This document shows, in pieces, positions 1-56,360 of a DNA stretch of 56,360 nt (positions are counted from its first letter, which is position 1; each line of letters starts with the position of its first letter). The notes below the pieces were generated by a model. The model did not search any database. It was given only the letters and a program-made list of their open reading frames with translations, and had not been told where the DNA came from. The translations under genes were made by a program, and so were the position numbers. The DNA comes from an uncultured Clostridia bacterium (GTDB lineage Bacteria; Bacillota; Clostridia; TANB77; CAG-465), in contig CALXBS010000005.1 of NCBI GenBank assembly GCA_944386605.1, positions 1-56,360 on the forward strand. Reading direction: 5' to 3'.

Positions 1-2516
1 ATAGTTTAGGAAATGAAATTACATATAGTGTAGATGAGAAAGAAGATTTAAAATTCTATACCAAAGGAATTGTAGGAAATGTGATTACCAATACTTTTAC
101 AGTACCAGATGAAAAAGTAAGTATTACTGGGGTAAAGAGCTGGAACGATAATAATAACGCAGCCGGAAAAAGACCAGCAAGTATCGTATTACAAGTAAAA
201 AATGGAACACAGGTAGTAGCTAGTCAAACGGTAACAGAAGCTATGAATTGGAGATATACATTTGAAGGCTTAACAAAATATGATAGTTTAGGAAATGAAA
301 TTCATTATACAATCGATGAAGAAAGCACCAATAGTATTTTCTACAAAAAGGAAAATACAAGTGATACGGTGGTAACCAATATCTTTGAGGTACCAAATGA
401 TACCGTTGAAGTTCAAGCATGCAAAGCTTGGGTTGATAATTCCAATGCAGCAGGAAAAAGACCAACTAGTATCGTATTGCAAGTAAAAGATGGAAATAAA
501 GTAGTAGCAGAACAAGAAGTAAATAATGGTGATAATTGGAGCTATACATTTACAAATTTACCAAAATATGATAGCTTAGGAAACGAAATTTTGTATACCG
601 TAGATGAAAAAGAAGTACCAGAATTTTATACCAAAACAGTAGCAGGTTATGTAGTAACCAATACTTTTGAAGTTCCTGGAGAAACTGTAAGTATTACAGG
701 AGAAAAGAAATGGAATGATAATAATAATGCAGCAGGAAAAAGACCAGCAAGTGTGACATTACAAGTAAAAAATGGAACAGAAATAGTAGCAACACAAACT
801 GTAACAGAAACTAATAATTGGAAATATACCTTTACAAATTTACCAAAATATGATGAAAATGCAGATGAAATTCATTATACAATTGATGAAGAAAGCACCA
901 ATAGTATCTTCTATCAAAAAGAAAATACAAGTGATACGGTAGTAACTAATACTTTTGCAGTACCAAATGATACAATCGAGCTAGAGGCAAAGAAACAATG
1001 GGTAGGAGATGATGGTGCAAATAAACGTCCAACAAGCATTGTGTTACAAGTAAAAAACGGAGAAGCAGTGGTTGCTGAACAAGAAGTAACAGAAAAAACA
1101 AATTGGAGTCATACCTTTACAAATCTACCAAAATATGACAGCTTAGGAAACGAGATTTTGTATACGGTAGATGAAAAAGAAATACCTGACTTTTATGCAA
1201 AAACAATACTTGGAAACGTGGTAACCAATACCTTTACTGTACCAGACGATAAAATAAAAATTGTAGGTCAAAAAGAATGGCAAGATAATGAAGATGAGGC
1301 AGGAAAAAGACCAGAAAGCGTTATGTTACAAGTAAAAGCAAATGGAGCGGTAGTAACAGAAGCCGAAGTAAATGAGAATAACTTATGGAGATATGAATTT
1401 GAATTACCAAAATATGATAGTTTAGGAAATGAAATTACTTATACAATAGATGAAAGAGAATTAAATAATCAATTCTATCAAAAGATTGGTGTAGAAGAAA
1501 ATGTAGTGATTAATAAGTTTGTCGTACCAGATGAAAAAGTGCAGATAAAAGTACAAAAAAGCTGGGATGATAATGAAAACGCAGCAGGAAGAAGACCAAG
1601 TAGCATTCTATTACAAGTAAAAAATGGAGATCAAGTTGTAGCAGAATATGAGGTAAGTGAAGCGGATAATTGGGAGCATACATTTGAACTTGCAAAATAT
1701 GACAGCTTAGGAAATGAGATAAATTATACCGTAGATGAAACATTTGAAAGTGAATATTATATTAAAAATATTGTAGGAAATGTCATTACTAATACATTTG
1801 TAGCACCAGAAGACATCATTACAATAGTAGGAACAAAAGAATGGAATGATAATGATAATTTGGCAGGAAAGAGGCCAGAAAGTGTGATATTACAAATTAA
1901 AAATGGAGAAACTGTTGTAGCAGAGCAAGTTGTAAATGAAGCTTGTAATTGGAGTTATTCATTTGATCTTGAAAAATATGATGAACTTGGAAATGAAATA
2001 AACTATACCTTATCTGAAAGAGCATTAGATAGTATTTTCTATGAAAAAGAAATGGTAGATGATACAGATATGCTAAATCAGAAAGTAGTTAATAAATTTG
2101 TAGTACCAAATGAACAAGTATTAATTCAAGCAGTGAAAAAATGGGAAGATAACAATGATGAATATGGTAAACGACCAGATAGTGTTGTATTACAAGTTTT
2201 AGTTGATGGTGAAGTAATAGCAGAACAAGAAGTAGGAGAAGAAGAAAATTGGAGCTATGAATTTAAATTACCAAAATATGATGAATTGGGTAATGAAATT
2301 GTTTATACTGTGGATGAAAAAGAAACGGATAGAAATTATGAAAAACATGTAGAAGGAACTACCGTTATTAATACTTCTATTTATGAACCACCAGTAGACA
2401 CATCTGATATTCCTGTTTGGGTATATTTTGTAGCATTCTTAATTACTATTTGTGGTTTTGTATTATCCATTAGGTATGTTAGAAAAAATAATGTTGCTCA
2501 AAAGTCAAGAAGATAA
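1..2516 (+). CDS. Cna B-type repeat surface protein (5'-partial, begins upstream of the window), probably sortase-anchored
   Basis: The frame is open from base 3 (SLGNEITYSVDE...). It has eight complete ~95-aa repeats with K-x-W-x-D, RP.SV.LQ, W.YTF..LPKYD..G.EI.YTVDE and a terminal VTN. The C-terminus is PPVDTSD + hydrophobic helix + basic tail (RYVRK...KSRR). Confidence 0.9.
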   Translation, partial: SLGNEITYSVDEKEDLKFYTKGIVGNVITNTFTVPDEKVSITGVKSWNDNNNAAGKRPASIVLQVKNGTQVVASQTVTEAMNWRYTFEGLTKYDSLGNEIHYTIDEESTNSIFYKKENTSDTVVTNIFEVPNDTVEVQACKAWVDNSNAAGKRPTSIVLQVKDGNKVVAEQEVNNGDNWSYTFTNLPKYDSLGNEILYTVDEKEVPEFYTKTVAGYVVTNTFEVPGETVSITGEKKWNDNNNAAGKRPASVTLQVKNGTEIVATQTVTETNNWKYTFTNLPKYDENADEIHYTIDEESTNSIFYQKENTSDTVVTNTFAVPNDTIELEAKKQWVGDDGANKRPTSIVLQVKNGEAVVAEQEVTEKTNWSHTFTNLPKYDSLGNEILYTVDEKEIPDFYAKTILGNVVTNTFTVPDDKIKIVGQKEWQDNEDEAGKRPESVMLQVKANGAVVTEAEVNENNLWRYEFELPKYDSLGNEITYTIDERELNNQFYQKIGVEENVVINKFVVPDEKVQIKVQKSWDDNENAAGRRPSSILLQVKNGDQVVAEYEVSEADNWEHTFELAKYDSLGNEINYTVDETFESEYYIKNIVGNVITNTFVAPEDIITIVGTKEWNDNDNLAGKRPESVILQIKNGETVVAEQVVNEACNWSYSFDLEKYDELGNEINYTLSERALDSIFYEKEMVDDTDMLNQKVVNKFVVPNEQVLIQAVKKWEDNNDEYGKRPDSVVLQVLVDGEVIAEQEVGEEENWSYEFKLPKYDELGNEIVYTVDEKETDRNYEKHVEGTTVINTSIYEPPVDTSDIPVWVYFVAFLITICGFVLSIRYVRKNNVAQKSRR

Positions 2517-2534
2517 TCAGAAAGAAAAATAAAA

Positions 2535-2567
2535 AATACTGGGTAGTTTAACTACCTGGTATTTTTT
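2535..2567 (+). terminator. Rho-independent terminator
   Basis: Hairpin ATACTGGGTAGTT-T-AACTACCTGGTAT followed by a T-run just after the Cna-B stop. Confidence 0.7.
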
Positions 2568-2649
2568 AATAGAAAGAATGTGGTTTTGTATATACTTTTC
2601 TAAAAAAGAATGCTATAATTACATAGAAAGAAAATATATGGAGGCAAAA

Positions 2650-3207
2650 ATGGAAGATTTAGAAAAAATAATAGAGGCAATTTTATTTGCTTTAGGAAGA
2701 GAAATTAGTGTAGAAGAAATTGCTACAACACTTGAAATAGAAGAAAAATATATAGAAGAAGCTATGCAAAAATTAAGTCAAAGATATTCACAAGAAACAG
2801 CCATTACGTTGGTAAAAGTAAATGGAATGTATCAGCTTGTTACTAATGCAAAATATTATGATCAAGTAAGTAAGTTTGTAGAAAATACTAAGAGGAAAAA
2901 TTTATCTTCTTCTGCACAAGAGACATTAAGTATTATTGCATATAATCCAAAAATTACCAAAAGTGAGATTGAAGCGATTCGTGGAGTAAATAGTGATTTT
3001 GCAGTTAATCGTTTATTAGAATGTGGGTTAATTGAAGAAGTAGCACGACTTAATTTGCCAGGTAGACCAGCTGCTTATTCCGTTACCAATGAATTCTTGA
3101 AATGTTGTGGAATTCATGAGTTAAATGAACTTCCAGAGTTTGATAAAATTCATATCAAGGACGAGCAGTTATTAGTAAGTAATTATGAAAAAAAAGAAGG
3201 AAGGTAA
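2650..3207 (+). CDS. scpB: SMC-Scp complex subunit ScpB
   Basis: IIEAILFA, LS.SAQETLSIIAY..P.T..EIE.IRGV and PGRP..Y..T.EFL motifs. Start moved to ATG 2650, behind GGAGG. Confidence 0.92.
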   Translation: MEDLEKIIEAILFALGREISVEEIATTLEIEEKYIEEAMQKLSQRYSQETAITLVKVNGMYQLVTNAKYYDQVSKFVENTKRKNLSSSAQETLSIIAYNPKITKSEIEAIRGVNSDFAVNRLLECGLIEEVARLNLPGRPAAYSVTNEFLKCCGIHELNELPEFDKIHIKDEQLLVSNYEKKEGR

Positions 3208-3210
3208 TAT

Positions 3211-6200
3211 ATGGATATTATACTTGGAAAAGCAAAAACAGGTAAGAGTACACATATTTATCACTTGATAGAACAAGATATTCAAGAAAAAAAGAGGGTA
3301 GTTTTATTCGTACCCTCTCAAGTGCGTGTCAAAACTGAAAATGAATATATGAATTTTTTAAAAAAAGATGGCATTATGGGGGTAAATATTACCACCATTT
3401 CAGAATATATTAGTGAAAGTTTGAAAAAGTATCGCCTTCATTTTAATGAAAACTATATTACAAAATTAGACAGAAAAGTATTGCTAACAAAAGTCATTCA
3501 TGAAAATGAAGATATGTTAAAAACGTTTGGAAAAGTAAAAAATTATCATGGATTTTTAGACATGATAAATATGTATATCGATATTTTTAGAAAAGAAAAC
3601 TTAGAAATATCCGAGGTTAGAAAGGTAAAAATACCAGATCCTTTATTAGACAAGAAAATGACAGAGATGACGAATATTTATGAAAAATATGTAGAAGATT
3701 TAGAAGATAGGTTTGTCGATTATGTGGATGAAATAGATCTTTTCTTTCAAGAAGTATTAGAAAAAGAAGTAGGTAATGATTTAAAAATATATTTTGATGG
3801 ATATAACAACTTTACGGCTCATGAATATCGTTTTATAGAAGCATTTTTAAAAAGAAAAATTCCTGTAACAGTAGCTATTACAACTGATATTTCTCAAAAA
3901 GAAGATATTATTTCCTCTAGTGAAATTTTTAAAGTTGCAAATGACACTTATTTAACTCTTTTAAAACTTGTAAATAAAAATAAAGCTGAAGTAAATACCA
4001 TTGTAAAATATGAATGCTTTTCTAAGGCAAAGGAAGAGCTGGTATTTGTTGCAAATCATCTTTTTGATAAAAATATAGTTGAGGAGAAAAAAGATTTATC
4101 AAAGGTTATTCCAGTTCATATTGCTACCAACCCATATGAAGAAATAAAATATGTGGCAAGACAAATTTGTGATTTGGTAAAAAAAGGATATCGCTATCAA
4201 GATATAGTGATTTATACAACTCATATCGATGAATATGAAAAATTAATCAAAAAGATTTTTTATGGTTATCATTTAAACATTTATGCAAGTACCAAAAATT
4301 CCGTTCAGCATTCTATTTTGACAAAATATATTTTATCGTTATTTCAACTAATAGAACATTTTCAGAGCGATAATGTATTTCAAATTTTAAAATTGGGACT
4401 AAATGACATTTCCAAAGAAGAGATTCATTTACTGGAAAATTACCTTTTAGAATTTTATGGAGATAAGTATTATTTTAGAAAAGAATTGCATTTAAATAAT
4501 GCTAAGCAAGAATATGATCTTGTTTTACTAAATCAAATAAGAGAAAAAATAATAGCGATGTTTGAAGATTTTCTTTTTTTAGATAAAACTTATACGGTAA
4601 AGGAATTTGTAAAAATCGTATATGATCATCTTGTAAAAAATAAAGTTTTAGAACGCTATCAGGCTTTAATTGATAAAGAAAATCCATGGATAGATGTAGA
4701 AACAAGTGTATTTGAAGAGCAGATATGGGATCTAATTGTAGAGATTTTTAATACAATGGACAAAGTTTATCAGGATAAAAAAATGAAGGTATCTGAATTT
4801 ATAGAGATCTTTTTAATATTAGCAGAAAGCACTACTTTAAAAACCATTCCGCCTTCTTTAGATGAAATAGAACTTGCAGATATTAATGTTTCTAAACCTG
4901 GAATGAAAAAAATTGCTTTCTTTATTGGTGTAAATGAAAATAGTTTTCCGAAAAAAGTAGAGCAAGATGCATTATTAACCGATAAAGAATTAGAAGAGTT
5001 AGAAGAAATAGGATTAGATTTAAAAGAAACCAGTCTTTCTAAAATTAACATGGGATTTTATAACATTTATGAAGCAATTAGTAATGTAGAAGAAAGACTA
5101 TACATCACCATTCCAGCTGCCGATTTAGCTGGAAAAGCTACAAGAATTTCTAGCTTTATTGAAAGTTTAAAAAGAATTGGAGATATCAAAATATTAGGAG
5201 AAGTCAGTCAGGGAATAGAAGAAACTCTTCCTCTTGATCAAATTTTTTCTCAAGAAGAACTGTTTGATCAGTGGATGAAAGCATTAAATCAAATGGAGAA
5301 TATAGAAGAACTAGATTCCAATTCTTTAATAGAACTTACGAGTTTATATGAATATTTTTTAGGAAATGAAAATTATCAAGAAATGTTAGCATTTCAAAAA
5401 GAAGATGAAAATTTAAGTAATGAAACGCTAGATATGTTATATCAAGAGAAAATGAATGTAAGTGTTTCAAGGTTAGAACAATTTCAAAAATGCCCATTTT
5501 CGTATTATATGCAGTATACTTTAAAAATAGCTCCAAGACAGGAAGTTCATTTTAATGCAATGGATCTTGGAAGTTTTATGCATGGCGTATTAGAAGACTT
5601 TTCTAAGTATTTATTTAGTAAGCAAATTCCATGGAATGAAATTATTCAAGAGAATACATTAAAAAAAGAATATGAAAATGTAATTTATGAATTAATTGAA
5701 TTAGAATTGGATAAGAGTTTAAAAAAGCAAAAAGAGACAGTAAAGTATGGTATTTTAAAACAAAAGTTGATTCATACCATGAAGAAAGTAATGGAACTCA
5801 TTGCTAAGAGTTTTTGCCAAAGTGATTTTTTACCATATGGCTATGAAATAGAATTTAAAGAGGGAGAATGGATTGCACCTATTCAAATAGAAGCGGAAAA
5901 TGGTAAAAAGATTATTTTAAATGGAAAAATAGACCGAATTGATACTTTAGAATTAGAAGATAAAATATTTGTCCGTGTGGTGGATTATAAATCAAGTGGA
6001 AGAACCTTAGAAATTGATAAAATAAAAGAAGGGCTTTCTTTGCAGCTAATTAGCTATTTAAATGTTTTTATGGAATCCTTAAAGAAAAAGACACAAAAAA
6101 AAGTAATTCCTGCTGCAATGCTATATTTTAACTTATCCGATAAGTTGGTGGGACTTGCAGAATACACAGAAAATTCTGTAGAAATTGAAAAGAAAATTAT

Positions 6201-6501
6201 AGAAGCTTTGCGTATGAAGGGAATTTATTTAAAGGATGTAGAGATATTAAATAAAATGGATCATGAGTTTAGTGAAGGAAATAAAAGATTAATTGATATT
6301 TCTACAAGATCTATGAATAATCAAAAGAAGGCTTTGGAAGAAGAAGAATTTGGAGCACTATGTAAAGAGGCAAATGATTTATTAAAAAAGATTGGGCAGG
6401 AAATGTTACAAGGAATTGTAAAAGTTTCTCCTAATAAAAAAGCAGATTATTGTCAGTATTGTCCATATTCTAGTGTATGCAGAAAAGATATTACATTATA
6501 G
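3211..6501 (+). CDS. addB: ATP-dependent helicase/nuclease subunit B (AddB/RexB)
   Basis: N-terminal G.AKTGKS. C-terminal RecB-like nuclease (SVSRLE.F..CPF, GKIDRID, VVDYKS, LQL..Y) with Fe-S cysteines CQYCPYSSVC. Confidence 0.88.
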   Translation: MDIILGKAKTGKSTHIYHLIEQDIQEKKRVVLFVPSQVRVKTENEYMNFLKKDGIMGVNITTISEYISESLKKYRLHFNENYITKLDRKVLLTKVIHENEDMLKTFGKVKNYHGFLDMINMYIDIFRKENLEISEVRKVKIPDPLLDKKMTEMTNIYEKYVEDLEDRFVDYVDEIDLFFQEVLEKEVGNDLKIYFDGYNNFTAHEYRFIEAFLKRKIPVTVAITTDISQKEDIISSSEIFKVANDTYLTLLKLVNKNKAEVNTIVKYECFSKAKEELVFVANHLFDKNIVEEKKDLSKVIPVHIATNPYEEIKYVARQICDLVKKGYRYQDIVIYTTHIDEYEKLIKKIFYGYHLNIYASTKNSVQHSILTKYILSLFQLIEHFQSDNVFQILKLGLNDISKEEIHLLENYLLEFYGDKYYFRKELHLNNAKQEYDLVLLNQIREKIIAMFEDFLFLDKTYTVKEFVKIVYDHLVKNKVLERYQALIDKENPWIDVETSVFEEQIWDLIVEIFNTMDKVYQDKKMKVSEFIEIFLILAESTTLKTIPPSLDEIELADINVSKPGMKKIAFFIGVNENSFPKKVEQDALLTDKELEELEEIGLDLKETSLSKINMGFYNIYEAISNVEERLYITIPAADLAGKATRISSFIESLKRIGDIKILGEVSQGIEETLPLDQIFSQEELFDQWMKALNQMENIEELDSNSLIELTSLYEYFLGNENYQEMLAFQKEDENLSNETLDMLYQEKMNVSVSRLEQFQKCPFSYYMQYTLKIAPRQEVHFNAMDLGSFMHGVLEDFSKYLFSKQIPWNEIIQENTLKKEYENVIYELIELELDKSLKKQKETVKYGILKQKLIHTMKKVMELIAKSFCQSDFLPYGYEIEFKEGEWIAPIQIEAENGKKIILNGKIDRIDTLELEDKIFVRVVDYKSSGRTLEIDKIKEGLSLQLISYLNVFMESLKKKTQKKVIPAAMLYFNLSDKLVGLAEYTENSVEIEKKIIEALRMKGIYLKDVEILNKMDHEFSEGNKRLIDISTRSMNNQKKALEEEEFGALCKEANDLLKKIGQEMLQGIVKVSPNKKADYCQYCPYSSVCRKDITL

Positions 6502-6670
6502 TGAAAAGAGTTTGTCATATTTTTGTAAAAAATTCTTCCGAAATACTTGAAATTATATAAAAACACGATATAATATAAGTGTATATTTGTAAGTAAATGT
6601 CACTTATATTTTTTATGTAAAAATCAAGCAAATTTGTTTATCATAAATTAAGAGGAGAGGATTGGAATAT

Positions 6671-7939
6671 ATGGCAGATATCGTTGTTAGTTCTAAAAAG
6701 AAGATAAATCTTTTTGATAGAGTGATACAAAGTGTAATTATATTAGTAAATATGAACAAAATGAATAGAGCAATAGATGAACATTTAGCTGTGATTCGAA
6801 AAACAGAAGAAGAAGATAAAAAAGTAGATCAAGAAAATATTTTAAGAGAAATTGTTTTTGTAAAATATCAATATGATATTATGCAAAGAGAAATGTATGA
6901 ATTAAAGTTATCTTATCCTGCAGAAATTACAGATAAAATTAATTCTACTGTAAAAACAGATCGATTAGAATTACAAAAAGCTTTTTTAGAAATGGAATAT
7001 GATCGAATTACCAAAGCAAAATTTAAATCAAAAGAAGATATTAAATTTAATTTACTTACCATTTCATCTGCAATAGAAGCCGTAAAACAAGATATTAAGG
7101 ATGAAGGAAAAGCACAAAGATATAATAAAGTTATTAAGCTTGCAGAAGATATTGATGTTAAAATTCAAACAGAAGAGTATACAGAAGAACAATATAAAGA
7201 ACTATTTGAGGCAATTGATGAATATGTAGGGTATATCAATGATAATTATGATATTTCAAAATTACCTACAGATGAAAGAGAATTAATCGAATATGTGATT
7301 GAAACCATGATTAAAGGAATTGAATCAGACATTGATAGACACATGTATGAGTATAATTTAATCATTAATATAGCTAAAAATGCTTATCGCTATTTTAAAG
7401 TAATTGATAAAATCTTTTTAAAATTACAAAAAATCTATGATGAAAGCTTTAGTAAAGAGATTATGGATTTAAAAGATTATATTAAATTATTTGGTGAAGT
7501 CTATGATATGATGATTAAAACCAAAGTAAATGATGTGCATAGAACGATTAAAACAGAGGATGAATATTTAGAATATTCTAAATTACTTGCAAATGCAGAG
7601 GAAGAAGAAGTAAATAAATTTTTGTATGAAAGAGCATTAGAGACAACAGAAATAGAAAAAGTAAAAAAATTATTAAATCAAGCATTAGGAAATGAGGTAG
7701 AAGAAGAGGAAGTAGAGCAGGAAGCAGAAGATGCGATTGATGTAGAAGCAATTAAAATAGAAGAGGTTAAAGTTGAAAAAGTAAAAGAAACAAGGGAAGA
7801 GAAAAAGGCAAGGAAAGCAAAAGAAAAAGAAGAAAAGAAAGCTAAGAGAAAAGTAGGAAGACCTAGAAAAGAGGAAAAAATAGAAGAAGTAAAAGTAAAA
7901 AGAAGGGTAGGTAGACCTAGAAAAGAAGAAAAAGTTTAA
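6671..7939 (+). CDS. Hypothetical helical protein with an acidic linker and two C-terminal AT-hook (GRP) motifs
   Basis: Long ORF with RBS AGGAGAGG (TTG 6662 is an alternative start). C-terminus has an EVEEEEVEQEAED acidic tract, a K/E-rich tract, RKVGRPRK and RRVGRPRK. Confidence 0.75.
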   Translation: MADIVVSSKKKINLFDRVIQSVIILVNMNKMNRAIDEHLAVIRKTEEEDKKVDQENILREIVFVKYQYDIMQREMYELKLSYPAEITDKINSTVKTDRLELQKAFLEMEYDRITKAKFKSKEDIKFNLLTISSAIEAVKQDIKDEGKAQRYNKVIKLAEDIDVKIQTEEYTEEQYKELFEAIDEYVGYINDNYDISKLPTDERELIEYVIETMIKGIESDIDRHMYEYNLIINIAKNAYRYFKVIDKIFLKLQKIYDESFSKEIMDLKDYIKLFGEVYDMMIKTKVNDVHRTIKTEDEYLEYSKLLANAEEEEVNKFLYERALETTEIEKVKKLLNQALGNEVEEEEVEQEAEDAIDVEAIKIEEVKVEKVKETREEKKARKAKEKEEKKAKRKVGRPRKEEKIEEVKVKRRVGRPRKEEKV

Positions 7940-7949
7940 AAATTCTTTG

Positions 7950-7996
7950 AAAATACACTAATACAGCCTAAAACTTGACTGAATTAGTGTATTTTT
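7950..7996 (+). terminator. Rho-independent terminator
   Basis: Inverted repeat AAAATACACTAAT...ATTAGTGTATTTT ending in a T-run. Confidence 0.65.
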
Positions 7997-8071
7997 CTAA
8001 GTATTAAAAAATGACAAAATTATATGTTTATTCTGTGGTAAAATACAAAGTAATAGAAGAGGTGTATATAT

Positions 8072-10423
8072 ATGATTTATAACAAATATTTAGATGAAGA
8101 AACAGATGAAAAAATTTCATCCCTATTAACTGGAATTAGAAGAATTGTGAATTTAAAAAATACAATTTTTGTTATGATTTCGCTTATTTTAGCGTCACAA
8201 AATTTTATTAGTGATTTCTTACCATTTGGTTTTGTATTATTAGCACTAGGAAGCGTTTTTAATGTACCACTGATTTTAATATTAATTTCTAGCACAATCG
8301 GTATGGTAATTAACTCTGTAGCGTCTACTAATTTATTTATGTTGCTGGGATTTTTTGTTATTTTTTCACTCATTACTGCTTTAATTAATATAGAAGGAAT
8401 TAGTAAAAAATATAGTGTCTTAATTAAATTTGTCATTTCACTTGCAGTGGTTTTGTTACTTACCAATTTTATAAAAGGACAATTTTTCATAGCATTAATT
8501 CCCTCTGTTAGTAACCTCATCATTTCTATTATCTTGTATTTTGTATTTGTAGCTGGACTTTCTGTTTTGATTCACTTGGGGAAAGGATATGTTTATTCTA
8601 CAGAAGAAAGTGTTGCTATGATAGCCGTCATTGCATTTGGGCTAACGATATTTAAAAATGTAAACTTTGTTGGATTTTCATTATTAGATATTTTACTTAT
8701 GATATTAATTTTAATTTATGGATGGAGAAATGGAGCCATTCTTGGAGCTACCGCAGGACTTATAATAGGACTTTTGATGACGGGGATGACAACAGTTTCT
8801 ATGAGCTTTATTGTTATTCTTGGATTTAGTGGTTTTATTGCAGGAATTTTAAAAAAAGTCGGAAAAGTAGGAGTGGTCGTAGGGTTTGTCATTGGAAATT
8901 TGTACATTTCATTTTATGCAAATGGTTTTTCAGAAATGACGGTTATGATAAGCGAACTTTTGATTGCTTCGGTGAGTCTACTTTTTATGCCTAAGCCTTT
9001 GGAATTAAAATTAGATCAATTATTTAATCAAAATATGACACTTGAAAAGCCATATCATAATATATTAGATACCACCACAGACGCCAAAGAAAAAATTGGT
9101 GCAGTCTCAGAAGTATTTGATAATTTAGCAAGTATTACGCTTGAAAATACACCTGAGGATGCGAAAGAAACAAGAAAGGTATTAAAAAAGTATATTTTAA
9201 ATTATGTTGAAAATACTTGTATTGGATGTCCGAATAAAAAGGAATGTATTGAAAAAGAGAATTTAGATTTAACCATTGATTATTTGGCGACAAAATTAGA
9301 GTATAATGAGAAGATCGAAAAACGTATGTTAAAGTTTGATTGTGAGCATTCAGAAGAAATTATTGATAATATTTATGATGTCTTTAATAGTATGAAATTA
9401 ATGAAGATTATGAAGCAAAAAGAGGCGGAAAATACCAAGAAACTTTCAAAGCAGTATAAAGATTTGTCTAAGATACTAGCAAATATTGCTAAAAATATGG
9501 ATCAAAAAACAATGGTACAAGATAAATCACAAGAAAATCTTCGCAATGAATTAAAATTTTATGGATTTTGTGTCTATGAAGATGAATTTAAACGTGAGGG
9601 AAAAAATATAGAATATGTTTTTGTAACGGATATATTAACCGATATTGACGGGCAGAAAAAACAAATTGTAAAAATTGCTTCTGAAATTCTAGAGCAAAAA
9701 ATGACCATTAAATTAATTTTAAATAGTAGTAAGAATGAAAAATCAAAAATTAAGTTAGTATCTATACCTGATTTTTCTGTTCAAACTGGAATTGCTACGG
9801 GTACAAAAAGTGGTGAGACAATTTCAGGAGATTCTTACCTTACAATGGAATTACAAGATTTAAAACAAATGAGTGTCATTAGTGATGGTGCCGGTTCTGG
9901 AGAAGTTGCTGCAAAGGGATCCAGTACGGTCATTAATATGCTTGAAAAGTTATTGAGTGGAGGATTTACAGAAGAAAAGGCAATTGAAATCATCAATAGT
10001 ATTGTAAAATTAAAGGGAAATGATACCATCTTTTCAACATTAGATACCATGATTATTAACTTAAGAACAGCGGAGACGGAGTTTATAAAAGTGGGGGCTG
10101 CTCCAACCTATATTTTAGAAGATGGAAAAGTCATTACCATTCATAAAACGAATATTCCAATTGGAATTTTAAAAGATACCGATTATGTTCCTGTTTGCAA
10201 AACATTAAAGGATAAAGATTTTGTAATTCAAATCTCCGATGGGGTTATTCAGGATGAAGATGATTTTAATCATAATTATTTGACAGAATATTTACAAACA
10301 TTAGATAATAGTAAATCTGCAAAAATGGTAGCGGAAGAAATTTATCATTTGGTTTTAAGACAGATGAAAAATAATTTAAAAGATGATGTTACAATTTTAG
10401 TAACAAAAATACGAAAAGTATAA
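8072..10423 (+). CDS. spoIIE: Stage II sporulation protein E (membrane PP2C phosphatase)
   Basis: About ten N-terminal hydrophobic segments and a central CxxC-x5-C region. C-terminal PP2C domain with SGDSY, ISDGAGSG, STLD, KVGAAP, ISDGV and DDVTI motifs. Confidence 0.85.
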   Translation: MIYNKYLDEETDEKISSLLTGIRRIVNLKNTIFVMISLILASQNFISDFLPFGFVLLALGSVFNVPLILILISSTIGMVINSVASTNLFMLLGFFVIFSLITALINIEGISKKYSVLIKFVISLAVVLLLTNFIKGQFFIALIPSVSNLIISIILYFVFVAGLSVLIHLGKGYVYSTEESVAMIAVIAFGLTIFKNVNFVGFSLLDILLMILILIYGWRNGAILGATAGLIIGLLMTGMTTVSMSFIVILGFSGFIAGILKKVGKVGVVVGFVIGNLYISFYANGFSEMTVMISELLIASVSLLFMPKPLELKLDQLFNQNMTLEKPYHNILDTTTDAKEKIGAVSEVFDNLASITLENTPEDAKETRKVLKKYILNYVENTCIGCPNKKECIEKENLDLTIDYLATKLEYNEKIEKRMLKFDCEHSEEIIDNIYDVFNSMKLMKIMKQKEAENTKKLSKQYKDLSKILANIAKNMDQKTMVQDKSQENLRNELKFYGFCVYEDEFKREGKNIEYVFVTDILTDIDGQKKQIVKIASEILEQKMTIKLILNSSKNEKSKIKLVSIPDFSVQTGIATGTKSGETISGDSYLTMELQDLKQMSVISDGAGSGEVAAKGSSTVINMLEKLLSGGFTEEKAIEIINSIVKLKGNDTIFSTLDTMIINLRTAETEFIKVGAAPTYILEDGKVITIHKTNIPIGILKDTDYVPVCKTLKDKDFVIQISDGVIQDEDDFNHNYLTEYLQTLDNSKSAKMVAEEIYHLVLRQMKNNLKDDVTILVTKIRKV

Positions 10424-10476
10424 AGTATAAAGTAAGAATATAAAAAAGAAAATAAAAAAAGTAAAAAAATAAAAAG

Positions 10477-10512
10477 AAAAGGCATGGCTCATCTAGTAAA
10501 CCATGCCTTTTT
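10477..10512. terminator. Bidirectional terminator between spoIIE and the convergent small gene
   Basis: AAAAGGCATGG...CCATGCCTTTTT with an A-run before and a T-run after. Confidence 0.75.
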
Positions 10513-10518
10513 GCGATA

Positions 10519-10752
10519 CTACCAGTTACGTGGGAAAATGTCTTTTCTTTGGCTTAACAAATAGACAAAAATGATACCGAGCACTGTGCTAAGAATATGG
10601 AACCCTAAGAAGGAGCCTATCGTAAAAATGACGGCAATCACTAATTCTGCAAATCCAAAGTAACGACTAAGCCTTCTAAACCGATATTCCCGCGGTGCTA
10701 CCATTTTGATAATCCACTCTACCAGGATAATAAATAATAATAAACGAAGCAT
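10519..10752 (-). CDS. Small hypothetical membrane protein (77 aa)
   Basis: Strong RBS AAGGAGGG, its own consensus promoter and 2-3 hydrophobic segments. Confidence 0.7.
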   Translation of the reverse strand: MLRLLLFIILVEWIIKMVAPREYRFRRLSRYFGFAELVIAVIFTIGSFLGFHILSTVLGIIFVYLLSQRKDIFPRNW

Positions 10753-10807
10753 ATAATGCCCTCCTTGAGTAAAAAAATGTTTTTACAGTTACCAAAAAAT
10801 TATAAAC

Positions 10808-10836
10808 ATTATACTATAGAAAAGGAATAATGTCAA
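10808..10836 (-). promoter_or_regulatory. Sigma-A consensus promoter
   Basis: TTGACA-17 nt-TATAAT on the minus strand. Confidence 0.75.
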
Positions 10837-10888
10837 ATTCATTACATAATATTTTTTTCATTTCATATAGTTTATTAATGGTGATCAA

Positions 10889-12169
10889 ATGCAACAGTTG
10901 ATTTTTGGAATAGAAAAAATAGTATGGAGTCCTTTTTTGGTATTTTTTTTACTGGCAATTCATTTATATTTTACTTTTAAATTAAAGTTTCCGCAAAGAA
11001 AAATGTGGAAAGGATTACTCCTTATATTTAAAAAAGAAAGTAAAAGTGGTATTCATTCTTTTCAAGCACTTATGACCATTTTAGCAGGAACATTAGGAGT
11101 AGGAAATATAGTAGGAGTAGCAGGAGCCATTACCATAGGTGGAATCGGAAGTGTTTTTTGGATTTTTATATCTGGAGTCTTTGCAATTGCTACAAAATAT
11201 GCAGAAACATATATTCCACTACGTTTTCGAAAGAAAGAAAAGGGAAAATATGTAGGAGGAGCAATGTATGTTTTAAAAGAAAAACTTGGCTTTTTAAAAC
11301 TTGCTTTTTTGTTTAGTGTTTTTGTTGTGCTATCTTCTTTTGGTAGCATTATGATTCAAGCAAATTCTATGGTAGAAATCATTAGCACAGAAATTCCTGG
11401 TACAAAAATATGTCTGGCGATTTTTGTTACGGTTATTGCATGTTATATTGTTTTTGGAAATGAAAAAAGAATTGCAAGTATTAATGGAATTTTTGTTCCT
11501 ATCGCAATTATTCTATATTTATATATGTGTGTATTTTTATTATTTCACTTTAAGGGACAAATCTTGATAGCCATTCAAAATATTATGCAGGAAGCCTTTT
11601 GTTTTAAGTCAGTCTGTGGTGGATTTTTTTCTTCTATTGCGATTCATGCGATGAATGTGGGACTTTCAAAAGGACTTTATTCAAATGAAGCGGGTATGGG
11701 AAGCTCTCCTTTATTTAATGTTAGTGTAGAGGGAAGTAAGAGTATAGAAGAAGAATCTTTAATTGCTTCTACCAGTGTTTTTATTGATACTGTGATCTTA
11801 TGTACCATTACGGGTGTGATACTAGTAGCAAGTAATGTATGGCAATATACAGATAGTGCGATTACTTTGGTAAGAGATGTATTTGAAATGGTACCAGGAG
11901 GAAAGTTTTGTTTAAATGTATCCATTGCCATATTTGCTATTTCGACTTTGCCATGTATTGGGTATAACGGACTGGTTGGAATTAAATATATTTTTCATAA
12001 CAAGAATTTTTATGAGTATGTATATAAACTAAGTTATTTAATTTGTACTTTTGTTGGTTGCTTAACCAGTGTAGAAATTGTTTGGTCTATTTCTTCTATT
12101 TTTAATGCATTTATGATTTTCCCAAATGTTATTATGTTATATTGCTTAAAAAAGGACATAAAGACCTAA
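10889..12169 (+). CDS. Alanine/glycine:cation symporter (AGCS family)
   Basis: SFQAL...LAGTLGVGNIVGVA.AI..GG.GSVFW, ATKYAE, GGAMY, GLYSNEAGMGS and VFIDT..LCT.TG motifs. Confidence 0.9.
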   Translation: MQQLIFGIEKIVWSPFLVFFLLAIHLYFTFKLKFPQRKMWKGLLLIFKKESKSGIHSFQALMTILAGTLGVGNIVGVAGAITIGGIGSVFWIFISGVFAIATKYAETYIPLRFRKKEKGKYVGGAMYVLKEKLGFLKLAFLFSVFVVLSSFGSIMIQANSMVEIISTEIPGTKICLAIFVTVIACYIVFGNEKRIASINGIFVPIAIILYLYMCVFLLFHFKGQILIAIQNIMQEAFCFKSVCGGFFSSIAIHAMNVGLSKGLYSNEAGMGSSPLFNVSVEGSKSIEEESLIASTSVFIDTVILCTITGVILVASNVWQYTDSAITLVRDVFEMVPGGKFCLNVSIAIFAISTLPCIGYNGLVGIKYIFHNKNFYEYVYKLSYLICTFVGCLTSVEIVWSISSIFNAFMIFPNVIMLYCLKKDIKT

Positions 12170-12182
12170 GTCTTTATGCCCC
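12154..12182. terminator. Hairpin shared by the convergent AGCS gene and orphan gene
   Basis: GGACATAAAGAC-CTAA-GTCTTTATGCCC, overlapping the AGCS stop codon. Confidence 0.55.
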
Positions 12183-12190
12183 CACAAGCT

Positions 12191-12592
12191 TTAGTTCAAA
12201 GTTACATCCGAAATCTGGTACCAGTTATTGGTACTGGTGGCGTCCTCATTATCTTCCCGCAGTGCAACAATGCAAATTTCACGTAGCGGAGAGCTGATTA
12301 CCGGCACATCTACCCGGATGAAGTTTACACCGGTTTTTGCCTTTAAGTCAACAGCATGATGCGGGCAGCCGTCGGAAGCAACGGTCTTTAATTCCAACCG
12401 CAGATTCAACTCCTTCTGGACTGTTAAGTTAAACCTCATAGTGTGAAGTGCGCTGATCTCTTCAAAGTCTACGCCATTGCGAAGACAGATCCCATGCCCT
12501 TCGTACCGGTCGAAGTTTACCTCCATTTTTTCTCCTATTTCCCGGATTTTGCCATATCCATTTGGATATGTGAAAAAGAATGCCTGTTTCAT
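12191..12592 (-). CDS. Hypothetical protein (133 aa), GC-richer than its flanks
   Basis: RBS AGGAGG and its own consensus promoter. Hand count 28/60 G+C at 12301-12360 versus 13/60 at 12001-12060. Confidence 0.75.
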   Translation of the reverse strand: MKQAFFFTYPNGYGKIREIGEKMEVNFDRYEGHGICLRNGVDFEEISALHTMRFNLTVQKELNLRLELKTVASDGCPHHAVDLKAKTGVNFIRVDVPVISSPLREICIVALREDNEDATSTNNWYQISDVTLN

Positions 12593-12642
12593 AAATGAAG
12601 TCCTCCTAAAAAATTTTCTAGAGTTTTAATACTCATAGTTTC

Positions 12643-12671
12643 ATTATACTATAAAACAAGTTTTATGTCAA
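12643..12671 (-). promoter_or_regulatory. Sigma-A consensus promoter
   Basis: TTGACA-17 nt-TATAAT on the minus strand. Confidence 0.75.
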
Positions 12672-12721
12672 TTAATAAGCTTGTCGAAATAAGTAACTTA
12701 ATAAAAAAGTCATAAAAAAAT

Positions 12722-12750
12722 TTGACAAACATAAAATATTATAGTATAAT
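12722..12750 (+). promoter_or_regulatory. Sigma-A consensus promoter
   Basis: TTGACA-17 nt-TATAAT. Confidence 0.75.
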
Positions 12751-12819
12751 TATAAATACGCAAAAAAATAATATATCTTTATATTAAAAGATAGGATTAA
12801 ATTTAAAGGAGGAAATTAT

Positions 12820-13455
12820 ATGAAGATGTTAAGAGAAATGGGTGGATGTATCGGCAGAAGATTTGGTAGTTATGGAAACGAGTTTTCTTCTTTCTTAAGA
12901 GGTAATATTGGGGGACACTACTATATTAACTTTTGCAATGATGATACCAAGATCCGGGAAATCTTAAATGCTTTTGAGTCTGCCGGCAAAGAGGAAAAAG
13001 AAGCTTTGATTGTAGCCTATCGTGCAAGAATACAGCAATTGCTTTATCAGAACGAGTTCGTAGTTAGACCAGCTCAAAGACATACCGGGATTCCAAGCAT
13101 TGAAGTAGGCAACATGCCGGGGTTCATTTTAAGCTATGGAAGTGACAAAGAAGAATTCGTGGAGCATGGAGCGGATATTTATTTTCCGAAAAAGTATCTT
13201 GCCGATATCAAAGAGATCCAGAAAATCCAGTCCGGTTATGAGACACAGAAAAGAATGGATGGTATTTTTTCGATTGCCCAGCCGATAGAAGGATTACATT
13301 TCTATGTGGTAACACGTGAACCTAAGTACAGACAGACTTTTTATGTTGAGAAATGTGTTCCGGATTTTTCTACTTTGGATTATAACGTAGTAAAAATGAA
13401 TATAACATCGAAAGACAAAGAAACTCTTTTAAGCGATTGCAAAATCATTGCTTGA
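12820..13455 (+). CDS. Hypothetical protein (211 aa)
   Basis: RBS AAGGAGG, its own promoter and terminator; no recognisable motif. Confidence 0.75.
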   Translation: MKMLREMGGCIGRRFGSYGNEFSSFLRGNIGGHYYINFCNDDTKIREILNAFESAGKEEKEALIVAYRARIQQLLYQNEFVVRPAQRHTGIPSIEVGNMPGFILSYGSDKEEFVEHGADIYFPKKYLADIKEIQKIQSGYETQKRMDGIFSIAQPIEGLHFYVVTREPKYRQTFYVEKCVPDFSTLDYNVVKMNITSKDKETLLSDCKIIA

Positions 13456-13462
13456 GAGTGGG

Positions 13463-13487
13463 AGCAGGGGGAAACCTCTGCTTTTTT
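13463..13487 (+). terminator. Rho-independent terminator
   Basis: AGCAGGGG-GAAA-CCTCTGCT followed by a T-run. Confidence 0.75.
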
Positions 13488-13564
13488 GCGCAAAATTTTC
13501 TTTATTTTGATTTACAATACCTGGTTTAGATGATATAATTTCTTAAACGCAGGAGGTGAAATAA

Positions 13565-16500
13565 ATGAGTTTTGTTCATTTACATTTGCATACAGAGTAT
13601 AGTTTATTAGATGGAGCAATTCGAATCGATAAATTAGTTGAAAAAGTAAAGAAAATGGGAATGAATGCAGTAGCAATTACAGATCATGGAAACATGTTTG
13701 GGGCAGTAGATTTTTACAAGAAATGTTTAGCGGAAGGAATAAAACCTATTATTGGTTGTGAGGTATATGTAGCTCCTAGAAGTAGATTTGATAAAGAGGG
13801 AAAGATTGATACAGAGCCAAATCATTTAATACTCCTTGCTATGAATAATACAGGATATCATAATTTGGTTAAGATATGTTCTGCGGGTTATACGGAAGGC
13901 TTTTATTACAAACCACGTATTGATATGGATTTATTAAAAAAGTATCAAGAAGGAATTATTTGCTTATCTGCATGTCTTGCGGGTGAATTACCAAGAAAAA
14001 TTATGAATGGTGATATAGAGGGAGCTAGAAAAACCATACAATCTTTTATTGATATTTTTGGAAAAGAAAGGTATTTTTTAGAAGTACAGGATAATAAATT
14101 AAGAGAGCAATTACTAGTTAATCAAAATTTAGTAGTGCTTGCAAAAGAATTTGGTTTAGAGTTAGTAGCTACTAATGATTGTCATTATTTAGATAAAGAA
14201 GATTATGATTTTCATGAGGTATTGTTATGTATTCAGACTAGAAAAACTATAAAAGATGAAGACCGTATGTCTTTTTCTGTTAATGAATACTATGTAAAAT
14301 CAGAAGAGGAAATGAGTGAGTCTTTTAAAAATATACCAAGTGCCATTCAAAACACGCAAAAAATTGCAGATATGTGTGATGTTACTTTACAATTTGGACA
14401 TACCATTCTTCCAGAATTTAAAATTGAAGAACCTATATCTCATTTAGAATATTTTAAAAGATTATGCTATGAAGGCTTAGAGAAAAAATATACTGGTGCT
14501 CAAAAAGAAGAAGCAAAGAAAAGACTAGAATATGAAATAGAAATTATTGATAAAATGGGATATATTGATTATTTTTTAATTGTTGCTGATTTTATAGCAT
14601 ACGCAAAGTCACAAAATATTCCAGTAGGGCCTGGAAGAGGTAGTGGAGCTGGTTCTATAGCTGCTTACTTGATAGGGATTACGGCTATTGATCCAATCAA
14701 ATTTAATCTTATTTTTGAAAGATTTTTAAATCCAGAAAGAGTGAGTATGCCCGATTTTGACGTGGATTTTTGCTATGAACGACGTCAAGAGGTAATTGAT
14801 TATGTAAGTCGCAAATATGGTAAGGATCATGTTGCACAAATTATTACGTTTGGAACGATGGCTGCAAGAGCTGCAGTAAGGGATGTTGGACGTGTATTAG
14901 ACATTTCTTATCAAAAGGTAGATACAGTAGCAAAACTAATACCAAGATCTTTAAATATGACAATTGATCATGCGTTAGAACTTTCCAAAGAGTTAAGAGA
15001 TTTATTTGAAGAAGATCCAGAAGTGCAAAGGTTAATTCAAATATCTAAAAAGGTAGAAGGACTTGCAAGACATGCTTCTACCCATGCAGCAGGCGTGGTT
15101 ATTACAAAAGAGCCAGTTGTAAATTATGTTCCATTGTATGAAAATGATAATGTTATTTCAACCCAATATACCATGACAACACTGGAAGAATTAGGACTTT
15201 TAAAAGTAGATTTTCTGGGCTTAAGAACTTTAACAGTTATTTCTGATACACTTAAAATGATAAAAAAGATATATGGAATAGATATTCATTTTGAGGAAGT
15301 ATTAGAGGATAAAGAAACGTTTCAAATGTTAACAGAAGGAAAAACAATGGGCGTTTTTCAAATGGAAAGTCCTGGATTTAGACAGATGATGATGAAATTA
15401 AAACCCGATTCTTTAGAAGATATTATTGTAATGATTTCACTTTATAGGCCGGGGCCAATGGAACAAATTCCAAGATATATTGAGAATAAAAATCATCCAG
15501 AGCATATTATCTATACACATGAGGCGTTAAAACCAATTTTAGAAAATACCTACGGATGTATGGTATATCAAGAACAAGTTATGCAAATTTTTAGAGATTT
15601 AGCAGATTATAGTCTTGGTAGAGCAGATTTGGTAAGACGTGCGATGAGCAAGAAGAAAATGGATGTTATGAAAAAGGAAAGAGAAGTTTTTATACAAGGT
15701 GCAAAAAAACATGGAATTGATGAAGAAAGCAGTAATAGAATTTTTGATGAAATTGCTGAATTTGCAAAATATGCATTTAACAAATCTCATGCTGCAGCAT
15801 ATGCTGTAGTTGCTTACCAAACAGCATATTTAAAGTGTCATTATACCAAAGAATTTATGGCTGCAACTATGAATAGTATGTTAGGAAATTTAAATAAAAT
15901 TCCTGTATATATTAATGAATGTAAAGAGTTAAATATTCAAGTATTAAGACCGGATATTAATGAAAGTTATTCTAAGTTTGCAGTTATTAATGGAAGTATT
16001 CGTTTTGCATTAACTTCTATTAAAAATGTAGGAGAAAATGCCATTCAAGAAATTATTAAAAATAGAAAGCAAAATGGGGCGTTTAAAAGCTTTATTGACT
16101 TTTGTGAAAGAGTAGCAAGTGAAAGTGTGAATAAAAAATGCGTTGAAAGTTTGATTAAAGCGGGATGTTTTGATGAATTAGAAAAAGAATATACAAGGTT
16201 TGATTTATTAGATAATTTTGAAAAGATGATGGATGGTGTCAATCAAACAAGGAGAAATAATTATGCAAATCAAATGAATTTTTTTGAAACGGAAAATACG
16301 GATAATACTTCACAGTTAGTAATTATACGAAGTCAAAAGAAACCAAGTAAAAAAGAATTATTAGATATGGAAAAAGAAATGCTAGGATTATATGTTTCGG
16401 GACATCCTTTAGATGAATATTTAGAGTATATTGATAAGTATGCTACTGTTACATCACAAGAGTTAAATATTGAAGAGAGTGAAGAAGAAGCTTTAGAAGA

Positions 16501-17008
16501 GGAAATAGAGAAGAAAGATTATGATGGAAAAATGGTTACTTTTTGTGGTATTATCTCTCATACCAAAGTTTTTATCACCAAAAGTAATACACAAATGTTA
16601 TTTGCTCAAATAGAAGATCGATATGGTAGTGTAGAACTTGTTGTATTTCCAAATATTTATCAAAAATATAGTAGTTTACTTGCAAAAGATCAGGTTGTAA
16701 AAATTGTAGGAAAAGTAAGTATGAAGGAAAATGAAAAGACAAAAATCATTGTAAATGAGGTAGAGCTTATTACCAAACAAGTAAAAATTTATATTAGAAT
16801 TCCAAAAGACAAATTTGATTTAGAACCTAGAGTAATTTCTTTTATTAAGTCTTTAGAGGAAAGTAGAGGAAGTAATCCTGTTTATCTTTTTTATGAAGGA
16901 ACCAATAAAGTCAAATTACTTAGTAAAGAATTTTGTTTAAATTCGCAAGATGAAACGATTCATAAATTAAAAATGGCTTTTGGAGATGAAAATGTAAAAT
17001 TAAAATAA
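13565..17008 (+). CDS. dnaE: DNA polymerase III alpha subunit
   Basis: PHP domain FVHLHLHTEYSLLDG, GPGRGSGAGS, FERFLNPER..MPDFDVDF, HAAGVVI, YAFNKSH and a C-terminal OB fold. Confidence 0.97.
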   Translation: MSFVHLHLHTEYSLLDGAIRIDKLVEKVKKMGMNAVAITDHGNMFGAVDFYKKCLAEGIKPIIGCEVYVAPRSRFDKEGKIDTEPNHLILLAMNNTGYHNLVKICSAGYTEGFYYKPRIDMDLLKKYQEGIICLSACLAGELPRKIMNGDIEGARKTIQSFIDIFGKERYFLEVQDNKLREQLLVNQNLVVLAKEFGLELVATNDCHYLDKEDYDFHEVLLCIQTRKTIKDEDRMSFSVNEYYVKSEEEMSESFKNIPSAIQNTQKIADMCDVTLQFGHTILPEFKIEEPISHLEYFKRLCYEGLEKKYTGAQKEEAKKRLEYEIEIIDKMGYIDYFLIVADFIAYAKSQNIPVGPGRGSGAGSIAAYLIGITAIDPIKFNLIFERFLNPERVSMPDFDVDFCYERRQEVIDYVSRKYGKDHVAQIITFGTMAARAAVRDVGRVLDISYQKVDTVAKLIPRSLNMTIDHALELSKELRDLFEEDPEVQRLIQISKKVEGLARHASTHAAGVVITKEPVVNYVPLYENDNVISTQYTMTTLEELGLLKVDFLGLRTLTVISDTLKMIKKIYGIDIHFEEVLEDKETFQMLTEGKTMGVFQMESPGFRQMMMKLKPDSLEDIIVMISLYRPGPMEQIPRYIENKNHPEHIIYTHEALKPILENTYGCMVYQEQVMQIFRDLADYSLGRADLVRRAMSKKKMDVMKKEREVFIQGAKKHGIDEESSNRIFDEIAEFAKYAFNKSHAAAYAVVAYQTAYLKCHYTKEFMAATMNSMLGNLNKIPVYINECKELNIQVLRPDINESYSKFAVINGSIRFALTSIKNVGENAIQEIIKNRKQNGAFKSFIDFCERVASESVNKKCVESLIKAGCFDELEKEYTRFDLLDNFEKMMDGVNQTRRNNYANQMNFFETENTDNTSQLVIIRSQKKPSKKELLDMEKEMLGLYVSGHPLDEYLEYIDKYATVTSQELNIEESEEEALEEEIEKKDYDGKMVTFCGIISHTKVFITKSNTQMLFAQIEDRYGSVELVVFPNIYQKYSSLLAKDQVVKIVGKVSMKENEKTKIIVNEVELITKQVKIYIRIPKDKFDLEPRVISFIKSLEESRGSNPVYLFYEGTNKVKLLSKEFCLNSQDETIHKLKMAFGDENVKLK

Positions 17009-17016
17009 CATTAAGT

Positions 17017-17056
17017 AAAGAAAGTAAATTTTATTTTAGGATTTACTTTCTTTTTT
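17017..17056 (+). terminator. Rho-independent terminator
   Basis: AAAGAAAGTAAAT...ATTTACTTTCTTTTTT. Confidence 0.65.
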
Positions 17057-17131
17057 GCTACATCCGTGTTATAATGGGGCAGGAAATGTATCATGTCACT
17101 TTAAAATGAAATGTGAAGAAAGGAGATCAAT

Positions 17132-18280
17132 ATGAATATTATTGAGGAAACTTTAAACAATCAAGAGGTTATGGTTTGTGTTTTGACAGGTGGCCCAGTA
17201 GCTGGAAAATCAAGTCTTGAAATTCCCATCATGGAACTTGCTCTTTGCTTAAATTACGACATGATTTGGATTGATGAGACGGCAACACAGTTGATTAACT
17301 CTGGTTTGAAGCCTGTTAATGGAATGACTTCTCCCCTGGAGTTTCAAAGGATTCTTTTTGAGTATCAACGTTTTAAAGAGGATCAGTATATTCATATGGA
17401 ACGGGAAACAAATAGAAAGTTAATCATCGTATGTGATAGAGGGTTACTCGATGCAAAAGCCTATATGAATGATAAGGAATGGAGTCAGTTACTTTCTATG
17501 GTAGGGACATCGGATGTGGAAATCTTATCACGTTATCTATTTGTGATTCATATGGTGACTGCAGCAGAAGGTGCAGAAGAGGCTTTTGAGGCAAATAGGG
17601 CAGGGAATAAGGCTCGTTCTAAGGATGAGACAAAAGATGTGGCAATTGCTTTAGACCACAAGATTAGAGAAGCGTATTTAGGGCATAGAAATGTTTTTTA
17701 TGTTTCTAATGAAACGGATTTTGAAGGGAAAAAGGAAAAGGCGTTAAAAATCTTTCTGTCTTGTATTGGAAAGAAAGAATTATCCGAACATCAGGAAAAG
17801 TATATCGTAGAAATCCCAAGCATTACGTATTTCTTTGAAAAAAAGGCTCAAAAGAGACATATTGTGCAGACTTACTTAAAGCCATATGGAAATGAAGAAA
17901 GACGTTTGAGAATGCTGGGAGATGGTAAAAACTTTGTCTATTATTTAAGCAGAAAGGAAATTGGTAGTAATACTGGTATCCAAGAAAAAAGAATTGGCAG
18001 AGATATGTACGATACTTTAATGATGGAAATGGATCCATCGAAGAAACCGATCATCAAAGATAGATGGTATTTTTCAGATCATAATGTCTATTACAATTTA
18101 GACGTTTATCCCAACTGGAAAAAGCATGCTATTTTAGAGATTCGAAGTAGTCAGGAGGATGTGATCACTCAGTTACCGCAAGATATTAAAATGGTAAAAA
18201 ATGTAACCGAGGATACGCGTTTTCAAAATTACCGCTTAAGCGAATATTTCCCGTTAGAAGAGGAGATTGTTACGTTATAA
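17132..18280 (+). CDS. P-loop AAA_28/NadR-like kinase fused to a CYTH-like domain (TTD14-like architecture)
   Basis: VLTGGPVAGKS Walker A, ETAT, CDRGLLDAKAY and VTAAEGAE. C-terminal I.QTYL, R.R, I.K.R..F and V.NVT motifs typical of CYTH folds. Confidence 0.75.
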   Translation: MNIIEETLNNQEVMVCVLTGGPVAGKSSLEIPIMELALCLNYDMIWIDETATQLINSGLKPVNGMTSPLEFQRILFEYQRFKEDQYIHMERETNRKLIIVCDRGLLDAKAYMNDKEWSQLLSMVGTSDVEILSRYLFVIHMVTAAEGAEEAFEANRAGNKARSKDETKDVAIALDHKIREAYLGHRNVFYVSNETDFEGKKEKALKIFLSCIGKKELSEHQEKYIVEIPSITYFFEKKAQKRHIVQTYLKPYGNEERRLRMLGDGKNFVYYLSRKEIGSNTGIQEKRIGRDMYDTLMMEMDPSKKPIIKDRWYFSDHNVYYNLDVYPNWKKHAILEIRSSQEDVITQLPQDIKMVKNVTEDTRFQNYRLSEYFPLEEEIVTL

Positions 18281-18287
18281 AAAAAAG

Positions 18288-18321
18288 AGAAAGGTCATGA
18301 GGTATTCATGGCCTTTCTTTT
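18288..18321. terminator. Bidirectional terminator
   Basis: AGAAAGGTCATGA-GGTAT-TCATGGCCTTTCT between convergent genes. Confidence 0.75.
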
Positions 18322-18332
18322 ATAACAATTTG

Positions 18333-19268
18333 TTATTTGTCCCCTTTTAATATTTCAGTAGCAGCACCTAAAGATCCCATTGCTTTTGTTGCGTCAAATG
18401 GAATAAACACTTTGTTAGCACTTCCTTGTGAAATTTTCTCTAATGCTTCTAATGATTTAATAGCTACTAGGTTTTGATCAGGTTTAGAATCCATAATAGC
18501 AGAGTATACAAGTTTAATTTCTGCTGCTTTAGCGTCAGCCACTTTTTTGATAGCTTCTGCATTTCCTTCTGCTTCTAATATTCTAGATTCTCTAATACCT
18601 TGTGCACGTCTTATGCTAGATTCACGTTCTGCTTCTGCATTTAGAATAGTTGCTTGTTTGCTACCTTCAGCAAGTGTGATGTCTGCTTGACGTTTACCTT
18701 CTGCTTCTAAGATGATTGCTCTTTTATTTCTTTCTGCATTCATTTGTTTTTCCATTGCGTCACGAATGTCAGCTGGTGGTTTGATGTCTTTAATTTCCAC
18801 TCTATCTACTTTACATCCCCATTTGTCTGTTGCTTCATCAAGAACGTTTCTTAATTGTGTATTGATTGCTTCTCTAGAGCTAAAAGTTGCGTCAAGATCC
18901 ATTTTACCAACAATATCACGAATGGTAGTAATGGCAATGTAAGCAATACCTTTTTGAAGACTTTCAATTTCATAAACTGCCTTTACTGGATCGATAATTT
19001 GATAGAATACAACGGTATCAATTGTAATAGTAACATTATCTTTTGTAATTACACTTTGTGGTGTTACATCCATAGTTTGTTGTTTTAAACTAACAACCGC
19101 TCTTACAGAATCAACAAAAGGTAATAGGAAATTAAGACCTGCTTCAGCAGTATAATGGTATTTTCCTAAACGTTCTATAATTCTTACTTCTGATTGTCTA
19201 ACAACTTTAACAGAAGTTGCAGCAATGATTAGTCCAACAACAATAACGATAATAAAAAATATATACAT
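18333..19268 (-). CDS. SPFH/band-7 (QmcA/stomatin-like) membrane protein
   Basis: N-terminal TM, ERLGKY, PQSVITKDNV, WG.KV.RVEIKDI.PP and AMEKQM.AER.KRA.ILEAEG. Confidence 0.93.
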   Translation of the reverse strand: MYIFFIIVIVVGLIIAATSVKVVRQSEVRIIERLGKYHYTAEAGLNFLLPFVDSVRAVVSLKQQTMDVTPQSVITKDNVTITIDTVVFYQIIDPVKAVYEIESLQKGIAYIAITTIRDIVGKMDLDATFSSREAINTQLRNVLDEATDKWGCKVDRVEIKDIKPPADIRDAMEKQMNAERNKRAIILEAEGKRQADITLAEGSKQATILNAEAERESSIRRAQGIRESRILEAEGNAEAIKKVADAKAAEIKLVYSAIMDSKPDQNLVAIKSLEALEKISQGSANKVFIPFDATKAMGSLGAATEILKGDK

Positions 19269-19280
19269 AATGTTTCCTCC

Positions 19281-19715
19281 TTATATTTTTTTTACGATTA
19301 ACTTTACGCCATCAATTTTTTCTACAATAACCGTATCTCCCATTTTAACAGGTTTGGTATTGTCTAAAATAATAGCTGACCAAAGTTCACCCTCGATTTT
19401 TACTTGACCAATTTGTTCTGTATTTAAAATGTCTTTGATAACAGTTCCTTTTTTTCCAATAATAGCATTTTTATTCATGGCCACATCTTTTGTTTTAAAT
19501 AATTTTTGTGTTAAAGGTTTTATAAATAGTAGCATGATTAATGTCGATATGGCAAAAACTGCAATTTGTATTCCAATATTTGGTGTAATTAAACTAGTAA
19601 TAAAGGCAAGTAAGGCACCAATTCCAGGCCAAAACATTAAAAATGAAACGGTAAATATTTCTATTAGTAAACAAATTCCACTGATAATTAGCCATATGAT
19701 CCAAGTAGGTATCAT
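19281..19715 (-). CDS. NfeD family membrane protein
   Basis: Hydrophobic N-terminus, G+VKI.GE.WSA OB-fold C-terminus; directly upstream of the SPFH gene. Confidence 0.9.
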   Translation of the reverse strand: MIPTWIIWLIISGICLLIEIFTVSFLMFWPGIGALLAFITSLITPNIGIQIAVFAISTLIMLLFIKPLTQKLFKTKDVAMNKNAIIGKKGTVIKDILNTEQIGQVKIEGELWSAIILDNTKPVKMGDTVIVEKIDGVKLIVKKI

Positions 19716-19909
19716 AAAAACTCCCTCCTCCTTAGATATAATATATGTACATATTATATAATAATTTTATGAAAATCACAAGAGATAATGCTGAAATTAA
19801 AACGAAAGTAATAAAAAGTAAAAAAATATCATAAAAACGATTGAATTTTTATATAATTTATAGTATGGTATATGTAGAAAGATATTTATTTTAAGGAGAA
19901 ATAGTCATT

Positions 19910-19926
19910 TGTAATGAAAATGTAAT
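19910..19926 (+). promoter_or_regulatory. WalR/OmpR-type direct repeat upstream of the M23 peptidase promoter
   Basis: TGTAAT-N5-TGTAAT matches TGTWAH-N5-TGTWAH and lies 4 nt upstream of TTGACT-17 nt-TAGAAT (19931-19959). Confidence 0.55.
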
Positions 19927-19994
19927 AAACTTGACTTATGATTTGGAATATGATAGAATAAGTCTGCTTTTATAATTGCTAGCTTTGTAATAAT

Positions 19995-20023
19995 TTGACT
20001 TATTTATAAAAATATGTTATAAT
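19995..20023 (+). promoter_or_regulatory. Second sigma-A promoter of the M23 gene
   Basis: TTGACT-17 nt-TATAAT with an extended TG. Confidence 0.6.
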
Positions 20024-20067
20024 AAAACTTGTATGACTAATTTAAAAGGAAGGTGCAAATTTTAGTT

Positions 20068-21066
20068 ATGGGAAAAAAAGGTGTGCTCAGTACACTAAGA
20101 TTTTTATTTTTTACAGTTTTTACACTTGCTTTGATTTTCTTAGCAGTTGTAATGACAATTATAAATACTTATAAACCTGCTGTTAGAGCTTATATTAACG
20201 GTAGATTTATAGGATACTTTTCAAATGAACAACAATTTGATGAAGTATATAATGATTTAGTGGCTGAAAAGCAAAACATTGATCCGAATGTAAAAGTTTA
20301 TTTAGAAAGTGAACCTGTATTTGAAACAAGTTATATTAGAGATTCATTACTTTCTGAACAAAACATTTATACAAATTTAAGAGCTGAAATAAAAACAGAG
20401 TTTACACTTTATGATGTAGCCGTTGATGGCGAAACAAAAATGAAATTTACAACACAAGATGAAGCAGAAAATTATGTAGAAAAATTAAAAGCAGAGGTAG
20501 ATACTTTAAATACAGAAGTTATTATTGAAAAAGTAGCAGAGCTTGGAGAAACTACTTCTATTGAAAGAGCAGACGCTATTTTAAAAGATATTGTAGATAG
20601 AAATAAACCAGTTGAAATTCCAGAAGTAGAAGTTCAACCTGTTTATACACCTGTTATTACAACTTATACAGGTCCAACTTATGTTGTTGCAACAGACGAT
20701 GGTATATGGCCAACCGTTTATAGAAGAATTAACTGTGGATATGGTGAATATTATGGTCACCAAGGTATTGACTTAGGTGGTAGTACCGGTACGGATATAT
20801 ACGCCTATAGAACAGGTACAGTTGTATTTGCTGGTTGGGATGCTACAGGTTATGGTAACTGTATTAGAATTAATCATGGTGATGGTATGACCACTTTATA
20901 TGCTCACTGTAGTGCATTATATGTATCTGCAGGAGATGTTGTAACACAAGGTCAAACAATTGCAGCAATTGGTGAAACTGGTTGGGCAACTGGTCCACAC
21001 TTACACTTTGAAATTAGATTAAATGGTATTGCTGTAAACCCATATAGTTATATCATCAATAAATAA
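20068..21066 (+). CDS. M23 family metallopeptidase (membrane-anchored cell-wall hydrolase)
   Basis: N-terminal TM; HQGID (HxxxD), YGN.I.I.H, TLYAH and TGPHLHFE (HxH). Confidence 0.9.
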   Translation: MGKKGVLSTLRFLFFTVFTLALIFLAVVMTIINTYKPAVRAYINGRFIGYFSNEQQFDEVYNDLVAEKQNIDPNVKVYLESEPVFETSYIRDSLLSEQNIYTNLRAEIKTEFTLYDVAVDGETKMKFTTQDEAENYVEKLKAEVDTLNTEVIIEKVAELGETTSIERADAILKDIVDRNKPVEIPEVEVQPVYTPVITTYTGPTYVVATDDGIWPTVYRRINCGYGEYYGHQGIDLGGSTGTDIYAYRTGTVVFAGWDATGYGNCIRINHGDGMTTLYAHCSALYVSAGDVVTQGQTIAAIGETGWATGPHLHFEIRLNGIAVNPYSYIINK

Positions 21067-21082
21067 TTTTAATTAGATAATG

Positions 21083-21165
21083 AATGTAGAAATACATTTA
21101 TAATAGCACCTATGGCTCAGAGTATACATTCCTCATGTTACTTCTTAGCGATAGGCAAGTAAAGA
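21083..21165 (+). promoter_or_regulatory. Probable S15 (rpsO) autoregulatory leader RNA
   Basis: Structured leader directly upstream of rpsO (GAATGTA/TACATTC and CCTAT/ATAGG pairings). S15 leaders are known in Firmicutes; the fold is not verified. Confidence 0.45.
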
Positions 21166-21182
21166 AAAAAGGAGGGAAAAAA

Positions 21183-21446
21183 ATGACAAAAGAAAGAAAA
21201 GCAGAAATCTTATCAACTTATGCTAGAAAAGAAAATGATACTGGATCTGCAGAAGTACAAATTGCACTTTTGACTGAAAGAATCAATGAACTAACTGAGC
21301 ATTTAAAAGTACACAAAAAAGATGATCATTCTAGACGTGGCCTTTTAATTATGGTTGGTAAAAGAAAAAGATTATTAAGATATCTTGAACAAAAAGATGT
21401 TGAAAGATATAGAGAAGTAATTTCTAAACTTGGAATTAGAAAATAA
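21183..21446 (+). CDS. rpsO: 30S ribosomal protein S15
   Basis: [39 protein letters not shown] 21183 behind AGGAGG. Confidence 0.98.
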
Positions 21447-21450
21447 TGAT

Positions 21451-21480
21451 GAGAGTGTCCTAAAAAAGGGCACTTTTTTT
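21451..21480 (+). terminator. Rho-independent terminator
   Basis: AGTGTCC-TAAAAAA-GGGCACT followed by a T-run. Confidence 0.7.
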
Positions 21481-21577
21481 GTATAAAAAGAGAGTTGTAT
21501 AGGAAATCAAATGCATATTTATTGCATATAAAAATACTTTGTGATATAATACATTGGTAAAAAACGGGAGTGATCAT

Positions 21578-22957
21578 ATGGTAGAAGAAAAAAATAGAGT
21601 AGAAATTAAAAAGGTTTATGATACTTATCTTGAAAATGATAATCAAGAAGTTATTGTTTGTGGATGGGTTCGTAATATAAGAGATTCAAAAGTGATTGGA
21701 TTTATAGAATTAAATGATGGTAGTTTTTTTAAACCTGTACAAATTGTTTTGGAACAAGATTTGTCAAATTATAAAGAGATCATTGCTTTAAATATTGGAG
21801 CAAGCATCAAAGTAAGGGGAATTTTAAAGGTAACACCTGAAGCAAAACAACCATTTGAAATAAAGGCAGAAGAAATTGAAATAGCAGGAAAATCTTCTCC
21901 AGAATATCCTTTACAAAATAAAAGACATTCTATGGAATTTTTAAGAGATATTTCTCATTTAAGACCTAGAACCAATACTTTTCTTGCAGTGTTTAGAGTA
22001 AGAAGTGTTATTGCACATGCTATTCATGAGTTTTTTTATCAAAATGGATTTGTTTATGTACATACTCCAATTATTACTTCTTCTGATTGTGAAGGAGCAG
22101 GAGAGATGTTTCGTGTAACTACATTAGAGGATCTAAAACAAGATCCATCTGAGGACTTTTTTGGTAAGAAAACAGGACTTACTGTATCAGGGCAATTATC
22201 AGCAGAATGTTTTGCAACTGCATTTTCAAAAGTGTATACATTTGGTCCAACTTTTAGAGCAGAAAATTCTCATACTGGACGTCATGCAGCAGAGTTTTGG
22301 ATGATTGAACCAGAAATGGCTTTTTGTGATTTAGAAGAAAATATGAATGTGGCTGAAAAAATGATAAAATATATTATTCATGCAGTTTTGACAGAATGTC
22401 CAGAAGAAATTGAATTCTTTAATAAGTTTGTAGATAAAGAGTTAAAAAGTCGTTTGACACATGTTTATGAATCAAGTTTTGAAAGAGTAACTTATAAAGA
22501 AGCTGTAGAATTATTAAAGAAACATAATGATCAATTTGAGTATCCAGTAGATTTTGGAACCGATTTGCAGACAGAGCATGAAAGATATTTAACAGAAGTA
22601 ATTTATAAAAAACCTGTTTTTGTAACAGACTATCCAAAGGAAATTAAAGCTTTCTATATGAAACAAAATGACGATGGTAGAACTGTTAGAGCAGTAGATA
22701 TGTTGGTTCCTGGTATTGGTGAAATTATTGGTGGATCACAAAGAGAAGAAAATTTAGAAAAACTATTAAATAGAATGAAAGAATTAGGTTTAGATGAAAA
22801 AGAATATGATTGGTATCTTGATACAAGACGCTATGGTACTTGTGTACATTCAGGATTTGGACTTGGTTTTGAAAGATTGATTATGTATATGACAGGAATG
22901 TCTAACATACGAGACGTAATACCTTTCCCAAGAACTCCAGGAAATTGCTTATATTAA
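21578..22957 (+). other. asnS: Asparagine--tRNA ligase
   Basis: [54 protein letters not shown] and GFGLGFER. Confidence 0.96.
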
Positions 22958-22977
22958 AATGAAAGGAAGTTTAGCTT

Positions 22978-24726
22978 ATGATAAAATATAGAACACATAC
23001 TTGTAATGAAATAACAGAAGAAGATGTTGGAAAAAAAGTAATATTATCTGGTTTTGTAAAGACCATTCGTGATTTGGGTGGTTGTGTTTTTATTGATTTA
23101 AGAGATCATTATGGAATTACACAATTAACAACAGAAGATGAAAAATTATTAGAACAAATAAAAAGTTTAAAAGTAGAATCTACAATTAGAGTAGAAGGAA
23201 CCATTGTAAAAAGGCCAGAGGACAATATCAATGAAAACTTAAAAACAGGAAAAGTTGAAATAGAAATTGCTTGTTTAGAAGTTTTAAATGATGTATTATT
23301 GCCTCTTCCTTTTGAAGTAGATAAAAGTACAGAGGTAAAAGAAGATTTAAGATTACAATATCGTTTTTTGGATTTAAGAAATGAATCGATTCATCAAAAA
23401 ATTGTTTTTCGTAGTAAAGTGTTAAAGGCACTTAGAGAAAAGATGGATCAAATGGGATTTGTGGAAATACAAACTCCTATTTTAACTTCTTCTTCTCCAG
23501 AAGGTGCAAGGGATTTTTTAATTCCTTCTAGAATTCATCCAGGTGAATTTTATGCACTTCCACAAGCACCACAACAGTTTAAACAACTTTTGATGATTTC
23601 TGGATTTGATAAATATTATCAAATTGCTCCATGTTTTAGAGATGAAGATCCAAGAGCAGATCGATCACCAGGAGAATTTTATCAATTAGACTTTGAAATG
23701 GCGTTTGCAACACAAGAAGAAGTTTTGGCAGTTTTAAAAGAAATTGCAACGGATATTTTTACAAAATTAGGACATGCAAAAGTTTCAGAAGATTCTTTTG
23801 TTGAAATTCCATATAAAGAGGCAATGGAAACCTATGGAACAGATAAACCTGATTTAAGAAATCCATTGGTATTACATGATGTAACAGAATGCTTTGAAGG
23901 ATCTGGTTTTAAAGCTTTTGAAGATAAAACTGTAAAATGTATTGCAATTGATTCAAGTAGTGTAACTAGAAGATTTTTTGATGAAATGGCAGAATATGCA
24001 AAAGATGGTTTAGGATTAAAGGGACTTGCATGGATAAAAATCAATGAGGATGGAAGTGTAGTAGGCCCTATTGCTAAGTTTTTATCAGAAGAGCGTGTTC
24101 AAAAACTTTATGAAATCACACATGCAAAAGAAAATTATGGACTTTTCTTTGTGGCAGATCGTTATGAGAAAGCTTGCAAAGATGCAGGTCTTGTAAGAGA
24201 TGAGTTAGGAAAAAGATTAAACTTGATCGATCCAGATATTTATAAACTTTGTTTTATAGTAGATTTTCCATTCTATGAGAAAAATGATGAAGGAAAAATT
24301 GATTTTGGACATAATCCTTTTTCTATGCCAAAAGGTGGTCTAGAAGCTTTAAAAAATAAAAATCCATTAGATATTGTTGCTTATCAATATGATATGGTAT
24401 GTAATGGATATGAAATTGCTTCTGGTGCTGTTAGAAATCATGATACCAGAATCATGACAAAAGCTTTTGAAATTGCAGGTTATTCAGAGGAAACTGTAAA
24501 AACAAAATTTGGCGCTTTATACAATGCATTTAAATTTGGAGCACCACCACATGCTGGAGCTGCACCTGGTATTGATAGAATCATTATGCTTTTATTAGGT
24601 GAAAATAATATACGTGAAGTAATTGCTTTCCCTAAAAATAGTAAAGCAAGAGATTTGTTAATGGGGGCACCAGCCAAAGTAACAGAAGAACAGTTAAGAG
24701 ATGTTCATATTGCATTAAGAAAATAA
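22978..24726 (+). CDS. aspS: Aspartate--tRNA ligase
   Basis: YRTHTC, RDLGG..FIDLRD, SSPEGARDFL.PSR, LPQAPQQFKQLLM and GAPPHAG.A.GIDR. RDLGG rather than RDHGG suggests a discriminating enzyme, which fits the adjacent asnS. Confidence 0.96.
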   Translation: MIKYRTHTCNEITEEDVGKKVILSGFVKTIRDLGGCVFIDLRDHYGITQLTTEDEKLLEQIKSLKVESTIRVEGTIVKRPEDNINENLKTGKVEIEIACLEVLNDVLLPLPFEVDKSTEVKEDLRLQYRFLDLRNESIHQKIVFRSKVLKALREKMDQMGFVEIQTPILTSSSPEGARDFLIPSRIHPGEFYALPQAPQQFKQLLMISGFDKYYQIAPCFRDEDPRADRSPGEFYQLDFEMAFATQEEVLAVLKEIATDIFTKLGHAKVSEDSFVEIPYKEAMETYGTDKPDLRNPLVLHDVTECFEGSGFKAFEDKTVKCIAIDSSSVTRRFFDEMAEYAKDGLGLKGLAWIKINEDGSVVGPIAKFLSEERVQKLYEITHAKENYGLFFVADRYEKACKDAGLVRDELGKRLNLIDPDIYKLCFIVDFPFYEKNDEGKIDFGHNPFSMPKGGLEALKNKNPLDIVAYQYDMVCNGYEIASGAVRNHDTRIMTKAFEIAGYSEETVKTKFGALYNAFKFGAPPHAGAAPGIDRIIMLLLGENNIREVIAFPKNSKARDLLMGAPAKVTEEQLRDVHIALRK

Positions 24727-24768
24727 TACAAAAGAAAAAAGATTAAAATCATATTAAGGGGGAAGTAT

Positions 24769-25737
24769 ATGAAAATTGCAATTTTAGGTGTGGGAGCATA
24801 TGGTCTTGCACTTGCTAATATTTTTCATGGAAATGGAATGGAAGTGACTCTTTGGTCAAAATTTGAAGAAGAATTTGATATTTTAAATTTAAAAAGAGAA
24901 AATCCTGGAGTATTACCAGGAGTAATCATTCCAGAAGAAATTAAGATAACAACCAATTTGAAAGAGGCAATTACAGATGTAAAGATTATTGTTATTGCTG
25001 TTCCAATGCGTGCTGTAAGATCTGTAGCAAAAGAATTAAAAGATTTGATATTTGATGAACAAATTATATGTATTGTTTCAAAAGGGATTGAGCCTATTTC
25101 TAATAAACTAATGAGTGAGGTTGTATTAGAAGAAACAAAGCATGAAAATATTTGTGTACTATCAGGGCCTTCTTTTGCAAAAGAAATTGCGCATGGTGGA
25201 GGTACAGGCTTTATTGTTGCTTCTTACTTAGATATTACCAATGCAACTGTAAGAAATGCTTTTGAGAATGATCAGATTGTAGTAAGTACTTCTAAAGATT
25301 TATTAGGGGTACAAATTGCAGCAGCTTCTAAAAATGTATTTGCAATTTTCATGGGATATATAGATAGCAAAGGATTAAGTGATTCTACAAGAGCAAGCAT
25401 TTTAACCTGCCTTATCAATGACTTAAGACTGATTATAGAAGTCTTGGGTGGCAAACCTCAAACGGTATTTTCTTATGCTGGAATAGGAGATATGTTACTT
25501 ACTTGTATGAGTCCAACTAGTAGAAATTACACATTTGGAAGCTATATTGGAAAAGGGCTTACAAAAGAAAAGGCTTTAGAAAGAATGGAGACAACTACAG
25601 TAGAAGGGTTATATACATTAGATTCTTTGAAAAAATTATTAAAAGAGAAAGAAATCGATATAAAATCGATTGATCTGTTATATAGTATTTTATATGAAAA
25701 TGAAGAGGTAGAAAATATTTTACAAGAAATTAAATAA
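24769..25737 (+). CDS. gpsA: NAD(P)H-dependent glycerol-3-phosphate dehydrogenase
   Basis: GVGAYG Rossmann motif, SKGIE, LSGPSFA.E, KNV.AI, GIGD..LTC.S..SRN and VEG. Confidence 0.92.
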   Translation: MKIAILGVGAYGLALANIFHGNGMEVTLWSKFEEEFDILNLKRENPGVLPGVIIPEEIKITTNLKEAITDVKIIVIAVPMRAVRSVAKELKDLIFDEQIICIVSKGIEPISNKLMSEVVLEETKHENICVLSGPSFAKEIAHGGGTGFIVASYLDITNATVRNAFENDQIVVSTSKDLLGVQIAAASKNVFAIFMGYIDSKGLSDSTRASILTCLINDLRLIIEVLGGKPQTVFSYAGIGDMLLTCMSPTSRNYTFGSYIGKGLTKEKALERMETTTVEGLYTLDSLKKLLKEKEIDIKSIDLLYSILYENEEVENILQEIK

Positions 25738-25739
25738 CG

Positions 25740-26354
25740 GTGAAGGATATGTTAGAACAAGAAATCATAAGAATGATAAAAGAAGAAGCACTTGAAAATC
25801 ATGTACCAATTATTCAAGATGAATCTTTAGAGTTATTACTTACAATATTAGATATTGCAAAGCCAAATAAAATTTTGGAAATTGGAACTGCAGTGGGTTA
25901 TTCTGCTATTTGCTTTTCTAAATATTTAAGTGGTAAAGAGGCAAAAATAAAAACCATAGAAAAAAATGAAGAAATGTATCAAAAGGCGATTCAAAATATT
26001 CAAAAACTACATCTTGAAGATAAGATAGAAGTAATACATGATGATGCTACAGTTTATTTAGAAGGATTAAAAGAAGATAATACATATGATGTTATATTTA
26101 TTGATGCTGCTAAAGGACAGTATTTAAAATTTTTAAAAGAGGCTATTCGACTTGCAAAAGTTGGTGGAATTATTATTGCAGATAATGTCTTGTTTAAAGG
26201 AAGAGTGTTATCAGATTATAACGAACATAAGCATAGAACAGCTACAAATCGTCTTAGAACTTATTTAAAAATGATTGAAGAAGATGAGAGGCTTCATTCC
26301 ACATTGGTAAAAATTGGGGACGGTATTGCAATTAGTATTGTACAAAATAAATAA
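25740..26354 (+). CDS. Class I SAM-dependent O-methyltransferase (YrrM/TrmR-like)
   Basis: VPII, ILEIGTAVGYSA, FIDAAKGQY, DNVLFKG and GDG motifs. Confidence 0.88.
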   Translation: MKDMLEQEIIRMIKEEALENHVPIIQDESLELLLTILDIAKPNKILEIGTAVGYSAICFSKYLSGKEAKIKTIEKNEEMYQKAIQNIQKLHLEDKIEVIHDDATVYLEGLKEDNTYDVIFIDAAKGQYLKFLKEAIRLAKVGGIIIADNVLFKGRVLSDYNEHKHRTATNRLRTYLKMIEEDERLHSTLVKIGDGIAISIVQNK

Positions 26355-26422
26355 AAGGATATTGTAAAATATGGATATTAATGTTATAATGGCAGTATGT
26401 ATATATTAAGGAGGAATTTGTT

Positions 26423-26848
26423 ATGTATTGTAAAAATTGTGGAAAACAAGTTGAAGGTGAAAAGGAGTATTGTGAAGATTGTGAAAAAGTAATGGCTGAA
26501 AAAGAGCAAACTACAGTGGAAACTCCTGTACAAGAAAATACGACTAACACAGATACAAATACAAAAGTAGAAGGTGAAAAAGCGCCTGAATTAAAATCTA
26601 AAATGGCAGCAGGATTATTTGGTATCTTTTTAGGTGCTTTTGGTGTGCATAACTTTTATTTGGGTTATACTACAAAAGCGATTATTCAGGTAACAGTAAC
26701 TAGTATTGCTTTGTTATTAAGTTGTTGTACTGCTGGACTTACTGCCTTTATTGCTTCAGGAATTGGAATTTGGGGATTAATCGAAGGTATTTTAATTTTA
26801 GCTGGTAGTATTAAAGTAGATGGAAAAGGAAATCCTTTAAAGGATTAA
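26423..26848 (+). CDS. Zinc-ribbon + TM2 domain protein
   Basis: MYCxxCG...CxxC; KSK.AAGLFGIFLG.FGVHNFYLGY; WGLIEGI...DGKG.PL. Confidence 0.88.
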   Translation: MYCKNCGKQVEGEKEYCEDCEKVMAEKEQTTVETPVQENTTNTDTNTKVEGEKAPELKSKMAAGLFGIFLGAFGVHNFYLGYTTKAIIQVTVTSIALLLSCCTAGLTAFIASGIGIWGLIEGILILAGSIKVDGKGNPLKD

Positions 26849-26850
26849 TT

Positions 26851-27273
26851 ATGGAAGAACAAGAGTTAGAGACAAAATATTTTTATATTACAGGAATAGT
26901 ATTAACATGTTTAACTCTTATCACGATTTTAATACTAGTTTGTTTTCATATTAATGTATTAGAAGTAAGTTTTCCTTGTGTTGTTTATCAAAAAACAGGA
27001 CATTATTGTCCTGGATGTGGTGGAACAAGGTCAATTAAGGCTTTGCTACAAGGAGATATTCTTTCTAGTTTAAAATATCATCCTGTTATTGTATATATTT
27101 TAGTACTAGGAGGTATCTTTATGATATCTAATACGTATACGTTAATAAAATATCGTAAATTAGCAGGATTGCAAATGAAACCACTTTATTTGATTCTTGC
27201 TCCTGTTATTATTTTTGTACAATGGATTATCAAAGAAATATTGTTAATATTTTTTAGTATTCATATTATTTAA
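26851..27273 (+). CDS. DUF2752 family membrane protein
   Basis: C...TG.YCPGCGGTR...ALL.GD...S..YHP. Confidence 0.88.
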   Translation: MEEQELETKYFYITGIVLTCLTLITILILVCFHINVLEVSFPCVVYQKTGHYCPGCGGTRSIKALLQGDILSSLKYHPVIVYILVLGGIFMISNTYTLIKYRKLAGLQMKPLYLILAPVIIFVQWIIKEILLIFFSIHII

Positions 27274-27336
27274 TGAAGATTTGCAAAAGAAAAACGAAAG
27301 TGATATAATAAAATTATAGTTTAAGGAGGAATTCAT

Positions 27337-27735
27337 ATGTATTGTAGAGATTGCGGTAAAGAAATCGAAGATGGAAAGGAATATTGTGCAGAATGTGAAG
27401 CAGCAAGAAATACAACACAAGCAACAGGAAATGAAAATGTTGTATCTGGTGATACTACTAGAACTACTAATACAACTACAACCAATACAACAACTTCTGC
27501 AGATACACCAAAATCAAAACTTGCAGCAGGTTTATTTGGTATATTCTTAGGAGCTTTTGGAGTACATAATTTCTATCTTGGATATATAGGAAAAGCAGTT
27601 GCACAGTTATTAATTACTGTATTATCATGTTTTACTTTAGCAGTTGTTTCTGAAATTTGGGGATTAATTGAAGGTATTTTAATTTTATCTGGAAGCATTG
27701 CAGTAGATGGAAAAGGAAATCCTTTAAAAGATTAA
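27337..27735 (+). CDS. Zinc-ribbon + TM2 domain protein (paralog of 26423-26848)
   Basis: Same motifs as the first copy, with a Thr-rich linker. Confidence 0.88.
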   Translation: MYCRDCGKEIEDGKEYCAECEAARNTTQATGNENVVSGDTTRTTNTTTTNTTTSADTPKSKLAAGLFGIFLGAFGVHNFYLGYIGKAVAQLLITVLSCFTLAVVSEIWGLIEGILILSGSIAVDGKGNPLKD

Positions 27736-27750
27736 GGATAAAAAAGAGAG

Positions 27751-27785
27751 TTGGGGTGAATTTAATGTCACCTCAATTTTTTTAG
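27751..27785 (+). repeat. Hairpin repeat, copy 1 (also terminator-like)
   Basis: TTGGGGTGAATTTAATGTCACCTCAATTTTTTTAG, near-identical to 29761-29794. Confidence 0.85.
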
Positions 27786-27873
27786 CAAAACAAAACTTAT
27801 ATAATATTTTGAAAAATTAAGTTTTACTTTACTAGGATACTATGATATAATTATATCTAATTTGGGGATTTAA

Positions 27874-28053
27874 ATGGAAGCAAATTATCCACCATATATA
27901 ATAACAGATAAAACCTTCAGTATTATTTAGGTGGAAGATATAATTAATGGAAAAAACTTGTCATTCGGAGAATAAAAAATATATAAGAATTTAAAGCTAA
28001 AATAAAACTACTTATTCTATTATGAATTTGTGTTTATCTCCATTTTATGATGA
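27874..28053 (+). pseudogene. Heavily deleted Fic-family gene remnant
   Basis: Fragments in order: MEANYPPYIITDK, VEDIINGK(LVI) and FYYEFVFI-[H]PFYD (frameshifted HPFxDGNGR motif). Confidence 0.6.
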
Positions 28054-28217
28054 GAGAAAATAATGGATTTACAATATATGGAGGACTAATAACAAAAGAA
28101 ATAGGGATATATAGTGGAAGAATTAATTCAGAAAGTGATTTGGGATATGTTTGAAAATGGTTTACTTATAGATAGAATTATAAATCAAAATTAATAGTTT
28201 TACAGGAGGGATAGTTT

Positions 28218-29225
28218 ATGAATGATTTAGAATTAAACTTTAATGAAATTATCAATATGGTAGAAACAAGAAGGAATAATGCTTATAAGAAAGTAAATGA
28301 GGAACTAATTTCTTTATATTGGGATTTTGGAAGATATATAAGTGAAAAAGTAAATGATTCTAATTGGGGAGAAAAAATTATTGATAAACTAGTAGATTTT
28401 ATGAAGAGAGAATATCCAACAATGAAAGGATTTAATAGAGCAGGAATATATCGAATGAAACAATTTTATGAAACATATAAAGATAATGAAATTGTCGCTC
28501 CACTGGTGAGACAAATTAGTTGGACACATAATACTATGATATTAGGAGCAACAAATTCAATAGAAGAAAAAGAATTTTATATTAGAATGTGTATAAAAAA
28601 CAATTATTCCAAAAGGGAACTAGATAGACAAATAAAGAGTGGATATTTTCAAAGATATATGTTATCTGATGGAAAAGCAAATCCTAGTTTAACAAAGGCA
28701 GTAGGAGAAGAAGATTATCCAAATACTAAGATATTAGATACATATAGTTTAGAATTTTTAGATTTGCCAAATGAATATTCTGAAAAAGATTTAAAGAAAG
28801 CAATAATTTCTAATATGAAAGATTTTGTATTAGAAATCGGAAAGGATTTTACCTTTGTTGGAGAAGAATATAGAGTTCAGGTTGGAAATCAAGACTTTTA
28901 TATAGATTTACTATTTTATAATAGAGCATTAAGTTGTTTAGTCGCATTTGAATTAAAAATAGGAAATTTTCAGCCAGAGTATATTTCAAAAATGGATTTC
29001 TATTTAGAGGCATTAGATAGACAAGAGAAGAAGGAAAATGAAAACCCAAGTGTTGGAGTAATATTGTGCAGTGGCAAGAACGAGCAAATTGTGGAATATG
29101 CAATGAGCCGAACTATATCTCCAACAATGGTATCACAATATACATTAAAATTAATAGACAAAAAGCTGTTAGAAAATAAACTAAAAGAAATTGCAGAGAT
29201 AGTAGGGGAAAATAATGAAAAATAA
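28218..29225 (+). CDS. YhcG/DUF1016 family PD-(D/E)XK nuclease-domain protein
   Basis: VN.ELI.LYW..G, M.QFY..Y, ISW.HN, Y.LEFL.L, SE.DL, F.LE.G.DF.FVG.EY, IDLLFYNR.L.CLV..ELK and ENPS.G.ILC. Confidence 0.93.
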   Translation: MNDLELNFNEIINMVETRRNNAYKKVNEELISLYWDFGRYISEKVNDSNWGEKIIDKLVDFMKREYPTMKGFNRAGIYRMKQFYETYKDNEIVAPLVRQISWTHNTMILGATNSIEEKEFYIRMCIKNNYSKRELDRQIKSGYFQRYMLSDGKANPSLTKAVGEEDYPNTKILDTYSLEFLDLPNEYSEKDLKKAIISNMKDFVLEIGKDFTFVGEEYRVQVGNQDFYIDLLFYNRALSCLVAFELKIGNFQPEYISKMDFYLEALDRQEKKENENPSVGVILCSGKNEQIVEYAMSRTISPTMVSQYTLKLIDKKLLENKLKEIAEIVGENNEK

Positions 29226-29263
29226 TTGTGATTATAATGTGTAATCTTAGATGAAAAATTTAT

Positions 29264-29335
29264 TTTTTAAATGCTGTTGATGAGATTTTAAGGTACCTAT
29301 CTAATAATTATAATTTGTATATAATAACAAGTGGT
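29264..29335 (+). pseudogene. Short HAD-hydrolase-like remnant
   Basis: Translates as FLNAVDEILRYLSNNYNLYIITSG, resembling the HAD motif II region (..L.YL...Y.L.IITNG). Confidence 0.35.
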
Positions 29336-29360
29336 ACTATTCTCTTATTGATATTATAGA

Positions 29361-29666
29361 AATGATTTTGAACTGTCCGATTTTTTCGGACAGTTCAAAA
29401 TGTTAGCCAAAGATGGAAAAATGAGATTAAAAGTCTGTGCAAATAGAGAAACAGTATTTTGAATTATACAAAGCATACCATCTCCCATGCAGAACCTTTT
29501 AAATTATGATTTGCTAGATTAGTAGAAGAAAGAATACAAGGAATAAATAATCCTGCACTTGCTATTGAAAGAGCAAAAAACATATTTAAAAAAAGGATAT
29601 TCTTAAGAGTGGATTAACACTACTTTACGTTCAATTGATACCAGAAATGAATTAACGAATTATTAG
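29361..29666 (+). pseudogene. Bro-N/phage antirepressor-like pseudogene
   Basis: ELSDFFGQFKMLAKDGKMR...IIQSIPSP/AEPFKL*FARL.EERI...NP.LAIERA/YLKKGYS*EWI...IDTRNELT, with internal stops and frameshifts. Confidence 0.8.
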
Positions 29667-29760
29667 AATTTAATACTCTTCAATATAGACGTTTTTGCGG
29701 TAATCTTAATGGAATATTGAAAAGCTTTTTAGTAAAAATATTGATCAAAAAGAAGCTAAA

Positions 29761-29794
29761 TTGGGGTGAATTTAATGTCACCTTAATTTTTTAG
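29761..29794 (+). repeat. Hairpin repeat, copy 2
   Basis: TTGGGGTGAATTTAATGTCACCTTAATTTTTTAG; differs from copy 1 by one substitution and one T. Confidence 0.85.
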
Positions 29795-29921
29795 TAGATA
29801 TTAAGAAATGATTAAAACAAATTGATAACTTTAATGTGAAAGCATTATCAAAAGAAAAAGAGTGCTGAACAATATTCATTGCAAAGCACTCCTGTCACAT
29901 AAAAACTTTAAACTGATCGTC

Positions 29922-30230
29922 TTAATCGAATATTACATCTCCATCCTCTTCCAAAAACTCCTTGTATTCTTTGTGAAAAACTTTACGACACAATTCTGTT
30001 ATGTCTTTGCCGTGTTCGTTTACAACTTCGGCCTTGGATGTGATTTTATCGACTGCTACAGTGAGCTGATAATTATATCCATACATAACAAGTGCTAAAT
30101 CTACATTGAAGTACGTTTTCCCGTTCTTGGAATAATGACCTAACTCAGTAGAATGGCATAGATCGGTAGCAGGCAGATCGTCTAATAGATCCCACATCGC
30201 TGCACGATAACGATTAACCTTTTGACTCAT
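29922..30230 (-). CDS. Hypothetical protein (102 aa)
   Basis: RBS AGGAGG; promoter TTGACC-17 nt-TATAAT at 30317-30289. Confidence 0.7.
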   Translation of the reverse strand: MSQKVNRYRAAMWDLLDDLPATDLCHSTELGHYSKNGKTYFNVDLALVMYGYNYQLTVAVDKITSKAEVVNEHGKDITELCRKVFHKEYKEFLEEDGDVIFD

Positions 30231-30399
30231 AATTTGTCCTCCTATAAAATAATAATTTTTATACGTTTTAGTTTACATAACTATTTATATTATACCATAA
30301 AAATTTTATCTGGTCAAATGATAATGAAATCAGTTTAATCATAAAAATTGGAGTATAATTTGTTATATTACACTCCAATATTTATTTCAATGATATTCT

Positions 30400-32130
30400 T
30401 TATGAAAAAATGGATAAGAAAAAGGTTAAGATTCTTTTAACAGGTGAACGGTTTTTGTTGTAAATAACAGGTAATGTGTTCATTGCAGAATCTTGATTAA
30501 AAATAGAGTAGCTTTCAGAAAGTCTTACCATTTTATATTGATAATCTTGATTGTTTTCTTTCATTTTTAAAATAGAAAAATCTTTTTCTTGCATAATAAC
30601 AATTAAATTAAAATCAATAGGCTCTGAAAATTTAGTAGTATAAATATTTTCGATTCTAACGTTTGAAAATTCTTTAAATTGTTCTTTTAAACTTGAATAA
30701 ATCTTTTCTATTTTTTCAGAATGTTGATGGGTAGTAGGGTTATTTAATAAATAGCCTAGATTATCCAGTTTAATAATATTTGTATTATTTTTTAAAGATT
30801 TACTTTGACGGTTTAGATTAGAAATTTCTACCAGTTGCAAGAAAGAATCATCTACGGATATAGCGGCAATAGAGGTGTTTTCTTTGTAAGATAGGTTATA
30901 TAATCTTTTAAATTTCATATCTTTATATATTTTAATATATTTATCACTAGAAAGTACTTCATTTGCAATACTATATTTCATTTTTTCTATTAAATTAGAA
31001 GCACTATTTTCAAAGGTATTTAATACTTTATATGAAATAGTGTTGTAAATTTGATTAGATAAATTTTGATTTTCTACAATAAGTATTTTTTCTAAGGTTT
31101 TTAATTTTAGCGTATAAGGAATGGTTGCATATTCTGCTTCTGCTTGTATGAAAGCATTAACAAGTATATTTTGCAAATTTGTAATTTCTTCTAAAATAGA
31201 ATTCTCTAAAGTAGTTATATTTTCAGATAAGCTAAGCTCAATATTAGAAGAAAACTGATCATCACGTTTAATTTCTTTTTCACCTAATTTTTGTAAATTG
31301 GTATGGATCGCCATTTCAATTTTTTTCTTTTCTTTTTGTAAATCTTCTATGTTTTGATTTAGAATATTTTTCTTAATATTTAAATAATTATCATCTAATA
31401 ATTTGTTTAAATAGACTAGTTTGTTATAATTAGAATATTTTCTACTAATAGTATCTAGAGTTTCTAATAATTTTTCAGGTTCTTCTAGTTTGGTTTTACT
31501 TAAAATCTTATTTAAAAATCTATTAGGATTTGTAAATAAATGATAATAAAATTCTTCTTCATCTAACTCAAAAGTATAACAAATTTGACTTAAAAGTTTT
31601 CCCTCCAAGAAGTATATATCATTGTCACTTGCAATTTTATTTCCTAAAAAATCATTTTCATAATTCCTATAAGTAGGGATGATACTTAGGGTAGTAGGTT
31701 CTGTGTAAAGGAGTCTACAAACAAGATTAGAAACAACTGCTCGATTGATTCCAAAGTTTTTGTGAATGATTTTATAACTGGTAGTTGATAGAGAAGCAGT
31801 TGAATATCCTACTTGAAAAGAACTATCGGATATTTCAGTAGTTGTCATGGCATAAAGAAGCCTTAAATAGACAGATTCTAGATTAGAAATATCACGTATA
31901 TATAATTCTTTTTTGACAGCGTCATAGTATCCTGTTTTAAAATCATGTTTGGTATCACTATCTAAAAATACGGTATCAATGTTTTCATATAATTGTCTTT
32001 CTAGTGTTCGTTGTGTTTTTTTGGTAATATATCCAAATTCTAATAATTTATCAAATATTTGATTTATTAAATCCATAAAATTAGGATTTAAGTTACATTT
32101 TTCCCTTAGTTTATCTAAATAGTTTATCAT
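30400..32130 (-). CDS. Hypothetical protein (~576 aa) with a coiled-coil middle region and a possible degenerate zincin-like N-terminus
   Basis: Long ORF with ATG 32130 behind GGAGGA. Hairpin TTGGAGT...ACTCCAA downstream at 30348-30377. Confidence 0.8.
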   Translation of the reverse strand: MINYLDKLREKCNLNPNFMDLINQIFDKLLEFGYITKKTQRTLERQLYENIDTVFLDSDTKHDFKTGYYDAVKKELYIRDISNLESVYLRLLYAMTTTEISDSSFQVGYSTASLSTTSYKIIHKNFGINRAVVSNLVCRLLYTEPTTLSIIPTYRNYENDFLGNKIASDNDIYFLEGKLLSQICYTFELDEEEFYYHLFTNPNRFLNKILSKTKLEEPEKLLETLDTISRKYSNYNKLVYLNKLLDDNYLNIKKNILNQNIEDLQKEKKKIEMAIHTNLQKLGEKEIKRDDQFSSNIELSLSENITTLENSILEEITNLQNILVNAFIQAEAEYATIPYTLKLKTLEKILIVENQNLSNQIYNTISYKVLNTFENSASNLIEKMKYSIANEVLSSDKYIKIYKDMKFKRLYNLSYKENTSIAAISVDDSFLQLVEISNLNRQSKSLKNNTNIIKLDNLGYLLNNPTTHQHSEKIEKIYSSLKEQFKEFSNVRIENIYTTKFSEPIDFNLIVIMQEKDFSILKMKENNQDYQYKMVRLSESYSIFNQDSAMNTLPVIYNKNRSPVKRILTFFLSIFS

Positions 32131-32354
32131 GATCTTCCTCCATAAACGAATATTGTTTATTTTCATTTTATAATAAATAAAAAAAATATACAAGAGTTTC
32201 TAGTATAAATGTGAAAAATCGATTAGAATTGATGATGAAAAATTAGATATAAAAATTTAAAAAATATTGCAACTTTTTTTATCATTAAAAGTGTCTATAT
32301 TATATACGGTAAAAAAAATAAATAAACAAATCATTTTAAAAAAGGAGAAAAAGT

Positions 32355-33413
32355 ATGACAATGATTACGGATAATGATAAAGAAAAGTTAGAAAAATATA
32401 GGTCGTTTGTAGAAAATTCTTCCAATGGAAGTTTCATGCAAGATGTGGCTTGGGCAAAAATTAAGAAAAACTGGAAACATTTTTATGTTTATATAGAAGA
32501 AAAAGAAGAAATTGTTATTGGAATGACGGTATTGATACAAACAATTCCAAAAATTCATCGTTCTATTATGTACTCTCCTAGAGGGCCTGTTGGAAAAATA
32601 GAGGATAGTGAGTTATTAAAGAAATTACTTCAAGAAATAGAACCTCTTGTAACGGAGTATAAAGTATTTTGTTTTAAAACAGATCCTAATGTTTTCTTTA
32701 GTGATCGTGTAAGAGAAAGTTTTAAAAAAGCTGGATTTTTATCCTCACCAAAAAATCCTAAAAGGCAAAAAATTATACAACCAGTTTATCATATGGTTCT
32801 TTCTTTAAAGGATAAAAGTAGAGAACAAGTTTTTGAGTCTTTTCTACCTAAAACAAGATACAATATTAGATTAGCAAAAAAGAGGGGAATTGATGTTACT
32901 TTTTCAAATACAGAAGAAGATTTAAAAATATTTTATGATTTGTTTTTGGTAACCACCAAAAGAAATCAGTTTCCTGGAAAATCATATGATTATTTTAAAG
33001 ATTTATTAAATAGTTTTGATTCCAAACATTTAAGAATATATGTAGCAAGATATCGTGGACAAGCTTTAGCTGCAGCTATTACCTTAAAATATGGTGAAGA
33101 AGTGTTTTATTTATATGGTGCAAGTTCTAATGAAATGAGAAATTTTATGCCAACTTATCTTTTGCAATGGGAAATGATTCAATGGGGAATTGAGAATAAT
33201 TGTTCCAGGTATAATTTTGGAGGCTTGGCTTCACCTGATACTACAACAGGATTATATCGATTTAAAGAGGGATTTTGCCATAAAGAAGGAATGGTAGAAT
33301 ATATAGGAGAATTTACAAAGGTATATGATCCATTTTTTTATCTGTTATATGATACAATATATCCCAATTTAGTGAAACTAAATTCTATCAAATTAGGATT
33401 ACATATTAAATAG
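32355..33413 (+). CDS. FemAB/FemX/MurM family aminoacyltransferase (peptidoglycan cross-bridge)
   Basis: FMQ...W..IK..W, Y.PRGPV, IQP, KTRYNIR.A.KRG, YLYGASSNE.RN.MP.YLLQW and GLYRFKEGF. Confidence 0.92.
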   Translation: MTMITDNDKEKLEKYRSFVENSSNGSFMQDVAWAKIKKNWKHFYVYIEEKEEIVIGMTVLIQTIPKIHRSIMYSPRGPVGKIEDSELLKKLLQEIEPLVTEYKVFCFKTDPNVFFSDRVRESFKKAGFLSSPKNPKRQKIIQPVYHMVLSLKDKSREQVFESFLPKTRYNIRLAKKRGIDVTFSNTEEDLKIFYDLFLVTTKRNQFPGKSYDYFKDLLNSFDSKHLRIYVARYRGQALAAAITLKYGEEVFYLYGASSNEMRNFMPTYLLQWEMIQWGIENNCSRYNFGGLASPDTTTGLYRFKEGFCHKEGMVEYIGEFTKVYDPFFYLLYDTIYPNLVKLNSIKLGLHIK

Positions 33414-33421
33414 TTTAGAAA

Positions 33422-33454
33422 AAACAGATGCCAAAATATCTTTGACATCTGTTT
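33422..33454. terminator. Bidirectional terminator
   Basis: AAACAGATGCCAAA...TTTGACATCTGTTT between convergent genes. Confidence 0.65.
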
Positions 33455-33458
33455 GTTG

Positions 33459-34169
33459 TTATTTTAATTCAATGATTTCATTATCTTCTATGCGTACATT
33501 TTGTACTGGGAAAATTCTTTTTTCAGATGGTATGAAACCTCTTACTTGTACATTTGGAAGAATCCAAGTATATTTTCCGATAAAAGATCCTGGTAGTGTA
33601 GTGGAGTTTGCACCCAGTCTTGTGTTATCTCCAATGATGGCACCAAAGAAATCGGTTCCTACATCATATTTTTTTCCTTCTATTTTAACAGTAATATTTT
33701 GTTGATCGAATCTTCTGTTTGCAAGAATGGTTCCGCTTCCGACTCTTGTAGATTTTCCAATAATAGAATCCCCAATAAAAGTAAAGCTTTGTACTTTTGC
33801 TTTGTTTTGTACAATACTATGTTTTACCTCACAAGAATGCCCTACAACACAATTATCTCCTATAATGGTATAAGGACGAATTAAAGCTCCGGATTGGATG
33901 GTACAATTTTTTCCAATGATAACAGGTCCTTCTATAGAGACATTTGCGTGAATTTCAGTTCCTTCACCAATTAGGTAATTTCCTTCAATAGAAACAAAAT
34001 CTGCAATATGACCATGATTTTCATGAAGATCATTTTCTACTACCATTTTATTTACAAAAGGTTTTATATTCTTTAATGCTTCCCATGGGTAAGTAGCTCC
34101 TTGAAATACATCTTTAAATGCAAAATTTTCTATATTTTCAAAATAATAATCTAATTTAAAATTTTCCAT
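33459..34169 (-). CDS. Hexapeptide-repeat (LbH) acetyltransferase, probable glucosamine-1-phosphate N-acetyltransferase
   Basis: YPWE.L, IEGPVIIG, IRPY.IIG, EVK.S, FIGDSIIG...VGSGT.LANRRFD and GAIIGD resemble the acetyltransferase half of archaeal-type GlmU. ATG 34169 behind GGAGG. Confidence 0.7.
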   Translation of the reverse strand: MENFKLDYYFENIENFAFKDVFQGATYPWEALKNIKPFVNKMVVENDLHENHGHIADFVSIEGNYLIGEGTEIHANVSIEGPVIIGKNCTIQSGALIRPYTIIGDNCVVGHSCEVKHSIVQNKAKVQSFTFIGDSIIGKSTRVGSGTILANRRFDQQNITVKIEGKKYDVGTDFFGAIIGDNTRLGANSTTLPGSFIGKYTWILPNVQVRGFIPSEKRIFPVQNVRIEDNEIIELK

Positions 34170-34179
34170 ATAAATCCTC

Positions 34180-35244
34180 CTATACATTTTTTATTTCTGT
34201 AAAACTTGGAACAACTGTATTGTCATGAATATATCCGTTTTCTCCAACAATAGAGAATGGGCCAATTTTACAATTATTTCCAATAGAAGCTCTGTCTAAT
34301 TTACTAGTTTCAACTATAGTATTATCTCCAATACTAGAAGAGATAATGTGAGAATTTGGTCCAATGATACAGTTTTGACCAATAATAGTTTCTCCTTGTA
34401 TATTGGTTCCAGGATAAATAATAGTGTCTTTTCCAATAGAAACATCTAAACTAATATAGGTGTTTTGAGGATCAATTAAAGTAACTCCATTATCCATATG
34501 TTGTTCACGTGTATTTTGAAGTAAGGTTCTTGTAACAATAGATAAGTCAGATCTTGAATTAATACCTTGTGTTTCATCTGGATTTTGAATCATGTAAACT
34601 CCAATTCTTCCTCCAGCTTTAATAATATGATAAGGAATATCGGTTATATAGTATTCCTTTTGTGCGTTATTATTGTCTAATTTTGCAAAAGATTCTTTTA
34701 AGCATTTTCCTTTAAAGCAATATAGTCCAATATTTACTTCTTCAATTGCTAGTTCTTCTTCATTACAATCTTTTTGTTCTACGATTTTAGATAAATTTCC
34801 ATAAGAATCACGAATGATTCTACCATAAGCAGGTGTTTTATCAAAAACTGCGGATACAAGTGCACCATCAAAGTTTCCTAATTCCAAAAATGAAATAAAG
34901 GATTTGATTGTGTAAGGTGAGATAAGAGGCATATCCCCATTAACAATTAAAATTAAATCATCATCCTCAATATAGTCTTTGGCTTGCATAGCAGCATGAC
35001 CAGTTCCTAATTGTTCTGCTTGATAAATACAGGTAACATTATCTCTACCCTCTAAATTTTTTTCTACAAGTTCATGTTTGTGACCAACAATAACATATAG
35101 ATCTTCTATTTCTGCATTTTCGCAGGCGTCACAAACATAATCAATAATACATCTATCATAAACTTTATGTAGTACTTTTGGTAGATTAGATTTCATTCTA
35201 GTACCTTTTCCACCTGCAAGTACAATTGCTTTCATTTTTGACAT
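34180..35244 (-). CDS. glmU: GlmU N-terminal uridylyltransferase with a truncated LbH domain (354 aa)
   Basis: LAGGKGTRMKS.LPKVLH, Q.EQLGTGHA, GD.PL, YGRI.R, NN.QKEYY.TD, GINSR and GVTLIDP. The protein ends shortly after IGPF and lacks the C-terminal acetyltransferase segment. Confidence 0.85.
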   Translation of the reverse strand: MSKMKAIVLAGGKGTRMKSNLPKVLHKVYDRCIIDYVCDACENAEIEDLYVIVGHKHELVEKNLEGRDNVTCIYQAEQLGTGHAAMQAKDYIEDDDLILIVNGDMPLISPYTIKSFISFLELGNFDGALVSAVFDKTPAYGRIIRDSYGNLSKIVEQKDCNEEELAIEEVNIGLYCFKGKCLKESFAKLDNNNAQKEYYITDIPYHIIKAGGRIGVYMIQNPDETQGINSRSDLSIVTRTLLQNTREQHMDNGVTLIDPQNTYISLDVSIGKDTIIYPGTNIQGETIIGQNCIIGPNSHIISSSIGDNTIVETSKLDRASIGNNCKIGPFSIVGENGYIHDNTVVPSFTEIKNV

Positions 35245-35429
35245 GAAAAATCATCTCCTTAACCTTATATATATATAATATGAATTTTTTAAGTTGCGTG
35301 ATCATTTTATCATAAAAAAGGATAATTGTAAAGTGAGGGATTTTTACCAATTTTTTAACAAGTTTACATATTTCTATCATATTTTTTTCATAAAACCACT
35401 TTATAATGGTTATGTAAAAGGAGTGGAAA

Positions 35430-36134
35430 ATGGCACAAGAAATTTTTAATCGCATAGAGAAAAAGTATATGTTATATCAAGATGGGTATCAAAAATTAAT
35501 GCAAGAATTGGAACCATATATTACTTTAAATCCGTTTGGTCACCAAACGATATGTAATCTTTATTTTGATAATAGTACTTATGAAATAGCAAGAAATTCT
35601 ATTAGCAAACCTGTGTATAAAGAAAAAATTAGAGTAAGAAGTTATGGTATTCCAGATAAAGATACAAAAGTATTTTTAGAATTAAAGAAAAAATATAAAA
35701 AAATGGTAAATAAAAGAAGAATCGGTTTGACATTACAAGAGCTAGAAAGATATCTTTATTTTAATCGACCTCCAGAAAAAAATAAGCAAATATTTGAAGA
35801 GCTAGATTATTGTATTAAAACAAAACATTTAGTGCCTACCATGTATGTTGCTTATGATAGGGTATCTTATTTTGCAAACTCAGATGAAAATTTAAGAATT
35901 ACTTTTGATTCTAATTTAAGATATCGAAAAGAACACATCGATTTTGAATATGGAGATGTAGCTCAGAAATTTTTTGATCAAGATGTTTATATTATGGAGA
36001 TTAAAACGTTAAATGCTATTCCTTTATGGCTTGTTGATATTTTATCAAGGCTAGAAATATATCCAACTTCTTTTTCAAAGTATGGTGAAATATACAAAAA
36101 AGAAATATTAAAAAGAGAATGGGAGAGAGTTTAA
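35430..36134 (+). CDS. VTC / polyphosphate polymerase domain protein
   Basis: F.R.EKKY, I.NLYFD, KP.YKEK.RVRSYG, FLELKKKY, YDR, RITFD, MEIK and SFSKYG. Confidence 0.9.
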   Translation: MAQEIFNRIEKKYMLYQDGYQKLMQELEPYITLNPFGHQTICNLYFDNSTYEIARNSISKPVYKEKIRVRSYGIPDKDTKVFLELKKKYKKMVNKRRIGLTLQELERYLYFNRPPEKNKQIFEELDYCIKTKHLVPTMYVAYDRVSYFANSDENLRITFDSNLRYRKEHIDFEYGDVAQKFFDQDVYIMEIKTLNAIPLWLVDILSRLEIYPTSFSKYGEIYKKEILKREWERV

Positions 36135-36136
36135 CA

Positions 36137-36811
36137 ATGTTTGAAAGTATTTTAAATGAAAGTACAAGTAGTATTTCAATATCAAGTGCTTGTATTTGTA
36201 TGCTTGCTTCAATTATTTTAGGCCTTTGTATTGCCTTTATTCATATGAAGACAAGTAAATATAGTAAAAGTTTTGTCATTACGCTTGCAGTATTACCATT
36301 ATTAGTACAGGTAATTATTATGATGGTAAATGGAAATTTAGGAACTTCTGTAGCAGTTTTAGGTGCATTTGGCTTAATTAGATTTAGAAGTGCACCTGGT
36401 AGTGCAAAAGAAATTATTAGTATCTTTTTTGCAATGGCAGTAGGTCTTGCAATTGGTATGGGGCAAATTCTTTTTGCAGTTTTAATTACTGTTTTTGTTG
36501 GTTTAATGATAGTATTTTTATCTAAATCAAATATCTTAAATCCAAAAGGAAATGAGAAAAAATTAAAAATTGTTATTCCTGAAAATTTGGATTATAACGA
36601 AGTATTTCAAGATATATTTGAAGAATATTTAAACAAAGTAGAGTTAGAACAGGTAAAAACAACCAATTTAGGAAGTTTATATGAGTTAAGTTATGCTGTA
36701 AGTATAAAATCTGAAAAAAAAGAAAAGGAATTCATTGATAAATTAAGATGTAGAAATGGAAATTTAAACATTACTTTATCTAGAGAAATGTACGGTATCA
36801 ATGAATTATAG
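36137..36811 (+). CDS. DUF4956 family membrane protein
   Basis: SF..TLAVLP, IMMVNGNLG..VAV.GAF.LIRFRSAPG.AKEI, IPENLDY and LRCRNGNL.I. Confidence 0.9.
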   Translation: MFESILNESTSSISISSACICMLASIILGLCIAFIHMKTSKYSKSFVITLAVLPLLVQVIIMMVNGNLGTSVAVLGAFGLIRFRSAPGSAKEIISIFFAMAVGLAIGMGQILFAVLITVFVGLMIVFLSKSNILNPKGNEKKLKIVIPENLDYNEVFQDIFEEYLNKVELEQVKTTNLGSLYELSYAVSIKSEKKEKEFIDKLRCRNGNLNITLSREMYGINEL

Positions 36812-36820
36812 GAGGAAAGG

Positions 36821-38638
36821 ATGAAATATTATAGAGTAGGAAAATCAAATCTAAAAGTAATACTCATTATTATTGTTTTATTAATTGTGTTAGGTGGTAT
36901 CATTTGGATTGTGATGGATTCGTCTAGTAAAAAAATGAGTGGGGAAGATGTCTTAACAAGTGATTACCAAGCAAGTATTCGTCTGCAAGATAACAATTCT
37001 ACCATAGAGGGAAGTGGAGCTTCTGTAAATGGAGATGTTATTACCATTACACAAGCAGGTAAATATTATATTAGTGGATCTTTGAGCGATGGGCAGATTA
37101 TAGTGGACGCTACTTCTAATGATGAAATAGAACTTGTATTAGATTCTGTGGATATCACATCTAAAACAAGCAGTCCTATTTATATCAAGCAAAGTAAATC
37201 GACAACCATTTTACTTGCAGATGGTACTGTAAATGAATTAAGTGATACAAAAGATTTTGTATATACAGATGTTGTAGAAGAGGAACCAAATGCAACCATC
37301 TATTCTAAAGATGATTTGTATTTTACAGGAAATGGTGCTTTAAATCTTTCTTCTAATTTTAATGATGCCATTGGATGTTCAGATAGCGTAGTGATTGAAA
37401 GTGGTAATATTTCTATTGTTTCAGTAGATCATGGTATTAGAGCAAAAGATGGAGTAACTATTAAAGGAGGCGTAACAAAAATAGAGGCTTCTGGCGATGG
37501 TATTAAAACTAAAAATACAGAAGAAAGTGATAAAGGAAATATTGTTGTTGAAGGTGGAGAACTTGAAATTATTGCTACACAAGACGGCTTTGATTCTGCA
37601 AATGGAATTTATGTATCTGGTGGAGATTTAAATATAACAACTGGTGGAGGCAGTCAAAACGCTAGTACAAAAGAAAGTTGGGGAATGTGGCAAACTAGTA
37701 CAACTACAGAAGAATCTACAAGTGCTAAAGGAATCAAAGCAAATGCACTTCTTGAAATTAGTGGTGGTAACATCAGCATTGATTCTTCAGATGATAGTTT
37801 ACATTCTAATAATGATCTAACCATATCAGGAGGAACGCTTTCTTTATCTTCTGGTGATGATGGAATACATGCAGATAGTGAAATTATAATTAATGATGGA
37901 AGTATTGAAATTACAAAATCTTATGAAGGAATTGAAAGTACTAATATTACTATTGAAAACGGAGCTATTTCAATTGTAAGTAGTGATGATGGAATTAATA
38001 TTTGTGGTGGAAATGATAGCTCATCACTAGGTGGAAGACCAGGACAGAATATGTTTGAGGCAACAGATGGAGAATTAACCATTCATGGAGGAACTATCTA
38101 TGTAAATGCGTCAGGTGATGGTTTAGATTCTAATGGAAATATTGTTATGACAGGTGGAACTGTTTTAGTAGATGGACCTGTAGATGGAGGAAATGGTGCA
38201 TTAGACTATAACGGAACATTTGATATTAGTGGAGGTACTTTAATTGCAGTAGGAAGTAGAGAAATGGCTCAGTCCTTAAGCAGTTCTTCTACACAAGCAA
38301 GTATTTTAATTAATTTAACACAAGAAGCAAGTGCTAACCAAATAATCCATTTACAAAATAGTAATGGAGAAGAAATTATCACTTATGCACCAAGTAAAAA
38401 ATATAGTTCTATTGTAGTTTCTACGCCAAATATAAAGCAAAATGAAAGTGTAGAAGTATATTTAAGTGGTAGTCATAGTGGTACAAATACAAATGGTCTT
38501 TATACAGGTGGAAGTTATACATCTGGTGAACTACTTACAACCATTCAAATTACAGGAATTTTAAATTCTTATGGATCAGGTGGTATGATGAATAATATGC
38601 CAGGTGGAAATATGGGTATGCCAGGAGGTATGAGATAG
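36821..38638 (+). CDS. Carbohydrate-binding beta-helix protein (Cthe_2159 family)
   Basis: N-terminal TM; ITI..AG.Y.ISG.L.DGQI.V and repeated I.GG...I....DG/DDG coils; M/G/P-rich tail. Confidence 0.88.
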   Translation: MKYYRVGKSNLKVILIIIVLLIVLGGIIWIVMDSSSKKMSGEDVLTSDYQASIRLQDNNSTIEGSGASVNGDVITITQAGKYYISGSLSDGQIIVDATSNDEIELVLDSVDITSKTSSPIYIKQSKSTTILLADGTVNELSDTKDFVYTDVVEEEPNATIYSKDDLYFTGNGALNLSSNFNDAIGCSDSVVIESGNISIVSVDHGIRAKDGVTIKGGVTKIEASGDGIKTKNTEESDKGNIVVEGGELEIIATQDGFDSANGIYVSGGDLNITTGGGSQNASTKESWGMWQTSTTTEESTSAKGIKANALLEISGGNISIDSSDDSLHSNNDLTISGGTLSLSSGDDGIHADSEIIINDGSIEITKSYEGIESTNITIENGAISIVSSDDGINICGGNDSSSLGGRPGQNMFEATDGELTIHGGTIYVNASGDGLDSNGNIVMTGGTVLVDGPVDGGNGALDYNGTFDISGGTLIAVGSREMAQSLSSSSTQASILINLTQEASANQIIHLQNSNGEEIITYAPSKKYSSIVVSTPNIKQNESVEVYLSGSHSGTNTNGLYTGGSYTSGELLTTIQITGILNSYGSGGMMNNMPGGNMGMPGGMR

Positions 38639-38650
38639 ATATAAAAGAAA

Positions 38651-38705
38651 AAAGGTGCTTAAATGAACTATATCCCCAAAAGGAGAGTTCAATAAGGCAC
38701 CTTTT
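38651..38705 (+). terminator. Long hairpin terminator
   Basis: AAAGGTGCTTA-AATGAACT...AGTTCAA-TAAGGCACCTTTT. Confidence 0.6.
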
Positions 38706-38889
38706 CTATGTGATTCTTTTACAGACCATTAATGTATTTTTTTCTATATAAAGTAATATCATATGAATAATATAAGATTTTTTTGTAAAAAAAGCTACTA
38801 GAATTTTAATAACTCTAGTAGTTTGAATAGATTTGTTAATTATCACTTCAATTATAGTATATACAAAACAAAAATGTTATCAATTCATT

Positions 38890-38922
38890 CGGGCACTTTT
38901 CAGACACTTTTCGGTCACTTTG
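38890..38922. repeat. Three tandem 11-bp direct repeats
   Basis: CGGGCACTTTT / CAGACACTTTT / CGGTCACTTTG. Confidence 0.7.
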
Positions 38923-38992
38923 AACCAAAAATAATTTATCAATTTTTTATAAAAAAATCGAACTAATTAAATAGTTCGATAAGATTTGTCAA

Positions 38993-39077
38993 TGGTGCGG
39001 GTAAAAGGACTTGAACCTTCACGCCGTTAGACATCGGCTTCTAAGACCGACGCGTCTGCCAATTCCGCCATACCCGC
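38993..39077 (-). tRNA. tRNA-Leu (anticodon TAG)
   Basis: The reverse complement GCGGGTATGGCGGAATTGGCAGACGCGTCGGTC-TTAGAA-GCCGATGTCTAACGGCGTGAAGGTTCAAGTCCTTTTACCCGCACCA forms a cloverleaf with a long variable arm and encoded CCA. Promoter TTGACA-17-TAATAT at 39123-39095. Confidence 0.95.
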
Positions 39078-39215
39078 TTTCATTTACATGTAATATATTA
39101 ACACATAAATTGGATTTTGTCAATCCTCTTTTTTATATTTTTTCATTTGCAAATTGCATTGACAAACTTTTGTTTACTTGATATAATATTCTTGTTTTAG
39201 AAAAGAGGTATGTTT

Positions 39216-40517
39216 ATGGAACTTTCGACTATATTATTATTGGTCATTATTGGACTTTTAATTTTAAATATAATATGTGTTTTTATGACTAGAAAAAAGA
39301 CAACACAGTCTAAAGAATTTATTCAAGAATTTAATGCCATTCGACAAGAATTATCTACGATGTTAATGCAAACACGTGAAGAAATTCAAAGAAATCTTGG
39401 AAATAAAATCAATGAGAATGCAACAAATGAGCAAATGCAACTTGCAAATTTAACCAATTTAAATGAAACAAAACTTGAAAATACACGTAAAAATATGGAA
39501 GAAAAATTAGAGGCAATTCGTAAAACAGTGGAAGATAGACTATTTATTTTGCAAAAAGATAATAATGAGAAACTAGAAAAAATGCGTGTAACCGTAGATG
39601 AAAAGTTACAATCTACTTTAGAGCAAAGACTTGGTGAGTCATTTAAAATTGTTAATGATCGATTGGAATCTGTATATAAAGGATTAGGAGAAATGCAGAC
39701 ACTTGCACAAGGTGTAGGGGATCTAAAAAAAGTCTTTACCAATGTAAAATCAAGAGGATATTGGGGAGAAATTCAGTTAAGCAATATTTTGGAACAATTT
39801 TTAACTAAAGAACAATATGCTACTAATGTAAAGACAAAACCAAAATCAAACGATTTAGTAGAATTTGCTATTAAATTGCCAGGAAAAAATGATCATGAAT
39901 TTGTATGGCTTCCTGTCGATTCTAAATTCCCTATAGAGGATTATTCAAGACTTGTAGAAGCAGAAGAAGTAGGAGATGTTGCTTTAATACAAGAGTCTAG
40001 AAAAAAATTAGAAAATTCTATTAAATTATTTGCAAAAGATATTTATGAGAAATATATTGAAGTACCTTATACAACGGATTTTGGTATTATGTTTTTACCA
40101 ACTGAAAGTTTGTATTGTGAAGTGTTAAAAAATACAGGACTTTGTGAAACGATTTCTCAAAAGTATAGGATCGTAGTGTCTGGCCCATCTACTTTTGTAG
40201 CACTTCTTAATAGTTTGCAAATGGGCTTTAAAACACTTGCTATTGAAAAAAGAACAAGTGAGGTTTGGCAGCTACTTGGTATTGTCAAATCAGAATTTGC
40301 AAAATTTGGTGAATTACTAGATAAAACGAATAAGAAACTTCTTGAAATTTCTTCTACTATGGAACTTGCTTCTAAAAAGACAAGAACGATTGAAAGAAAG
40401 TTAAAACGTGTAGAAGCGTTACCTGTTCCAAACGAGACAGAATTTTATGAATTAGATACGCCTACAGAAGGATTATTAGAAGAGATAGAAAATGAATCAG
40501 AAGTAACAGAAGAATAA
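39216..40517 (+). CDS. rmuC: DNA recombination protein RmuC
   Basis: N-terminal TM and coiled coil; NVK.RG.WGEIQL, VDSKFP.EDY, TTDFGIMFLPTE.LY and NSLQMGF.TLAI. Promoter TTGACA-17-TATAAT at 39159-39187. Confidence 0.93.
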   Translation: MELSTILLLVIIGLLILNIICVFMTRKKTTQSKEFIQEFNAIRQELSTMLMQTREEIQRNLGNKINENATNEQMQLANLTNLNETKLENTRKNMEEKLEAIRKTVEDRLFILQKDNNEKLEKMRVTVDEKLQSTLEQRLGESFKIVNDRLESVYKGLGEMQTLAQGVGDLKKVFTNVKSRGYWGEIQLSNILEQFLTKEQYATNVKTKPKSNDLVEFAIKLPGKNDHEFVWLPVDSKFPIEDYSRLVEAEEVGDVALIQESRKKLENSIKLFAKDIYEKYIEVPYTTDFGIMFLPTESLYCEVLKNTGLCETISQKYRIVVSGPSTFVALLNSLQMGFKTLAIEKRTSEVWQLLGIVKSEFAKFGELLDKTNKKLLEISSTMELASKKTRTIERKLKRVEALPVPNETEFYELDTPTEGLLEEIENESEVTEE

Positions 40518-40669
40518 AAAAGAAAGTAACCTCTTTTTTCAGAAAAAATATTATGTTTCTTGTATCATGAGAATAAAAAAAAACACTTGTAATAGGTTGA
40601 TTTAATTTTTTACATTTGATATACTAAACGTATATTTTGTATTTACCTGAAATGGGGGTTGCTTTCTAT

Positions 40670-43600
40670 ATGGAAAAAGAACAATATGGTTTAACTTTTC
40701 CTCAGAAAAATATTTGGTTAGTTGAAAAATATCACAAAGATATAGGAATTAACACTTTAATAGGAATTGTAAACATAAAAAGAGATTTTAATGCAAAAAC
40801 GTGTATTTTGGCATTAAATGATCTTCTTAAATATGATGAAAATATGAGAATAAGAGTAGATTTTGATGGAGAAAAAGCTACTCAATATGTTGCTGACTAT
40901 GAAGTAGAAGAAATAGAGATTGTAGATATGTCTAAATACTCTGATCAAGAAATAGAGGAGTATACTCAAAAATTGGCATCGCATTCTCTTTTTTTGTTAA
41001 ATGAGAAGCTATTTACTTTTAAAATATTTGAGTATCAAGATGGGACAGGAGCAGTTTGTTTTGCTTTGCACCATATTATGAGTGACGCATGGTCTGGCGG
41101 ATTGATTGTTTCTAAATTTGTAAAATATTATGAATTAGAAAAGAAAGGACAACCATTAAGTGAAGAAGTAATTCCTTCCTATTTAGACTATGTGGTAACA
41201 GAAAAAGAATATGCAGAGTCAGAAAAATATCAGAAAGATCAAGCTTTTTGGGAAGAATATCTAGCGGGAACGCCAAAAGTTGCTAGTTTAAAAAAAGTAA
41301 CAAAGAAAAGAAAAAATCATGCACAAAGATATAGTGTGATATTAGAACAGGATTTTAATCAAAAATTATTAGAGTTTTGCAAAGAAAACCGTATTTCTCC
41401 ATATACACTTTTTATGTGTATTCTTGGTATCTATATTTACAAAACCACTTATTTAGAAGATTTTATCATAGGAACACCTGTATTAAATCGTGGAAATTTT
41501 AAAGAAAAAAATATGATTGGCATGTTTGTATCTACCATTCCTTATCGTATGAAGATAACAGGGGAAGAAGAGGTTATGTCTTTTTGTAAGGAAACTACTA
41601 GAAATATTATGACTATTTTTAGACACCAGAAATACCCTTATTCAGAGATGTTAGAGTATGTTCATAAAAATACAAGTTTAAAGAGTAATCTTTACCAAAT
41701 TGTTCTTTCTTACCAAAATGCAAGAGCAGATTACCAAGGGTTAGAGGATTATTCTGCAACTTGGCATTTTAATCATTTATTAAATGAGGAATTACAGATA
41801 CATATTACAGATTTAAATAACAATGGTATATTAGAGATTTATTATGATTATTTAACCGATACTTTTTCAGAAGAGGAAATCAAACTGATCCATTTAAGAC
41901 TAATGAAGTTATTAAAAGATATAATGGATAAAGTGGATATGAAAATAAAAGAAGTGGATCTTGTTCCGGAGGAAGAAAAGAGATTATTGCAAGAGTTTAA
42001 TGTTACAAGTGTTCCTTATCCAAAAGAAAAGACAGTTGTTACTTTGTTAGAGGAACAAAAAGAAAAAACACCTGAAAATATTGCTCTCATTTATGGCAAT
42101 GAGAAAATGTCTTATCAAGAGCTTTGTCAAAGGATCGATCAATTTGCTTCTAATTTACAAGATATCAAAGGGGAAAATATTTTGGTATATGCTAAGAATT
42201 CTTTTGAAGTAGTGATTGCTATTTATGGAATTTTAAAGTCAGGAAATACCTATATTCCAGTTGGAATTGACACTCCATTAGATAGGGTTTCTCATATTAT
42301 AGAGGATAGTCATTGCCGATACGCAGTGTCTGATGTAGAGTTAAAGGATGTCATCTTACTAAATGTAAATCAAAAGAAAAATCCAAACTGGGTAAATAGG
42401 ATAGAAGCAAAGCCTCAAGATATTGCTTATATGATCTATACTTCTGGTTCTACTGGAAGACCAAAAGGTGTAAAAATTTCTCATCAGTCTCTTACAAATT
42501 ACATTTGGTGGGCAAAAAAATCGTATGTTACAACAGAACTTCCTGTTATGCCCCTTTATTCTTCTATTGGTTTTGATCTTACAGTAACAACGTTATTTAT
42601 GCCTTTAATTGCCGGTGGTACTATCCTTATTTGTAGTAATAACCATGAGGAAATTATTAATATTTTTAGACAGGATAATGTAAGTATTGTAAAATTAACA
42701 CCTGCACATTTATCGATTATTAATGAGGCAAATATTAAAATAAAAAATATTCATACATTGATATTAGGCGGAGAAGCTTTAAAAACCTCAGATGCAAAAA
42801 TGATTACGAGACTCGGAAATCGTATGAAGATTTTTAATGAATATGGCCCTACAGAAGCAACGGTTGGTTGTATGATTTATGAGTATAATGCAAAGGATAA
42901 AACAGAAACGGTTCCTATTGGAAAACCGGCAGATAATGTCTCTATTTATATTTTGGATAAAGAAAATAAATTGTGTCCTTTGGAAGTGGAGGGAGAACTT
43001 TGCATTGAGGGAGATGGCTTGGCACAAGGATATTACCATTTAGATGATATGACACGAAAAGTGTTTGTAAAAAATCCTGTAACAGGAAATAGGATGTATA
43101 AAACTGGGGATATTGCTAAGATGGGAATGGATCTTAATGTAAGGTACATTGGAAGAAAGGATCAACAAATTAAGATACATGGAAACCGAATAGAGTTAGA
43201 AGAAATTGAAAATATTGTAAAGGATGAATTTGATGTTAAAAATGCAGTCGCTACTGTTCAAAATGTATTAAATACCCCTAATATTTATTTGTATTATGTA
43301 TCTGATTATGAATATAGTGATGAAGTTTTTCAAAATAGGTTAAAAGAAGTATTACCAAGTTATATGATTCCTTTTAAATATATTAAAATTGATAAAATTC
43401 CAATTAATCGAAATGGAAAAGTGGTAAGAAAAGAATTGCCTTTACCAGAAGTAGTGATAAAAGAAGATAAAGAGGAAGTTTCGTATCAAAATGAATTAGA
43501 AGAGCTACTTTGCAAAACTTGGGAAGAATTGTTAAATATCAAAGGGGTTAGACCAACAGATCAAATTTTAGATTATGGTGTTGATTCTTTAAATATTATT

Positions 43601-44848
43601 AAATGCCAGGTAAAACTTTCTAATATTCTAGGAGTAATTGATATTCAAGCTTTTTATGATTATCCTGTGATACGTGATTTTTGCAATAATATTAGAAAGA
43701 AAAATAAAAAAGAAGAAATTTCTGTACGTGAATTAGAAAAGTACCAAGAAGTAATGCCACCTCAAAAAATTTCTTTGGAGGCAAAGGAAGGAATTATTTT
43801 AACAGGAGCTACTGGTTTTTTAGGAGTACATTTGTTAAGAGAATTTTTATTACGTAAAGAGATAAAAAAGATTTATTGTATTGTTCGAGGAATCGATTAT
43901 GAAAAAAGGCTATATAAACGTTTCTTAGAGTATTTTGGTCATGAGTATGATTCTTTATATCATGAAAAAGTACTTCCTATCAAAGGAAATATTGAAGAGG
44001 AAAATTTAGGACTTTCAGAACAAGAATTAGAACAAATTTTACCAAATGTTTTTAAAATTGTAAATGCGGCAGCTATGGTAAAACATAATGGAATTGTAAG
44101 AGAATTTCAAAGGATTAATGTGGTTAGTGTAGAAAGTTTAATTAAGCTTTGTTTAAAATATGATCTTGTACTAGATCACATTTCAACCATGAGTGTTTCA
44201 GGACAGGATGGTAGAAAAGCGTTAACAGAAGAACGTTTCTATATTGGACAAGATTACCAAATCAATCCATATATTACTTCTAAGTTTAAAGCAGAATACC
44301 TTATTTTAAAAGCACAAGATAGAAAAAAATTAAAGGCAAATATTTATCGTGTAGGAAATTTAACATGGCGCTATGCAGATGGAAAGTTTCAAGTAAATGA
44401 GAAAGATAATGCCTTTTTGATGAGTATTAAAAATATTTTAGATCTTGAGGTATATCCAAGTAGCTTTAAGAAAATAGAGCTTGAACTAACACCGGTTGAT
44501 GTAGCTTCTCATTTTATTGTTTCTTTGATGTTCCATGATTTGGATATTGTAAATAAGGTATATCATATTTGTCATTTAGATAAAGTAAAATTAACTACAT
44601 TGATCCATTGTTTAGACGTTCCGTTACAAGAAGTAGATGAAAATACGTTTTCTTTGAAAGCCAAAAACTTTGATACGGATGAAAATCGTATTTTAAATGA
44701 AGTATATCATTTTGCAAATATGTTAAAATCTAAGGTAGATAATAGAAAAACAATAGAAGAATTAGAGTCCATGGGGAAAAAATGGCCTCCGATTTCTAAA
44801 GAATATCTTGGTTATATTTTTGATATTATACATAGGGGGAAAAAATGA
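40670..44848 (+). CDS. Single-module NRPS: condensation - adenylation (Asn-type code) - thiolation - thioester reductase (C-A-T-R)
   Basis: C: LT.PQ..IW and HHIMSDAWS. A: YMIYTSGSTGRPKG, FDLTVT, NEYGPTEATV, MYKTGD, GRKD.QIKI.G.RIEL.EIE and NGK. T: GVDSL. R: ILTGATGFLGVHLL, HISTMSV and Y..SK..AE. Confidence 0.93.
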   Translation: MEKEQYGLTFPQKNIWLVEKYHKDIGINTLIGIVNIKRDFNAKTCILALNDLLKYDENMRIRVDFDGEKATQYVADYEVEEIEIVDMSKYSDQEIEEYTQKLASHSLFLLNEKLFTFKIFEYQDGTGAVCFALHHIMSDAWSGGLIVSKFVKYYELEKKGQPLSEEVIPSYLDYVVTEKEYAESEKYQKDQAFWEEYLAGTPKVASLKKVTKKRKNHAQRYSVILEQDFNQKLLEFCKENRISPYTLFMCILGIYIYKTTYLEDFIIGTPVLNRGNFKEKNMIGMFVSTIPYRMKITGEEEVMSFCKETTRNIMTIFRHQKYPYSEMLEYVHKNTSLKSNLYQIVLSYQNARADYQGLEDYSATWHFNHLLNEELQIHITDLNNNGILEIYYDYLTDTFSEEEIKLIHLRLMKLLKDIMDKVDMKIKEVDLVPEEEKRLLQEFNVTSVPYPKEKTVVTLLEEQKEKTPENIALIYGNEKMSYQELCQRIDQFASNLQDIKGENILVYAKNSFEVVIAIYGILKSGNTYIPVGIDTPLDRVSHIIEDSHCRYAVSDVELKDVILLNVNQKKNPNWVNRIEAKPQDIAYMIYTSGSTGRPKGVKISHQSLTNYIWWAKKSYVTTELPVMPLYSSIGFDLTVTTLFMPLIAGGTILICSNNHEEIINIFRQDNVSIVKLTPAHLSIINEANIKIKNIHTLILGGEALKTSDAKMITRLGNRMKIFNEYGPTEATVGCMIYEYNAKDKTETVPIGKPADNVSIYILDKENKLCPLEVEGELCIEGDGLAQGYYHLDDMTRKVFVKNPVTGNRMYKTGDIAKMGMDLNVRYIGRKDQQIKIHGNRIELEEIENIVKDEFDVKNAVATVQNVLNTPNIYLYYVSDYEYSDEVFQNRLKEVLPSYMIPFKYIKIDKIPINRNGKVVRKELPLPEVVIKEDKEEVSYQNELEELLCKTWEELLNIKGVRPTDQILDYGVDSLNIIKCQVKLSNILGVIDIQAFYDYPVIRDFCNNIRKKNKKEEISVRELEKYQEVMPPQKISLEAKEGIILTGATGFLGVHLLREFLLRKEIKKIYCIVRGIDYEKRLYKRFLEYFGHEYDSLYHEKVLPIKGNIEEENLGLSEQELEQILPNVFKIVNAAAMVKHNGIVREFQRINVVSVESLIKLCLKYDLVLDHISTMSVSGQDGRKALTEERFYIGQDYQINPYITSKFKAEYLILKAQDRKKLKANIYRVGNLTWRYADGKFQVNEKDNAFLMSIKNILDLEVYPSSFKKIELELTPVDVASHFIVSLMFHDLDIVNKVYHICHLDKVKLTTLIHCLDVPLQEVDENTFSLKAKNFDTDENRILNEVYHFANMLKSKVDNRKTIEELESMGKKWPPISKEYLGYIFDIIHRGKK

Positions 44849-46752
44849 TTAAAAAATTAAAAAAGTTAAAAGTAACTACAAAATTAATTCTCATTAATTT
44901 AGCAATGTATATCATATTTGGAGTATTGGTATATCCATTAATTCCATATTTGCTAAATTATCCACCAAATTCTATTGACAATGAATTTCAAACAACCGTT
45001 GTGGGAATGCAATATACAGAACAGTTTATCATGTTGTTTATTTTAGGTGTGGTATTGCTAAGTGCTATTTTGTATTTTTCTTTTAGAAAACTAAATCATA
45101 TTGAAGAATATAAACAGGGGAAAAGTGAGCAAGATAAGAAAAACTTGTTAAAGGTAAGAGACATTGCTGCAAATGGAATTTATCGATTGATTCCCACTAC
45201 TGTTTTGTGTATTGCAATAGGAGTAGGACTTATTCTAACACTTGCTTCTACTGAGTTTATGCTAACGGTAAAATTAACAGTAATACTTTGTATTTGGGGA
45301 GCTTTATCTAATTTGCTACTTTACGTATTTACTGCTAAAATTTTTCATAAGATATTAAATGATAGTTACTATTATATTGATCCTGATCAAGATAGTATTA
45401 AAAGGCTAGGATTAAAAAATAAAATGCGTATTCAAAATTTATCTGCAGTCCTTATTATCCTATTTATACTAACCTTTTTTGGATATTCTAGAATTCAATA
45501 TGAAAGAGGCGAATTTTTAAAAGAAAAAGAATTACGAGAATTAAATAGTATTATTTTAGAAGAAAAAGATTTGGATCATTTGATTGAAACAAGTCAAGAC
45601 AGCTATTTTATTATGACGAAAGATGGAGAAGTATTAAATGAAAATTGTGAAGTTAGTAAATTTGCAATAGAGTATATTTTGCATTTTCCAGAGATGAATA
45701 GAGTATACACACAATATGCTTCTTCTATCGAAGGTGTATATCAATTAGTTGATTACCACGGACAAGAATGTTATTTTGTAAAAATATATAATATTATGCC
45801 AAATTTTTATACCCTATATTTTGTTATATTTGACGCTGTTTTATTGCTTATTTATTATATCATTACAGGTGTATTTATTAGAAATATCAATAATGAACTT
45901 GCCATTGTTACAGACCGAATGAATGTGATTGGTGATCGTACAGATGAAATTGGAACCAAAATTGCCATTACTTCTAATGATGAGTTTAGTGATTTGGTAC
46001 GTGCATATAACAAAGTGCAGAAAAACACAGAAAATTATGTAAAAGAAATTAATGAAAAACAAGATATCATCGTAAAACAGGGACAATTAGTATCTATTGG
46101 TGAACTTGCCGGAGGAGTAGCACATGATATCAATACACCTATTTCTGCAATTAAGACAGGTATTACCATGTTAAATCAAGCAGATAATTTGACACCAGAA
46201 CAAAAAGTGATTTTAGAAAGAATGGATAGTTGCTCTACGAAAATTATTAATATTGTAAACAGTATGAGAAATCAGATTAGAAATCTTGGTTCTGATCATG
46301 TGGTTGATTTTAAAATTAGTGATGTTATTAATGATGTTAAAGTTATTACTTATCATGAAGTCACTAAAAGCAAGGCTGAGTTAAGAATAAAAATAGAAGA
46401 TGATTTGGTAATTCAAGGAGATCCAACTAAACTTGGTCAGGTATTAACCAATATGGTGGTAAATGCAGCACAAGCCTATACAAAACAAGAAGGCGGAAAA
46501 ATTGAGATTACAGTTATGAAAGCACCTAATCATTTTGCGATGATTAAGGTAACTGACTTTGCTGGAGGAATACCAGAAGAAGTACGACCATACATTTTTA
46601 AAAATATTTTAACCACAAAAGGAACTAGTGGAACAGGGCTTGGCTTGTATCTTGCTTATTCTGTTATAAAAGGAAATTTCCATGGGGATATTACCTATGA
46701 AACGAAAACGGGTGTGGGTACTACTTTCTATATCACGATTCCAAGAGCTTAA
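44845..46752 (+). CDS. Multi-TM sensor histidine kinase (HAMP-HisKA-HATPase), no adjacent response regulator
   Basis: About six hydrophobic segments, HAMP SNDEF.DL..AYN, H-box GELAGGVAHDINTP, N-box QVL.N.V.NA, D.AGGI, TTKG..GTGLGL and GT.F.I.IP. Start overlaps the NRPS stop (ATGA). Confidence 0.93.
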   Translation: MIKKLKKLKVTTKLILINLAMYIIFGVLVYPLIPYLLNYPPNSIDNEFQTTVVGMQYTEQFIMLFILGVVLLSAILYFSFRKLNHIEEYKQGKSEQDKKNLLKVRDIAANGIYRLIPTTVLCIAIGVGLILTLASTEFMLTVKLTVILCIWGALSNLLLYVFTAKIFHKILNDSYYYIDPDQDSIKRLGLKNKMRIQNLSAVLIILFILTFFGYSRIQYERGEFLKEKELRELNSIILEEKDLDHLIETSQDSYFIMTKDGEVLNENCEVSKFAIEYILHFPEMNRVYTQYASSIEGVYQLVDYHGQECYFVKIYNIMPNFYTLYFVIFDAVLLLIYYIITGVFIRNINNELAIVTDRMNVIGDRTDEIGTKIAITSNDEFSDLVRAYNKVQKNTENYVKEINEKQDIIVKQGQLVSIGELAGGVAHDINTPISAIKTGITMLNQADNLTPEQKVILERMDSCSTKIINIVNSMRNQIRNLGSDHVVDFKISDVINDVKVITYHEVTKSKAELRIKIEDDLVIQGDPTKLGQVLTNMVVNAAQAYTKQEGGKIEITVMKAPNHFAMIKVTDFAGGIPEEVRPYIFKNILTTKGTSGTGLGLYLAYSVIKGNFHGDITYETKTGVGTTFYITIPRA

Positions 46753-46821
46753 TGAATAGAAATAACGAATGAAATAATCATTAATGAACGAAAAATAAAA
46801 ATGAATAAAAGAAAAGGTAAA

Positions 46822-46852
46822 TTGGGGTGGATTTAAATTCGCTCCAATTTTT
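46822..46852 (+). terminator. Terminator of the NRPS-kinase unit; diverged third copy of the 27751/29761 hairpin
   Basis: TTGGGGTGGATTTAAATTCGCTCCAATTTTT. Confidence 0.65.
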
Positions 46853-47050
46853 ATATTTAATAATATATTTAGAATAAACATCTATAGAAACGACTTTAAC
46901 ATTATATTTTGGTTAATTGCAACTTTTTGTTGACGAACAAAAGAAATTAAAGTATAATCTATATTATGTAACTTAGTAGTTGGTCACCACATAATTGTGT
47001 GAGGAATAGGTAAGGAGGAATTTTCAAAGTGAAAATTTAGAATAAAAGAT

Positions 47051-47812
47051 ATGATTACTGTTAACCAAGCAAAAAGAGGTAAGGGCATGAAGGAAGTAAT
47101 AAAAGAACTATCATTAAAATTTGGTCTTGAGGGAATGGAAATTAAAACCACTATATCTAATGATGATCTTTTAGAGTGGGTTTTATTTAAGACAAAGTTC
47201 GAGTCTTTATATTTTAATTTCCCCGAATTAACAGAAAATGGTTTGAAATATTGCCAAGTCATTTATGAATTCAGGAGAAATGGTAAAAAAATAAAAATGG
47301 TTGTAACAGAAGAAATGCTTTATGTGGAAAGCAATATCTACTCTCTAATCAATATTGAGACAAATGATTCGGTAAATTTACTGGAAAGGAATCCTAAAGA
47401 ATTGATGGCTGCCATTCAAAAGTTTTTAAGAAGTGAGAGATCTAGAACATACTATGATGGGCTAGAGAGGTATATCACTTTAGTAAGAGAGCTAGGACTT
47501 GAGCTGAAGCAGATTAAAAATTTAGATATGAGCTCAATATGTATAGAAGAAGGAGAAATCAAACTGCTCCGTGAAGAAAAAAGATCTTTTTTTATCGAGT
47601 ATGCCTGGGGAAAATGCAAATATATTGATGAGGATTTTGAAACTTCTGAAATAACGGAGGGGAACTTTGAACTAATATTGCGTGGGAGTCTTAAAGAAAT
47701 TGAGGAGATGAAATTAAGTAAATTGTTGGCAAGAGCTAAAAAAAGAATGAAAAACATTCGCTTAAAGGTGAAGCAGTTTAATGAAAAAAATAAAAAGGAT
47801 ATCTTAGTTTAA
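47051..47812 (+). CDS. Hypothetical protein (start uncertain: 47051, 47087 or a frameshifted 47029)
   Basis: Long ORF with promoter TTGACG-17-TATAAT (46930-46958) and a terminator at 47823-47861. Confidence 0.7.
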   Translation: MITVNQAKRGKGMKEVIKELSLKFGLEGMEIKTTISNDDLLEWVLFKTKFESLYFNFPELTENGLKYCQVIYEFRRNGKKIKMVVTEEMLYVESNIYSLINIETNDSVNLLERNPKELMAAIQKFLRSERSRTYYDGLERYITLVRELGLELKQIKNLDMSSICIEEGEIKLLREEKRSFFIEYAWGKCKYIDEDFETSEITEGNFELILRGSLKEIEEMKLSKLLARAKKRMKNIRLKVKQFNEKNKKDILV

Positions 47813-47822
47813 CAGATATGAT

Positions 47823-47861
47823 AAAAAAGGTGTGTTTACTTCGGTAGGCACACCTTTTTTT
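47823..47861 (+). terminator. Rho-independent terminator with a UUCG loop
   Basis: AAAAGGTGTGTTTAC-TTCG-GTAGGCACACCTTTTTTT. Confidence 0.85.
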
Positions 47862-47943
47862 ACTCTACTTGTAGTTTATTAAAGTAGAATGTATTGTATT
47901 TAAGGACATAACATTGTAAAATAGAAGAAATGAGGTGACAATT

Positions 47944-49968
47944 GTGAAGAAAAAAACAAAGAGAGTTTTCATTTGTCTGATTGCAATTATTTTGGTGATA
48001 GGAGTTATTGTTTTTTCCATTTGGTTTACGAAAAAACAAGATTTAGAAAAGGCACAAAATTGTTTGATAGAATATATGAATTTATTAAATGCAAAAGAGT
48101 ATGATAAGTTATATGAAAAAATTAGTGCTGAAAGCAAGACAAAAATATCTTATGAAGATTTTGTGGCAAGAAATGAAAATATTTATGAAGGAATAGAGTT
48201 ACTACAGGTTGCAACGAGTATCCAAGAGACGGAAAAGATAGAGACTAATTATCATATTTTGTTTGATCAAGTTTTAGAAACTTCAAATGGAAATATTGAG
48301 TTTCATAATGATGTCTATCTGGTAAAACAAGATAAAGAGTATAAAATGGTGTGGGATAGTCATATAATTTATCCTAATTTAAAGGATACCGATAAAGTAA
48401 GAGTGTCTTCTCTTTCTGCTACTAGGGGAAATATTTATGATCGTAATGGCAATTTATTAGCAGGAAAAGGGAAGGTGTATTCAGCTGGATTTGTTCCAGG
48501 AAAGATGAATGAAGAGGCAGAACAAGATATTATAAAAGTAGCAGAGCTTTTAGATATGAGTAAAGAGAATATAGAGAACTTGTTAAGTGCTTCTTATGTA
48601 AAGGAAGATACTTTTGTGGAATTAAAGAAATTTTCTTTGGAAGAAGAAAGTTTAGTGGATCAGTTATTAGAAGTAAAAGGAATTAAAATTATTGAAAAAG
48701 AAGCAAGAGTGTATCCATATAAAGAAGCGACTTCTCATTTGTTAGGATACGTACAAGGGATTAGTAAAGAGGAACTGGAAAATCATGCAGGGGAAGGTTA
48801 TAATAAGACTAGTGTGATAGGAAAAACTGGAATTGAAAGAAGCTATGAAAGTACTTTAAGAGGAATCGATGGTTTTGAAATTTATATTTTAGATGAGGAA
48901 GGAAACAAAAAAGAAACTTTACTCAAACAGGATTTAAAAAACGGGGAAGATATTACACTTACTATTGACGCTAATTTACAAAAATCGATTTATGATCGTT
49001 TTTGTTCTCAAAGAGGATTTTTCTTAGTAATGAATCCTACAAGTGGTGAAATGCTTGCGATGATTAGTACTCCTGCTTATGATTCAAATGATTTTGTAAA
49101 TGGAATTTCTTCTAATGAGTGGAATCGTTTAAATGAGGATCCGGCAAAACCTTTATACAATCGTTATCTTGCTAGTTGGTGTCCTGGTTCTACTTTTAAA
49201 GTAGTAACGGCTTTAATTGGATTAGATACAGGAAAGATTGATCCTAATGAAGATTATGGTCATAGTGGATACCGTTATCAAAAGGATAGTAGCTGGGGTG
49301 ATTATTGGGTTACAACGTTACAAGAGTATTTTACACCTGCTATTTTACAAAATGCTTTAAAATATTCGGATAATATTTATTTTGCTAAAGCAGGAATGAA
49401 TATTGGTGCTGAAACATTAACAGGTAAACTAAAAGAAATTGGATTTGGTGAGAGTATGCCATTTGAGCAAAGTTTAACTGCTTCTAGTTTTTCAGCGGAT
49501 AATCAAACTATTGAAGGAGAAATTAAATTAGCAGATAGTGCTTATGGTCAAGGGGATATTTTGGTAAATCCGCTTCATATGGCTTCTATTTATTCTTCTC
49601 TTGTAAATGAAGGGAATATGATTTTGCCATATGTGCTTTATGAAGAAGGAAAAGAGCCAAGTTATTTTAAAGAAAATGTATTTCGTAAAGAGACTGCTCA
49701 GATGATAAAAGAAGATTTAATTCAAGTGGTAGAAGGATATGACGCAACAGCTCATGGATTAAAAACGGAAGGAATTACCATTGGTGCGAAAACAGGAACA
49801 GCAGAGTTAAAAAGTGCTAAAGATACGCAAGCAGAAGAGCTTAGTTGGTTAAATGCTTTTACAGCAGATGGAAATGTAGACAAAAATTATTTAGTGATTA
49901 GTATGAGAGAGGATGATAAACAAGAATATTTTTCTTTATTCCCAATTGTAAAATCTATATTTGAATAG
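47944..49968 (+). CDS. Class B penicillin-binding protein with a MecA_N-like domain (PBP2a/PBP5/PbpC subclass)
   Basis: TM anchor, NTF2-like N-terminal region, RG.IYDRNG, R.YP, GK.G.E; SxxK = GSTFK, SxN = SDNIYF, KTG = KTGTAE. Confidence 0.88.
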   Translation: MKKKTKRVFICLIAIILVIGVIVFSIWFTKKQDLEKAQNCLIEYMNLLNAKEYDKLYEKISAESKTKISYEDFVARNENIYEGIELLQVATSIQETEKIETNYHILFDQVLETSNGNIEFHNDVYLVKQDKEYKMVWDSHIIYPNLKDTDKVRVSSLSATRGNIYDRNGNLLAGKGKVYSAGFVPGKMNEEAEQDIIKVAELLDMSKENIENLLSASYVKEDTFVELKKFSLEEESLVDQLLEVKGIKIIEKEARVYPYKEATSHLLGYVQGISKEELENHAGEGYNKTSVIGKTGIERSYESTLRGIDGFEIYILDEEGNKKETLLKQDLKNGEDITLTIDANLQKSIYDRFCSQRGFFLVMNPTSGEMLAMISTPAYDSNDFVNGISSNEWNRLNEDPAKPLYNRYLASWCPGSTFKVVTALIGLDTGKIDPNEDYGHSGYRYQKDSSWGDYWVTTLQEYFTPAILQNALKYSDNIYFAKAGMNIGAETLTGKLKEIGFGESMPFEQSLTASSFSADNQTIEGEIKLADSAYGQGDILVNPLHMASIYSSLVNEGNMILPYVLYEEGKEPSYFKENVFRKETAQMIKEDLIQVVEGYDATAHGLKTEGITIGAKTGTAELKSAKDTQAEELSWLNAFTADGNVDKNYLVISMREDDKQEYFSLFPIVKSIFE

Positions 49969-50053
49969 CGGTTGATTTTACATAAAAAAGATGATATAAT
50001 AGAAAAAGTTAATAATATTTTTTTATACTAAATAATATAAAGGAGAAAAGTGA

Positions 50054-50812
50054 ATGGAACAGTTAGTGGAAAATTTTTTGGCGAATGGGCGGAGTGAGCA
50101 GACATTTATGCAAATGTACTTATCTTATGTGAAGACACGTTATTTAGACTATTTGCAGTTAGAGACGTTAGAAGAGTTTAAAAGTTTTCTAAGCAGTAAT
50201 TTTGATGAGGAGACAGTTAAAGAGGCACTTGAATCATTAAAGCACTTTTATCAGTATTTGATTAAAAGTGGGAAAATAGATAAAAAAAGCTTCTCATCAA
50301 GAGTGTTTTCGCAAAATTTAACGGTTGGCCCTATTAGTATTTTTGCTTTTTGTGATAGTGTAGGTAAGCTAACAAATCATTTAATTAAAAGAATCCGTGA
50401 AAAAGAATTTAGAAATAATGAATTATTTTTGTTACGGGATCTTTCGATTATTTATTTGTTGCTAGATACAGATCTAACTTTTTACGAGATTTCAAAGTTA
50501 ACTTCTGGTAATTTGCGATTTAGAGATGGATATCTTAAGTTTCAGGGAGATAAGCAACAAACGCTTATTGTAAAACTTGCAAAAAGAGATATTACCGCAT
50601 TAGAAAATTACTTGGAGATGTATGAGAAAAGTGAGGGAAGAACAAGCTATCTGTTATTTTTTGGAAGACAATCCGATGTTTATCAGGAAACACTTTTTAA
50701 TCGGAATTTAAAAGAATATTCTAAAAATTTCGGGATTACTACGAGTGTAAATGCTAGTCAGATCAGAAAAGTGGGACAGTTTTTAAGAGGATATAAGATT
50801 GAATTAGAGTAA
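50054..50812 (+). CDS. Degenerate tyrosine-recombinase (XerC/D-like) fold protein lacking the catalytic residues
   Basis: SLKHFYQYL and RDLSIIYLLLDTDLTFYEI.KL (compare RD.A...LL..TG.R..E...L). The HxLRH box reads ASQIRK, and the ORF ends before the catalytic Tyr region. Own promoter at 49972-50000. Confidence 0.6.
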   Translation: MEQLVENFLANGRSEQTFMQMYLSYVKTRYLDYLQLETLEEFKSFLSSNFDEETVKEALESLKHFYQYLIKSGKIDKKSFSSRVFSQNLTVGPISIFAFCDSVGKLTNHLIKRIREKEFRNNELFLLRDLSIIYLLLDTDLTFYEISKLTSGNLRFRDGYLKFQGDKQQTLIVKLAKRDITALENYLEMYEKSEGRTSYLLFFGRQSDVYQETLFNRNLKEYSKNFGITTSVNASQIRKVGQFLRGYKIELE

Positions 50813-50861
50813 AAAAAAGAGGAGACTTAACTTGTAAAAGCAAGGAGAGTCTACTTTCTTT

Positions 50862-51536
50862 TTAATCATTTTTTTTGCATAGAGAAGAAATCGGACAATG
50901 GTCACATTGGGGTCTTCTAGCAATACAAATAGCACGACCGTGATAAACAAGGATATGATTTAAACGATACCAATAACTTTTGGGGAAAATTTTCATTAAA
51001 TCTTGTTCGATTTTTTCAGGTGTAGGACTATTAGATAGCCCTATTTTTCTTGCTATTCTAGTAACATGAGTATCTACTGCAATTCCTACAGTATGATGAA
51101 AACATTCTTGTAAAATAATGTTAGCAGATTTTCTTCCAATTCCTTTTAGTTGTTGTAAGTCTTCCATAGAGTCAGGTACTTTTCCTGCAAATTTTTCATT
51201 CACTATACAAGCACTTTGTTTAATAGAAGAAGCTTTATTTTTGAAAAAGCCACAAGGCTTGATAATTTGCTCTATTTCCTCAATAGGTGCATTTGCAATT
51301 TGCTCTACTGTAGGGAATTTTTGAAATAAAAGAGGAACAATTTGATTGACTCTTTCATCTGTGCATTGTGCGGCAAGAATTAAAGCAACTACTAGTTCAA
51401 AAGGAGAAGTAAAGTCTAAGCTACATTTTGCGTCTTGATAGGTTTCATTTAGTTTTTCATAAGCTAAAATTGCATTTTTCTTTGTTATTTTCTTATAAGT
51501 TTTGTTTTCCAAATTTATCACCATTTTTTTATCCAT
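50862..51536 (-). CDS. nth: Endonuclease III
   Basis: PFEL.VA.IL.AQCTD.RVN, HhH L.GIGRKSAN, AVDTHV.R and the CxxxxxxCxxCxxxxxC Fe-S motif. Exact start uncertain (51524 or 51536). Confidence 0.95.
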   Translation of the reverse strand: MDKKMVINLENKTYKKITKKNAILAYEKLNETYQDAKCSLDFTSPFELVVALILAAQCTDERVNQIVPLLFQKFPTVEQIANAPIEEIEQIIKPCGFFKNKASSIKQSACIVNEKFAGKVPDSMEDLQQLKGIGRKSANIILQECFHHTVGIAVDTHVTRIARKIGLSNSPTPEKIEQDLMKIFPKSYWYRLNHILVYHGRAICIARRPQCDHCPISSLCKKND

Positions 51537-51597
51537 TTCATAATATATATTAGACATTTTATAACAAATTTTAAATTTTGTCAAAAGGGGGAGAAAA

Positions 51598-51750
51598 ATG
51601 ATAAAAAGTGGTTTTAGAAAAACGATTGGTTTGTTTTGCTTTGCATTAGGATTAGGTGTATTTTTAAGTATAGTACTTCCCCTATGGGGCTGGATTGGAA
51701 TTGTAGCAATTGCTATTGCTATTTTTGGAATATCATGGCTCTTTTGTTAA
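51598..51750 (+). CDS. Small two-TM hypothetical protein (50 aa; not in the ORF track)
   Basis: RBS AAGGGGGAG; MIKSGFRKTIGLFCFALGLGVFLSIVLPLWGWIGIVAIAIAIFGISWLFC; its stop abuts the RBS of the next ORF. Confidence 0.7.
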   Translation: MIKSGFRKTIGLFCFALGLGVFLSIVLPLWGWIGIVAIAIAIFGISWLFC

Positions 51751-51760
51751 AGGAGGAATT

Positions 51761-51832
51761 ATGATGAAAATAGTAGTTTATCAACCTGGAAAATTTATGA
51801 GAATGTTACTAAAGACTATTTTTAAAATATAA
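51761..51832 (+). CDS. spoVM: SpoVM-family amphipathic sporulation peptide (23 aa; not in the ORF track)
   Basis: RBS AAGGAGG; MMKIVVYQPGKFMRMLLKTIFKI has the SpoVM pattern (MK-hydrophobic-P-KF-amphipathic helix). It lies near rpmB, as spoVM does in Bacillus subtilis. Confidence 0.7.
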   Translation: MMKIVVYQPGKFMRMLLKTIFKI

Positions 51833-51923
51833 CGAAAAATAGAAAGTTGCGAGTTGTTTTTTACAACTTGCTTTTTTACTTGCAATTTGCAAAATATAGT
51901 ATATAATTATAATAGGTGACAAT

Positions 51924-53090
51924 ATGAAGAAAGAATATGGTTTGGTTCTTGCAGGTGGCGGAACAAAAGGTGCTTATGAAGTAGGTGCATGGAAGGCTTT
52001 AAAAGAAATGAATATTCCAATTACTTGTATTACAGGTGCGTCCATTGGTGCTATTAATGCGGCTTTAATTATTCAAGATGATTTTGAAAAATTATTACAT
52101 ATTTACAAGACAATTGGAGCGGATAATATTGTACGTGTTAAAAAGAAATTAAAGGATCGTACCAATATTTTAAGTGTTAAAAATGCCATTACTTTAACAA
52201 AAGAGTATATTAAAACAAAAGGATTTGATAATGAACCACTTCGTAAGATGATGGAAGAATATTTAGATATTGATAAAATTTATGATTCCAATATTGATTT
52301 AGGAATGACAAGTTATTCTTTAAAGACAAAGACTGCTTTGGAAGTGTTTAAAGAGGATATTCCAAAAGATCAGTTTATTGATTATTTACTTGCTACTGCA
52401 TGTTTTCCAATTTATAAAGGGCAGGAAATTAACGAAGATTTGTTTTTTGATGGAGGATTTTACGATAATATCCCAATCAATATGCAGGTGAAGAAGGGGT
52501 ATAAAAATATTATTGTCATTGATATATCCTATGAGGGAATTCAAAGAAAACTTTTAAAAAAGAATGTTTATTTAAAAATCATTCGTCCTACAGAAAATCT
52601 TGGTGGAATTTTTGATTTTGATAAGGAAAGAATGAAAAAGAATATGACCATGGGATATTTGGATACTTTAAAAGCTTTCCATCAGTTACAAGGACATACT
52701 TATTACTTTACTGCAAAAGAATTTGATAAATTGTTAAATATCTTTAATTTAAATACCATTTATGGTTTAGAATATGCAGCTAGAATTTATCAGATTGAAA
52801 AATATAAAATTTATACGGCAGAAGAATTTTTAAGTCTACTTTTGAAAAAGCATGAAGCAATGGATGAAAAATATAAAAGGATTAGTCAAAAATTTAATTT
52901 TAAAAGAATTATTAGTCAGTATAAATTAGTGTTGCATACTATTAATAAAGGATTTGGGTTGTGCTTTTTTATGGATATGTTATCTTCTGAACCTAAGTTT
53001 AGAAATAATTTAATATTGAAAAAATTTTTCTCAGATTATATTGTGGCAACTGATGCTATGAATGAGTTAAAAAATTATAAAGAGGTATAA
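51924..53090 (+). CDS. Patatin-like phospholipase
   Basis: LVLAGGGTKGAY, GASIG nucleophile elbow and DGG. Confidence 0.9.
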   Translation: MKKEYGLVLAGGGTKGAYEVGAWKALKEMNIPITCITGASIGAINAALIIQDDFEKLLHIYKTIGADNIVRVKKKLKDRTNILSVKNAITLTKEYIKTKGFDNEPLRKMMEEYLDIDKIYDSNIDLGMTSYSLKTKTALEVFKEDIPKDQFIDYLLATACFPIYKGQEINEDLFFDGGFYDNIPINMQVKKGYKNIIVIDISYEGIQRKLLKKNVYLKIIRPTENLGGIFDFDKERMKKNMTMGYLDTLKAFHQLQGHTYYFTAKEFDKLLNIFNLNTIYGLEYAARIYQIEKYKIYTAEEFLSLLLKKHEAMDEKYKRISQKFNFKRIISQYKLVLHTINKGFGLCFFMDMLSSEPKFRNNLILKKFFSDYIVATDAMNELKNYKEV

Positions 53091-53094
53091 AGAA

Positions 53095-53135
53095 AAAATA
53101 GTCTAACTGGAGATAAACTCCCATTAGACTATTTA
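53095..53135. terminator. Bidirectional terminator
   Basis: AAAATAGTCTAA-CTGGAG...CTCCCA-TTAGACTATTTT between the convergent patatin and rpmB genes. Confidence 0.7.
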
Positions 53136-53324
53136 TTATATTGCTCTTTGAACTTTTCCACTCTTTAAACATCTTGTACATACGTGCATTTTTTTAGTAT
53201 TACCGTTATCATTTACTCTTACTAATTGAACGTTTGGTTTAAAAGTTCTAGCTGTTCTTCTGTGTGAGTGACTTACTTGAAGTGAAAATTTAACTTCTTT
53301 ATCACAAATTTCGCATTTTGCCAT
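53136..53324 (-). CDS. rpmB: 50S ribosomal protein L28
   Basis: MAKCEIC...VSHSHRRT.R.FKPNVQ...VCTRCLKSGKV. Confidence 0.97.
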   Translation of the reverse strand: MAKCEICDKEVKFSLQVSHSHRRTARTFKPNVQLVRVNDNGNTKKMHVCTRCLKSGKVQRAI

Positions 53325-53461
53325 CTTAAACCCTCCTTTTTTTCTTAGATAAGTTAATTACTCATATATTTTAACACATATCCTTGAAATAATCAAGCAG
53401 AATCAAAAAGTTTTCAAAAAAAGTAAGAAAAGAAAAAGCAGAGCCTTTTCTTTTCAAAGTC

Positions 53462-54895
53462 TTATTTTATTTTTTGGATAGTTCCTGTAATACTTTCGTT
53501 AGGGAATCCACCACTTAGAACAATTGTATCTCCTGTATTTAATAATCCTTTTGCTTTTAATTCTTCTAATCCTTTTTGAAGTAAAGCTTCAATGTTATTT
53601 TCTCCTTCAACTATAATAGCAGTAATGCTTTGTTCTAATGCTACTTGTCTATATGTTTTTTGATTGTTTGTAATTACATAAATTGGGCAAGCTGGTCTAA
53701 AGCTTGATAGTAGAGAAGGGGTAATACCATTTTCTGAAACAGCAATAATTGCGTCTGCGTTAGCAAACATTGCAGTACAACAAACTGAGAAGTTAGCTTG
53801 TTTTTTAAGTGCCATTTCGTCATCTTCTGTAATTCCAGTATTACTTTCAAGATTTGTTTTTCTAAATCTTCCCCAGTAATTAATATCTTTTTCTGTAGCT
53901 TCTACAATTTTAGCCATTGTTTTTACACAATTTAATGGATAATCTCCTTGTGCTGATTCACCAGAAAGCATAACTGCACTTGTTCCATCATAAACAGCAT
54001 TTGCTACGTCTGAAACTTCTGCTCTTGTTGGTCTTGGATTTTTTTGCATTGATTCTAACATTTGTGTAGCAGTAATAACTGGTTTTCCTGCTGCCATACA
54101 TTTTTTAATCATCATTTTTTGTGCAGCTGGTACAGCTTCTTCTGGGATTTCAACTCCTAAATCACCACGTGCAACCATGATACCATCTGTTACTTTTAAA
54201 ATTTCATCAAAGTTATCTAAACCTTCTTGATTTTCAATTTTAGAAATAATTTTAATAGAGGTATTTCCAAGAGAAGCTAAGTATTCTTTCATATCTATAA
54301 CATCTTGTGGTTTTCTAATAAATGAAGCAGCGATAAAATCAAAATCATTTTCTACTGCAAATTTTAAATCTGCTTTGTCTTTTTCAGTCATAGCAGTTAA
54401 TTGTAATTTCGCACCTGGAACATTGATTCCTCTTCTTCCTTTTAATAGTCCGCTATTTTGAAGAGTACATTCGATTTCTGTTCCATTGATATTGTCTACA
54501 ATTACATCAATTAATCCGTCATCAATAAGGATATGAGATCCAACATGAACATCATTTGGAAGTCCAGCATATGTTACTGCTAAAGTATTGTCATCTCCTA
54601 AAATATCTCTTGTTGTAAGAGTAAGCTTGTTTCCTTTTGTGAATTGATGTTTTTCACCATCAGCAAAATCAGTTGTTCTGATTTCAGGTCCTTTTGTATC
54701 TAGCATGAAAGCTACATTAGTTCCTAATTCTTGATTGATTTCTCTTAATGTTAAAACTTTTGCTAGATGTTCTGCATGATCACCATGTGAAAAATTAAGT
54801 CTCATTACGTTCATACCAGATTTTATAAGTTCGGTAAGTACTTCTTTTTTTTCACTTGCTGGTCCAATAGTACAAACTATTTTTGTCTTTTTCAT
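53462..54895 (-). CDS. pyk: Pyruvate kinase
   Basis: KKTKIVCTIGPAS, RLNFSHG, LDTKGPEIRT, KIEN.EG, MVARGDLGVE, ATQMLESM..NPRPTRAE.SDVANA and MLSGESA.G. ATG 54895 behind AGGAGAG. Confidence 0.97.
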   Translation of the reverse strand: MKKTKIVCTIGPASEKKEVLTELIKSGMNVMRLNFSHGDHAEHLAKVLTLREINQELGTNVAFMLDTKGPEIRTTDFADGEKHQFTKGNKLTLTTRDILGDDNTLAVTYAGLPNDVHVGSHILIDDGLIDVIVDNINGTEIECTLQNSGLLKGRRGINVPGAKLQLTAMTEKDKADLKFAVENDFDFIAASFIRKPQDVIDMKEYLASLGNTSIKIISKIENQEGLDNFDEILKVTDGIMVARGDLGVEIPEEAVPAAQKMMIKKCMAAGKPVITATQMLESMQKNPRPTRAEVSDVANAVYDGTSAVMLSGESAQGDYPLNCVKTMAKIVEATEKDINYWGRFRKTNLESNTGITEDDEMALKKQANFSVCCTAMFANADAIIAVSENGITPSLLSSFRPACPIYVITNNQKTYRQVALEQSITAIIVEGENNIEALLQKGLEELKAKGLLNTGDTIVLSGGFPNESITGTIQKIK

Positions 54896-55146
54896 AATTT
54901 CATCTCTCCTTAAAATAATATATCTCATATACAAAAGTATATCTACTATGTATATTTTGCCTAATGCACTTATTAGTATACATTTAAAGAGCTAAAAAGT
55001 CAACAAATTTAGTCTAAAAATGTAAAAAACTTAAAAAAATATAGAATAGCATAATGGATATATATCTTTATTTTAACAAATTTAAGTTGACATATAATCC
55101 ATACTAATATATAATATGTGAAAAAATAGAAAAGGAGATAAGTTTT

Positions 55147-55623
55147 ATGATTAAAGACTTAGGAAGTAATTATGAAGGTTTTTTTATTCGGAAAATCGGC
55201 GAAGGTTTTTCAGAAGTTCCAGAAGGTTTTATTCTTGACGAAAAAGAAGGTACAAAAGTATTATTGTTTCCTGGAAGGTATAAAAATTTTAGAATTTGTA
55301 CAGATCATTCCATTGGCTCTGTAGCAATTTATGTTTCTAAATGCTGGGATAAGATGTTTTTAGAAGGAGGTAGTGGAATTTGCAAAGGATATGAAGGAGA
55401 TAGTTATCTAAGACTTTTTTATTTACCTGTAGAAGATACTTTTATAGCAGAGATAGACGGTATGATAACGGCGGTAATTCCAGAGGGAAAAACGCTTTAT
55501 ATCGGTATAGATAAAGATCATTTGCTCCACATCGAAAATATACGTGACAGATTAAAATTTACGGGAAGTAGAGATATACTGGATGAAGAAACGAATCAGG
55601 TGATTTTAAGTAATTTAGATTAA
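55147..55623 (+). CDS. Hypothetical protein (158 aa)
   Basis: RBS AAGGAG; promoter TTGACA-17-TATAAT at 55087-55115; terminator at 55630-55663. Confidence 0.75.
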   Translation: MIKDLGSNYEGFFIRKIGEGFSEVPEGFILDEKEGTKVLLFPGRYKNFRICTDHSIGSVAIYVSKCWDKMFLEGGSGICKGYEGDSYLRLFYLPVEDTFIAEIDGMITAVIPEGKTLYIGIDKDHLLHIENIRDRLKFTGSRDILDEETNQVILSNLD

Positions 55624-55629
55624 AGAGAC

Positions 55630-55663
55630 AAAGGCTCATAACAAGTTGTTATGGGTCTTTTTT
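55630..55663 (+). terminator. Rho-independent terminator
   Basis: AAAGGCTCATAAC-AAGTT-GTTATGGGTCTTTTTT. Confidence 0.75.
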
Positions 55664-55775
55664 CTACCTTATTGCAAAACAAAAACAAAAATGGTAGTAT
55701 GCAGTTGTCATAGAAATATTGCTAAAAAAAGCAAAAGTTTATGTTAACAAAAAACTTTAAAAGTGTGATTACACT

Positions 55776-55800
55776 ACACACACACACACACACACACACA
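55776..55800. repeat. (AC)12 dinucleotide microsatellite
   Basis: ACACACACACACACACACACACACA, between a promoter (TTGCAA-17-TAGTAT, starting at 55672) and the RBS of the last gene. Confidence 0.95.
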
Positions 55801-55840
55801 ACATAGTTTTAAAAACATGAAAAAAGAAGGAGGAAAGTAT

Positions 55841-56360
55841 ATGGAAGAGCAAGGAAAGATAAAGAAAAAGCGAAAAATATCGTTAATTACAGTATTTTTA
55901 TGGTTATTTTTGATTGTAATAATGTCAATTATCACAATAGGAAGTATACGAAATCAAAATGCAATAGAAAATTCAGTAGATAAAGTAACCATAAAATTAG
56001 ATATGAGCCAAATTGATGATGAAATTTTGGAAGTATATGCTTCTAAAATAGAAAATAGTAAATTTATAGAAATAAAAAATCCAAAAGTAAAGTTCTTAGG
56101 AAAAGAAGATAAAATCTATGTTTATGAATTAGAAAAAGTACCAACAGAAGATATAAAGTTATATATGATGTATTTTGACTATTATGAAAATGGAAATTTA
56201 TTACAGAGTGAAATTCGATATGGAGAATTTGCATATTATAAAGAAATAAAAGTAGAAGAATTACAGCCTGAGTATTTATTTGAAGTAAGAGGAGAAAAAT
56301 TAGAAGTTAATATACAAAATGTATTCCAAGGTGACTATCCATTAGAAATTATTCCTTATA
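55841..56360 (+). CDS. Membrane-anchored or secreted protein, 3'-partial (not in the ORF track)
   Basis: RBS AGGAGG; MEEQGKIKKKRK followed by a hydrophobic helix; the frame stays open to the window end. Confidence 0.8.
   Translation, partial: MEEQGKIKKKRKISLITVFLWLFLIVIMSIITIGSIRNQNAIENSVDKVTIKLDMSQIDDEILEVYASKIENSKFIEIKNPKVKFLGKEDKIYVYELEKVPTEDIKLYMMYFDYYENGNLLQSEIRYGEFAYYKEIKVEELQPEYLFEVRGEKLEVNIQNVFQGDYPLEIIPY

Follow-up and report, generated by a model that had tools for sequence, protein, structure and literature searches.

Does a one-module nonribosomal peptide synthetase (NRPS) gene that runs directly into a histidine kinase gene encode a signal synthase and its matching receptor? A locus within a 56,360-nucleotide window (contig CALXBS010000005.1 of the uncultured Clostridia assembly GCA_944386605.1, hereafter the host) raised this question, and an original prediction had cast it as a signal synthase/receptor pair of two genes with an orphan kinase. 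The pairing stood, carried by gene linkage and by co-divergence of the NRPS with the sensor, while the orphan, two-gene design did not and a link to Spo0A gained no specific support. Since both computational tests proposed for it came out favorably, 'signal synthase plus receptor' appears to be the best reading of the sequence, and we hold it to be rather probable that the two genes form the synthase and receptor of a small-molecule signaling system. This view draws on linkage, co-occurrence, a cassette mosaic and the co-variation of the adenylation pocket signature with the sensor.

The open reading frame (ORF) list places the NRPS at 40637/40670-44848 (+), with candidate starts at 40637 or at the ATG at 40670, about 10 nt 5' of which lies a GGGGG. 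Read from the latter, the gene (40670..44848, +) encodes a single-module protein of 1392 aa, which Pfam and NCBIfam profile searches resolved into a C-A-T-R order: Condensation (aa 4-440), AMP-binding (460-789), PP-binding (946-1006) and NAD_binding_4, the reductase (1044-1282). The condensation domain (aa 4-440; 40679..41989, +; PF00668, 270 bits) carries the HHxxxD active-site motif as HHIMSD; as to its subtype (starter or not), the nearest solved structures are generic NRPS C domains (E ~1e-22). The adenylation domain (aa 460-923; 42047..43438, +) scored above the curated TIGR01733 cut-off (353 versus 317 bits), and its ten-residue pocket signature, DLTKIGEVGK, with positions set by GrsA landmarks, matches the published asparagine signature except at a single position. 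It is followed by a carrier domain with a GVDSL serine motif (43505..43687, +; PP-binding, 29.7 bits) and a thioester reductase domain (aa 1042-1380; 43793..44809, +; PF07993, 140 bits), in which the NAD(P)H motif TGATGFLG and the YxxxK motif are both present and which scored 172 bits against TIGR01746, under the cut-off of 213. Among NCBIfam rows, AusA ranked first for the NRPS, but its 547 bits fall far short of the cut-off of 2500, and the enzyme is therefore not an AusA equivalog. The assembly (1.66 Mb, 92% complete) contains no other Condensation domain; no Sfp-type phosphopantetheinyl transferase (PPTase) was found in it, the single PPTase match being an AcpS-sized ORF of 138 aa, and some relatives carry an Sfp-type gene beside the NRPS. 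The proposed lipo-amino-aldehyde product would be what this domain order by itself suggests.

The NRPS stop codon and the kinase start codon share the ATGA at 44845-44848, TGA overlapping ATG, and the Pfam domains together with six predicted transmembrane (TM) helices confirmed the expected C-A-T-R NRPS coupled to a multi-TM histidine kinase (ORF 44845-46752, +). The sensor module (aa 1-398; 44845..46038, +), the hypervariable part of the kinase, was modeled with AF2 at a mean pLDDT of 89.7. It is predicted to comprise six TM helices, an outside LNYPPNSI loop, an outside alpha/beta domain (aa 243-316) and a HAMP-like hairpin, with the topology assigned by the positive-inside rule. No Pfam family matched the hydrophobic N-terminal 400 aa, and a fold search of the sensor had no match at E<=0.001; the rows it did return were weak, PAS-like ones and a WalK integrative model. 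The transmitter (46039..46752, +) consists of a DHp domain with His427 and a CA domain (Pfam HisKA 419-475, HATPase_c 525-634); H427, N536, N540, D571, G575 and GTGLGL are invariant in kinase alignment A1, as expected for a HisKA-type kinase. This core is 60-77% identical across the host's genus, regardless of sensor type. Among the seven kinases of the assembly, the NRPS-coupled one alone lacks an adjacent regulator.

The immediate surroundings are sparse. Upstream of the NRPS lies RmuC, and the 152-nt gap after rmuC holds a promoter-like site, TTTACA-16-TATATT (40609..40636, +; 10/12 consensus positions), which is a weak hint only because such sites number 59 versus 52.9 in shuffled sequence. 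In line with the single terminator foreseen after the pair, a terminator-like hairpin with a T run (46819..46850, +) closes the two-gene unit; it is the only one on the plus strand among five terminator-like sites in the region, where shuffles gave 2.5. Downstream of the kinase come an ORF of 253 aa that matched no family and a PBP gene. As anticipated, genes for a regulator, an exporter, a tailoring enzyme or a PPTase are absent beside the pair, and the wider vicinity encodes no exporter either. Composition gave no signal of horizontal transfer (GC of 29.5% for the pair versus 28.8% for the genome). Public RNA data were searched for co-transcription, and one chicken-gut metatranscriptome contained short contigs identical to 42649-42903, to 43105-43483 and to neighboring genes; matches to the pair lay inside the NRPS only, with no contig bridging the junction at 44845, and libraries of this kind can also contain DNA.

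The gene pair is kept together across the host's whole order of gut Clostridia, and pocket and sensor change together, as for a signal and its receptor. When NRPS and kinase tables were compared by hand for each of 301 genomes of this order, 236 had both genes, 5 the kinase only, 4 the NRPS only and 56 neither, with joint absences in several genera (for example, both genes: g8 7/15, g2 1/5, g21 11/13), counts that overstate the number of events because kin are not independent. Of 26 close relatives whose fetched locus carried both genes, 25 had the kinase immediately downstream of the NRPS and on its strand, and one had it immediately upstream. Similarly, across 80 kinase loci from species representatives, the NRPS was directly upstream in 66 and directly downstream in two; one further locus had an NRPS fragment upstream at a contig end, one an NRPS near a broken kinase, three were undecidable and seven had no NRPS. 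Kinase homologs are thus almost always linked to the NRPS, which directly adjoins them in 69 of the 77 decidable loci, and conservation of the pair in relatives excludes a chance pairing. Beyond the host's order, the kinase occurred in 24 of 383 sampled Clostridia genomes, with NRPS, kinase and a REC/HD-GYP gene consecutive in 10 of 14 fetched loci; a complete Dehalobacter chromosome has the order PPTase-NRPS-kinase-REC/DUF3369/HD-GYP. Four genomes (G024, G100, G194 and G123; three of these loci were inspected) are receptor-only, keeping kinase and regulator and having no NRPS.

NRPS and kinase sensor form a hypervariable cassette within conserved flanks, like the pherotypes of agr and comQXP. 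Loci L089 and L107 illustrate this: identity is 81-93% in the flanking genes, 93% in the regulator and 91% in the kinase core, but only 33% in the sensor and 42% in the NRPS, with different pocket signatures and an identity jump at the HAMP/DHp junction. Over 53 NRPS-kinase pairs of type A, the cassette type to which the host kinase belongs, sensor distance correlated with NRPS A, R and C domain distances at 0.82, 0.87 and 0.75, whereas kinase-core distance reached just 0.36-0.46 against the same domains. The proposed co-phylogeny was therefore found with the sensor region and not with the core, and a partial Mantel test of signature versus sensor given core yielded 0.51 (p = 0.0005) in these pairs. 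Among 15 disjoint pairs with core identity >=80%, sensors were 75% identical where the signature was the same (n = 7) and 37% where it differed (n = 8; p = 0.004); of these eight, a single pair retained a similar sensor, and there the two signatures are one substitution apart out of ten residues. Cassette type can also depart from relatedness at other markers. Within the genus, G003 is closest to the host by RmuC (85%), both regulators (78% and 81%) and the kinase core (77%), yet has another cassette, with an NRPS 35% identical, a 7TM-PAS sensor and a different signature, whereas G013, more distant by the same markers (RmuC 77%, regulators 60% and 66%, core 74%), shares the host's cassette type. 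The pherotype hallmark, synthase and sensor as one hypervariable block beside conserved flanks, transmitter and regulator, is thus present in type-A cassettes. Co-variation is weak in type B, whose sensors (HisKA_7TM+PAS) had identities of 0.51-0.68 with the same signature versus 0.46-0.61 with different ones, few pairs sharing a signature.

A dedicated response regulator encoded in relatives' operons speaks against the orphan kinase of the original prediction. In sister families, a REC-HD-GYP regulator is encoded directly after the kinase, a phosphorylatable partner as in an Rpf-type module. The host's single HD-GYP protein was rejected as the partner: in each of the 11 genus members that were examined, Asn replaces its acceptor Asp, and the protein occurs in all 24 genomes of the genus, including 11 without the kinase. 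Instead, the most likely partner is a predicted 344-aa REC-pseudokinase protein, unlinked to the pair on contig C2 (G000:C2:30374-31405). The sister genus genome G117, of the host's family, has an NRPS-kinase-REC/pseudokinase operon, and in that family kinase and REC-pseudokinase regulator were both present in 57 genomes, the kinase only in one, the regulator only in two and neither in 18, so that 57 of 58 kinase-bearing genomes have the regulator. Kinase-less members of the host's genus seem to form one clade, all three that were examined having distinctive residues in common; kinase and regulator may therefore have been lost there together, in one event. DNA-binding domains are absent from both regulator types, so an autoinduction loop is not apparent. 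A search for c-di-GMP riboswitches as an output read-out gave no match, but the RF01051 control also matched nowhere, so this search carries no information.

From these features, we infer product chemistry, export, sensor binding and output as follows. The NRPS would load one amino acid, predicted to be asparagine, which the N-terminal C domain probably acylates, and the R domain would release the product as an aldehyde or alcohol. The product would leave the cell and be recognized by the presumably co-transcribed kinase through its membrane and outside portion, and the kinase in turn would phosphorylate a dedicated, non-DNA-binding regulator. In most related families, this regulator would be the REC-HD-GYP protein encoded right after the kinase, giving a synthase-sensor-HD-GYP layout like RpfF/RpfC/RpfG. 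As NRPS and sensor diversify as one cassette, different species would use different signal/receptor pairs, that is, pherotypes. Counting against this scheme are the lack of an exporter gene near the pair and of an Sfp-type PPTase in the 92%-complete assembly, the weak co-variation of type-B cassettes, and regulators without a DNA-binding domain.

Several known systems share parts of this design. In agr (AgrB/D/C/A, staphylococci) and comQXPA (Bacillus), too, signal-making genes lie beside a membrane histidine kinase, and the synthase and sensor half are hypervariable while the transmitter half and regulator are conserved, a pattern familiar from comQXP that yields specificity groups. However, their signals are ribosomal peptides, whereas the maker here is a one-module NRPS with a reductase, and their regulators bind DNA and close an autoinduction loop, whereas those here are HD-GYP or pseudokinase proteins. 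In Xanthomonas, the DSF system comprises a synthase (RpfF), a sensor kinase (RpfC) and a REC-HD-GYP regulator (RpfG). This layout is matched in sister families and other Clostridia, but fails in the host because of the acceptor-position Asn, and the Rpf synthase is a crotonase-type enzyme making a fatty-acid signal, unlike an NRPS. In CqsA/CqsS and LqsA/LqsS, one synthase gene likewise adjoins that of a multi-TM kinase, whose ligand, a small lipophilic molecule, is perceived within the membrane; their synthase, in contrast, is a PLP-dependent acyl-CoA transferase, and we know of no comparable cassette hypervariability. AusA and the R-terminated enzymes of gut Clostridia that give dipeptide aldehydes or ruminopeptin resemble the host NRPS in ending with a reductase and in being found in gut Firmicutes, but have two modules rather than one. 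Vfm of Dickeya was the closest published work, and no description of an NRPS-kinase module was found in the literature searched, which covered few subscription journals. According to excerpts of PMC9306890, Vfm uses a non-ribosomal signal, its A-domain signature polymorphism defines groups that biosensors showed to be signal-specific, and VfmI/VfmH, a two-component system, transduces the signal; the same excerpts state the link to agr polymorphism. As portrayed there, Vfm differs in having 26 genes with stand-alone A domains, compared with two or three genes and a type I NRPS here, and in that its kinase VfmI has no ligand-binding domain and an ABC permease co-varies instead, whereas here the kinase sensor itself does so.

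Even a kinase that senses the NRPS product could serve an end other than communication, with the product acting mainly in antagonism or protease inhibition and the kinase in self-monitoring or protection. Excerpts of PMC12327764 report that R-terminated NRPSs of gut Clostridia yield peptide aldehydes acting as protease inhibitors (ruminopeptin), a role suggested for such compounds in the gut. In many loci of other families, the gene divergently upstream of the NRPS encodes an HtrA-like protease, and hypervariable cassettes are compatible with an arms race, too. We nevertheless consider this unlikely: the pair is accompanied by neither immunity nor export genes, listening accounts for receptor-only genomes with a retained regulator better than self-protection does, and the outputs are second-messenger or protein-interaction regulators. 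If, instead, the sensor detected the free amino acid that the A domain takes as substrate, pocket and sensor would co-vary as well, and co-variation alone cannot separate substrate from product. However, the tight operon, like the genomes with the receptor only, points to a dedicated ligand, and amino-acid sensors usually have Cache or PBP domains while the fold search gave weak PAS-like rows, in itself a weak argument; substrate sensing strikes us as very improbable.

Two further readings detach the kinase from the product, and we give each a slim chance. Two-component regulatory genes are common within biosynthetic clusters, and the type-B sensor varies little with pocket signature, so the kinase might sense an unrelated environmental cue and merely share an operon with the NRPS or control it. 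Against this, the type-A sensor changes with the signature while core and flanks stay (one near-exception in eight disjoint pairs), and the partner regulators have no DNA-binding domains. Alternatively, the kinase could be a sporulation kinase phosphorylating Spo0A directly, as orphan kinases in Clostridia are established to do. For this Spo0A link, once put forward for the locus, the facts in favor are that Spo0A exists in the assembly (C20, 158.6 bits) and that this is the sole kinase without an adjacent regulator. The operon-linked, co-occurring regulator of relatives argues against it, as do 20 of 78 sampled genomes of the host's family that have no such kinase.

Returning to the signal/receptor reading, the chances seem evenly balanced that it extends to a widespread, unrecognized class of quorum sensing in anaerobic Clostridia of the gut and elsewhere, in which a species-specific small molecule from a one- or two-module NRPS, a co-evolving kinase and pherotype-like cassette exchange are coupled to HD-GYP or pseudokinase outputs rather than transcription factors. 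If so, a large set of uncultured gut Clostridia with small genomes would possess its own chemical language, with dialects predictable from the A-domain signature; NRPS clusters of gut anaerobes would gain a role besides antibiotics or host protease inhibition; and a non-ribosomal signal would be linked to HD-GYP signaling in Gram-positive anaerobes. Loci such as L089 and L107, with kinase cores 91% identical and different signatures, provide natural matched pairs for how a receptor tracks a changing ligand. Judging by record titles, carriers include metagenome-assembled genomes from human, rabbit, chicken and ruminant guts.

The open reading frame at 40670-44848 (+) encodes an NRPS with the Pfam domains Condensation, AMP-binding, PP-binding and NAD_binding_4, and the one at 44845-46752 (+) encodes a histidine kinase in which 400 hydrophobic residues, matching no Pfam family, lie ahead of the HisKA and HATPase_c domains. 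The NRPS stop and the kinase start share the ATGA at 44845-44848, confirming the predicted C-A-T-R NRPS coupled to a kinase by overlapping codons, and the predicted terminator is represented by a terminator-like hairpin 3' of the kinase (46819-46850). As likewise predicted, genes for a regulator, a PPTase and the like are not adjacent; the pair is flanked by RmuC upstream and, downstream, by a 253-aa ORF of no Pfam family (47051-47812, +) followed by a PBP. The pair matches the genome in GC content, and the RNA contigs of one library match, as far as the pair goes, only the NRPS interior. Contigs of an RNA library also cover the 253-aa ORF, which is preceded by a promoter-like site (46930-46958; 11/12); relatives do not keep this ORF next to the pair.

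Kinase and NRPS matches share contigs in 40 relatives. Among loci fetched from 28 relatives, 26 carried both genes, always adjacent: 25 have the kinase just downstream of the NRPS on the same strand and one (G032) has it just upstream, and among these 26 the G031 kinase is a fragment only; in G010 the two genes sit at two contig ends, and G024 has the kinase and no NRPS. Across 301 genomes of the order, scored by tables compared by hand at thresholds that we set (E<=1e-25 for the kinase, E<=1e-80 for the NRPS), the kinase was present in 241 and the NRPS in 240, both in 236 and neither in 56, counts that include non-independent kin and incomplete assemblies. Five genomes had the kinase without the NRPS (G024, G100, G194, G123, G061) and four the reverse (G158, G126, G211, G235). 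The expectation that kinase homologues adjoin an NRPS held in a kinase-alignment scan of species-representative genomes, which yielded 80 kinase loci, about a dozen of them coinciding with loci from the relatives: the NRPS lay directly upstream at 66 and directly downstream at two, an NRPS fragment lay upstream at a contig end at one, an NRPS lay near a broken kinase at one, three were undecidable and seven had no NRPS. Titles of kinase-bearing records name uncultured Clostridia from the guts of humans, rabbits, chickens and ruminants, and also 'Clostridium sp. CAG:508'. Within the window's genus, the kinase-less genomes may form one clade.

Outside the order, the kinase was found in 24 of 383 genomes of a class-wide draw. 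Ten of 14 loci fetched from there carry NRPS, kinase and REC/HD-GYP genes in a row, in one a 543-aa ORF precedes kinase and regulator, and three hold other tandem kinases. On a complete Dehalobacter chromosome the order is PPTase-NRPS-kinase-REC/DUF3369/HD-GYP. An Sfp-type PPTase lies near the NRPS in G032, G036 and Dehalobacter. Other families have, upstream of the NRPS and divergent from it, an HtrA-like protease gene (Trypsin_2+PDZ; many of loci L077-L137, for example L081, L086 and L094) and, at some loci, a 575-aa AMP-binding gene. Extra-copy arrangements occur in G041 (C2:43586-46136), G295 (a second complete cassette; contigs C1 and C3) and G143 (a further copy of the NRPS on a different contig; C14 and C23), and some genomes have tandem duplicate kinases after one NRPS.

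The kinase sensor modules fall into two types. Type A, the window's type, matches no Pfam family; in an AF2 model of the window's sensor (pLDDT 89.7), six TM helices are accompanied by a HAMP-like hairpin and by an alpha/beta domain on the outside. Type B consists of HisKA_7TM plus PAS, and was the partner of two-module NRPSs in every case seen. Ten-residue substrate-pocket signatures, their positions set from GrsA landmarks, took 36 distinct forms among 101 A domains (duplicates counted); that of the window's NRPS is DLTKIGEVGK, and those of relatives include DFWNIGMVHK, DVWHFSLVDK, DSELTAEVCK and DILQMGMVWK.

The proposed co-divergence of NRPS and sensor was evident in 53 non-identical type-A single-module pairs. 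Sensor distance correlated with NRPS A, R and C distances at 0.82, 0.87 and 0.75, respectively, whereas kinase-core distance correlated with them at only 0.36-0.46, and with sensor distance at 0.39. In partial Mantel tests, signature was associated with sensor given core (0.51, p=0.0005), as against -0.17 for core given sensor. At core identities of at least 80%, sensors were 78% identical where signatures matched (n=14) and 35% where they differed (n=34). When each genome was used only once, the resulting 15 disjoint pairs gave 75% (same signature, 7) versus 37% (different, 8; p=0.004) at equal core identity (85.7 versus 84.4); the sole different-signature pair with similar sensors differed at 1 of 10 signature positions. 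The effect was weak in type-B cassettes, in which same-signature pairs are few (sensor identity 0.51-0.68 versus 0.46-0.61).

Individual loci display a mosaic. Between L089 and L107, two loci of relatives, identity is 81-89% for six upstream genes, 93% for the regulator, 82-92% for genes further downstream and 91% for the kinase core, but only 33% for the sensor and 42% for the NRPS; it jumps within the kinase at residues 400-430, the HAMP/DHp junction. Within the window's genus, too, the cassette does not track relatedness. Relative G003 is closer to the window's genome than G013 in RmuC (85% versus 77%), the REC-pseudokinase regulator of contig C2 (78% versus 60%), the REC-HD-GYP protein (81% versus 66%) and the kinase core (77% versus 74%), yet its NRPS is only 35% identical, compared with 50% for G013, and its sensor is type B, while G013 has a type-A sensor (51%) and the window's own signature. 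The NRPS-kinase pair behaves as a unit that is retained, lost and exchanged together.

In these comparisons, the outside-facing part of the kinase changes with the NRPS substrate pocket, and the transmitter stays with the lineage. According to PMC9306890, the same pattern served to single out the receptors of agr, and in Dickeya the lack of it ruled out VfmI as receptor. Because the sensor co-varies with the pocket while the transmitter follows the lineage, we somewhat favor the kinase as the receptor of the NRPS product, which, judged by domain order alone, would be an amino aldehyde or alcohol, either acylated or free. Four genomes of the window's family have the kinase and the regulator but no NRPS (three loci inspected: L068, L070, L071), which fits genomes listening to signals made by others. 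No description of this module was found in the literature searched, which did not cover the original reports of gut peptide aldehydes.

In other families, a 350-aa REC-HD-GYP gene lies 3' of the kinase, directly or one gene on. The single such protein of the window's genome (contig C18:20568-21596; locus L055:1486-2511) shares 42% identity with an operon-linked one, and was rejected as partner because it occurs in 24 of 24 genomes of the genus, including all 11 without the kinase, and because Asn replaces the canonical phospho-acceptor (11 of 11 genus proteins examined; Asp in the operon-linked orthologues of other families). The protein resembles a pseudo-receiver joined to an HD-GYP domain that is otherwise intact.

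The REC-pseudokinase regulator P0003 (344 aa; contig C2:30374-31405; locus L153:2375-3406, minus strand) has an intact receiver followed by a helical hairpin and an alpha/beta domain; the closest solved fold to the latter two is that of the hybrid regulator LvrB (E 7e-15), they also match kinase DHp-CA cores, and this kinase-like DHp+CA part has no conserved His. The regulator occurs in 59 of 78 genomes of the window's family and in none of 223 in the order's other families. The window's kinase, originally predicted to be an orphan, is indeed the only one of seven in its assembly without an adjacent regulator, but the P0003-type regulator follows the kinase by 13 nt as third operon gene in G117, and kinase and regulator co-occur in 57 of the 78 family genomes (neither, 18; kinase only, G169; regulator only, G018 and G158). 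Type-A kinases without an NRPS at L075, L076, L078 and L121 are followed by a regulator 41% identical to P0003; at the first three (kinase ~9914-11959, after mutS), this pair may be the source of the window family's transmitter and regulator. The suggested route from the kinase to Spo0A fared less well: Spo0A (contig C20) and three Spo0A-like paralogues are present in the assembly, yet our analysis found nothing tying any of them specifically to this kinase. The paralogues (C18:4707-6238, C7:24266-24988) are response regulators whose output domains weakly resemble Spo0A_C, two of them convergent neighbours.

The NRPS carries the only Condensation domain of the assembly (1.66 Mb, 90 contigs, 92% complete), which also contains one stand-alone ACP, three further AMP-binding enzymes and, as its sole PPTase match, an AcpS-sized protein. 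Elsewhere in the window, three consecutive genes at 35430-38638 (+) encode a VTC domain, DUF4956 and a Cthe_2159 carbohydrate-binding protein, positions 38993-39077 (-) hold a tRNA-Leu, and a 252-aa ORF at 50054-50812 (+) matches Phage_integrase weakly (21.8 bits; curated cut-off, 27.1).

Follow-up and report, generated by a model that had tools for sequence, protein, structure and literature searches.

The gene at 40670-44848 encodes an intact C-A-T-R synthetase whose adenylation code reads DLTKIGEVGK. Together with the membrane histidine kinase encoded next to it (Table 1), it probably constitutes a pair of signal maker and receptor that is relayed to c-di-GMP turnover. The joint exchange of the synthetase and the sensor kinase among related Clostridia suggests that they represent one dialect of a little-studied chemical signalling system.

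Table 1. Position of the features discussed in the text (positions in the window, except for the last line, which gives a position in C2 of the source genome)
Feature	Coordinates	Strand	Evidence
Housekeeping-type promoter, extended -10, TTGATT-17-TATACT	40597..40625	+	Promoter scan, total at chance level
Single-module NRPS C-A-T-R, predicted N-acyl-Asn aldehyde/alcohol synthase	40670..44848	+	Pfam domains, code, motifs
Starter-type condensation (C) domain	40679..41989	+	Pfam, C-domain tree, motif
Adenylation (A) domain, code DLTKIGEVGK	42047..43441	+	Pfam, code residues, A-core tree
A-code codons	42575, 42578, 42587, 42692, 42761, 42767, 42839, 42863, 42866, 43418	+	Codon starts
Carrier (T) domain, Ser in YGVDSL (43574-43591)	43505..43687	+	Pfam, motif
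Thioester reductase (R) domain	43793..44809	+	Closest solved relatives 6vtj (Mru_0351), AusA-R
Membrane histidine kinase, His427 at 46123	44845..46752	+	Pfam, gene neighbours
Class II sensor: four-helix membrane bundle, Cache/PDC-like domain, HAMP-like linker	44845..46044	+	Predicted structure
Terminator-like hairpin ending the two-gene unit	46819..46850	+	Terminator scan
Receiver-pseudokinase gene, source genome	C2:30374-31405		

Domains and code of the synthetase

In the window (the whole stretch of DNA that was analysed, 56,360 nt), the open frame of the synthetase extends over 40637-44848 on the + strand, with ATG 40670 as its likely start. Pfam places Condensation at residues 15-451, AMP-binding at 471-800, PP-binding at 957-1017 and NAD_binding_4 at 1055-1293. 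The sequence-only reading had delimited a region (42400..44848) that left the whole C domain outside. The C-terminal R domain that it announced is confirmed by the NAD_binding_4 match and by intact catalytic motifs (TGATGFLG, T1184, Y1212 and K1216). The A10 motif reads NGKVVR, which was counted against the main explanation. This synthetase is the sole NRPS found in the source genome (G000).

The code residues (D647, L648, T651, K686, I709, G711, E735, V743, G744 and K928) were located via flanking motifs in the A domain, assuming the spacing from these motifs to the GrsA numbering. The domain matches 1amu (E 1.5e-85) and its core clusters with 21 other DLTK[IV]GEVGK A domains (SH-aLRT 100), separate from 19 that are otherwise coded. 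The Asn code read from the letters is borne out; we take DLTKIGEVGK to be specifically the Asn code of tyrocidine synthetase. This code is handled in the Asp/Asn section of PMC12283262 and, according to that section, also fits beta-cyano-alanine, which is made from Asn. As the product, an N-acyl-L-Asn aldehyde or the corresponding alcohol can reasonably be predicted. The extent of reduction by R domains is described as not predictable from sequence in the accessible text of PMC8024701, and that of PMC8552735 proposes release of asparaginol by an R domain for rotihibin. Therefore, a cyclic hemiaminal is only one option. No N-acyl-asparaginal natural product was found in literature titles, under a coverage that leaves most subscription journals outside.

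Starter condensation domain and acyl supply

In the C-domain tree, this domain falls into a clade (SH-aLRT 100) with the first C domain of C-A(Asn)-T-E proteins that stand alone, and LCL, DCL and E domains are placed elsewhere. This bears out its earlier assignment as a starter. The reference rows of this tree are uncharacterised C-A-T-E proteins that no NCBIfam model names; ClbN itself is absent from the rows, and their likeness to it is by architecture only. The motif HHIMSDA, previously noted as a variant, is indeed present (41069-41089) but is no defect: the motif ends in DA in 53/55 readable N-terminal C domains of the host family and in DG in 12/12 internal ones.

Three related cassettes include an acyl-AMP ligase and three an ACP; host-family cassettes were found to contain no dedicated acyl ligase. 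The source genome (92% complete) retains ACP, AcpS and acyl ligases, and neither a ketoacyl synthase nor an Sfp-type transferase was found in it, its single transferase being of AcpS size. Inside the cassette, no exporter gene was found.

The kinase, its sensor and expression of the pair

The kinase start overlaps the NRPS stop (ATGA), and no terminator was found between the two genes on the + strand. Pfam detects HisKA and HATPase only in this simple, non-hybrid kinase, which is the only one in the source genome without an adjacent response regulator. No Pfam sensor family matched its class II sensor. In the structural model (pLDDT 87.7), the Cache/PDC-like domain of this sensor sits between two further membrane helices. 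Its best structural match is 3ub6 (Z 8.3, rmsd 3.8, 115 aligned, residues 212-330), and no Foldseek hit for the sensor passed an E threshold of 0.001. The membrane bundle has generic helical matches only (Z < 8), which are no proof of a new fold. Class II and 7TM class sensors gave no cross-match and are read as unrelated.

The three Asn loci of the host family carry the class II sensor in place of the usual 7TM-PAS (class I). Sensor class does not equate with amino acid, since L279, one of seven Asn cassettes, has a 7TM class sensor and class II sensors accompany Ser-, Thr- and Pro-like codes (the Gly, Val, Leu, Ser, Thr and Pro assignments of the relatives' non-Asn codes are presumed). With the Gly-like codes also found beside class II sensors, these cases break the rule that this class would denote Asn or a polar residue. 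Class II sensors accompany single-module NRPSs (19/19 fully visible loci, L191 being cut), and a class I sensor is present in all 20 multi-module loci in which the kinase can be seen. In metagenomes, at least two loci with class II sensors were retrieved, both with the order NRPS-kinase-regulator.

The promoter pattern is found upstream of 33/39 host-family synthetases (shuffles: mean 0.24, max 2). No shared operator or upstream box and no 0A box enrichment were found upstream of host-family synthetases, and Rfam matched a single tRNA in the window and nothing else. In one RNA run (share of 0.09), two contigs match within the A domain without letter differences; since library DNA is possible, these matches are no evidence of transcription or habitat.

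Conservation and exchange of the cassette

Among the 60 host-family loci examined, seven stop at a contig edge and the kinase directly follows the synthetase in the 53/53 whose next gene is visible. The NRPS was found in 56 and the kinase in 59 of 79 host-family genomes, 55 having both and 19 neither. A kinase with no adjoining synthetase occurs in four genomes, and G058 has four extra kinase copies without synthetase. The 68 A domains display 32 distinct codes. Twenty loci from four other families of the host order, chosen by kinase, have an NRPS adjacent or at most three genes away in 19 cases; in 11 of the 20, a regulator of one receiver family directly follows the kinase (four pseudokinase, seven HD-GYP). 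Outside the host order (G278, G354 and G604 left out), the succession NRPS-kinase-REC/DUF3369/HD-GYP was found in 6 of the 17 genomes examined, the R-domain NRPSs of the other 11 being without such a kinase. No paper describing the cassette was found in a literature coverage that leaves most subscription journals outside.

In the kinase-core tree, the three Asn loci occupy three separate branches and their monophyly is rejected (p-AU 4.1e-5; 38 rows from genera g1, g3 and g5, one truncated row excluded); the tree of an unlinked gene gives the same three placements. By contrast, the A domains and the R domains of these loci form clades (SH-aLRT 100). From the A core through the sensor, the locus is closer to the other two Asn loci than to its three sister loci, with a sensor identity of 47-62% versus 11-25%; in the kinase core, the order is reversed. 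For 44 class I rows, code changes number 10 on the 7TM tree and 17 on the kinase-core tree, and genus changes 11 and 4, respectively. The A-T-R-sensor block thus appears from these trees to move between lineages, whereas the kinase core appears to follow the host. The sensor adjoins A-T-R and therefore joint travel is possible from linkage alone. AU tests on the synthetase's own C domain (p-AU 0.11 and 0.13) do not settle its placement; hence, the left crossover was not located. An origin of the Asn A domain straight from Bacillota C-A-T-E genes is not supported, the host-family Asn domains clustering first with those of another family of the order (SH-aLRT 89).

Candidate output regulators

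The source genome, which has 14 receivers in all, contains both a receiver-pseudokinase gene and a receiver-HD-GYP gene, unlinked to the cassette. Against a profile of the relatives' adjacent receivers, its HD-GYP protein scores 149 bits, its pseudokinase 132 and Spo0A 32. The pseudokinase regulator is full-scoring in 58/59 kinase-positive versus 2/20 kinase-negative host-family genomes. In 8/8 kinase-negative copies examined, the receiver has no acidic pocket, phospho-Asp or Lys; this decay counts as a single event because all eight regulators belong to one clade, the only one to have lost the kinase. The kinase core and the C-terminal half of the pseudokinase are homologous (hhalign 97.5%), Gln replacing the His in the latter. 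The HD-GYP protein is single in the source genome, and its receiver has Asn instead of Asp in 13/13 host-family copies examined, whereas the relatives' HD-GYP regulators, adjacent to the kinase, have an intact receiver Asp. Pfam finds no DNA-binding domain in the partner regulators.

A predicted complex of the pseudokinase dimer with the HD-GYP pseudo-receiver scores 0.36 versus 0.00 for the best control; at least 88% of the contacts are shared between runs, and partner pLDDT is at least 80. The mark used was reached by 116/157 solved complexes and 2/215 mismatches, scores of 0.60 or less including 18 of these 157 complexes and both mismatches. Since kinase-receiver complexes have already been solved, the score may show likeness only, and the model gives weak support to a docking of the pseudokinase on the HD-GYP pseudo-receiver. 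No c-di-GMP riboswitch was found in the source genome, the RF01051 control also having no match anywhere.

Proposed mechanism

The A domain would load L-Asn onto the carrier, for whose priming the single AcpS-size transferase is the probable candidate. The starter C domain would then attach an acyl chain, with acyl-CoA or acyl-ACP as donor and scavenged fatty acid as the probable starting material. The R domain would free N-acyl-asparaginal, which may cyclise to 4-acylamino-5-hydroxypyrrolidin-2-one, or would reduce further to N-acyl-asparaginol, the aldehyde being somewhat favoured. The product would leave the cell or enter the membrane and, as co-variation suggests, be bound by the class II sensor. 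Judging from adjacency in relatives and from co-decay, the kinase would phosphorylate the unlinked receiver-pseudokinase. At the weakest step, the His-less kinase half of the latter might act on the single HD-GYP phosphodiesterase and hence on the c-di-GMP level. The Asn version would be one dialect among dozens and would have arisen when the A-T-R-sensor block recombined into a locus already in place. The earlier idea of a signal-like product gains support from the co-varying receptor kinase.

Alternative explanations

The same kinase could read a membrane-held product as a private gauge of the joint supply of scavenged fatty acid and amino acid, without any role between cells. The retention of ACP, AcpS and acyl ligases although no ketoacyl synthase was found in the source genome, the cassette without exporter and the plain housekeeping promoter, which is conserved and near which no common upstream box was found, are consistent with such a gauge. 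Code diversity, block swapping and synthetase-less kinases fit signals between cells better, and the Cache-like domain lies between two membrane helices, so that we consider the gauge rather unlikely. An aldehyde directed at the host or at competitors, with the kinase as cluster regulator or self-protection sensor, is improbable. The R domain is intact and near AusA-R, and reviews (PMC8210680 and PMC12327764) report that host proteases are inhibited by dipeptide aldehydes from gut NRPS-R enzymes. However, the product would have a single residue only, Gly-, Val-, Leu-, Ser- and Thr-like codes occupy the same slot in relatives, the partner regulators have no Pfam DNA-binding domain and, on chemical grounds, an Asn aldehyde could mask itself through ring closure. 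The Asn-specific protease inhibitor envisaged by the sequence-only reading is poorly supported.

It is very improbable that the kinase is an orphan sporulation kinase acting directly on Spo0A, with the product as a sporulation cue. It is the sole orphan kinase of a source genome that has Spo0A, three Spo0A-like proteins and spoIIE/spoIVA. But Spo0A_C also matches in 19/20 kinase-negative genomes, and Spo0A as direct target was set aside, the adjacent regulators in relatives belonging to a different receiver family against which Spo0A reaches only the low score given above. An effect of the kinase on sporulation by an indirect route is possible. Finally, a non-acylating C domain, with free asparaginal dimerising to a pyrazine-type or other non-acylated signal, is hardly credible: DA in place of DG and host-family cassettes without dedicated acyl ligase would fit it, but the His-His and Asp are conserved, the whole domain is kept across the host family as a sister to acylating-type starters, and ligase and ACP genes lie within related cassettes.

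Comparison with known systems and significance

The preferred reading, a signal maker with its receptor, resembles agr and comQXPA, whose signal gene and sensor part recombine together and whose kinase core is conserved; their signals are ribosomal peptides and their regulators bind DNA. The likeness lies in a signal-plus-sensor block that varies over a constant kinase core, but here the signal gene is an NRPS and the partner regulators have no DNA-binding Pfam domain. The DSF system RpfF-RpfC-RpfG, as far as PMC6337780 presents it, pairs a small lipid signal with a membrane kinase, and its output, an REC-HD-GYP c-di-GMP phosphodiesterase, would correspond to the one proposed here. It differs by its synthase (an RpfF enoyl-CoA hydratase instead of an NRPS) and by the hybrid kinase RpfC; our system has many dialects, an HD-GYP receiver without Asp in the host family and a receiver-pseudokinase that seems interposed. 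A-domain polymorphism also sets specificity groups in the Vfm quorum sensing of Dickeya, but the accessible text of PMC9306890 presents a cluster of 26 genes whose A domains are stand-alone, and a kinase that does not co-vary.

Among synthetases, the gut N-acyl dipeptide aldehyde NRPSs (Guo et al. 2017; ruminopeptin), as reviews present them, share the N-terminal C domain, the terminal R domain and reductive release, and their layout is that of the host family's two-module members. Here, by contrast, there are one C, one A with an Asn code and one T, a receptor kinase co-varies with the code and a signalling role is proposed. The ClbN, ZmaO and xenocoumacin prodrug starters, which make N-acyl-D-Asn (accessible portion of PMC8264950), share the starter C and Asn A domains. 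Here, R occupies the epimerase position and therefore L-Asn and release are expected, unlike the D-Asn of ClbN/ZmaO; no downstream assembly line, second NRPS or ketoacyl synthase was found in the source genome, and no ClbP-like activating peptidase among the Pfam matches of the window. The rotihibin synthetase RthA shares a terminal Asn module with R domain and asparaginol, but makes a five-module Streptomyces lipopeptide, and no linked kinase is described in the accessible text of PMC8552735.

In genomes about 1-2 Mb in size, the gene for such a large synthetase is retained as near-core, which suggests a basic role. More broadly, we tentatively propose, as a rather doubtful extension, that reductase-ended NRPSs would form a language of dozens of acyl-amino aldehyde or alcohol dialects across several Clostridia families, read by two unrelated receptor folds on one kinase core. 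The host-family relay would be a receiver-pseudokinase docked on a phosphorylation-dead HD-GYP protein and acting through c-di-GMP. The autoinducers would include N-acyl-asparaginal, perhaps in the form of an AHL-shaped hydroxylactam, and the gut NRPS aldehydes currently regarded as inhibitors of host proteases could in part be bacterial signals. If the pair is indeed signal and receptor, it would provide a defined communication chemistry for an abundant, little-studied group of Clostridia; HisKA_7TM sensors and an unnamed Cache-type sensor would likewise gain a candidate class of ligands. The individual parts are of a size that permits expression and assay, and the pair would offer a direct route to ask whether gut NRPS aldehydes target bacteria rather than the host.

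Organization of the synthetase-kinase pair

Among the 79 family genomes, 56 encode the NRPS, 59 the kinase, 55 both and 19 neither. The gene following the NRPS is this kinase at all 53 loci where it is visible. A promoter that recurs at 33 of 39 loci precedes the two-gene unit, which a terminator-like hairpin closes; the flanking genes vary from lineage to lineage. The one- and two-module enzymes of the family display 32 different codes among 68 A domains, three of which have the Asn code. Furthermore, four family genomes carry the kinase without adjacent synthetase and G058 harbors four extra copies (five kinases in total).

Several other arrangements were observed. Kinases with a 7TM sensor are solo or duplicated, without synthetase, at nine loci (L164-L169, L174, L175, L117) and are possible eavesdropping receptors. 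In G036, the synthetase is absent from its usual xseA/rmuC-nth site, and G061 holds two cassettes (L100, L103) differing in both code and sensor class. At L084, L102, L133, L134, L181, L185 and L187, the synthetase or kinase is split in a frameshift-like manner, which may reflect decay, phase variation or assembly error. In the window, no mobile element was seen around the recombinase remnant (Table).

Features of the window and of the rest of its genome, G000 (C, contigs; L, loci)
Feature	Position	Strand	Remark
Synthetase ORF	40637-44848	+	start probably ATG 40670
Membrane histidine kinase	44845-46752	+	start sits on NRPS stop codon
ORF after kinase	47051-47812		253 aa; no Pfam or NCBIfam match; own strong promoter-like site at 46930-46958
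Three ORFs	30400-32193, 6662-7939, 55147-55623		597, 425, 158 aa; no Pfam or NCBIfam match
VTC-domain, DUF4956, Cthe_2159	35430-38638		three-gene operon
tRNA	38996-39077	-	
Xer-like tyrosine recombinase remnant	50054-50812		weak matches, best E 1e-12
REC-HD-GYP gene	C18:20568-21593 (L155:3069-4094)		single copy, 79/79 family genomes
Receiver-pseudokinase	C2:30374-31405 (L153:3375-4406)		receiver + His-less degenerate kinase core
Three Spo0A-like regulators (besides Spo0A) and single-domain receiver beside spoIVA	C7:24265-24987, C18:4707-5522, C18:5540-6238, C4:12745-13128		no kinase adjoining

Predicted product

The sequence-only reading placed an Asn code, a starter C domain and a reductase at 42400..44848 and deduced an N-acyl-asparaginal or -asparaginol. 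This stretch lies within the synthetase ORF but covers only its 3' portion, the whole ORF encoding C, A, T and R domains. All ten code residues do read DLTKIGEVGK, and the A core belongs to a clade of 22 DLTK[IV]GEVGK domains (SH-aLRT 100); a signature survey lists this code among Asn-type domains (PMC12283262). The core motifs and carrier Ser are retained, as is the catalytic Thr-Tyr-Lys expected of the reductase. The nearest solved R domains are those of Mru_0351 and AusA; AusA releases an aldehyde. For R domains, aldehyde versus alcohol release is not predictable from sequence (PMC8024701), and rotihibin provides a precedent for asparaginol release (PMC8552735). Gut peptide-aldehyde NRPSs (PMC8210680, PMC12327764) share enzymology with the window synthetase, which is single-module and the sole NRPS of G000 (1.66 Mb, 92% complete).

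When 54 C and E domains were placed in one tree, all 16 sampled N-terminal C domains of cassettes grouped with 10 first C domains taken from stand-alone C-A(Asn)-T-E proteins (SH-aLRT 100), separately from LCL, DCL and E domains, which upholds the starter assignment. The references are themselves uncharacterised and resemble prodrug starters that produce N-acyl-D-Asn (PMC8264950) in domain layout only. The HHIMSDA motif, noticed as departing from HHxxxDG, is genuine but not peculiar, since HHxxxDA is the norm for N-terminal C domains of the family (53/55 readable motifs).

Related cassettes include an acyl-AMP ligase (L181, L185, L188) or an ACP (L179, L181, L185). Away from its cassette, G000 encodes three ligase homologues, one ACP (C10) and one AcpS-size transferase (C21); neither an Sfp-type transferase nor a ketoacyl synthase was found in this 92% complete genome. 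Since the ACP, AcpS and three acyl ligases are kept yet no ketoacyl synthase was found, the organism is a probable fatty-acid auxotroph. With the starter-type C domain and the ligases and ACPs of related cassettes, this gene content makes N-acylation by the C domain, using a scavenged fatty acid, likely. As a prediction, an N-acyl-Asn aldehyde or alcohol is sound.

Apparent exchange of a synthetase-sensor block

Most family kinases have a HisKA_7TM + PAS sensor (class I). The window kinase and those of the family's other two Asn loci and of three additional family loci carry an unrelated sensor (class II), and the profiles of the two classes do not cross-match. The class II model (pLDDT 87.7) comprises a four-helix membrane bundle, a Cache/PDC-like domain and a HAMP-like linker; the best Cache/PDC-like match (Z 8.3, rmsd 3.8, 115 aligned) has a Z near the level common in such searches. 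At all 19 class II loci seen in full, the synthetase is single-module. Of the seven Asn cassettes, L279 has the 7TM class and the other six have class II.

The kinase-core tree tracks genus and places the three Asn loci on three branches; their monophyly is rejected (p-AU 4.1e-5) and the tree of an unlinked regulator repeats these placements. Their R domains form a clade at SH-aLRT 100, and so do their A domains. From the A core through the sensor end, the window's locus is closer in identity to the other Asn loci than to sister loci, whereas the reverse holds in the kinase core. With 44 class I rows, 10 code changes and 11 genus changes are needed on the sensor tree, against 17 and 4 on the kinase-core tree. 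Because of these trees, the AU rejection, the identity switch and the change counts, it appears that the part choosing and releasing the residue travels with the sensing part and that the partner-choosing kinase core stays put. Linkage alone could explain co-transfer of the synthetase part and sensor; however, the abrupt switch at the sensor-kinase border is the pattern seen at specificity-group loci. The cassette resembles agr and Vfm (PMC9306890) in having specificity groups, and its proposed logic of synthase, kinase and HD-GYP is like that of DSF signalling (PMC6337780), but it belongs to none of these systems.

Putative downstream output

The window kinase is the sole G000 kinase without adjoining regulator. 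Spo0A, first suggested as target by this orphan state, is an unlikely one, since the regulators in relatives belong to a different receiver family. Among 20 loci picked by kinase in the four other families of the order, 19 have an NRPS adjacent to or within three genes of the kinase, and 11 then encode a regulator whose receiver belongs to a single distinctive family (7 HD-GYP fusions, 4 His-less kinase-like fusions). Outside the order, 6 of 17 R-domain NRPSs examined lie in NRPS-kinase-REC/DUF3369/HD-GYP operons. Both types have a single orthologue in G000, neither of them linked to the cassette. The HD-GYP protein has intact catalytic motifs and Asn in place of the phospho-Asp (13/13 copies examined); one G000 protein has an intact GGDEF motif.

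The receiver-pseudokinase is full-scoring in 58 of 59 kinase-positive family genomes and lies directly behind the kinase in G058. Homology to the kinase core extends over its C-terminal half, in which Gln replaces the His. In kinase-negative genomes, all eight copies examined, which form one clade, have a decayed receiver and a retained C-terminal half, and this points to a phosphorylation-independent job. A predicted complex between the pseudokinase dimer and the pseudo-receiver of the HD-GYP protein (0.36, against 0.00 for the best control) weakly suggests docking; results at this level are wrong more often than not unless the pairing is already likely.

Variants exist elsewhere. In f3, L176 and L178 encode a 2500-aa NRPS with one visible A domain and a thioesterase end (Pfam, L176), still trailed by a 7TM kinase, then a receiver-pseudokinase. 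At L282 and L283, from other Clostridia, the genes after the R-domain NRPS encode a Ser/Thr kinase-AAA protein or a TPR protein + Sfp, which may represent further receptor types. Immediately upstream of the synthetase, other families often have a gene for a membrane protease (trypsin + PDZ by Pfam at L183 and L189; look-alikes at L184, L187, L192-L194).

We consider it reasonably probable that the synthetase supplies a signal for which the kinase is the receptor: L-Asn loading, acylation and reductive release would feed the sensor kinase, then the pseudokinase and HD-GYP/c-di-GMP. Loading and acylation are firmer than this chain as a whole, and action of the pseudokinase on HD-GYP and c-di-GMP is much more tentative. 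The significance of this region is in the cassette rather than in the chemistry of its product.
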